Source: a virus
Taxonomy: Duplodnaviria; Caudoviricetes
Virus record (IMG/VR): IMGVR_UViG_3300042938_001620
Span: 1 to 36,184 of that record
Direction: 5' to 3' (one strand)
Length of the DNA: 36,184 nucleotides
Numbering within the stretch: the stretch's first letter is position 1; each line of letters starts with the position of its first letter. The translations under genes were made by a program, and so were the position numbers. Shown one piece after another: positions 1-36,184 of the stretch. The notes beneath the pieces are model-generated. The model saw nothing but the letters and a program-made list of their open reading frames with translations. It was not told where the DNA came from and did no database searches.

Positions 1-1
1 G

Positions 2-145
2 GTTATGAATAGGGGTGATTTCAAATCAATAAAAACTCTCACTCAAAAGTCTGGAAACATATCTTCTTTTAGTTCCGAAGAAGCAATACTAAAACAACAT
101 CCAACATGTAATGAAGATTATATGTGGATAAAAGGATTAAAATGA
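2..145 (+). CDS. 3' end of a hypothetical protein (partial)
   Basis: Open frame ending ...EDYMWIKGLK-TGA, overlapping the next ATG (ATGA). Confidence 0.5.
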   Translation, partial: VMNRGDFKSIKTLTQKSGNISSFSSEEAILKQHPTCNEDYMWIKGLK

Positions 146-612
146 GAAACAAAGACCAAATACTATTGGAAAGTATATATGATACAATATCAAAAAGGGT
201 TTTTCATTTCCCATTAACTGTATTCCATGGAACAGATGCAAAATCCGCAAACGATATTAAAACAAGTGGAATAAAATTAGATAAGTGTCACAGTGGGTAT
301 TTTGGCAGGGCATTCTATGTTACAACAAATGAAAAAACTGCAAAAGAAAACTATGCTGATTTTTCCGGAGAAGAAGAAGGTGGATATGTATTAGAATTCA
401 TTTTGAATCCAAAGAACCGGATATTGAATTTGTCCAATGAAGATGATTGGGATTACTATAAGAATTTAAAATACAAAGGAGTCAATGTTGAAAGATTAAG
501 GGGAGATTTTGAATTCCCCAATATAATGAAATCTCTGGGAATAGACGCAATACATGATGAATCATTCGATGGATTTGCGGTTTACAATGTAAATATATTA
601 AAGATAAAATGA
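142..612 (+). CDS. ADP-ribosyltransferase-like protein (PARP-type, H-Y class)
   Basis: VFHGT, GYFGRAFYVT and downstream Y motifs of the ART fold; start moved to ATG 142 (ATGA overlap). Confidence 0.65.
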   Translation: MRNKDQILLESIYDTISKRVFHFPLTVFHGTDAKSANDIKTSGIKLDKCHSGYFGRAFYVTTNEKTAKENYADFSGEEEGGYVLEFILNPKNRILNLSNEDDWDYYKNLKYKGVNVERLRGDFEFPNIMKSLGIDAIHDESFDGFAVYNVNILKIK

Positions 613-734
613 AACCGTTTAAACAATTTTTTACAGAAGCTTGTTGGAAAAACTATAAACAAGAAGGTATGAAGAAAAAGGGAAAAAGAATGGTTCCTAA
701 TTGTGTTCTTAAAAAGAATAAAAAGAAAAGATAA
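609..734 (+). CDS. 41-aa basic protein, probable capsid internal protein
   Basis: MKPFKQFFTEACWKNYKQEGMKKKGKRMVPNCV...; not in ORF track; N-terminus resembles the T4 capsid-targeting sequence. Confidence 0.7.
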   Translation: MKPFKQFFTEACWKNYKQEGMKKKGKRMVPNCVLKKNKKKR

Positions 735-816
735 TATATTTTTCTTTATTGCTGTATTGATTTACGTATGATATTCTTATAATATCACGTTTTTATCTTA
801 TTGAACCTCTTAAAAC

Positions 817-824
817 TATAAGTA
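817..824 (+). promoter_or_regulatory. T4-like late promoter candidate TATAAGTA
   Basis: One mismatch to TATAAATA, just upstream of ATG 838; similar motifs at 1072, 3770, 12407, 14025, 14442. Confidence 0.4.
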
Positions 825-837
825 TTATAATAATACT

Positions 838-1083
838 ATGGCAGGTAAAGATACAAACTGGAATAAAAGAATGTGGGTAAAAGAAATTGAAAAAAAGCGT
901 AAAAAAAACGAAGGCTTTCTTATAAATAATTTTACTGTTGAAGAGGTATTAGATGAAAGTGGAGAAGTAAAAGAAGACACAGTTATTAAATTTTCTTTTG
1001 GAGGGCTTTTAGTTTATTTAAGTATTTCAGCTGCTATGAGATTAAATTCTATACTTACAAGCATATTAAAGATAAATAAATAA
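838..1083 (+). CDS. hypothetical protein
   Basis: ORF track, 81 aa. Confidence 0.6.
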   Translation: MAGKDTNWNKRMWVKEIEKKRKKNEGFLINNFTVEEVLDESGEVKEDTVIKFSFGGLLVYLSISAAMRLNSILTSILKINK

Positions 1084-1092
1084 AATAATATT

Positions 1093-2757
1093 ATGTATAC
1101 ATTACAAAACATAGTGTCAGCAAAACCAGAAAATTGTAATATAGGATACAATAATTCATGGCTTAATGTCAAAAACAATGCTGGTAGAGAACTATATTCA
1201 CAAGCATCATATATAACTAATTTTGATGATTTTAGTATTTCATTATCAGCGGCAGACGTAAATATAGGTTCTGTTCATATATCAGATTCAACTACTGGAT
1301 TATATGCTGATGTTGTATCTACTGGAATAGGAACTGGGGCATTGAGAGTAATAAGCCAAGACTTAGAATCCACAGAGGACGATGTTACAATTGGTGATAG
1401 GCTTGGAAATTTCGCATCAGTACATTCATCATTAAGCGCATTAAACGTATATACTACCAATCCTGTAACAGATATTACTGTTAAAGTTAATCCTTTATCT
1501 GGATTTCCTATAACATTTGCTGATTCTCCAAATTTGGATGCTTTTGGAAAATTAAGAGTATCAATGCCTTATACTCTTTTTGATTCAAAAACATTACATA
1601 ATAAATCATCATTATTTTGGTCACAAACAGCTATAGGAACTGGTGTAGTTCAATTTACGGGAGATAACGATGCATCTGTAACTTTATCTGCTTCTAATAT
1701 TGGGGATTATGCCATAAGACAAACATCACAAAGATTTAATTATCAACCGGGTAAATCTCAATTAGCTATTTTCACAGGTGTTCTTTCACCAGTTTCAAAT
1801 GCTATTAAAAGACTTGGATTATTTACAAGTTTAACAGCACAACCATTTACCCCTAATTTGGGTTTATATTTTGAAACACAAACCAATTCTACAAGCTCAA
1901 TCGCAGTTGTTCAAAATAATGGTACAAATTTAGTACCAAGCGTTTCTGCTATAAGAGAAAACTGGAATATTGATAAACTAGATGGAACCGGACCAAGCGG
2001 AAAAACATTAAGACTTTCCGCAGCAAATATATTTTTAGTAGACTTTGAATGGTTGGGTGTTGGTAGAGTTAGATTCGGTACAGTTATTGATGGACAGGTT
2101 TGTTACTGTCACGAAATCAATAATGCTGGAAATGTCCAAGGTGCATATATAAAATCACCAAACTTACCAGTAAGAGCCGAAATAAGACAAACTGGTACAG
2201 GAACAGCATCAATGAAAATGATTTGCTGTTCTGTTATGTCTGAGGGTGGTTCTGATTTTACTGGTGTTACTAGATCGGTAGACACGGGTGGAACATCAAC
2301 AGGAATAGAAGTAACCACAAAAAACACCAGAAGAGCAATTATAGGTCTTAGATTACAGGCAAATAAACTTGATAGTGTAAATGAAATATTAAATTCTTCT
2401 GTAATACCTTTACCACATCAAGCAGCTACATCATCACCGTTTAGATATGAAATAATTTCTAATCCAAATTTAGGAGGATCGACTATTATATGGAACCCAG
2501 TTGATGTTAATAGTAATTTTGATTATGCTGTTGCTCCTGACAATACAATCACAGTAACAGGTGGAGTTGTGATTGCGTCTGGATATTCTACATTAGGTCA
2601 AACTATTGATTTAACCGGATATAGGTTTGAAAAATTTTTAAGACTCGGTTGTTCTGTTGCTGGAGTAAGAGACACGTTATGGTTAGTTGTTACTCCATTA
2701 TTAAACTCTACGATTGATGGTTTTCACGGATCACTTACATTTATAGAATCAGATTAA
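1093..2757 (+). CDS. virion structural protein (tail-associated, beta-rich)
   Basis: 554 aa, S/T/G/N rich; DAFGKLRVSMPYTLFDS, YQPGKSQ and DFEWLGVGRVRFG motifs recalled from T4-like phage structural proteins. Confidence 0.65.
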   Translation: MYTLQNIVSAKPENCNIGYNNSWLNVKNNAGRELYSQASYITNFDDFSISLSAADVNIGSVHISDSTTGLYADVVSTGIGTGALRVISQDLESTEDDVTIGDRLGNFASVHSSLSALNVYTTNPVTDITVKVNPLSGFPITFADSPNLDAFGKLRVSMPYTLFDSKTLHNKSSLFWSQTAIGTGVVQFTGDNDASVTLSASNIGDYAIRQTSQRFNYQPGKSQLAIFTGVLSPVSNAIKRLGLFTSLTAQPFTPNLGLYFETQTNSTSSIAVVQNNGTNLVPSVSAIRENWNIDKLDGTGPSGKTLRLSAANIFLVDFEWLGVGRVRFGTVIDGQVCYCHEINNAGNVQGAYIKSPNLPVRAEIRQTGTGTASMKMICCSVMSEGGSDFTGVTRSVDTGGTSTGIEVTTKNTRRAIIGLRLQANKLDSVNEILNSSVIPLPHQAATSSPFRYEIISNPNLGGSTIIWNPVDVNSNFDYAVAPDNTITVTGGVVIASGYSTLGQTIDLTGYRFEKFLRLGCSVAGVRDTLWLVVTPLLNSTIDGFHGSLTFIESD

Positions 2758-2759
2758 TT

Positions 2760-3614
2760 ATGTTTAAATATATTGTTGGATTTTGTGCATTATTAGTTGC
2801 TAGTTGTTCTGCTTTTTTTTCTGTTCAGGGTCTTGCGACATTATATTCTGGTCAATTTATTTCTGTATGTATAATGGCTGGTGGCTTGGAATTTGGAAAA
2901 GTAGTAGCTGTCAGTTATCTTCATAGATACTGGAATAAAACAACATTTATTTTAAAAACATATTTAGTTATTTCTGTTTTGGTTCTTATGGGAATAACTT
3001 CTTTGGGTATTTTTGGGTTTTTAATGTCAGCATATCAACAAAGCCATTCTAAAATAGAAATGGTTGATATAAAAAAAGAAACATTGGAATCAAAAAAACA
3101 AAGTTTTGTAACTGATATAAATTTTCTAGAAAAAAGAGTAAACACTTTAAACGAGGTTAGATTAAAACAAGAACAAAGAGTATTAGAATCTGGAAATTAT
3201 AAAACACCAAGAGAACAAGCATATGCTTCTATAGAAAAATCTAATCAAGAAATAAGCGAAATAAATTTAAAATTAGAAGAAAATCAAAGAAATATTTCTT
3301 TGATTGATCAGGATTTGATACTTCTAAAAATAGAAGAATCGAAATCAACCGACATAGGAACCTTAAAGTTTGTATCTCAATTATTTAACAAAAATGTTGA
3401 AACTATTGTTAAATGGCTTACAATTATAATTGTTTTTGTTTTTGATCCATTGGCTGTTTGTTTGGTTCTTGCTTATAATAATACATTACAAAAAAAAGAA
3501 AACAACAATATGATCGAAAAAAAACACAATGATTCTGTTGTCAATGATTCTGTTGTCAATGATTCTGATATTAATGTTAATAAATCAATGAAAATAAAAT
3601 ATAAAGACATATGA
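2760..3614 (+). CDS. membrane protein with coiled coil
   Basis: Three N-terminal hydrophobic helices, coiled coil, C-terminal TM (IIVFVFDPLAV). Confidence 0.7.
   Translation: MFKYIVGFCALLVASCSAFFSVQGLATLYSGQFISVCIMAGGLEFGKVVAVSYLHRYWNKTTFILKTYLVISVLVLMGITSLGIFGFLMSAYQQSHSKIEMVDIKKETLESKKQSFVTDINFLEKRVNTLNEVRLKQEQRVLESGNYKTPREQAYASIEKSNQEISEINLKLEENQRNISLIDQDLILLKIEESKSTDIGTLKFVSQLFNKNVETIVKWLTIIIVFVFDPLAVCLVLAYNNTLQKKENNNMIEKKHNDSVVNDSVVNDSDINVNKSMKIKYKDI
3527..3568 (+). repeat. 15-bp in-frame tandem repeat (NDSVV, about 2.7 copies)
   Basis: caatgattctgttgt repeated. Confidence 0.8.
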
Positions 3615-3772
3615 AATACAGTAATAATAGATTTTATAGAGACATATTTGAACCAGAAGTTAATAAGATTATTAACAATTTAGACGAAAATAAAATAAAA
3701 CCAAAAAGAAACTTTTGGAAATTTTTTTTAAATTTGATTAAAAAAATTAAATTAGCTTTTAAAAAAGAGTAA
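3611..3772 (+). CDS. 53-aa hypothetical protein
   Basis: MKYSNNRFY...AFKKE; ATGA overlap with upstream gene, fills the gap. Confidence 0.6.
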   Translation: MKYSNNRFYRDIFEPEVNKIINNLDENKIKPKRNFWKFFLNLIKKIKLAFKKE

Positions 3773-3789
3773 ATAGTTTATATTATATT

Positions 3790-4167
3790 ATGCCGAGTCC
3801 TTTAGAGAAGTTTAATCAATTTGAAAATAAAAATAGAGCAATTATTTATTTGATAATCAAACCTTTATTAACACTTATTGCTTTTTTAACTCTTGGTTAT
3901 TATAGTATGTGGTTATCAATTAACTATGTAAAACAAGATAAATTTGCGGAATATGTTGAAAAACAAATAATTTACGATAAAAATCAAGACGATGTATTAA
4001 AAAATAGATATGATATAACTCAAACAAAATTAGAAACGATAATAAACAATCAAACAATTTTTACAGAACAACTCAAGTCTTTTAGTTTACTTAACTACAC
4101 ATATCAAAAAGAACTTGATAAATATAATGAAAGATTGGTTTTTCTGGAAAGAAAAAATGGAGAATAA
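3790..4167 (+). CDS. single-TM coiled-coil protein
   Basis: Hydrophobic stretch around aa 18-45; TAAATA upstream. Confidence 0.65.
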   Translation: MPSPLEKFNQFENKNRAIIYLIIKPLLTLIAFLTLGYYSMWLSINYVKQDKFAEYVEKQIIYDKNQDDVLKNRYDITQTKLETIINNQTIFTEQLKSFSLLNYTYQKELDKYNERLVFLERKNGE

Positions 4168-4782
4168 ATGGCAACTACATCAAAAAGAATAAGTCAACTA
4201 ACACTTTACACAAATCAACAATTTAATCCTGCTTGGTTGACTTGTACTATTCCTGCAAACTTTGCATCTGTAGATAACCAAGAATATTCAGATACTTTCA
4301 AAGTATCTTTAAGTTCGCTAGTAATGTCATTGCAGGATGTCAGTATGAACGGACAGTTAACTGTTTTAAAAACGGTTAGTGCGGCTTGTCCTGTATTTAT
4401 AGGAGACTCTGATAGTAGAACAGGTATTTTCACATTCAAAGGAACCTCTCCATCTACAAGTTTTATAGACTTGGTCGCAGATACAAACTCACAACAATAT
4501 TTAACAATAGGAATTAATAAATCTTGGTTTTTTAAAGTTTTTATAATAGGTGTAAATTCAGTAAATCAATCAACAAATATAGAGTTTATAGGATTAATAA
4601 AAAGATCATCAAATGGAACTGTTGAAATAGTAGGAACCACTACAAAAATAATATATTCAAGAGAAGATATATCAACAGATGCTAATGTCACAATTAATGA
4701 TGATGTTGCAAAGACAATTAAAATCCAAGCAAAAGGGGCGGGTTATAAGTGGACAGCAAGAATGGATATTGTTCAGGTTTAA
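4168..4782 (+). CDS. probable virion structural protein
   Basis: S/T rich, N-terminal KRISQL motif typical of tail/fibre proteins. Confidence 0.55.
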   Translation: MATTSKRISQLTLYTNQQFNPAWLTCTIPANFASVDNQEYSDTFKVSLSSLVMSLQDVSMNGQLTVLKTVSAACPVFIGDSDSRTGIFTFKGTSPSTSFIDLVADTNSQQYLTIGINKSWFFKVFIIGVNSVNQSTNIEFIGLIKRSSNGTVEIVGTTTKIIYSREDISTDANVTINDDVAKTIKIQAKGAGYKWTARMDIVQV

Positions 4783-4828
4783 AAAAAACTCTTGACCTTT
4801 ACATGTATTTTTGGTAAATCTTATTTTG

Positions 4829-5902
4829 ATGATAAATCAAAAAGCCGAAAGAGCAAAAGAACTGAAATCTGAAGGTTTCAGTTATAACCAGATAGCAAAA
4901 ATACTAGATTCAAAACCATCAACTGTGTGGGATTGGGTTACTGGACGAAAAAGATCTGATGATATTTTTATCAGTAAAAACGCTCCAGTAGGGTTTAAAA
5001 AATCAAACCAATCTTCTAATAAGAACAAACAAGGAGAAGAAGAATTGTTTGATTTTATTATGAACCTTTCTCATATTGACTATCCATGTCCTGTTAAAAA
5101 AACTGTGAAAACAGAATCAAATCCATATGCTCTTGTTATTGGTGATATGCATTTTGGATCAGAAGATTGGAATGTTTTAGATATTTTTCTTAAAACAGTT
5201 GAAGAATTGAAGCCCTCTACTATTATTCTAAACGGAGATACATTGGATATGTTCTCTATTAGTAAATATTCAAAGGATATTAGATATAAAAGTTCTTTAT
5301 TAAACGAAAGAGAACAATATCATAAATTTTTAAAATTGTTACATGATATAACAGATTCGTATGATTCTAGTATTTTTGAAACAAACTCAAATCACTCTGG
5401 AGATGGTTTAGAGGGAAGATGGTGGAGATATCTTTCTGACAGACTTGGTGAGTTGGCCGAGATTCCCGAAATAAAGAAAAAACTATCATATGAATCCGTA
5501 TTTTATCCAAAAGAAGAATGGAATAGAACCAAGTTAGTTGATTATGTAGAAATCGTACCCGGTTTTATTGTAATGCATGGAGACGTTGTTCGTCGTCATG
5601 GTGGATACTCTGCAAGAGGATTATTTGAAAAATGGTTCACATCCATTATGTGTAATCATACTCATAGAATAGGAATGACATCACAAAGAATTCCGTCTAT
5701 AGGTTCTCAAAAAGAACAAATAGTTAGAGTGTATGAAAATGGATGTGCTTGTAATTTAAAACCATTATATGCATCAGCGGCAAATTGGCAAAATGCGTTT
5801 TCTATTATTAATTTTTCTGATAAAGAAGCGGCAGTAGAAACTGTTCTTGTAACAAACAAGAAAGCTATTATTTCAACATTAGGAAAAACATTAAAAGCAT
5901 AA
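4829..5902 (+). CDS. calcineurin-like metallophosphoesterase with N-terminal HTH
   Basis: GFSYNQIAKILDSKPSTVWDW HTH; GDMH, NGDTLD, SNH, MHGD and NHTHR motifs. Confidence 0.8.
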   Translation: MINQKAERAKELKSEGFSYNQIAKILDSKPSTVWDWVTGRKRSDDIFISKNAPVGFKKSNQSSNKNKQGEEELFDFIMNLSHIDYPCPVKKTVKTESNPYALVIGDMHFGSEDWNVLDIFLKTVEELKPSTIILNGDTLDMFSISKYSKDIRYKSSLLNEREQYHKFLKLLHDITDSYDSSIFETNSNHSGDGLEGRWWRYLSDRLGELAEIPEIKKKLSYESVFYPKEEWNRTKLVDYVEIVPGFIVMHGDVVRRHGGYSARGLFEKWFTSIMCNHTHRIGMTSQRIPSIGSQKEQIVRVYENGCACNLKPLYASAANWQNAFSIINFSDKEAAVETVLVTNKKAIISTLGKTLKA

Positions 5903-5903
5903 A

Positions 5904-6869
5904 ATGAGTATTTTTGCAGAAAAACATCTTAATTACGAAAATATTATTTTAAAAAATAATAAGTCAATTGTTAGGTCCAGATCTAAATGCAATATAAAAA
6001 CATTCTTTGGTTCAAAAGAATATTCATCACCTGTTTGTTGTAGTAATATGAAATCATTACTAACACCAGATATATGTAAAATATTTGATGATAGACATTG
6101 GTTTTATGTATACCAAAGAATTGATGGATGTGATGATGTATTCAGATTCGTACAAAGAACAAGAATAGAAAATTGGTACTCAACATCTATTTCTGTAGGA
6201 ATAGATCAACAATGGATAGATCTACTTGAACAATTGAGTACTATGAATTATTCGGTTGATTCTATTACAGTTGATGTTGCTCATTCATTTAATGATAACA
6301 TAATTCCAATTATAAAAGCAGCAAGAAAATATTATCCAAATGCATTTTTAATTGTGGGTAATGGATCAACTAAAGAATGGGTTGAGTTCATGGAAAAACT
6401 TGGTGTTGATTGTATAAAACTTGGGATAGGTGTATCAAAAGCATGTAGAACAAGACAATATACTGGTTTTGGATCTAGCACTGTTTCTTCTTTGATAGAA
6501 TGTTTTGAACACGCAAAAAGCGTAAAGATAATGTCAGATGGAGGATTAACTGTTGATAATAATGGCGAAGTTTGGGTGGGTGATATTAATAAATCATTTG
6601 TTCTTGGTTCAGATTATGTAATGAGTGGTTCTTTATTTAGTAAATGTATAGATTCTCCTGCAATTTTAAACGGATATTATGGAAATGCATCAGAAAACGC
6701 AAAAGGAAATAAAAAACATGTGGAAGGAACCAATCTCAAAGTTTCAACCAACGGGTTAACAATATCCGAAATGTGTGATTTGATAGAAGACAGTATAAAA
6801 TCAGGAATAAGTTATTCTGGTGGAAAAGATTTAACTTGTTTTAGGAAAGTTGAATATTTTTTAATATAA
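5904..6869 (+). CDS. guaC: GMP reductase / IMPDH-family protein
   Basis: DVAHS, IVGN, KLGIGVSKACRTR (catalytic Cys), SDGG, VMSGSLF, YYGNAS, VEG and SGISYSG motifs; no CBS domains. Confidence 0.75.
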   Translation: MSIFAEKHLNYENIILKNNKSIVRSRSKCNIKTFFGSKEYSSPVCCSNMKSLLTPDICKIFDDRHWFYVYQRIDGCDDVFRFVQRTRIENWYSTSISVGIDQQWIDLLEQLSTMNYSVDSITVDVAHSFNDNIIPIIKAARKYYPNAFLIVGNGSTKEWVEFMEKLGVDCIKLGIGVSKACRTRQYTGFGSSTVSSLIECFEHAKSVKIMSDGGLTVDNNGEVWVGDINKSFVLGSDYVMSGSLFSKCIDSPAILNGYYGNASENAKGNKKHVEGTNLKVSTNGLTISEMCDLIEDSIKSGISYSGGKDLTCFRKVEYFLI

Positions 6870-6876
6870 AAATATA

Positions 6877-6905
6877 TAGACATTACTATAAAAAAAACGT
6901 ATACT
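6877..6905 (+). promoter_or_regulatory. sigma70-type promoter
   Basis: TAGACA-17-TATACT, 7 nt before ATG 6913. Confidence 0.65.
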
Positions 6906-6912
6906 GTAATCC

Positions 6913-7098
6913 ATGTACAAACTAGAAAGAAAAATAATAACAAGTGGTGTTTGGTCTGAAGTTATGCTATCTCCTTTTAAAACTAGGGAAGATGTTAAAA
7001 ATTATCATTCCAAATACAGCAAATACTATCCTGATCCAGAAGATAGAATTTATAGAGTTACTAACCTAGAAACTGGTGGAATGAAAGCAATCAAATGA
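6913..7098 (+). CDS. hypothetical protein
   Basis: ORF directly after a promoter. Confidence 0.7.
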   Translation: MYKLERKIITSGVWSEVMLSPFKTREDVKNYHSKYSKYYPDPEDRIYRVTNLETGGMKAIK

Positions 7099-7277
7099 AT
7101 ATTTATAAAGAATTGTGTGAAATAGAAGAATTAAAAGACAAATCATCTTTACAAAAGGATGAAATTTTGGATCATTATTTTAAAGATCCAAAAAAAGCAA
7201 AGAAACTCCTTCTAGAATTACAAGAAGTAGAAAAGGAATTAAATGAATTAGATAAAGAATTTTCAAAATACTTATGA
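7095..7277 (+). CDS. hypothetical coiled-coil protein
   Basis: ATGA overlaps on both sides. Confidence 0.65.
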   Translation: MNIYKELCEIEELKDKSSLQKDEILDHYFKDPKKAKKLLLELQEVEKELNELDKEFSKYL

Positions 7278-7771
7278 AATTTATTGAAATAATATTGGAG
7301 AACAGTGATAACAAATTTGCAAAACTCCACAAACCAGCATATAAGGCTAATCAAAATCCAGAAAATGGTATAACTGTTCATAACAAATCCGCTTATCATG
7401 TTATTAAAGATTGTGCTGATATAGCTCATAAATATATTCCATTATATGTTTTTGGTGAATATTTAGAACCTTTTTCAAAACTTAAAGGTAAATTTAAAAA
7501 ATCTGATATTGTTGAATTTATTCAATCCACTAAAAAAATTACTCAAAACGAACATTTGTTATGTTTGATTATAAACAAATCAAATGAAAAAAATAAAGCA
7601 CAGGAAGCTTTAACTATAAAAACAAATACTTTCGATTCAAGTGATCCTTATGGTGATTATGGTTCAGATTCTGGAGTTGAAGATACTAAAAAATATATAA
7701 ATCAATATAATCAAATGAATGATTCTGATACTATTCAACTATTATGTGAATTGTTTGATGTAAGTATTTAA
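7274..7771 (+). CDS. hypothetical protein
   Basis: 165-aa ORF coupled to upstream gene. Confidence 0.7.
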   Translation: MKFIEIILENSDNKFAKLHKPAYKANQNPENGITVHNKSAYHVIKDCADIAHKYIPLYVFGEYLEPFSKLKGKFKKSDIVEFIQSTKKITQNEHLLCLIINKSNEKNKAQEALTIKTNTFDSSDPYGDYGSDSGVEDTKKYINQYNQMNDSDTIQLLCELFDVSI

Positions 7772-7882
7772 AAACCTATCGTTATCCAACTAGATTTAAT
7801 TTAGATTCAAAAATTCTTAACAAGTTTATAGACGGTACTGCTGAAAAAAAAGGGTCTTGAATTAATTCCTAGAGGAAAGTAG

Positions 7883-7911
7883 TTGACATTTTTAGAAAAT
7901 TGATATATAGT
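7883..7911 (+). promoter_or_regulatory. sigma70 promoter of the ncRNA operon
   Basis: TTGACA-17-TATAGT. Confidence 0.8.
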
Positions 7912-7923
7912 TTTTATTAGATA

Positions 7924-7978
7924 GTTGGTTCCCGATGAGCCAATGGGACTGAGAATACTCGGTCGAATACAAAATCGG
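7924..7978 (+). ncRNA. pseudoknotted leader RNA element
   Basis: GTTGGTTC/GAGCCAAT stem with loop CCGAT complementary to ATCGG (7974-7978); second hairpin GACTGAG/CTCGGTC. Confidence 0.5.
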
Positions 7979-7982
7979 AAAT

Positions 7983-7994
7983 TGTTCTTTGACA
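7983..7994 (+). promoter_or_regulatory. boxA-like antitermination element
   Basis: TGTTCTTTGACA versus rrn boxA TGCTCTTTAACA, in a leader before stable RNAs. Confidence 0.55.
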
Positions 7995-8008
7995 TTCTAT
8001 TTTAACAG

Positions 8009-8088
8009 ACCCATCATGCCTCTACTTGCAAGAAGTAGTTTCTGAAGTACAAAGAAACGAAAGTGAGACTATGCACACTTTGATGGGT
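8009..8088 (+). ncRNA. unassigned 80-nt four-way-junction RNA
   Basis: Stems ACCCATC/GATGGGT, CTACTT/AAGTAG, TTTCT/AGAAA, AAAGTG/CACTTT. Confidence 0.55.
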
Positions 8089-8093
8089 ATTTC

Positions 8094-8216
8094 TTTTATC
8101 AAGCGCAGATGCCGTCGAAAGCTCTACCGCGATAGATGACAATGCAATGTTTCCGGAAACATCATTTAGTCTGTAGGGAACTTCTCCTAGTGATAGAATG
8201 AGGAGTCTTGATAAAA
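8094..8216 (+). ncRNA. unassigned 123-nt multibranch RNA
   Basis: Perfect 10-bp closing stem TTTTATCAAG/CTTGATAAAA; inner stems GCAGAT/GTCTGT, ATGTTT/AAACAT, CTTCTC/GAGGAG. Confidence 0.55.
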
Positions 8217-8223
8217 ACTAATA

Positions 8224-8295
8224 TGCAATATAGCTCAAGTAGTAGAGTCCTGATTTGTATTCAGGAGGTTGATGGTGCAAGTCCATCTATTGCAG
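8224..8295 (+). tRNA. tRNA-Thr(UGU)-like, degenerate
   Basis: Acceptor TGCAATA/TATTGCA; anticodon arm CCTGA-TTTGTAT-TCAGG; T arm GATGG-TGCAAGT-CCATC; lacks D-loop GG, position 26 and CCA. Confidence 0.7.
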
Positions 8296-8300
8296 AAGCA

Positions 8301-8418
8301 AGAAGTGTAGCTCAGTTGGTAGAGCAGCAACACCCTCTCATGAGACTCATGTCTCTAGGTAAAGGACCGAAACGCTGGGTGGTAAAGCAAGCCGTTGGTT
8401 CGAATCCAACCACTTCTT
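8301..8418 (+). ncRNA. tRNA-like RNA with anticodon arm replaced by a branched domain
   Basis: Acceptor AGAAGTG/CACTTCT; D arm GCTC-AGTTGGTA-GAGC; T arm GTTGG-TTCGAAT-CCAAC; 62 nt where the 17-nt anticodon arm should be. Confidence 0.75.
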
Positions 8419-8424
8419 CTACTT

Positions 8425-8489
8425 TGATAAGTCGGATGGGAATGGTGTGCTGTGCTGTTCTTAAAAAGCTAACCATTGCGGACTTATCA
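8425..8489 (+). ncRNA. unassigned long hairpin RNA
   Basis: TGATAAGTC/GACTTATCA (9 bp) and AATGGT/ACCATT. Confidence 0.5.
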
Positions 8490-8571
8490 CCAGACCCGAT
8501 TAGGCAGGGGGTGACAAGAAATCTTCGTCCAACGTGAGAAAAACACGGTAGCCAATGAAGAACTTTCTGGT
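8489..8571 (+). ncRNA. unassigned branched RNA
   Basis: ACCAGA/TCTGGT closing stem; CCC/GGG, TCTTCG/TGAAGA, CGTG/CACG. Confidence 0.4.
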
Positions 8572-8590
8572 ATTAATTTTTGAAATTTAT

Positions 8591-8999
8591 GGGGGTGTAC
8601 TGGTTTCGATTTATAATTGAAATCTAAGAGTGCATGTAGAGGATGATAGTTGGCCTCTTTAATAATCTATCAAAAAACTAAATGCAGAAGACAATACTTC
8701 TGATCTTTTAGCCGAAGCTGAATACATCTTCAACAATGCTGACGAGTTCCTCGCTGGCGTTGAAGACTACGCACTCGCCGCTTAAAAGCCTAACGGTAAT
8801 CCTCTAAACCCGTTTTGAATTGCAGAGGTTTTGACAATCTGTTAGACATCATGTAAAAAATATTACGGAGTTTGTTGTAACTTAAAAACAACAAGGTTGG
8901 TTAATGTGCCAAGATACCTTATAAATCGAATATATTAAAGCATGTAGTATCTTTTAGAGGATATTGTAAAGACAGGGGTTCGATTCCCCTCACTCTCCA
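8591..8999 (+). ncRNA. ssrA: tmRNA
   Basis: 5' GGGGGTGTACTGGTTTCGA; 3' GACAGGGGTTCGATTCCCCTCACTCTCCA; tag ORF 8684-8785 ending YALAA-stop. Confidence 0.93.
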
Positions 9000-9008
9000 G
9001 TTTCTATA

Positions 9009-9036
9009 TTGACAAAAATAAAAATTTTGATAAATT
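9009..9036 (+). promoter_or_regulatory. sigma70 promoter for tRNA-Tyr
   Basis: TTGACA-16-TAAATT with TGn extension. Confidence 0.6.
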
Positions 9037-9044
9037 AAATATAT

Positions 9045-9129
9045 GGGTAGTTCGCATAGCGGCAATTGCAGAAGACTGTAAATTTTCCCTCTTCGGAGTT
9101 CGCTGGTTCGAGTCCAGCACTGCCCACCA
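9045..9129 (+). tRNA. tRNA-Tyr(GUA)
   Basis: Acceptor GGGTAGT/ACTGCCC, anticodon loop CTGTAAA, long variable arm CTC-TTCG-GAG, T loop TTCGAGT, encoded ACCA. Confidence 0.95.
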
Positions 9130-9143
9130 CTTTTATTATAGGT

Positions 9144-9452
9144 ATGAAAAAAGATGAAAATATCCTTTCACAAGAATTAATAGATTTTTGTGAAAGAGCT
9201 ATAGATGAATCCAAGAAATTGTGTGATGATATATTAGACAATTATAAAGGAAACTTAGAACAAAAAACAGTTTTAAAAGAATTATCAAAAATGATGGAAA
9301 TTGATAATAAAATTAAACAAAAAATAAACAATTTATCTTTTTCAAATATTAATGATGATAATATTTTATTAGATGATGTAGAAAAATTATTAAAACAAAA
9401 ATTTAATATTTTAAACTTTTTAAATTTTACAGATGAAAAACAATTTATTTGA
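9144..9452 (+). CDS. hypothetical protein
   Basis: ORF 9066 trimmed to first ATG after the tRNA. Confidence 0.65.
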   Translation: MKKDENILSQELIDFCERAIDESKKLCDDILDNYKGNLEQKTVLKELSKMMEIDNKIKQKINNLSFSNINDDNILLDDVEKLLKQKFNILNFLNFTDEKQFI

Positions 9453-9536
9453 TATTTGTTGTTGGGTTGTTATAACAATAGCAACCATATATTCCACTTT
9501 ATATGGAACCTACAAAATAATAGAAACTTTATTAAA

Positions 9537-9791
9537 ATGAAAACATTAAAAGAGAAAATTATAGATATATTAGGCGAAGATGAAAATTTTTTATTAGCAG
9601 ATGGATTTGATGATGCATTTGTTGGTATCGGTAGACAATTTGGTAGACCTATTGCGATATATGATAAATTAAAATGTATTGATATTTTACAAGAAGATAT
9701 GTCCTATGACGAAGCCGAAGAATATTTTAGATATAATGTCGAGGGCGCGTATGTTGGAGAAAACACGCCAATATTTTTAGAAACACTATGA
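9537..9791 (+). CDS. conserved phage hypothetical protein
   Basis: LADGFDDAFVG...EAEEYFRYNVEGAYVGENTP pattern common in phages; start trimmed to ATG. Confidence 0.75.
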   Translation: MKTLKEKIIDILGEDENFLLADGFDDAFVGIGRQFGRPIAIYDKLKCIDILQEDMSYDEAEEYFRYNVEGAYVGENTPIFLETL

Positions 9792-10135
9792 AAATTAAAT
9801 TGCCAGAATCTATACATGAACTTGGTCTAATTACATTTAAAGAACCTATGTATATTGACCTATATCATGTAGATCGTCATAATCATCTAGCATATTTTGA
9901 ATGGGACTTTGGAATGGATTGTAAGGTATTCTTGGATTCTTGGATTCTGAAAAGTAGAGCACCAAAAGGAATTAAAAATAAAGTTTTAATGCAGATTCAA
10001 TATGATCTTGGTCATGCTTTCTTTCATTATGAAGGAGATCCAAATTATACACATTACCATTGGGCATTAAAAGCATGGTTAAAGGATAGAGTAGACTTGG
10101 ATGAAAATTTTGGACAAGATTCATATTACAAATAA
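9788..10135 (+). CDS. hypothetical protein
   Basis: ATGA-coupled ORF. Confidence 0.7.
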   Translation: MKIKLPESIHELGLITFKEPMYIDLYHVDRHNHLAYFEWDFGMDCKVFLDSWILKSRAPKGIKNKVLMQIQYDLGHAFFHYEGDPNYTHYHWALKAWLKDRVDLDENFGQDSYYK

Positions 10136-10138
10136 TCA

Positions 10139-10167
10139 TTGACATTTTATTATTTTTACATTAATAT
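10139..10167 (+). promoter_or_regulatory. sigma70 promoter
   Basis: TTGACA-17-TAATAT, 7 nt before ATG 10175. Confidence 0.65.
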
Positions 10168-10174
10168 TTAATAA

Positions 10175-10834
10175 ATGAAAAAAAAAAATAAACCATCTAA
10201 AAAAGTATCCATAGAGTTTGATGAAAAGCATCTTGGTACTCTCGCAACTGCATTAGAAGTCTATTCTCGCCTTCGTTCTGGTCAAATCAAAATGGCAATG
10301 GATACCGCATTTTGGGATAAAGAATTGACGTACCAAGATGGAGAGGTGCTGGAAAGCATGGTGAGAACTATTGTTTTTCATAAAGAAGAAGAACTAATGA
10401 AAAATCGAAATTCTTATTATGGTATTGGTTGCGAAAAAATGAAAGATGGCACGGTAGCATGGGAAATTAAAAAGACAATTGATCAGTATTTACATTACCA
10501 AAGAAATGATGGATATAGACAAATTTGTGATGTTTCCGGTGCTGGAGCATTTCAAAGTTCTGATGTTCCTATACCAAAAATCATAGAACCTTCTCGCATG
10601 TTGTCGGAATTCGCTTATTGGAAACCACAAAAAGAATTTAGAATACCACAAAGATACCAAGAACGAGTTGATAAAGCAATGAAAAGTAAAGACTTTACTT
10701 TAGTTTGGGATCTAGTATATAAAGCATTTAAGAAAAATTTACCGAAAGGATCTAGTTCTAGTGTAAAAGAAGTTGCTGGAACTTACTATGTAGTAATTAC
10801 AGAACCATACAAGTGGATTGATGATGAAAGATAA
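10175..10834 (+). CDS. hypothetical protein
   Basis: 219-aa ORF. Confidence 0.75.
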   Translation: MKKKNKPSKKVSIEFDEKHLGTLATALEVYSRLRSGQIKMAMDTAFWDKELTYQDGEVLESMVRTIVFHKEEELMKNRNSYYGIGCEKMKDGTVAWEIKKTIDQYLHYQRNDGYRQICDVSGAGAFQSSDVPIPKIIEPSRMLSEFAYWKPQKEFRIPQRYQERVDKAMKSKDFTLVWDLVYKAFKKNLPKGSSSSVKEVAGTYYVVITEPYKWIDDER

Positions 10835-11402
10835 TATAACCAAACAGTCGGTTTTAATTTTAAATAAACACTGGATACCGATTAATACTACTACACCAAA
10901 ACATTCATTTGCCTTAATTTTTTCAGAAAATGCAAAAGGGTTATTAGTGGAAGAAGATAAAGTAGTTCCATTGGATTGGAATGATTGGGTTGCTATAAAT
11001 CCAAGTGAAATAGATCGTAAAATTAAAACTGTTAAAGGTTATATAAAAATTCCTAGTATTATAGTTTTAAATTATTATGATAAAATTCCAAGACAAACTA
11101 TAAAATTTACACAGAAAAGCTTATGGGAACGAGATAATTTTACTTGTCAATATACTGGTAAAAAAGTAACAAGAACAAATGGTAATATAGATCACATAAT
11201 TCCAAGATCTCAGGGAGGAAAAACAACATGGGAAAATTGTGTAATTGCACATAAAGAAATAAATGCATTAAAAGCAGATAGAACACCAGAACAAGCAGGA
11301 TTAAAATTACTTAAAAAACCATTAGCCCCAAAAATTATGCCAGTTTCTTTTTATATTAGAAACAGAGAAGAAGTGAAAGACTGGGGATTATTTTTAAATT
11401 GA
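10818..11402 (+). CDS. HNH endonuclease (McrA-like)
   Basis: VLILN...RDNFTCQYTG...NIDHIIPRSQGGKTTWENCV...N. Confidence 0.9.
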   Translation: MMMKDNITKQSVLILNKHWIPINTTTPKHSFALIFSENAKGLLVEEDKVVPLDWNDWVAINPSEIDRKIKTVKGYIKIPSIIVLNYYDKIPRQTIKFTQKSLWERDNFTCQYTGKKVTRTNGNIDHIIPRSQGGKTTWENCVIAHKEINALKADRTPEQAGLKLLKKPLAPKIMPVSFYIRNREEVKDWGLFLN

Positions 11403-11692
11403 TTATGGAAAATATTATTGACGAAATTACAAAATTAACCAATGATTGGAGGTCTTTGAGTGGGAAAGGACACTGTAAAGATAGAGATTTTCATTGGTAT
11501 ATAGAAACTAAATGGAGTTATGGACAACCTCCAAAATATATTGTTCAACATCACGGTTACATTTTACATGATTTTGAGGAAATAGAATGTAGTTCTTATG
11601 AAGAAGCATTGACTCTTTTAAGAGACACCTTAAAGGAAAAAATAGAAGAAGAAAAAAAATCTCAAAAAGAAAACGAAGAAAATGGATGGTAA
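11399..11692 (+). CDS. hypothetical protein
   Basis: ORF track; may start at ATG 11405. Confidence 0.7.
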   Translation: MIMENIIDEITKLTNDWRSLSGKGHCKDRDFHWYIETKWSYGQPPKYIVQHHGYILHDFEEIECSSYEEALTLLRDTLKEKIEEEKKSQKENEENGW

Positions 11693-12401
11693 TATGAAAA
11701 CATTAAATAAAGACAAACCGATTTTATTTTTAGGAGATCATCACGGAGCTTGGTTACAGCTTTTTGATATATTAGACGCTAAAAAAATAAGTGATTGTTA
11801 CTTGATTAGCGTTGGGGATTCTGGAATTGGTTTTACTGATAATGAAAATCAAAAAAAGATGATAAATTATTTGGATTACGAATTTAAAGATAGGAATATT
11901 ATCTTTATGGCTATCCGGGGGAACCATGATGACCCCTCTTTTTTTGTAGGAGAAAATCGAGTTCAACTGAACAATTTTGAATTGATTGAAGATTACACTG
12001 TAATGGAATACAATGGTAAGAAAATTCAATTTATTGGAGGGGCCGTTTCTATTGATAGAACAGCAAGAAAGGAAAGAATTTCATACTGGGAGGAAGAGGT
12101 TCTTAATTTTGAAAGAGATAAATGTGAGGAAGTTGATATTCTCATAACTCATACGGCCCCTTCTTGGTGTTTTCCACAACAGTTTAATGAAATGGTCTAT
12201 GGTTGGGCTAGAGAAGATGCTTATTTGCTAGAAGACCTAACAGACGAAAGAGCAATTATGGATGAGATTTGTAAGCTATGTAAACCAAAAATTCATTTAT
12301 ATGGACACTTTCATAGCTCTTGGACCGAAAGAGTAAATGGATGTGTACATAAACTTTTGGATATTAACGAAATTTGGGAGAAATCTTCTTATGATTTTTA
12401 A
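11682..12401 (+). CDS. calcineurin-like metallophosphoesterase
   Basis: GDHHG, VGD, RGNHD, THTAP and YGHFH motifs. Confidence 0.88.
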   Translation: MDGNMKTLNKDKPILFLGDHHGAWLQLFDILDAKKISDCYLISVGDSGIGFTDNENQKKMINYLDYEFKDRNIIFMAIRGNHDDPSFFVGENRVQLNNFELIEDYTVMEYNGKKIQFIGGAVSIDRTARKERISYWEEEVLNFERDKCEEVDILITHTAPSWCFPQQFNEMVYGWAREDAYLLEDLTDERAIMDEICKLCKPKIHLYGHFHSSWTERVNGCVHKLLDINEIWEKSSYDF

Positions 12402-12417
12402 AAGACTAAGTATTATA

Positions 12418-12624
12418 ATGAAAGATGTAGTTACTACTACCGAATTTTTGTTCTATAATTCTTTGGTATATAAAGAATTTTTAGAAGAAAGAGAAGAAGT
12501 ATTGAAACATAAGTGGTTGGAAAGCGAAAAAAAGGGATATGATATTGGCTATAGTTCTGCTTTAATTGACTGGGTTATAAAACATAGAAGCAACTGGAGA
12601 AAATATAAAAATAATGAAAACTAG
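12418..12624 (+). CDS. DUF4032-like small protein
   Basis: YKEFLEEREEVLKHKWLESEKKGYDIG...DW motif; start trimmed to ATG after TAAGTA. Confidence 0.65.
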   Translation: MKDVVTTTEFLFYNSLVYKEFLEEREEVLKHKWLESEKKGYDIGYSSALIDWVIKHRSNWRKYKNNEN

Positions 12625-12703
12625 TACAAAAAATATTTTAGCTGTAGTAACATTTTTTTTATTATCTTTTTTATATTTTTGGTTGATGTTTTTTACAAAG
12701 TAG
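12614..12703 (+). CDS. 29-aa membrane peptide
   Basis: MKTSTKNILAVVTFFLLSFLYFWLMFFTK; fills the gap. Confidence 0.4.
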   Translation: MKTSTKNILAVVTFFLLSFLYFWLMFFTK

Positions 12704-12718
12704 TCTATCATTTATTGA

Positions 12719-13801
12719 ATGAAATTAAGTCTTCCAATAGAAGAATATTTTAATGTTGTTCCTAATAAATTTTGCGATCTCGATTGTTATTTAATAACAC
12801 CAAAAATAGACGCAAAATGGAATAATAATAATTTATTCTATCGTTCTCTTATTACTGATAAAGAGGGTAGCGTAATGTCATGCGGGTTTTTTAAATTTTT
12901 TAATTATCTCGAAAAACCAGACTGTTATCCAGATCCAGAAAAATTTAATGATTGGAAGTGTGAGGAGAAAAAAGACGGTTCTTTGGTTATTTGTGATTAT
13001 GTAAATGGAAAATTCTCCATGAGAACCAGAGGAACAGTAAGTTATGCAACTCAAGAAAATGCTACAGATTTTGAATTGCTTCCACAGAAATATCCAAAAG
13101 TTAAAGAATATTTAAAGAAAAACCAACATCTTAGTTTGTTATTTGAAATTGTTACTCCTAACAATGTAATAGTTATTAGACCAAAAGAAATAGAGTTTTA
13201 TCTGATTGGAGCAATTGATAAAAATAAAATGACCATAGTTTCATCTGGAGATTTAACAGAAATATGGAGAGAGCTTGGAAATGTTCCGACACCAACAACT
13301 TATACATTTAATGATATAAGAGATTTATCAAAAATATCTGAGCATATTAAAAATTGGAAGGGTGATGAAGGAATTGTAATTTCTTATAATAACGGACAGA
13401 ACAGAATCAAGATGAAAACGTCTTGGTATTGTATAATACACAGAATTAAATCCCAACTTAGTTCTAATAAAAATCTTATTGATTTTTATATAGAAAAGGA
13501 ACTCCCAGTATATCAAGAATTTTATAAAATAATTGAAACGGAATTTGATTTTGAAATTGCAGTTCAATTAAAAAATGAACTAGAAAAAATATCTGAAGCA
13601 GGAGAAAAATCTAAAAAATATATTGATCATATCCTAGAAGTAGTGCATGATATCAGAAAAGTAAAAACAAGAAAAGATCAAGCACTAATGATTAAGAAAA
13701 ATTTCCAAGAAAACTCTTCATTTGTGTTTTGTATTTTAGATGGTAAAATAATAACAAAAAATCAATGGATAAAACTTATAAATCAAAACTATGAAAGTTA
13801 A
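12719..13801 (+). CDS. RNA ligase, T4 Rnl1-like
   Basis: FFKFFNYLE, motif I EEKKDGSL, FEIV, EGIVI, RIKMK. Confidence 0.85.
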   Translation: MKLSLPIEEYFNVVPNKFCDLDCYLITPKIDAKWNNNNLFYRSLITDKEGSVMSCGFFKFFNYLEKPDCYPDPEKFNDWKCEEKKDGSLVICDYVNGKFSMRTRGTVSYATQENATDFELLPQKYPKVKEYLKKNQHLSLLFEIVTPNNVIVIRPKEIEFYLIGAIDKNKMTIVSSGDLTEIWRELGNVPTPTTYTFNDIRDLSKISEHIKNWKGDEGIVISYNNGQNRIKMKTSWYCIIHRIKSQLSSNKNLIDFYIEKELPVYQEFYKIIETEFDFEIAVQLKNELEKISEAGEKSKKYIDHILEVVHDIRKVKTRKDQALMIKKNFQENSSFVFCILDGKIITKNQWIKLINQNYES

Positions 13802-14003
13802 AGAACTAATTGAAATATTACAAAAAGAAGATCCAGAAACGTTGATTCTTGTAGATGGGTATGAAGGAGGTTATGCCGTCCCAGTTGATACAAAACAAAA
13901 AAACGTATGTGGTCCATTTAAAAGAGAATGGTATTATGGGGAATACGATGATTGTAAAGAAGGAGAGTTGTTTAAAACAAAAGCAATCTTAATATCAAGA
14001 TAA
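13791..14003 (+). CDS. conserved phage hypothetical protein
   Basis: MKVKELIEILQ...VDGYEGGY. Confidence 0.75.
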   Translation: MKVKELIEILQKEDPETLILVDGYEGGYAVPVDTKQKNVCGPFKREWYYGEYDDCKEGELFKTKAILISR

Positions 14004-14037
14004 ATTGTGAAACATTTTTATTCATATAAGTATAGAT

Positions 14038-14421
14038 ATGAATAAAATATTTTTGTTGTTGATGAGTTGTATTATTTTTACATCTTGTACGAATACCCCT
14101 AAAAACTCAGAATCTTGGATGGTAAATCAAAAAAATGCATGTCTTCCGACCGCAATCGCGTTTCGAGAAGGATTACAAAAATATGATGTTTGGTCAGAAG
14201 TTCTTAGATATGAATGGATTGACGTAAAAACCAAGAAACCAAAGGGTCATGCAATTGTGGTATATATGTATCCAAAAGGACAAAACAAACTTTGGACCTA
14301 TGATTTTTGGGGTAGTTATAGAGTCCGTGCATTTAAAGACAATCCTTTACATATTGCAAAAGAAGCAGTTAAAGTTAGACTAGAAGATAGAAATGTTTAT
14401 TTTGCAGAATTTATAAAATAA
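14038..14421 (+). CDS. putative lipoprotein with papain/transglutaminase-like triad
   Basis: Signal peptide ending FTSC; NACLP, GHAIVVY, LWTYD. Confidence 0.55.
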   Translation: MNKIFLLLMSCIIFTSCTNTPKNSESWMVNQKNACLPTAIAFREGLQKYDVWSEVLRYEWIDVKTKKPKGHAIVVYMYPKGQNKLWTYDFWGSYRVRAFKDNPLHIAKEAVKVRLEDRNVYFAEFIK

Positions 14422-14496
14422 TTATAAAAAATTTTTTAAGAATAAGTAATAGTGTACGTAAAGTACGAATACAACTAAACTAGTTTTAAAAAAAAT

Positions 14497-15522
14497 ATGG
14501 CACAAATTAAAATACAAGGTAATACAAAATTTTTCGGAAATACAATCTTTTCAACATCTGGCGGAGGTGGAGGCTTTGTTTCTCCTGTTGATACAACCCT
14601 CTATAACAGTTCAGGAGATGTTCTTGATACTGTAAATGGAAATGTTCCAATTACTTGGAAATACGGTCAAAACGCCGAAGGATATGTAGATATTGGCTCC
14701 TCTGCCACTTATATTGGAAACTATGCATTCCTAAATAACCAACTCACATCAGTTACTATTCCAGATTCTGTGACTAGTATTGGAGACAGTGTATTCCAAA
14801 ATAACCAACTCACATCAGTTAATATTCCTAATTCTGTGACTAGTATTGGTAGCGATGCATTCAGTTATAACTTACTCCAGTCGGTTACTATTGGAAATTC
14901 TGTGACTACTATTGGATACGGTGTATTCAGTAATAACCAACTCACATCAGTTACTATTCCTAATTCTGTGACTAGTATTGGAGGCTATGCATTCGGTAAT
15001 AACAATCTTACTTCTGTTACTATTGGAAATTCTGTGACTAGTATTGGAGGCTATGCATTCAAATATAACCAACTCACATCAGTTACTATTCCTAATTCCG
15101 TGACTACTATTGGAAGCAATGCATTCCAAAATAACCCGCTCACATCAGTTACTATTGGAAATTCTGTGACTACTATTGGAAGCAATGCATTCTATTTTAA
15201 CCAACTCCAATCAGTTACTATTCCAGATTCTGTGACTAGTATTGGAAGCAATGCATTCGCGTTTAACAATCTTACTTCTGTTACTATTGGAAATTCTGTG
15301 ACTAGTATTGAAGGAGAAGCATTCAGAGAAAACCCGCTTCTTGTCACTGTTAATTGCTTTACAACACAAACAGCATTTGTGGGATCTGATGCATTCTACC
15401 CTGGGTCTGATGCATACTATTATGGATTTCTTACTCTTCATGCTAGAGCAACGGATGAAACATGGACAGCTGGAAGTGCTGTTTTCCAAGGAATAAACAT
15501 GGCAATTATAAAAGATCTATAA
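14497..15522 (+). CDS. BspA-type leucine-rich repeat (LRR_5) protein
   Basis: Nine full and one partial 22-aa repeats [21 protein letters not shown]. Confidence 0.92.
14707..15339 (+). repeat. 66-bp coding tandem repeat, about 9.6 copies
   Basis: Units start at 14707 + 66n and are near-identical at synonymous sites. Confidence 0.92.
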
Positions 15523-15528
15523 AAAATA

Positions 15529-15732
15529 ATGAACAAAAAACAACACGCATACGTAGGACCAAGAGGTAAAATTAGAAGAATGTTCCAAACCGAACAAACC
15601 GTTGATAGCATTCCTCAAGGTGTAACTCAAATTTACTTAACAGAAGAACAACACGATCAGGTTCTTGCACTCCATAAAGAAGGCAAACAAGCTGGTTGGA
15701 AAGATAATTCTGTAGTCGAATTTTTTCTTTAA
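15529..15732 (+). CDS. hypothetical protein
   Basis: 67-aa ORF following the LRR gene, before a terminator. Confidence 0.7.
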   Translation: MNKKQHAYVGPRGKIRRMFQTEQTVDSIPQGVTQIYLTEEQHDQVLALHKEGKQAGWKDNSVVEFFL

Positions 15733-15750
15733 CATCAACCAAACAAAAAG

Positions 15751-15786
15751 AAAACCTCGGAAGACTAAAAATCTTTCGAGGTTTTT
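15751..15786 (+). terminator. intrinsic terminator, possibly bidirectional
   Basis: AAAACCTCGGAAGA/TCTTTCGAGGTTTT hairpin with flanking A and T tracts. Confidence 0.8.
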
Positions 15787-15787
15787 A

Positions 15788-15816
15788 TTGACTTTTTAAA
15801 AAAAATGTAGTAATGT
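15788..15816 (+). promoter_or_regulatory. sigma70 promoter
   Basis: TTGACT-17-TAATGT, 7 nt before ATG 15824. Confidence 0.6.
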
Positions 15817-15823
15817 ATAGTAC

Positions 15824-16624
15824 ATGAGTAAAACAATTCACTTCGTTTCCGGTCTTCCCCGTTCAGGATCAACACTCTTGATGAACGTCTTGGCCCAAAA
15901 TCCTAGAGTTCATTCAACTGCCACTAGTGGTCTTCATGAAATTGGTTATATTGCTCGGAAATTTTCTGCTACAGAAGAATTTAAAACTATTCCTAATCCT
16001 AAAGACGGAGAAACTCTATTCTACGATTATATCAAAGGAGGGTGTGAAAATGCCTTTAATAGATTGACGGATCGTCCTGTAGTAGCTGATAAATGTCGTT
16101 CTTGGGTTGGACACTTGGATATGCTATTTGCAATTTGGCCTAATGCTAAAGTATTAGTTCCTGTAAGAGACATGAGAGGTATCCTTTCTTCATTTGAAAA
16201 GAAATGGCGTCAACATCCTTTTCCCTTTACTGGTGTGGAAAAACAATCTCCACAAAACTGGACTACTGTAGAAAAAAGAACACAAGGTTGGTTGAACATT
16301 CCACCACTCGGAATTGCTGTTGAAAGACTTTCTGATGCAGTAAAAAGATATCAAACCAAATTACATTTTGTACACTTTGAAGATCTTACAAAAAATCCAA
16401 AGGATACCATGGATAGTATTTGGGAATACCTTGAAGAAAAGCCTTTCAAGCATGACTTTAATAATGTGAAACAATATACAGTAGAACATGAATTAGGCTG
16501 GCCTTATGGTGATCATGAGATTAGAAACAAAGTAAAACCTTTAGAAAATGATTGGAGCGAGGTGCTAGGGAAAAATTTTTCTGAACAAATTAATGAGTCC
16601 TTTAAATGGATTAATAATCTCTAA
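15824..16624 (+). CDS. sulfotransferase family protein
   Basis: 5'-PSB loop SGLPRSGSTLL, DK, VRDMRGILSS, FEDL. Confidence 0.88.
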   Translation: MSKTIHFVSGLPRSGSTLLMNVLAQNPRVHSTATSGLHEIGYIARKFSATEEFKTIPNPKDGETLFYDYIKGGCENAFNRLTDRPVVADKCRSWVGHLDMLFAIWPNAKVLVPVRDMRGILSSFEKKWRQHPFPFTGVEKQSPQNWTTVEKRTQGWLNIPPLGIAVERLSDAVKRYQTKLHFVHFEDLTKNPKDTMDSIWEYLEEKPFKHDFNNVKQYTVEHELGWPYGDHEIRNKVKPLENDWSEVLGKNFSEQINESFKWINNL

Positions 16625-16662
16625 AAGATATAATATAAGATTTTGGTAATAAAACATAATAT

Positions 16663-16702
16663 ATCCTATCCGGAGTTCAATTCTCTGGATAGGATTTTTT
16701 TT
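16663..16702 (+). terminator. intrinsic terminator
   Basis: ATCCTATCCGGAG/CTCTGGATAGGAT stem plus T run. Confidence 0.8.
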
Positions 16703-16703
16703 A

Positions 16704-16731
16704 TTGACATTATCATAAAATAATATAACAT
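16704..16731 (+). promoter_or_regulatory. sigma70 promoter
   Basis: TTGACA-16-TAACAT, 6 nt before ATG 16738. Confidence 0.6.
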
Positions 16732-16737
16732 GTGTGA

Positions 16738-17019
16738 ATGTATTTTAATTTTACAATAAGGAACTTTTGCAAACCAAGAAAAGAGTTTAAAAAGTATTTT
16801 TCATTTTATAAACAAATTTCCAAATATAAAAATGTAGAATTCGAAATATTTTATTCAGGAGATAATATTTTTCAATTTCAATTAGATTTTTGTCCTATTG
16901 CCAGAGATCATGGTGGTTTGAATATAAATTTAACTTTTTTGGGATTTGACGCAGGGTTAATAATTTATGATTCTCGGCATTGGGATTATAAAAATTGGTG
17001 TTGGGAAGAAAAGTATTGA
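16738..17019 (+). CDS. hypothetical protein
   Basis: 93-aa ORF. Confidence 0.7.
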   Translation: MYFNFTIRNFCKPRKEFKKYFSFYKQISKYKNVEFEIFYSGDNIFQFQLDFCPIARDHGGLNINLTFLGFDAGLIIYDSRHWDYKNWCWEEKY

Positions 17020-17050
17020 CATTCTTATAAAATATATTAATATTGTCTTT

Positions 17051-17560
17051 ATGGATAAAGAACTTGAATTAAAACTTGTAAAGAAATACTCGAAGATTCT
17101 CAAAGATTACAAAGGAGATATGATGCAAACTTGTATGGCATGGGGAATGGAGTGCGACAATGGCTGGTACAATCTTCTAGACAAATGCATGGAGAAACTT
17201 CAATATTTTTGCGACATTTGTTCAAAGAATGGAGAAGAAGTACAAGTCGTTGCTAATCAGGCCAAAGAAAAGTACAGCACGCTCCGTTTTTACGTAAGTG
17301 TCTATGGTGCAAATAGTATTGAAAATAATATTATCGATGACATTATTAATCAAGCGGAAGCAGAGTCTGCTAGAACTTGCGAAGTGTCGGGTAAGCACGG
17401 AGAGTCCTGTCATAGAGGTGGTTGGTACAAAACTCTTTGTTACGAAGAAGCAAGAAAGCTAGGTTATGTAGCTTGCAATGAATCAACAGAATCTTACTGG
17501 AAAGAAAAAGACGCAAAAGGAGAAAAAAATGACGACCACGATGAACCAGAAACAACTTGA
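17051..17560 (+). CDS. conserved phage hypothetical protein
   Basis: WGMECDNGW...QAKEKYSTLRFY...CEVSG...WYKTLC; start trimmed to ATG 7 nt after TTGACA-16-TAATAT. Confidence 0.8.
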   Translation: MDKELELKLVKKYSKILKDYKGDMMQTCMAWGMECDNGWYNLLDKCMEKLQYFCDICSKNGEEVQVVANQAKEKYSTLRFYVSVYGANSIENNIIDDIINQAEAESARTCEVSGKHGESCHRGGWYKTLCYEEARKLGYVACNESTESYWKEKDAKGEKNDDHDEPETT

Positions 17561-17999
17561 AGAGTTTGCATTTTATGAAAGCGGATTGTCTGCTGATGGA
17601 TGTCTACAAAAATTAGATTCTTATGCCATTGAAGCCATTAAAAAGTATGGGAGGATTCTTGTACAAAAACAAAAAGAAAATTTTATAGCAGGGTTTCAAG
17701 GTTGTTGTTATACGTGTGAACCAGTTGGTCTTCTAAATCAACAACTGGAAGAACAGCTGAAATGTATCGGAGAAGACGGTACAGAAGAACACAATGCTGC
17801 TGTAGAGCTTCGTAGTAAATTAGCAGAAGCTCTCGTTAAAAACGATCAATTGGAAGAAATTGCAAGAAGACTTTATGGAGTTGTTCTGCACTTACAAGAA
17901 GTATCTAAAACAAATATGGTAGTTGTAATTGGTCCAAATTTTTATTCAGAAACTGTAGATTCTATTAAAATGTATGAAGACTATAATGCCAATACTTGA
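17529..17999 (+). CDS. hypothetical protein
   Basis: ORF 17478 trimmed; CxxC motif and coiled coil. Confidence 0.7.
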   Translation: MTTTMNQKQLEEFAFYESGLSADGCLQKLDSYAIEAIKKYGRILVQKQKENFIAGFQGCCYTCEPVGLLNQQLEEQLKCIGEDGTEEHNAAVELRSKLAEALVKNDQLEEIARRLYGVVLHLQEVSKTNMVVVIGPNFYSETVDSIKMYEDYNANT

Positions 18000-18150
18000 A
18001 AAGATTTTATTTTTGTTAGTGATAATAGTATTAATACTTTCAGCTTGTGTTTCTAGTTATTATATAGACAAGCAAGGTCAGTTGGATATGGAAGAATTAG
18101 AGCGAATGGTTGAACAAGAATTACAAGAAAAACATGGAAAACGAAACTAA
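17986..18150 (+). CDS. 54-aa membrane protein or lipoprotein
   Basis: MPILEKILFLLVIIVLILSAC...; LSAC lipobox-like; not in ORF track. Confidence 0.6.
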   Translation: MPILEKILFLLVIIVLILSACVSSYYIDKQGQLDMEELERMVEQELQEKHGKRN

Positions 18151-18406
18151 ATATAAGTTTATAGAAACAACAGGATGTACTGCATTTAATTTTACAGTAA
18201 ATGATAAACAAATTTCAGAACTTTCCGAACAAGATTATAGTGAAATGATAGATTATCTTTTTTTGAAAGTAAAGGAGGGGATTAAAGAACAAACTATACT
18301 TCTTGAAGATGTCGTAAAATTGTTTCAGCCGAATGATTGGAAGTATGATCCAGAACCATGTTCACAGTGTTTCGATACGGTTTCTACAACTACATGGAAT
18401 ATTTAA
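18134..18406 (+). CDS. hypothetical protein
   Basis: ORF 18110 trimmed to ATG. Confidence 0.7.
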   Translation: MENETKYKFIETTGCTAFNFTVNDKQISELSEQDYSEMIDYLFLKVKEGIKEQTILLEDVVKLFQPNDWKYDPEPCSQCFDTVSTTTWNI

Positions 18407-18477
18407 TTTAAAGTTTTTGATATAATTGAAGAAACATAAAAATAAATCAATTTAAAATCTATTTAATTTAAAAAAAT

Positions 18478-18846
18478 ATGAAAAAAATAATTAAACCATT
18501 AGAAAGGGAAGAGGCTGTTTATTATTCAGACTTTTCTGGAAAAATTTTAGGAGAGTTCGGTGTTCCTGTTGAGCTAAAAATTTCTTGTGGATATGGTTCT
18601 AAGTATGATGGTAGTGATATAACTCTTCATTTAGACGATAATGATTTAGAAAAAATAATTTTAACATTTAAACAACTAATTTCTGATGATTTTAAAAAAG
18701 AAATTAAGAAAAAAATAGAAAAATACGAAGAAGATTATGATAGTAGTATGCAAATGAGAGATTGGGATCATTGCGATAGAGCAATAAATACACTTTGGTT
18801 TTTTAAAAATATTTTAGATATAAAACAAGAAAGTTATGAAAAATAA
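18478..18846 (+). CDS. hypothetical protein
   Basis: 122-aa ORF. Confidence 0.7.
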   Translation: MKKIIKPLEREEAVYYSDFSGKILGEFGVPVELKISCGYGSKYDGSDITLHLDDNDLEKIILTFKQLISDDFKKEIKKKIEKYEEDYDSSMQMRDWDHCDRAINTLWFFKNILDIKQESYEK

Positions 18847-18943
18847 AAAATTAATTAAATTTTTGTATAATAAAAATTCGGACGTGCAAATTTTTGTAAC
18901 TGGATACGAATGTGGTTACGATTTTTTACCAAGAACATCTTAA
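18836..18943 (+). pseudogene. truncated homologue of the 13791 gene
   Basis: MKNKKLIKFLYNKNSDVQIFVTGYECGYD aligns to MKVKELIEILQKEDPETLILVDGYEGGYA and stops at 35 aa. Confidence 0.55.
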
Positions 18944-18947
18944 AATT

Positions 18948-19079
18948 ATGTTATATTTTATTATAGGAGTAGGAGTTGGTATTTTATTCTCATTTATATG
19001 TTTGTTTTTTTATATTTTCTATCAAAATGTTATGACCTTAAAAGAAACATATAAAGACGGATGGGATAACCCTTTTTAA
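18948..19079 (+). CDS. 43-aa membrane peptide
   Basis: MLYFIIGVGVGILFSFICLFFYIFY... Confidence 0.5.
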   Translation: MLYFIIGVGVGILFSFICLFFYIFYQNVMTLKETYKDGWDNPF

Positions 19080-19087
19080 AAAAAAAT

Positions 19088-19495
19088 ATGAAAAAAAATA
19101 AAGAAAAATATACACCAGATAAAATGCATCCAGAAGATGCTATTTATAAAGCAAAAACATTTATTCGTGAACTGGAGAAAGTGCAGAGTTTATACTTTGA
19201 AAAACTTGTAAGTGATTTAAATTTAAATTCAGAAGGAGAACAATGGTTGTTTGACTATGTTTATAATTCAGAAGACGAATATGACGGATTTGACCATTAT
19301 TTAGATAATCATAATAAAAATTATAATAATATGTTTATAAGTGATATAACGAATATTAATGATTACTCATCACCTGTGGATCATATGAGTTCTTGTGAGG
19401 CTAGTTTAGGAACAACATTTCCAAGTCCATTTGACAATGAAGAAGTTTCTATTGAATTGAAAACATTAACAGAAACAATTAAAAACAATGAATAA
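19088..19495 (+). CDS. hypothetical protein
   Basis: 135-aa ORF. Confidence 0.7.
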   Translation: MKKNKEKYTPDKMHPEDAIYKAKTFIRELEKVQSLYFEKLVSDLNLNSEGEQWLFDYVYNSEDEYDGFDHYLDNHNKNYNNMFISDITNINDYSSPVDHMSSCEASLGTTFPSPFDNEEVSIELKTLTETIKNNE

Positions 19496-19522
19496 AAAAT
19501 TAAAAAACATATTCATTAAATT

Positions 19523-20158
19523 ATGAAAATTGAATTACTTAATTATTTTGGCAACGATTTAATGGTTGTGAATTCTGCCAGAGTAAGTTATGGAAAGTAT
19601 AAAGAAATCTTAGATGATAAGGATATAAAACTTTTAACTTATTTAGTGGAACACAAACACACAGCACCATTTAGACATCCACAATTACAATTTAGAATAG
19701 AATGTCCTATATTTGTAGAAAGACAGCTTTTTAAACATCAAATTGGACTATCAGCTAATAGCATTTCTGGTAGATATGTGGATTTTAGTGATAATTATTG
19801 CAAAATAGAACAACTCAGAAAGCAGTCTAAAAGTTCAAAACAAGGAAGTGATGGTATTGTTGATAGACCAGATTTAGTTGAAAAAATGAATAAACATATG
19901 GAAAATTCTTCCATATTATATAAGGAATTATGTGATTCTAATGTATCAAAAGAACAAGCAAGAATAATTTTACCATTAGCACTAGAAACTCAATTTATAT
20001 GGACGGGTTCTCTTTTAGCATTTATACATTTTTGGGGTCTTAGATTAAAATCAGACACACAAGAAGAAACTAGGTATGTAGCACAAGAAATGTTAAGATT
20101 GATGGAAAATATTCCAGACAAACCTTTTAAACACACATTAAAATCGTTTGGATATTAA
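19523..20158 (+). CDS. thyX: flavin-dependent thymidylate synthase
   Basis: NSARVSY, HTAPFRH, PIFVERQLFKHQ...SGRY, EQARIILP, LRLKSDTQEE. Confidence 0.92.
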   Translation: MKIELLNYFGNDLMVVNSARVSYGKYKEILDDKDIKLLTYLVEHKHTAPFRHPQLQFRIECPIFVERQLFKHQIGLSANSISGRYVDFSDNYCKIEQLRKQSKSSKQGSDGIVDRPDLVEKMNKHMENSSILYKELCDSNVSKEQARIILPLALETQFIWTGSLLAFIHFWGLRLKSDTQEETRYVAQEMLRLMENIPDKPFKHTLKSFGY

Positions 20159-20179
20159 TGTCTTAAAATAAATTAAAGT

Positions 20180-20584
20180 ATGGCAAAGTATATTAAAAAA
20201 ATAATTACAAGCGAATTTTTAGATTTATATCCTGATGTGTATTTTATTTTTGGAGATAATTTAACAAGAAAAGGTAGTGGAGGAGCGGCAAAACTCAGAC
20301 ATCACCCTCATGCTATTGGTTTTATTACAAAAAAATTTCCTGATAACAACGACAGTTCATTTTATAGACCAACTGAATACTCACCAGTGTTTTTTGAGGA
20401 ACTAGAAAAACTCAACAATATTGTTAAATTATATCCATCTAAAATATTTTATGTCTCACAGCTTGGAGCAGGATTAGCTAATAAATTTAGAATTTGGGAA
20501 TTGTTAATAAGAGACAACCTAGTACGAAAATTAGAAAAATTTGACAATGTAATATTTTGCTGGGACGATAACATTAATACATGA
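20180..20584 (+). CDS. phage protein, possibly macrodomain-like
   Basis: FIFGDNLTRKGSGGAA and LGAGLA glycine motifs. Confidence 0.5.
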   Translation: MAKYIKKIITSEFLDLYPDVYFIFGDNLTRKGSGGAAKLRHHPHAIGFITKKFPDNNDSSFYRPTEYSPVFFEELEKLNNIVKLYPSKIFYVSQLGAGLANKFRIWELLIRDNLVRKLEKFDNVIFCWDDNINT

Positions 20585-20997
20585 CTGATAAACAAATGAA
20601 TGCTGATACAATAAGATATTTCAACAGAGCAGAAAAATTACAAGAACAGCTTAGAGAATTTAATTTTCATCATTTTGAATACTTTTGGTATAATGATGGA
20701 ATATATTCTGGATGTTGGAAAGACATGTCTGTATCAATGGATTCTCCGGATCGAGATGGTCATTGTTACTGGCAGTTCGGATTTAGAAGTAAATTGTCAA
20801 GCAATCCGAGACTGAATTTAGAAGGAATAGTTCCTGTTGGAGATGATTATTTTGTTTTTAATTTGAGATATGTACAAGAGGTGAAACTACATGATAGAGA
20901 TGGGTATTGGGGACCAGTTGCTGTTTCGTCAATTGAAGATGTCTTGGAAAAAGACTTGACTAACATGCAAAAATTTATAGACTATTTAGTTAAATGA
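20581..20997 (+). CDS. hypothetical protein
   Basis: Coupled ORF. Confidence 0.7.
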   Translation: MTDKQMNADTIRYFNRAEKLQEQLREFNFHHFEYFWYNDGIYSGCWKDMSVSMDSPDRDGHCYWQFGFRSKLSSNPRLNLEGIVPVGDDYFVFNLRYVQEVKLHDRDGYWGPVAVSSIEDVLEKDLTNMQKFIDYLVK

Positions 20998-21001
20998 ATT
21001 T

Positions 21002-21229
21002 ATGAAAATACCAGTAACATTCGTAAGCGTACATCCAATGACATTCGATCTTGTAGGAAATATATGGTTTATAGTTGGTTGCGATGAGGACAAAAAGACA
21101 TTAACACTTTCAGCCACACAAGATCAAACAATAGTATATAGTTTTACTGAAATTAACAAATTGAAGGGTTGTTTTTGGTTTGGACATATTTCTGATGAAG
21201 ATATCAGAACAGCTAAAGAAATTATATGA
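21002..21229 (+). CDS. hypothetical protein
   Basis: ORF track. Confidence 0.65.
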   Translation: MKIPVTFVSVHPMTFDLVGNIWFIVGCDEDKKTLTLSATQDQTIVYSFTEINKLKGCFWFGHISDEDIRTAKEII

Positions 21230-21450
21230 GAGCAGACTATAAAAATACAAAAGTTGGAGATCAAGTAGTCTTCAAAAAATCTACCAAACATTGGTTTATC
21301 GACAGAGAAGAGAATGCAAAGAAACTAAGAGCAGAAAAAACTTATACAGTAAAAGAAATTTCTGTTGCATCTTCTTCAACTGGTGTTACACTAGAAGAAA
21401 CAGGAGAATTGGAATATGAACTTTGCTGGTTTGATATTATAGAAAATTAA
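21226..21450 (+). CDS. small beta-barrel-like protein, paralogue of 21913
   Basis: NTKVGD...HWF...ENAKKL...YTVKxISVASSSTGVxLEET...WFDIIE shared. Confidence 0.8.
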   Translation: MRADYKNTKVGDQVVFKKSTKHWFIDREENAKKLRAEKTYTVKEISVASSSTGVTLEETGELEYELCWFDIIEN

Positions 21451-21454
21451 AATT

Positions 21455-21916
21455 ATGAATACAGAAAAAAAAACATTAACAGAAGAATTTGAACAAATTC
21501 TTTCATCAAAAGTAGACACAAAGTTAGAAGAAGCAGGATATACAAAAAACGTAGAAGAATGGATTGAATTTGTAGAAAATTCTAAAACAGATCCTCTAAC
21601 ACCAAACGAGTATATTTGCGATTATACAATTGTGAAGAATGCTGAAGCTTTTGCTCTAGGACCAGTATTTTCTTATATGGGAAAAGTATATGCTTGCTCT
21701 GCATCCGAATACAATTCTTTGAGAGATTTGAAAGACCATTTAAATGGGAAAAAATACATAGTTTATTATATTCTTTGTCGAGTTGTTTCTGAGCCTATTG
21801 GTCCAATAGAAACAAGAGATCTTTTTATTACATTTAAAGATAATTTTTCGCCAATAGATAGAATTGGAAAAAATCCAAAATTGCGTTATACCTTTAGAGG
21901 ACACATCTTAGAATGA
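21455..21916 (+). CDS. hypothetical protein
   Basis: 153-aa ORF. Confidence 0.7.
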   Translation: MNTEKKTLTEEFEQILSSKVDTKLEEAGYTKNVEEWIEFVENSKTDPLTPNEYICDYTIVKNAEAFALGPVFSYMGKVYACSASEYNSLRDLKDHLNGKKYIVYYILCRVVSEPIGPIETRDLFITFKDNFSPIDRIGKNPKLRYTFRGHILE

Positions 21917-22149
21917 TACCTAAAAAATACGCAACATACCAAAATACCAAGGTTGGAGACAAGATTATGTTTAGAGAATCTACCATGCATTGGTTTACTA
22001 ACAGAATTGAGAATGCAAAGAAGCTAGTCTCTGGACAGGTTTATACAGTAAAGAAAATTAGTGTTGCTTCTTCTTCAACTGGTGTTATACTTGAAGAAAC
22101 AAACGAAGAAGTAGAACTAACTTGGTTTGATATTATAGAAGATTTATGA
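21913..22149 (+). CDS. small beta-barrel-like protein, paralogue of 21226
   Basis: Clear end-to-end alignment with 21226. Confidence 0.8.
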   Translation: MIPKKYATYQNTKVGDKIMFRESTMHWFTNRIENAKKLVSGQVYTVKKISVASSSTGVILEETNEEVELTWFDIIEDL

Positions 22150-22346
22150 ACGACGAACTAACAACAAAAGTATATAGAATGTTTCAAAATGAAACCATTT
22201 TTTATAAAATTGAAATAAAAGACTCTACTGATAAGATTTGGTTTGAAGGAAAACTTTATACCGAAGAAAAACAAAACGAAACAAAGATTCCAAACCTGCA
22301 TAAGAAGCTTGATCAAGCTATTAGAAACATTCCGGATCATTTTTAA
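22146..22346 (+). CDS. hypothetical protein
   Basis: Coupled ORF. Confidence 0.65.
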   Translation: MNDELTTKVYRMFQNETIFYKIEIKDSTDKIWFEGKLYTEEKQNETKIPNLHKKLDQAIRNIPDHF

Positions 22347-22348
22347 TT

Positions 22349-22885
22349 ATGAAAACCAAAATAATATATAAACTAGAAGACGTAATAGCTGATAATCCTA
22401 CAGCAACTCCAAGTGAAATTATTGAAAAAATTGATGGTTTTTTGGCTTGGAAAAAAAAATTTGGTGCGCTGTACTGCGGACCAAAAGTTTATACATATCT
22501 TCAAATGTCTTCAAAATTTAAAGTCGAAAGTAACGAAAACAATTTAGAGTTTCCAATACTTTTCGGGACATGGATTAATGAAGATCAAACATTAGCTTTG
22601 TATCTTTCTCCAGATAAGTGTAAAGAAGATGAATTTATTTTGGATGAAGAACGATATACACGCGAAGAAATATATAAGATGTTTGAAAACGATAAGACTC
22701 TTGATGATGAATTTAGACGTGAAATATTAGGAAGATTGGATGCCACATATCAAGCCATGTGGAATTGCGTAAATGACAGAGATAACACTATGGAAATGGC
22801 TAATACTTACGGAGATAGATGGTTAGAAGAGTATAATCGTTTTGTTCAATTATATCAAAAATACGAAGCAGTGAGAGTTCCATGA
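22349..22885 (+). CDS. hypothetical protein
   Basis: 178-aa ORF. Confidence 0.7.
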   Translation: MKTKIIYKLEDVIADNPTATPSEIIEKIDGFLAWKKKFGALYCGPKVYTYLQMSSKFKVESNENNLEFPILFGTWINEDQTLALYLSPDKCKEDEFILDEERYTREEIYKMFENDKTLDDEFRREILGRLDATYQAMWNCVNDRDNTMEMANTYGDRWLEEYNRFVQLYQKYEAVRVP

Positions 22886-22914
22886 GTGAATACACACCAG
22901 ATCATTTTTAATTT

Positions 22915-23178
22915 ATGAATACTACAATAAAATCTATAAAAGAACAAAAACTCATACATGAAGATGAACTTTATGCACATTGGGGATCAGCAACACAGAC
23001 TATTGATGGTCTAATGATTATAGACTTTAGAGAGTGGGAAGAAGAGAAAACTCTTAAAGAATATGGTTTTTATTCCGAAGGCACTGACTTAATGAAAGAT
23101 GGAAAAAAAGTGGGAGATATTAAAAGGGGTTGTCAAAAATTAGATTTTAATATACCATATCCTTACATAGTTCCGTAA
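22915..23178 (+). CDS. hypothetical protein
   Basis: 87-aa ORF. Confidence 0.65.
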   Translation: MNTTIKSIKEQKLIHEDELYAHWGSATQTIDGLMIIDFREWEEEKTLKEYGFYSEGTDLMKDGKKVGDIKRGCQKLDFNIPYPYIVP

Positions 23179-23184
23179 AAATCT

Positions 23185-23520
23185 ATGAACGAATACACAC
23201 CAGATAAATGGCTAGTCGTTAAGATCGAAGGTGGAAAATTTCCTTTGACCTATAAAGTATTTGCTTGTTGGCATGGTGGATATCTGGACGGAGATTCTTG
23301 GAAGCTGAATAGCGGAATTACAAAGGTCACAAGAGAAGATAACTACTATTTGTTTGAAGGTTATTCTGGTTCTGTTTATTCTTGCAACGAAAAACGTTAT
23401 GGTGTTACTATGTATGGCTATGGAGTTTTACAGAACATTATAGAAAAATCCAAAGAAGCTGGAGTAAATGTAGAAAAAATGCCAGACGATACAAATTGGC
23501 TTGACTTGTCCTTTGAATAA
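23185..23520 (+). CDS. conserved phage hypothetical protein
   Basis: YTPDKW...YKVFACWHGGYLDGDSWKLNSGI...GYSGSVYSC. Confidence 0.8.
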   Translation: MNEYTPDKWLVVKIEGGKFPLTYKVFACWHGGYLDGDSWKLNSGITKVTREDNYYLFEGYSGSVYSCNEKRYGVTMYGYGVLQNIIEKSKEAGVNVEKMPDDTNWLDLSFE

Positions 23521-23534
23521 CTTATACTGGTTAT

Positions 23535-23753
23535 ATGAAGGAAAAACGATACTTTATTGAAATTACAATAAAAGATTCTGAAACATTAGAGCCAGTACGC
23601 TCTATTACTACTGGTTCAGATTGGCCAGAAAGTTTTTTTAGAACATCTGCAATATCCACTTTCCCACACCCGAATATGATGACAGAAATTCACGGATGCG
23701 TGGATATACTTTGTTCGATTCATTTTGGAAATGACAAGCAATTTAAACTTTAA
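23535..23753 (+). CDS. hypothetical protein
   Basis: ATG 6 nt after TTGACT-16-TATACT. Confidence 0.7.
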   Translation: MKEKRYFIEITIKDSETLEPVRSITTGSDWPESFFRTSAISTFPHPNMMTEIHGCVDILCSIHFGNDKQFKL

Positions 23754-24032
23754 GTGAAAATTTCGAAGAATAGTTTAGGTGGAAAGAATAACCATGGACG
23801 CATGAGTGGCGCACGTTCGAGTCGTGCTTCTTCGACCATTTTTAAAAAATTACAAAAGTTAGATAGAGAGATTGGGGAACTACGAAAACGCAATGCATTT
23901 TTAGGTATAGCTGCAAGTTATATTAATACAATGGGAAGTGAATACAAAAACCATTTAAAGAAAATTGAAAAGCTTGACATGAAGAGAAAAGAAGTTAGAA
24001 TAGAGAGAAAGAAATATGCAAAGAAAACTTAA
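23754..24032 (+). CDS. basic hypothetical protein
   Basis: GTG start, K/R rich. Confidence 0.6.
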   Translation: MKISKNSLGGKNNHGRMSGARSSRASSTIFKKLQKLDREIGELRKRNAFLGIAASYINTMGSEYKNHLKKIEKLDMKRKEVRIERKKYAKKT

Positions 24033-24393
24033 ATTTCGCGCTTGGGACACACTAGCAAAAAAGTTCACCTATCCTGATAAAGGATATCAAGGACATTATG
24101 TTTTGGATTTGAATGGAAAGTTTCAAAACCTTCAGAATGGTTCTGGTGGTGATGAATATGTTGTTCAGCAATGGACTGGACTAAAAGACTATGAAAGCAA
24201 TGATATTTATGAAGGCGACATAGTAAGATATGAGCTAGATGGCACTGTTTATACTCAAACCGTAGGGTGGGGTAATAATGGCTGGGAGATGGAAGATACA
24301 AGATTATATAGTACACCTTTGATAACTAATTTGCCGAACTTTGAAGTAATTGGAAATATCTTCGAACATCCAGAACTTTTAAACAATGAATAG
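24016..24393 (+). CDS. YopX family protein
   Basis: KFRAWD...QWTGLKD...IYEGDIV...EVIGNIFEHPELL. Confidence 0.88.
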   Translation: MQRKLKFRAWDTLAKKFTYPDKGYQGHYVLDLNGKFQNLQNGSGGDEYVVQQWTGLKDYESNDIYEGDIVRYELDGTVYTQTVGWGNNGWEMEDTRLYSTPLITNLPNFEVIGNIFEHPELLNNE

Positions 24394-24841
24394 AATACCA
24401 AATTATAGAGTCTGGCACAAAATTGAAAAGCGTTTTGTTGATTTGAGAAGCATTGACTTTGAGTTAGATAACATTGGTTATGATTGTCAAGGAGAAGCTC
24501 ATTATTATGATGTTGCTAAATTTGATGAGATAGTCTTTCAGCAATTTACCGAACTCTACGACAAGAATAAAAAACCAATCTATGAAGGTGATAGAGTAAG
24601 ATTTGGCTATACTGGAAAAGTAGACTTCTTTGGTGAAGTTATTTGGCTTGAAGACAGAGCATCATTTGGAGTTAGAACTAAGAATGCTTTTGAAACTTTT
24701 GAAGACTTAATGGATTATATGAAATACTTTGAAGTAGTTGGAAATATCTTTCAATTGCCTTGTAATCCAGATCACAATGGAGAATGTTTAGTTTGTGATT
24801 GTTGGTTGAGTGATTGTCCTTTGCAACAAAATAAACAATAA
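24386..24841 (+). CDS. YopX family protein with C-terminal Cys-rich tail
   Basis: YRVW...QFT.LYDKNKKPIYEGD...EVVGNIF followed by CNPDHNGECLVCDCWLSDC. Confidence 0.85.
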   Translation: MNRIPNYRVWHKIEKRFVDLRSIDFELDNIGYDCQGEAHYYDVAKFDEIVFQQFTELYDKNKKPIYEGDRVRFGYTGKVDFFGEVIWLEDRASFGVRTKNAFETFEDLMDYMKYFEVVGNIFQLPCNPDHNGECLVCDCWLSDCPLQQNKQ

Positions 24842-24873
24842 AACTATGAAAAGCTCTGAAAGAAGTATAAACT

Positions 24874-25140
24874 ATGAATAAAGAAACCAACCCGACCGAA
24901 GACGATAAAAGTCTTATATCAAGAGAAACTGAAATAAAGCACATGATTCATACAGCAGCTGAATATATGTGCAGGGCAAAAAATTTGGATGAAGTAAAAG
25001 GAGATGATGCTGTTATTCAAAGAAATCATCACTGCAATATGACAAACGCAACCATTTCTTATCTTGTCGGAAAGTATAAATTAGATCCTAACGAAGCATT
25101 TGATTCAGTTGTTTCTTTTGCTAAAACATTGTCCATTTAA
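24874..25140 (+). CDS. hypothetical protein
   Basis: 88-aa ORF. Confidence 0.65.
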   Translation: MNKETNPTEDDKSLISRETEIKHMIHTAAEYMCRAKNLDEVKGDDAVIQRNHHCNMTNATISYLVGKYKLDPNEAFDSVVSFAKTLSI

Positions 25141-25227
25141 AACAAGCAAGCTGTGACTTACCAACATTGGATTCGCAAGTTTTAGCAGAGGCATTTCTGC
25201 GAACACTCGGAAAATGGGAGGAATAAA

Positions 25228-25506
25228 ATGACACTCAAACAAAAAATAGTTAGTATCGTAATAGTAGGTGGTTTATTCAGACTTTCTGAATTCACTGCAA
25301 ATATAATCATGTGGTTAATGAAATTGTTTAGGACTAGAAAGCCTCATTATCTTTATGTATATTTGAAATATGAACAAGACTTTCTTTATCCTTTAGCACA
25401 AAAGATTTGCTATTGCTTGGGTCTTAAAAAAGAATGGGATGTTCATCAAGAAGGTTTGGATAGATTGGAAAAATTAATTTTTGGAGAAGATGCAAAAAAA
25501 GATTGA
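25228..25506 (+). CDS. hypothetical protein
   Basis: 92-aa ORF; GGGAGG upstream. Confidence 0.65.
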   Translation: MTLKQKIVSIVIVGGLFRLSEFTANIIMWLMKLFRTRKPHYLYVYLKYEQDFLYPLAQKICYCLGLKKEWDVHQEGLDRLEKLIFGEDAKKD

Positions 25507-25538
25507 CGTTTCCAGAAATATTGTCTAATGTTATCAAC

Positions 25539-25670
25539 ATGAGCAAAGAGCTTAAAAAACTTAAAGGTGGTAAAAATTTAGCAACTGAAGTAGCAAATCA
25601 TCCAAATTTTCTGAAACTTGGAAAACGAGGACTGAAAAAGTTGGTTAATAAAATTCAAAAGAATAAATGA
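25539..25670 (+). CDS. 43-aa lysine-rich peptide
   Basis: MSKELKKLKGGKNLATEVANHPNFLKLGKRGLKKLVNKIQKNK; 7 nt after TTGACG-17-TAATGT; ATGA overlap downstream. Confidence 0.65.
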   Translation: MSKELKKLKGGKNLATEVANHPNFLKLGKRGLKKLVNKIQKNK

Positions 25671-26035
25671 ATAAAAATAAATTTAGATTTTGGAACCCTC
25701 AAACCAGATCATTTGTGCAGAATTACAAATATAATGGTTTTGTTGATGAATTGTTTGAACCTGATGAATTTCTCATCCCTCAACAATTTCTTGGAATTCT
25801 GGACAAGAATATGAAAGAGATTTTTGAGGGAGATGTAATTACAGGAAAGTATGGTTCAGGAGGTGTATATTTAATCGGGGAAGTAAAATATAGTTGTGAT
25901 TTGTGCTCATATGTCGTGGATTGGTATCATCAAATTTCTATATTTGAAGTTGACTCTTTGGAAGTAATCGGTAATATAGTTGAAGATTATATGTATGATG
26001 AAAGCGGAGAATTGTTAAAAAAACTTCATGAATAA
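25667..26035 (+). CDS. YopX family protein
   Basis: KFRFWN...QFLGILDKNMKEIFEGDVI...LEVIGNI. Confidence 0.85.
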   Translation: MNKNKFRFWNPQTRSFVQNYKYNGFVDELFEPDEFLIPQQFLGILDKNMKEIFEGDVITGKYGSGGVYLIGEVKYSCDLCSYVVDWYHQISIFEVDSLEVIGNIVEDYMYDESGELLKKLHE

Positions 26036-26234
26036 AATAGAATTATTAGATTATTTTGCTGGACACGTCCTTCAAGCCATGATATCTTCTAAGACAGAAA
26101 TAGGTATTATGGAAGATATGAAAAAACAATACTATCCAAAAATGTCATATTTTATTGCAAACGAAATGCTCAAGGAAAGAAAGAATTATTTTCCAACCAA
26201 AGTCGAAGTAACAACTGTCAAACAAATACAATGA
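26028..26234 (+). CDS. conserved phage hypothetical protein
   Basis: LDYFAGHVLQAM...SYFIANEMLKER motif. Confidence 0.75.
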   Translation: MNKIELLDYFAGHVLQAMISSKTEIGIMEDMKKQYYPKMSYFIANEMLKERKNYFPTKVEVTTVKQIQ

Positions 26235-26509
26235 AAACACCAACACTCAGACAAAAGGTAGCGCAATATGAAGAATTCTTACATAAGATAAATTCATTTA
26301 TAGTATCTTGCAATAATGATGGTATCAAAGAGTTGGTGGAGAATGCAGATAATTGGAGTTACAGTCACCGAATTTCAAATGGAGAACTTTCGGATAGAGA
26401 GCAACAAAAACTCATTAACAAAGCATTCTGGAAACTTTTAGATACTCCAAAAACCTATAAAACCATAGAAGAAATGCAAAAGAAATATTCAAAAGCTCAT
26501 AAAAAATAA
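26231..26509 (+). CDS. hypothetical protein
   Basis: Coupled ORF. Confidence 0.7.
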   Translation: MKTPTLRQKVAQYEEFLHKINSFIVSCNNDGIKELVENADNWSYSHRISNGELSDREQQKLINKAFWKLLDTPKTYKTIEEMQKKYSKAHKK

Positions 26510-26510
26510 T

Positions 26511-26693
26511 ATGAACGAACTCTCAAAATTTATAGGTGGTATTTTTATAGGATTTTCTATTACTTCGCTTTTAATGATTTTTTTTATAGTCGATCCAATT
26601 AAGAAAGAAGCAATCGAAAGAGGGTTTGCAGAAATGAAACTAAAAACGCCTTACGATACAGAATCAGTTTTTACTTGGAAGGAAACAAAATGA
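26511..26693 (+). CDS. small membrane protein
   Basis: N-terminal TM, KEAIERGFA...FTWK. Confidence 0.7.
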   Translation: MNELSKFIGGIFIGFSITSLLMIFFIVDPIKKEAIERGFAEMKLKTPYDTESVFTWKETK

Positions 26694-27202
26694 AAATTGA
26701 AATGATTAAAGGAGAAGACAATCCAGTAGCGAAATTTTTTTCTGCACCATCCAACACCCCAGAGACTGATGATTTTGATCGTAATTGGGATTCTTACAGC
26801 GAGCCATGGAAAGCTATTGAGTTTGCTCGAAAATTAGAAGATAAACTTAAAGAGGTACAAGCAAAGTACGATATACTTGCAGTGGAAAACCTACTAGAAG
26901 TTAATAAACTTTGCAATCAAAGAGACGCAGCAATGGATGTTTTGAGTAAAGTTTCTCATTTTTTAAGTTGTGGTATTGGAGATGAAAATACTACAGCTAA
27001 AGAATTTGGTGACAGAATTATTGATGGATTTGTTGACCTCAGTAATCGGCTTGGTGGTGAGAGAGATTTAGTGGAAGCAGAAAAAACCAATTTAATCAAA
27101 GAGTTAAAAGAAGCTTGGTTTGCTATGGATGAAATAGAAGGCACTGATAGAATAACCGATTGGCAAAACAAAAACGCACATTTATTGGAGGAAACAAAAT
27201 GA
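26690..27202 (+). CDS. hypothetical coiled-coil protein
   Basis: SNTPETD...EFARKLE motif; start trimmed. Confidence 0.7.
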   Translation: MKIEMIKGEDNPVAKFFSAPSNTPETDDFDRNWDSYSEPWKAIEFARKLEDKLKEVQAKYDILAVENLLEVNKLCNQRDAAMDVLSKVSHFLSCGIGDENTTAKEFGDRIIDGFVDLSNRLGGERDLVEAEKTNLIKELKEAWFAMDEIEGTDRITDWQNKNAHLLEETK

Positions 27203-27459
27203 GTGATGCAGATGCAGCAGAAGCCAAACTCCGCGCTGAGTGGCTACACAAACACAAAGCTCCCCAAGACTGGATCATTCTCACAGGTTCAGAAGTTTCC
27301 ACTATTCAAGTTGAACTAGAAACTATGCAACGTGAACGAGACGCAGCAATAGATGCTTTGATGAAAATTGAGGATATCTTTATTGATGGTGATGATACTT
27401 ACGAAGACTGGAAAAGTATGGGACAAATTGCCAGAACATTTTTAGAAGATAAAATATGA
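27199..27459 (+). CDS. hypothetical protein
   Basis: Start trimmed to ATGA overlap. Confidence 0.7.
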   Translation: MSDADAAEAKLRAEWLHKHKAPQDWIILTGSEVSTIQVELETMQRERDAAIDALMKIEDIFIDGDDTYEDWKSMGQIARTFLEDKI

Positions 27460-27740
27460 AAACTAAATTAAATTGGAAAAAGAAATGGTTGGATGACAAC
27501 TCTGGTTATTGGTATTCAGCAAAAGTACCTATTATTGGATGGGAATATATTGTAGATACTCATTATAATACAGGGATTAATTGTGGTTTTATTGGAGGTT
27601 TATTTTTTGGAAAGTTTGATGACGATATTACAAGAATTTCCGATAAGTTTTATAAAACAGAAGAAGCTGCTATTAAAGATTGTGAAAAACACTTGCGAAA
27701 TATCGCAAAAAAATTTAACAAATGGATTAATAAAAAATGA
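27456..27740 (+). CDS. hypothetical protein
   Basis: Coupled ORF. Confidence 0.7.
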   Translation: MKTKLNWKKKWLDDNSGYWYSAKVPIIGWEYIVDTHYNTGINCGFIGGLFFGKFDDDITRISDKFYKTEEAAIKDCEKHLRNIAKKFNKWINKK

Positions 27741-27937
27741 AGAATTGGACAGAAAAATTAAAAAGTTTAACTTTAGATAATAGTGAAATTACTGAAAGTA
27801 AAATATTATATAATTTGCCTTACGAAAAACATAATGATTGGGATAATTTTATGAGAGGAAAAACATGTCCAATTCTTGATAATGGAGATCATGGAGTATA
27901 TAGTTGCGATTTAAAACAATTTTTAGCTACATTTTAA
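27737..27937 (+). CDS. hypothetical protein
   Basis: Coupled ORF. Confidence 0.65.
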   Translation: MKNWTEKLKSLTLDNSEITESKILYNLPYEKHNDWDNFMRGKTCPILDNGDHGVYSCDLKQFLATF

Positions 27938-27939
27938 TT

Positions 27940-28212
27940 ATGTACAAAGAACCACTAACAACATTAGAACTTAGAATTATAGAACAATTTGGTAAAATTG
28001 TTAAAAAATTTAGAATTTTACATCACGGTTGGGACATGGATGGTTATGGATATATTGTCGCAGATGGTAAAATAAATAAGATTGTAACTACGGATCATGG
28101 AAAACCGTTTGTTGTTGACTCTAGTTACTTAAATACTAAAATTAGAGAATATGGTGATGTTATTTTAGAAATTGATGAAGCTATTAAAATTTCTAAAAAC
28201 GAAAAAAATTAA
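27940..28212 (+). CDS. hypothetical protein, paralogue of the 31026 C-terminal domain
   Basis: HHGWDMDGYGYIV...TDHG versus HHEWECDGYGFIV...TDHG. Confidence 0.75.
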   Translation: MYKEPLTTLELRIIEQFGKIVKKFRILHHGWDMDGYGYIVADGKINKIVTTDHGKPFVVDSSYLNTKIREYGDVILEIDEAIKISKNEKN

Positions 28213-28230
28213 ATATAAATTTTTAGAAAT

Positions 28231-28806
28231 ATGATTAATAAAATTAAAATTACAAACTTATCTGATGCGGAAAGTTATAGTTTCAACAAAAATAACAAAG
28301 ATTATAATGTTTGGATTTCTGTTGTGGGTGATGAGGACAGAAAAAAAATTAATAGAATGAGAAAAAATTTTATAGAAAAGAATGTAAAATTTTTTTATCA
28401 GTTTTTTGCTGATTGGTCTGATGATGATGGTATTCAATGGAATCATTTAAAACAAGAAGCTCCTCAATTACAACATATTCAAAATATTATATCCTTTTTA
28501 AAACCATTTGCAGAGGACGATAAGCCCCATAGTCTAGGGGTTAATTGTTTTGCTGGTATTTCTAGGTCTACTGCTATTGGTATTACAGCCTTGGTAATGG
28601 CAGGAAGAACACCAGAACAAGCATTGTCTGAAATTTTAAAGGACAGAGCCATAGCATGGCCTAATTTGCGTATTCTAGGATTTGCTTCTGATATTCTTAA
28701 TATTGATATTCATGGTCATGTTTCAGATTGGAAAAAAGGAGTTTTGAATGATGATACCATCATAACATGTTATGATGATCTTAGAGAGTTAAATAGAACT
28801 TTTTGA
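28231..28806 (+). CDS. protein-tyrosine/dual-specificity phosphatase-like protein
   Basis: CX5R loop VNCFAGISRSTA, R...WPN. Confidence 0.85.
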   Translation: MINKIKITNLSDAESYSFNKNNKDYNVWISVVGDEDRKKINRMRKNFIEKNVKFFYQFFADWSDDDGIQWNHLKQEAPQLQHIQNIISFLKPFAEDDKPHSLGVNCFAGISRSTAIGITALVMAGRTPEQALSEILKDRAIAWPNLRILGFASDILNIDIHGHVSDWKKGVLNDDTIITCYDDLRELNRTF

Positions 28807-28821
28807 TTTTTATATTAAAAT

Positions 28822-29439
28822 ATGACTGAAGAAAAATTTATAGCCAAAAATCATTGTTTAAAAGATATGCCTAAAAAACCTCAAACATTTCTTAGGAAGA
28901 TTAAAGAATATATGTTCGAGAAATATGGTATTTGGGATTTGTTTGATTTGTTTCCTTATGGTTGGAGGATGACTTATTATGATAAGATTAGACCAATCTT
29001 TAACCCCCAAAACAAAAGAATCCGTAAATGTATTCCTCGTACATGGGCTGATGTTTCTCATCTTATGGTTGATGTTAATTTTGAATTCATTAAAGTTTTT
29101 TATGAGGACGAATTTAAAGCAGATATTGTAGATTGGGAAGCAACAGAACAACATAGTGAATTTGCAAAATGGTTAGAACTTTCTTATAAATGGATAACAC
29201 AACGCAGACCACAGTTGCAAAAAGATTTAGAAAATGCTTACCCTACATCTAAACCAATAGATGAAATGTTTCAAATCAAAACGGATGAAAACGGAAGAAG
29301 ACTTTTTGAGTTTAAAGATGATGGTATTCCTTATGAAGTAAAATACAAAGAAGTAAATCGAATTGAAGAATTGATTGAAAATAAAGATACTGAAATTTTA
29401 ATTGAATTTATAAAACGTAGAAATTATTTTTGGACATAA
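28822..29439 (+). CDS. conserved phage hypothetical protein
   Basis: 205-aa ORF ending RRNYFWT. Confidence 0.75.
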   Translation: MTEEKFIAKNHCLKDMPKKPQTFLRKIKEYMFEKYGIWDLFDLFPYGWRMTYYDKIRPIFNPQNKRIRKCIPRTWADVSHLMVDVNFEFIKVFYEDEFKADIVDWEATEQHSEFAKWLELSYKWITQRRPQLQKDLENAYPTSKPIDEMFQIKTDENGRRLFEFKDDGIPYEVKYKEVNRIEELIENKDTEILIEFIKRRNYFWT

Positions 29440-29604
29440 GTTTTTAAATATATGCAATATTCGTAATGACTATTATTTGTTGTATGCACTCCAATATAAA
29501 ATTTGCTATTGATTTTGTTAATAATTTTATGTATAATATAAAGATGGTCCATAATAATACTTGTCTAAAACAGTCAAACAATAACAAAAATAAGGAGAAT
29601 TTTT

Positions 29605-30192
29605 ATGTCAATGTTTGATAATATAAAATGCGAAAAAGAAATACCACTTAATGATGAACTAAAAACTCTAGATGTTAAGTGGAATGAGGTTACTTTCCAA
29701 ACTAAAGATCTGGAGAATTGTTTATCTGACTATAGAATAACACATGATGGTGAATTGGTAGAAGATGTAGTAGAGAAAGAATTTACTTACTATACAGAAA
29801 AGGAAAGAAAGAAACTAAAAGGTTGGCACTTCATAAAAGATGAAAGGATTATTAACGAATACTCTAAAAAAGTAGAGTATCATGGTACTATAAGGTTTTA
29901 TGAAATGTTTGATTTAAACGAAGAACATGATATTTGGGCTGAATTTGATGCACATTTTATATATGGAAAGCTAGATAAAATTGAATTAGCTAAAACCAAA
30001 AAACAAGAATGTAGAAAAATTCGAGTAGATCAGTGGGAAAAAGAATATAAAGAAAAGATAAACAGTTTTTCATATAAATTAAAAAAATATTCTGGATATT
30101 TTTGGTTGTTTAAACTGTTGAGTAGATTTTGCTATAAAATGTATAATTTTTTTGGTAAACTCCATACATTCTTTATCAGAAACATCATTTAA
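29605..30192 (+). CDS. conserved phage hypothetical protein
   Basis: MSMFDNI...FQTKDL...WAEFDAHF..G; AAGGAG Shine-Dalgarno upstream. Confidence 0.78.
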   Translation: MSMFDNIKCEKEIPLNDELKTLDVKWNEVTFQTKDLENCLSDYRITHDGELVEDVVEKEFTYYTEKERKKLKGWHFIKDERIINEYSKKVEYHGTIRFYEMFDLNEEHDIWAEFDAHFIYGKLDKIELAKTKKQECRKIRVDQWEKEYKEKINSFSYKLKKYSGYFWLFKLLSRFCYKMYNFFGKLHTFFIRNII

Positions 30193-30488
30193 TGAAATAC
30201 GAACAATTCAAAAAATTAATAGAAACTATAGAACATATTAAAAAAAGAACATCTTCTATATATGATTTAGGATTGGATTTAATAAACTTTGAAGATGAAT
30301 ATTTTAAAATTGTTAATATTCTTATGGATAGTGTCTTTGAAAAAGAAGGTCATGATTGGATTGATTGGTATCTTTATGAAAGGGATGGATTCAAAGATAA
30401 AAAAAATCTAGCAACCGATGGAAATGGTAATGAAATATGTTATGATATCCCATCTCTTTGGAAAACAGTAAAAGAATATTTAAAATAA
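30192..30488 (+). CDS. hypothetical protein
   Basis: DWIDWYLYE motif. Confidence 0.72.
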   Translation: MKYEQFKKLIETIEHIKKRTSSIYDLGLDLINFEDEYFKIVNILMDSVFEKEGHDWIDWYLYERDGFKDKKNLATDGNGNEICYDIPSLWKTVKEYLK

Positions 30489-30511
30489 AAACAATTACTT
30501 GAAGAATTAAT

Positions 30512-30775
30512 ATGATAAAAAAATTTATAGAACCAACAGGAGATGTCTGTGTTAAATTCACAGAAGATGAATTAAACGAACTTGGAATTAAACAAGGTGA
30601 TAAATTTTCCTTTGTAGAAAAAGAAAACGGAATTTTACTTGAAAAATTTGTTAAAGTAAATATAGATATATCAGAATGGAGTAGAGATATTCTTGAAATG
30701 TTGATTTCAGAATCATGTGAAAAGGATATATCGATAAATGATATTATTTCTAATATTTTAGAAAAATATATTTAA
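30512..30775 (+). CDS. AbrB/SpoVT-like DNA-binding protein
   Basis: G..VKF.ED.LNELGIKQGDKFSF..KENGILL. Confidence 0.55.
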   Translation: MIKKFIEPTGDVCVKFTEDELNELGIKQGDKFSFVEKENGILLEKFVKVNIDISEWSRDILEMLISESCEKDISINDIISNILEKYI

Positions 30776-30783
30776 AAAAAATA

Positions 30784-30933
30784 ATGAAAATTTACCATAA
30801 AGATGTTTGGAGTTTTTGGATATTTAAAAGATATTCAATTTATATTGAAGACGAATTTCAATCTTTAACAGAAGTTTTAGTTGATAAACAAACTTGGGAA
30901 AAATACAATATAGGAGATATTTATGTGCCTTGA
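30784..30933 (+). CDS. 49-aa hypothetical protein
   Basis: MKIYHKDVWSFW...YNIGDIYVP; fills the gap. Confidence 0.6.
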   Translation: MKIYHKDVWSFWIFKRYSIYIEDEFQSLTEVLVDKQTWEKYNIGDIYVP

Positions 30934-31025
30934 AAAAAGAATAGAAAAAACTAGAACAAAAAATAAAACAATTAGAAGAACAAAACATTTTTAGTGTTTT
31001 TAATAAAGAAGAGTTTAAGAAACAA

Positions 31026-31427
31026 ATGTTTGATTCAGATACTAATTTTTTTAATAGTATTCATAATTTAGAATCTTATAAAAATCCTATAGATGTTATT
31101 ACGTCACCAATAGATAATTTTGATTATTCAGAATATCCTGATATTTTAGGGTCATGGGATCAAGATTTTACACCTAAATTAAATACAAAAGAAAAAAAGA
31201 TTCAAGATGTTTATGGTAAAATAATTTACAGGTTTGAAGTTTATCATCATGAATGGGAATGTGATGGATATGGATTTATAGTAATAGATAAAGATAAAAA
31301 ATATCAACTTGTTTTAACCGATCACGGAAATGCATATATTTCATCTCTAAAAGAATTAAAAAATTTTATAAATTCTTATAAAGATTTAATAAAAAAAACC
31401 GAACAAGCTTGCTCGTTTTTAGAATAA
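31026..31427 (+). CDS. hypothetical protein (possibly starts at 30923 across a frameshift)
   Basis: Paralogue of 27940; frame open back to about 30950. Confidence 0.7.
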   Translation: MFDSDTNFFNSIHNLESYKNPIDVITSPIDNFDYSEYPDILGSWDQDFTPKLNTKEKKIQDVYGKIIYRFEVYHHEWECDGYGFIVIDKDKKYQLVLTDHGNAYISSLKELKNFINSYKDLIKKTEQACSFLE

Positions 31428-31527
31428 TTAAAACTCGAAATAAAAATATTGATACACATATTATCAATTGGAAAAAGAATTGTTTATCTTCGTCTGACTT
31501 ATTTTTACCACCAGATAGAATGCAAAA

Positions 31528-32433
31528 TTAACAACTAAATAATTTTATCCAGTTTATAATTTTTTTAGACCAATCATAATTTTCTTTGGCATATTCCTGT
31601 ACATCTAAACATTTTTTAATATATTCTACTGAATTACCTTTATAGTAATTTAAAATGTTTGTTGTATTTTCTATGAAAGAATTTTCTTCCATTGGTACAA
31701 GAATTCCTCCACCTTTAGGTGCATTTTCTTCAAAATATCCAACAGGAGTTCCTATTGGAAGTCTACCAGAAGCAGCACATTCCATAACAGGAAGACCGCC
31801 TGCTTCTTCTATAGATGACATGATTACACAATCAACCTTTGTGTAATATGATGGCATACATAGATGATTATAAAATTTGTGTTTATATATTTCCAATCCT
31901 TCTATACTTTCAACAATTTTGGGAACCAAATTAGGTCTTTTTATTTCTTGTCCAAAAAAGTTTTTAGTTTCATTTGAACCACCATATCCAATAACTTTAA
32001 GTTGATTTGATGGTTTTGAATAAAAATGATCGAAATGAATTCCTAATTCAACAATGTCAGGAACTCTAGAAATTTTCCATTCATCACATTTCTTTTTTAA
32101 TATATTTGAAATTACACCAAATCCTTTTAATAAAGGATAAAAATCTAAACGAGCTTGGCTTTTAGCCAATAAAATATCCCATTGTCCATGTGCTATTGTT
32201 ATTATTTTCTCAAATGGAATTTTATATACATCATGTAATGCCATAACAGCATCTGGCATTGTTACAAAAATATCATATTTTTCAGATAATAAAGAAAATT
32301 CTTCTGGTGTATAAGAAACTGTCCAATCTAATAGGTTACAATAAAATCCATGTTTGTATAATTCTTTTATTAAACCATTATGTATGGTTCCAAATGCCCA
32401 TCTATTTTGTGTGAAAAATAATATATTTTTCAT
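31528..32433 (-). CDS. glycosyltransferase, GT-B (GT4-like)
   Basis: SSIEEAGGLPVMECAASG.LPIGTPVG, YDW. Confidence 0.85.
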   Translation of the reverse strand: MKNILFFTQNRWAFGTIHNGLIKELYKHGFYCNLLDWTVSYTPEEFSLLSEKYDIFVTMPDAVMALHDVYKIPFEKIITIAHGQWDILLAKSQARLDFYPLLKGFGVISNILKKKCDEWKISRVPDIVELGIHFDHFYSKPSNQLKVIGYGGSNETKNFFGQEIKRPNLVPKIVESIEGLEIYKHKFYNHLCMPSYYTKVDCVIMSSIEEAGGLPVMECAASGRLPIGTPVGYFEENAPKGGGILVPMEENSFIENTTNILNYYKGNSVEYIKKCLDVQEYAKENYDWSKKIINWIKLFSC

Positions 32434-33026
32434 TTTATCCAATTTGGAAAATTATAAACAAATTTATCTTTTGGTGAAAGATGTCCTTTTATAACACAAT
32501 AATGAAAATAACAAGGTTCTATTTTGGGATCATTATGCCATCCTCCAAAATTTGAAACATAATAGACAACATTAAATTTTGATGTAAGATCATTTAATGT
32601 AAAATTATTTTTATGAATTTCGTAATGGTTTTCTTCTGAATCATCCTGTGGAAGATTTGTGGGCCATATTGCAATCAACCATTTTGTTCTATATAAAAAA
32701 TAATCCAAATAATCTACCACTTCTGTTCTAAACAAATGTTCTAAAACATCACCTATAATAACAACATCATATCTATTTTTACTATCTTCCTTTGAGAATT
32801 TTTGAATATCTTTATTATATATTTTATTATATAATGAATTTAAATTATATTCTTCTATGTATTTTTCGGTGGGTTCTATTCCTTCCAAAATTATATTTGG
32901 ATTTATTTTTTTTACTATATTTCCATTTTTACCTGAACCAGAGCCTACATCCAATACCTTTTCTGGAGATAGTCTATATATATGATCAGATAAAACATTA
33001 TCAAATGTATTTGATGAGTATGGCAT
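32430..33026 (-). CDS. class I SAM-dependent methyltransferase
   Basis: VLDVGSGSG, GIE, GDVLEH. Confidence 0.88.
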   Translation of the reverse strand: MPYSSNTFDNVLSDHIYRLSPEKVLDVGSGSGKNGNIVKKINPNIILEGIEPTEKYIEEYNLNSLYNKIYNKDIQKFSKEDSKNRYDVVIIGDVLEHLFRTEVVDYLDYFLYRTKWLIAIWPTNLPQDDSEENHYEIHKNNFTLNDLTSKFNVVYYVSNFGGWHNDPKIEPCYFHYCVIKGHLSPKDKFVYNFPNWIK

Positions 33027-33028
33027 TT

Positions 33029-34147
33029 TTATGGATATATTTTAGTTAGAGCATTTAGTTTTTGTTTGTTGGATTCTTCATACCAGCCTTTTCCTGTATA
33101 AACATTATAAACATCTTGGAAATATTTTTCATACATCTCTCCTACTTTTTCAAGAGAGAAATTTTCTCCCCATTTTCTACAATTAATTGGTTTTATTTCA
33201 TCTATATTTTTAATAGCTTGAATAAAATCACCCATAGTTCTACACCTATATCCGGTAACACCATGTAAATTATTTTCAGCAAAGCAACCCCAATCTGTTG
33301 TTATTGTTGGAGTTCCTGATAGTAAATTTTCAACCTGAACACCACCAAATGGTTCTACATACATACTTGGTAAAAAACTAGCCTTGGCTTTACACATAAG
33401 TTTTTTTCTTGTTTCCACATCAGCATATCCTATATATTCTACGTGTTTAGGTAATACATAACCACTCTCCTTTTGACCAGCTATAACTAATTTAACACCA
33501 GCCATTTCTGTTGCTTGAATAGCAACATTTACACCTTTGCCATCATAGACTCTTCCCAAGTATAAAAAATAATCATCTTTTTTTTCTTCAAAACTAAAAT
33601 CATCTAAATCAAAATAATTAGGAATTACTGCCTCATACCAATCTTGATTACACTGACCAACGTTTTTCAATCCACAATAGGCATGATAAATTGCATAAGA
33701 TTCAAATATTTTCCAACGAGCAAAATGACCTCCTGCATAACCAATACCAGGTTCAACAACAATCATATCACTATGAGCATCACAAATAGGTCTTACACCT
33801 GCACCCCAAAATGGTAAAAGAAAATCATTTTTTTGTTTTCTTTTTTGAATTTCTTTTATAGCATTTTTAAAGAAAGTTGTATATGCATGGTCATTCATAT
33901 CAAATTTGAAAAAATTATTTTTCCAATCATGTGATCCATAAGACTTTTCAAAATCTTTATTTGTTAATACTGTTACATGTTCATCACAAATTAGGTCAGA
34001 ATCTTCATGACCATAATGAATAATATGATGACCTCTTTCTTTCATCATTTTTGCGAATTTTACAACCTTTTGCGTGTAAGCACATGCATTGAAAGTTTTA
34101 CTTGAAACTGTATGTGGTAATCCTAGTAAGTGGTATCTATGTTTCAT
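33029..34147 (-). CDS. glycosyltransferase, GT4 family
   Basis: YLGRV..GKG, EPFGGVQVE..LSGTP.ITTDWG. Confidence 0.9.
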   Translation of the reverse strand: MKHRYHLLGLPHTVSSKTFNACAYTQKVVKFAKMMKERGHHIIHYGHEDSDLICDEHVTVLTNKDFEKSYGSHDWKNNFFKFDMNDHAYTTFFKNAIKEIQKRKQKNDFLLPFWGAGVRPICDAHSDMIVVEPGIGYAGGHFARWKIFESYAIYHAYCGLKNVGQCNQDWYEAVIPNYFDLDDFSFEEKKDDYFLYLGRVYDGKGVNVAIQATEMAGVKLVIAGQKESGYVLPKHVEYIGYADVETRKKLMCKAKASFLPSMYVEPFGGVQVENLLSGTPTITTDWGCFAENNLHGVTGYRCRTMGDFIQAIKNIDEIKPINCRKWGENFSLEKVGEMYEKYFQDVYNVYTGKGWYEESNKQKLNALTKIYP

Positions 34148-34202
34148 TATATAATTTGCTTATATAAGATTTAACAAATTATATTTTTTTTTCAAGTACT
34201 AA

Positions 34203-36184
34203 TCACCAATTAATATCAAACTCAAGTCTTTTCCAAGTATTGGTATCTACACAAACATATAAATGAGTTGAATCATAAGCAATAGAACCAATATCTCCCA
34301 GATCAGAAGATAAGGTTGGAACTATTCCGGTTAATATTGGTCCAGCTTGTCCTGTTGCACCATCAAAACCAGTGGAACCTTGTAAACCTGTGGAACCTTG
34401 TAATCCTGTTGCTCCTAAACCGGTAGCTCCATCAAAACCTGTTGCTCCAAAACCAGTAGCACCATCAAAACCAGTAGCGCCATCGAATCCTGTTGCTCCT
34501 TGTAAACCAGTAGCTCCATCAAAACCTGTTGCTCCATCAAATCCTGTTGCACCTACTGGTCCACCACTTGGTCCAGTTGCGCCAACATCGCCAGTCGCAC
34601 CTTGTTCCCCTGTGGCTCCTGTCAACCCAGTAGCTCCATCGCTACCTGCAATTCCTGTTGCACCATGATCGCCTGTGGCTCCAGTAATACCAGTAGCTCC
34701 AGCTTCTCCTTGTAAACCAGTTGCGCCATCAACACCAGCAACACCTGTCGCTCCTGTGCTGCCTTGAATCCCCGCTCCAGTAGCACCTGTGGCTCCAGCA
34801 ATAGTTGCAGTTGTTTGAATCGTTCCATCACCAAATTTAATGCCACTTGTATCAACTGAAAGTGCAACTGTTGCGTCTGGAGTTACGCCAACACCAACTC
34901 GTCCAGCATTGCTAACCACAAATGCTGTAGCGTCTGGTGTTGTTTCATCTTCAACCCGCAAAGCCTCTCCTGCGCCTCGTTGCGTAACGCGCAATGCCGT
35001 TGTTGCACTTGTAAGATCAATTGATTGTGGTTGATTAAAAGCATTCTGTAAGTTTGTTTGTGCGGTGTTATAAACTGTGGAATTTGATCTGTATGCCAAT
35101 CTATTTCCGTTTGTGATCCATACATCTCCATTTACTGTTGTTGCTGGATTTGTACCTGTAATTGAATTTCCGATATTTAATTTGGAAGCGGTATCATCTG
35201 CGGCAACTACCAACTTGCCCGTCATTGTATCGCCGGACTTTTGAACGAATGCAGATGTATCTGGTGCGATACCTGTTGCACCCGTTAAACCCGTTGCGCC
35301 AGTAGCACCATCCACACCAGCAATACCTGTGGCTCCTGTAGCTCCCGTCACGCTTGCGCCTGTCGCGCCAGTTGCACCAGAACCAGTTGCACCTGTTAAT
35401 CCTGTAGCTCCATCAAAACCTGTGGAACCTTGTAAACCTGTAGCTCCATCAAAACCTGTTGCACCAGAACCAGTTGCACCTGTTAATCCTGTAGCTCCAT
35501 CAAAACCTGTGGAACCTGTTGCTCCATCAAAACCAGTGGAACCTTGTAAACCAGTTGCTCCATCAAAACCAGTTGCTCCATCAAAACCTGTAGAACCTTG
35601 TAATCCAGTTGCTCCATCAAAACCTGTTGCTCCATCAAAACCAGTGGAACCTTGTAAACCTGTAGAACCATCAAAACCAGTGGAACCTTGTAAACCTGTG
35701 GAACCATCAAAACCTGTTGCTCCATCAAAACCAGTGGAACCTTGTAAACCTGTAGAACCATCAAAACCAGTGGAACCTTGTAAACCTGTGGAACCATCAA
35801 AACCTGTAGAACCTTGTAATCCAGTTGCTCCATCAAAACCTGTTGCTCCATCAAAACCAGTGGAACCTTGTAAACCTGTAGAACCTTGTAAACCTGTAGA
35901 ACCATCAAAACCTGTTGCACCAGAACCAGTTGCACCTGTTAATCCTGTAGCTCCATCAAAACCTGTGGAACCTGTAGCTCCATCAAAACCTGTTGCACCA
36001 GAACCAGTTGCACCTGTTAATCCTGTAGCTCCATCAAAACCTGTGGAACCTGTAGATCCATCAAAACCTGTTGCACCAGAACCAGTTGCACCTGTTAATC
36101 CTGTAGCTCCATCAAAACCTGTGGAACCTGTAGCTCCATCAAAACCTGTTGCACCAGAACCAGTTGCACCTGTTAATCCTGTAG
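34203..36184 (-). CDS. collagen-like tail/virion fibre protein (5' end outside the window)
   Basis: G-X-Y repeats ([12 protein letters not shown]), [11 protein letters not shown] tail-fibre motif, C-terminal [17 protein letters not shown]; frame stays open upstream of 35351. Confidence 0.88.
35917..36184 (-). repeat. 78-bp higher-order tandem repeat within the collagen region
   Basis: Units begin on the + strand at 35917, 35995, 36073 and 36151. Confidence 0.85.

Follow-up and report, generated by a model that had tools for sequence, protein, structure and literature searches.

What is the role of a row of structured RNAs placed beside a tmRNA gene in the genome of a large phage, and do they constitute one RNA or many? 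We have examined this question in a stretch of 36,184 nucleotides, called here the window, comprising a contig of 36 kb that is estimated to be 18% complete. Its source is a large lake-water phage, complete relatives of which have genomes of ~200 kb, and DNA of the region is present in independent lake runs. Of the 95 window ORFs 33 were scanned against PHROGs, and the families returned were those of virion and tail proteins, of RNA ligase and thymidylate synthase, and HNH.

Layout of the array

The features of the region are as follows; all lie on the + strand.

7883..7911, +: sigma70-type promoter-like site TTGACA-17-TATAGT (similar sites precede the leader in relatives)
7924..7978, +: leader, a predicted H-type pseudoknot, possibly CptI-antitoxin-like (S1 covariation; comparison with CptI repeats)
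7983..7994, +: boxA-like antitermination motif (recurrence after the leader)
8009..8088, +: m1, almost certainly an orphan abiF (AbiFr, RF03085) antitoxin RNA (Rfam score of a relative; arm match)
8094..8216, +: m2, four-way-junction RNA with no Rfam family, core 8097-8213 (covariation)
8224..8295, +: tA, conserved tRNA look-alike with a Thr-type anticodon (Rfam; six of six full copies)
8301..8418, +: tB, tRNA body in which a branched domain replaces the anticodon arm (Rfam; five distinct versions)
8425..8489, +: m3, stem-closed RNA with no Rfam family (covariation)
8489..8571, +: m4, three-way-junction RNA with no Rfam family (covariation)
8591..9002, +: tmRNA, with a long tag frame ending YALAA (Rfam, 111.6 bits)
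9009..9129, +: second promoter-like site (9009-9036) and tRNA-Tyr(GUA) (9045-9129) (Rfam; site scan)

An earlier sequence-only reading had described a near-consensus promoter, followed by a region of higher GC content than its flanks, lacking any credible ORF and tiled almost without gaps by self-closing modules, and most of this description stands. The promoter-like site matches the consensus at 11 of 12 positions, and ties for best among the 48 sites of any grade found between 5000 and 13000, where 43.6 are expected by chance. A site of the same spacing lies before the leader in many relatives. The GC content is 0.43 across 7920-8575 and 0.26 in both flanks, and the spacers between modules are 26, 5, 7, 5, 6 and 0 nt. 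The sole long ORF on the + strand (8208-8537, with a TTG start) is broken in two relatives sharing these modules, with 5-10 stops in every frame. Self-closure holds for most of the modules, the exception being the leader at 7924-7978, which is a predicted pseudoknot and not a self-closed stem.

Scanning the window against Rfam names four units only. The two tRNA-like units (tA, 52.8 bits; tB, 47.2 bits) and the tmRNA (RF00023), all three of which had been proposed earlier, are confirmed, and the fourth is tRNA-Tyr (9045-9126 in the Rfam match), which has its own promoter-like site. There was no credible match for the leader, m1, m2, m3 or m4 of the window up to E 10, and a scan of the window, ten relatives and another 20 loci matched no ribozyme or riboswitch family.

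The tmRNA has tRNA-like ends and a tag frame; it was not called by ARAGORN in the window, and there is one extra U in its 3′ acceptor strand. The look-alike tA forms a full cloverleaf in all six complete copies, with the pairs of the acceptor, anticodon and T stems all kept and an anticodon of UGU or AGU in each. Canonical tRNA-Thr has a G18G19 D loop, a UUC T loop and an acceptor beginning G1-C72, C2-G71. None of these is found in any of the six tA copies; there the acceptor has U1-A72, G2-C71 and G73, the D and T loops are non-canonical, position 26 is missing, CCA is not encoded, and in the elbow pair G-C seems to have given way to U-A. By identity rules we presume that charging with threonine would not be expected. 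In tB a normal tRNA body carries a branched domain of 45-67 nt in the place of the anticodon arm, and the inner helix and hairpin of this domain covary by eye. Assignment of the tA/tB junction to the Y RNA YrlA (RF02553) was rejected, the scores being 21 and 30.8 bits with a cut-off of 69.

Contigs from six RNA runs included the tmRNA of relatives in every case, and in three of these runs contigs of relatives covered m2, tA or m3-m4 at a depth of ~2-10. Two of the six contained none of the modules, and in runs X23 and X24 coverage was confined to tmRNA and generic tRNA arms, a result that speaks neither for nor against expression of the modules. We take the signal as a hint only, because DNA in those libraries is not excluded.

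Exchange and covariation of the modules

Relatives were gathered by means of the flanking protein and of DNA patterns. The resulting sets, which overlap in contigs, comprised 19 loci, a set of 12, 37 m4 stretches, 28 leader stretches and 27 m3 stretches. The m4 pattern also selected 83 metagenome stretches, 66 of which were real m4; the other 17 were chance matches, including all those on gut contigs, and were removed prior to alignment.

The units recur in the order leader-m1-m2-m3-m4, and any of them may be absent, swapped, duplicated or solitary. At least eight other module types occupy the same slots of the array. In other phages modules are found deleted, swapped, split by protein genes or on their own, and tmRNA and tRNA genes are neighbours in many loci. 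Since the units are gained, lost and reshuffled singly across relatives, they make up a cassette of small RNAs rather than one ornate RNA, and we are highly confident that the region is a modular cassette of independently exchanged structured RNAs.

Five modules, the leader and m1-m4, keep their folds by compensatory change across 14-42 homologues. Pairs were counted on structures named by hand, using subsets of distinct sequences picked by eye, in which near-duplicates were thinned and rows that were truncated or had long inserts were dropped. This gave 42 of 70 sequences for m4, 25 of 30 for m3, 26 of 36 for the leader, 14 of 30 for m2, and 16 of 20 for m1 together with nine short abiF copies. 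The search for covariation that the earlier reading had called for revealed two-sided pair changes in every one of the five: at 13/20 pairs in m4, 10/22 in m3, 6/17 in the leader, 11/40 in m2 and 5/10 in the abiF core (m1 aligned with the short copies, with 98% of cells paired). The search patterns used to collect the homologues had fixed part of the core in both m4 and the leader. None of 500 shuffles reached any of the covariation scores, a result that relatedness alone can yield according to a warning of the tool. Sliding the leader alignment by one column gave a score of 0.158, compared with 0.163; the slide scores nearly as high because the variable hairpin is misaligned. The z-scores for folding of single sequences are modest (-0.3 to -3.4 for the modules); the structures rest on the covariation. 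Two-sided changes were absent from leader S2, the 3-bp stem of m3, the loop contact of m4 and the two-pair contact of m2, and these are predicted to be tertiary pairs.

The modules m2, m3 and m4 match no Rfam family in the window or in 30 further loci, and the view that they belong to no assigned family is upheld. In m2 the apical loop tetramer (8153-8156) is a palindrome in all eight stem variants, taking the forms CCGG, UCGA, UGCA and CUAG. The retention of the palindrome in four forms suggests that m2 might pair molecule to molecule via this tetramer. Module m3 has a covarying inner hairpin (8440-45/8455-60) and an A-rich 3′ bulge, and turns up, its core all but unchanged, in unrelated phages whose GC content is 57-58%. 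It contains a possible 3-bp pseudoknot, the stem of which never covaries and is broken in 2/25 copies; two weak homologues lack this stem. We take the layout of m3 to be similar to those of helix 18 of 16S rRNA and pseudoknot 1 of tmRNA. In m4 a near-invariant core with ~25 invariant unpaired nucleotides is combined with freely covarying helices and a possible loop-loop contact, and in several phages m4 is solitary, directly behind a promoter-like site.

A number of other readings of these modules were considered and rejected. For m3 there was no sequence support in two supplements for ToxI or TenpI, and a reading as a CRISPR repeat or guide RNA was not supported. Twister, HDV-like and hammerhead readings found no Rfam ribozyme match. 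In comparison with E. coli rRNA nothing significant was found for the leader or m1-m4, the best value, E 0.11, being insufficient to support m2 as an rRNA mimic. The place of tA and tB is taken, in most close relatives, by another module, and this one does match rRNA (23S, 1054-1089; E 3e-4).

No bacterial cognates were found for m2, m3, m4 or the leader, in tests that are weak because abiF itself was found in only 2/151 genomes. Models of m4 and m3 gave nothing real in samples of 151 genomes, at low power. The leader pattern made four matches in 185,579 prokaryote genomes, three of them by chance and one in a phage-type array inside a MAG, and a weak match to m3 (L228), which overlaps coding sequence, was rejected. 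Among the matches listed in a viral scan for m2 most were chance, as were the matches of module queries to plasmids and phages. A BLAST search of the region against cultured phages gave only tRNA-level similarity among the best 30 of 216 matches.

Module m1 and the abiF antitoxin RNA

The affiliation of m1 emerges from a relative (locus L033) in which the m1 slot, with m1 flanks, is occupied by a 37-nt element that has no insert and matches abiF (RF03085) with 49.6 bits (cut-off 37). Two insert-bearing m1 copies in relatives attain 27-28 bits against the same cut-off, and the window copy gives no RF03085 match even at E 10. Rfam fails to match the window copy because a 47-nt insert hides the abiF fold. 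In the window the arms (8009-8023 and 8071-8088) flank the insert (8024-8070), and are identical to those of L033 at 13/15 and 16/18 positions; all four differences together make two compensatory pairs. The match of the 3′ arm is unique within the window. Feature by feature m1 agrees with abiF/AbiFr, the RNA known as RCd22 in C. difficile: the lower stem has 7 bp and the upper one 3 bp, a bulge of 6 nt lies on the 3′ side, and the flanks of the loop are conserved. In the complete 203-kb genome of a relative (G003) the sole abiF match is an insert-bearing copy (E 5e-4). Judged by its sequence m1 is almost certainly homologous to abiF RNA, so that 8009-8088, which had earlier been assigned to no family, now has one.

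In the type III system to which abiF RNA belongs, the toxin is the HEPN ribonuclease AbiF (Abi_2, PF07751); the RNA is its antitoxin, and is reported to bind it directly and so to neutralize it in trans (bioRxiv 2025.04.15.648962; PMC12737573). The toxin dimer is reported to bind two RNAs or two motifs (bioRxiv 2025.04.15.648962; PMC12737573; PMC13064643). On sequence grounds m1 is predicted to work like the antitoxin of the AbiF system.

Is there a toxin for m1 to neutralize in the phage? Abi_2 was absent from all 20 m1-bearing records searched, one of them complete. A scan for the abiF motif, with a gap limit that excludes inserts of the window type, selected 39 viral stretches; Abi_2 accompanied 2 of these 39, and none of the seven in records that are at least 90% complete. 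The motif also occurs as an orphan in two cultured phages, Aeromonas phage PZL-Ah8 and Acinetobacter phage Acj61, and Abi_2 was absent from both genomes. A HEPN partner too divergent for PF07751 to detect may exist, because only one m1-bearing record is complete and the window represents 18% of its genome. In contrast to the abiF systems, the records searched contain no toxin gene, whether downstream of m1 or elsewhere; what comes after m1 in them is m2 or some other RNA module. Lacking Abi_2 directly downstream, m1 is not a member of an AbiF toxin-antitoxin system. Cognate abiF copies do exist: in one locus (L108) such a copy, with a loop insert, lies directly upstream of Abi_2, two more loci have the pair (L134, and L226 in a bacterial genome), and in a plasmid restriction-modification locus a copy of the same stem-and-bulge subtype as m1 precedes an Abi_2 gene.

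The array of a large lake phage differs from the known systems also in its many RNAs, and in the structured insert of m1, which at 47 nt compares with up to ~15 nt in other viral abiF copies. Most copies have GUAC as the tetramer in the loop of the insert (8047-8050), and one lineage has GGCC; each is a palindrome. On the basis of these two tetramer states m1 may dimerize through its loop.

Phage RNAs of related purpose are known. In phage PhiTE pseudo-ToxI repeats form an ncRNA that imitates a type III antitoxin and blocks abortive infection (PMC3475682); there the repeats are expanded in escape mutants, whereas m1 concerns another toxin family, and its copies, each single, closed by a stem and close to the native form, come from wild genomes where other RNA modules lie alongside. 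Solitary viral copies of defence RNAs act as inhibitors in the case of Racrs (PMC10651486) and viral single-guide RNAs (bioRxiv 2026.06.01.729453), where the target is a Cas complex and not, as here, a toxin-antitoxin nuclease. In cyanophage S-CREM1 an abiF sRNA, which has no insert, is annotated from Rfam near other ncRNA genes, and the portion of the report available contains no reading as an antitoxin mimic (PMC9964418). RNA antitoxin mimicry, Racrs and viral guide RNAs are known already. Within the literature searched, comprising several sources in part, there was no report of these modules or of an orphan abiF or CptI RNA as a phage counter-defence.

The leader and the proposed function of the cassette

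The leader comprises stems S1 (7924-28/7940-44) and S2 (7932-36/7974-78), a variable hairpin (7947-64) and an A-rich loop (7965-73). Three of the five S1 pairs are double-changed, with covariation in two divergent copies; S2 is invariant, and was partly fixed by the search pattern. Of 43 distinct leader contexts 33 are followed, at no more than 30 nt, by a boxA-like motif, defined by reference to the E. coli motif located in rrnB; among 1206 window tiles two have it. The motif overlaps a TTGACA, and variants break that hexamer.

We compared the leader by eye with CptI, in geometry and S2 sequence, taking the CptI repeats from the supplement of PMC3401426 and the numbering from PMC4627078. CptI is an H-type pseudoknot whose long A-rich loop lies in the minor groove. 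By this comparison both have a first stem of 5 bp, three nucleotides before CCGAU, and a second stem formed by CCGAU and UCGG; both also have an A-rich loop of 9 nt, in which the leader carries A, U and A where CptI has A29, U30 and A33. The leader differs in having a hairpin inserted before the loop, one extra linker base, U for G13, another sequence in its first stem and a second stem that does not covary. CptI forms tandem repeats with a terminator upstream of cptN, whereas the leader is a single copy followed by RNA modules, with no cptN. We judge the chances that the leader is CptI-like to be evenly balanced. The earlier statement that it could be assigned to no family is thus in doubt, although it has no Rfam match.

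No CptN or ToxN match was found in the complete relative G003, in a search run without a positive control. A CptI-derived pattern selected 12 stretches in viral records; by eye seven were chance or coding matches, and five were solitary CptI-like copies near tRNA genes. Four records were examined for these five, one context being a duplicate, and again gave no match to CptN or ToxN in a search without a positive control. One of the arrays concerned contains three CptI-like variants and a weak partial match to DUF3800-XI (28 bits, cut-off 37.8). The leader was also considered as a preQ1-I riboswitch, where a C that pairs with the ligand directly precedes the second strand of P1. In the leader that position is G, U or A, and there is no Rfam match at E 10.

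How might these RNAs act together? As one module is a copy of an antitoxin RNA lacking a toxin gene, the row is likely to be a kit of RNA decoys. We consider it reasonably likely that the cassette is a polycistronic RNA counter-defence kit, in which the AbiF decoy titrates a host HEPN toxin; that m1 inhibits a host AbiF is probable, and that the cassette as a whole is chiefly devoted to counter-defence is somewhat better than an even chance. Transcription from 7883-7911 would yield one precursor resembling that of an rRNA operon, with antitermination of the boxA type, and enzymes of tRNA maturation would release the stem-closed units as stable small RNAs. Module m1 would supply antitoxin in trans after the host's own supply fails, silencing the HEPN ribonuclease AbiF, a reported ancestor of Cas13, and through its palindromic insert loop m1 may form dimers suited to an AbiF dimer with two sites for RNA. 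The leader would act likewise on a toxin of CptN type; tA, tB and the tmRNA would buffer defences that cut tRNA or stall ribosomes, and m2, m3 and m4 would imitate RNA partners of other host proteins. A polycistronic precursor of decoys had been suggested earlier: the independent modules, boxA-like signal and orphan antitoxin agree with that suggestion, while the processing ribozymes invoked alongside it find no matching family. As a counterpoint to a kit of decoys, the sister module of relatives copies 23S rRNA and not a defence RNA.

The array might instead reprogram translation, its tmRNA, tRNA look-alikes and rRNA-like modules titrating ribosomal proteins, synthetases or stress sensors, with the abiF copy as a passenger. 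The tmRNA and tRNA genes adjoining the array in many loci, the 23S-like module of relatives, the Thr-type anticodon of tA on a non-Thr body and what we take as the layout of m3 all fit such a role, but none of the leader and m1-m4 significantly resembles E. coli rRNA, and the conservation and compensation of the abiF arms in m1 are unexpected for a passenger. We consider this improbable, but deserving of some weight. It is less probable still that the abiF-type hairpin is a terminator, attenuator or 3′-stabilizing element and the other modules processing or stability signals. At least six T occur in the 10 nt after 30/39 of the viral abiF motifs, several of which lie just after protein genes, a U-rich tract follows m1 in the window, and the abiF-motif RNA of C. 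difficile is reported also to limit downstream transcription (bioRxiv 2025.04.15.648962). The conserved unpaired loop flanks and 3′ bulge are not needed for termination, however, and m1 lies inside the array, after the boxA-like motif and before further conserved modules.

We give little credence to m4 or m2 as a new self-cleaving ribozyme or ligand-binding sponge, processing the precursor or sensing a metabolite. The compact junction of m4, its invariant unpaired nucleotides (in a core partly fixed by the search patterns) and covarying helices, and its solitary occurrence behind promoter-like sites are what such an RNA might show; against it stand the lack of ribozyme and riboswitch matches in the loci scanned, the closure of every module by its own stem, and the leader's lack of the ligand-pairing C of preQ1-I. 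That m1 is the antitoxin of a divergent toxin encoded elsewhere in the phage is even less probable. Complete AbiF systems are reported on prophages (bioRxiv 2025.04.15.648962), and RNA and toxin occur together in the 2/39 viral records, most of the records being fragments, but the complete G003 has no Abi_2 match, and cognate copies lie directly upstream of the toxin where m1 precedes other RNA modules. The proposal of one ornate RNA of the GOLLD or ROOL kind, spanning the 650 nt that precede the tmRNA and with embedded tRNA-like domains, is largely refuted and retains scarcely any probability. The setting in a phage tRNA cluster is that of GOLLD and ROOL, shuffled sequences fold less well than the region as a whole (z -2.2), and a thermodynamic fold of the array places ~88 expected pairs between units compared with 108 within them. 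However, the units of 55-120 nt come and go independently, being deleted, swapped, split by protein genes or solitary elsewhere, and do not form one continuous conserved fold, and neither GOLLD (RF02032) nor ROOL (RF03087) is matched.

Returning to the counter-defence kit, we can extend it to the tentative and rather doubtful generalization that phage tRNA islands would be exchangeable libraries of RNA antitoxins. Each module would be a stolen RNA partner, of AbiF, of CptN or, for m2, m3 and m4, of undiscovered systems, some with palindromic kissing loops that would bind dimeric toxins bivalently. If that were true, m2, m3 and m4 would be baits that reveal new anti-phage systems. Loop inserts hide antitoxin RNAs from Rfam, and decoys are thus probably undercounted. 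The analysis adds three well-supported RNA families (m2, m3 and m4), the protein partners of which may be new defence nucleases, and offers a testable function for phage RNA islands that are usually left as structured RNA of unknown role. As orphan abiF RNAs are present in cultured phages with named hosts, evasion of AbiF by means of RNA would be open to direct test.

Antitoxin-like RNAs in other phages

The abiF antitoxin RNA (RF03085), to which module m1 of the array is homologous, is also found in cultured phages, and solitary copies of a CptI-like antitoxin, a type that the array leader may represent, lie near tRNA genes in four unrelated phage records (L numbers denote stretches from other records).

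Antitoxin-like RNAs in phage records
L387:1501-1538, abiF RNA, Aeromonas phage PZL-Ah8
L388:1501-1539, abiF RNA, Acinetobacter phage Acj61
Hit H60, abiF RNA, Salicola phage CGphi29
L233:790-830, CptI-like copy
L232:640-830, CptI-like copies
L229:785-830, CptI-like copy
L234, near 790-830, minus strand, CptI-like copy

The AbiF toxin family Abi_2 was absent from both of the cultured abiF-bearing genomes that were checked, and neither CptN nor ToxN was matched in the four records with CptI-like copies. L232 carries three CptI-like variants and a weak DUF3800-XI match. The abiF RNA of PZL-Ah8 is placed between the portal and scaffold genes, and is preceded by a T7-type promoter-like sequence. Orphan abiF motifs followed by U-runs were also seen around position 1501 of L104, L118, L127, L136 and L106, where the genes immediately 5′ appear by eye to be ssDNA-binding protein- or GroEL-like.

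Further RNAs in related arrays

A module of about 200 nt in L001 (7779-7977) and many relatives matches the uL11-binding region of 23S rRNA, and occupies the slot filled in the window by the tRNA look-alikes tA and tB. At least seven more types of stem-closed module occur in these arrays; Rfam gave nothing convincing for those scanned.

Further stem-closed modules and group I introns
L006:3763-3834, module
L015:7303-7405, module
L003:7265-7346, module
L014:2400-2550, module
L079:1141-1232, module
L044:1382-1466, module
L030:2295-2365, module
L058:1599-1841, intron
L053:1986-2172, intron
L174:2077-2283, intron

The introns lie inside or adjoining tmRNA and tRNA genes of relatives. The window tmRNA, not called by ARAGORN, has one additional U in its 3′ acceptor strand (8991-9002), which may alter alanylation. 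RNA module m3 is present in the high-GC phages L242, L246, L249 and L252, three of which have a second structured non-coding stretch just upstream (upstream of 1200).

Surrounding genes and host

Around the RNA array there are inserted small ORFs, variable in number, whose N termini have a common MKNKDQILLE-like motif; in L001, L002, L003, L013 and L015 they lie just 3′ of the gene matching window 7274-7771. Upstream of the array the phage carries a GMP reductase-like gene (PF00478; window 5904-6869). GC content reaches 0.44-0.52 in the tail-fibre region (window 34500-36000), compared with 0.31 overall. A leader-m1-m3 array is found in L140, a 4-kb contig (C186 of genome G063) assigned to a Chitinophagales MAG; this contig may be a misbinned phage fragment or a hint of the host.
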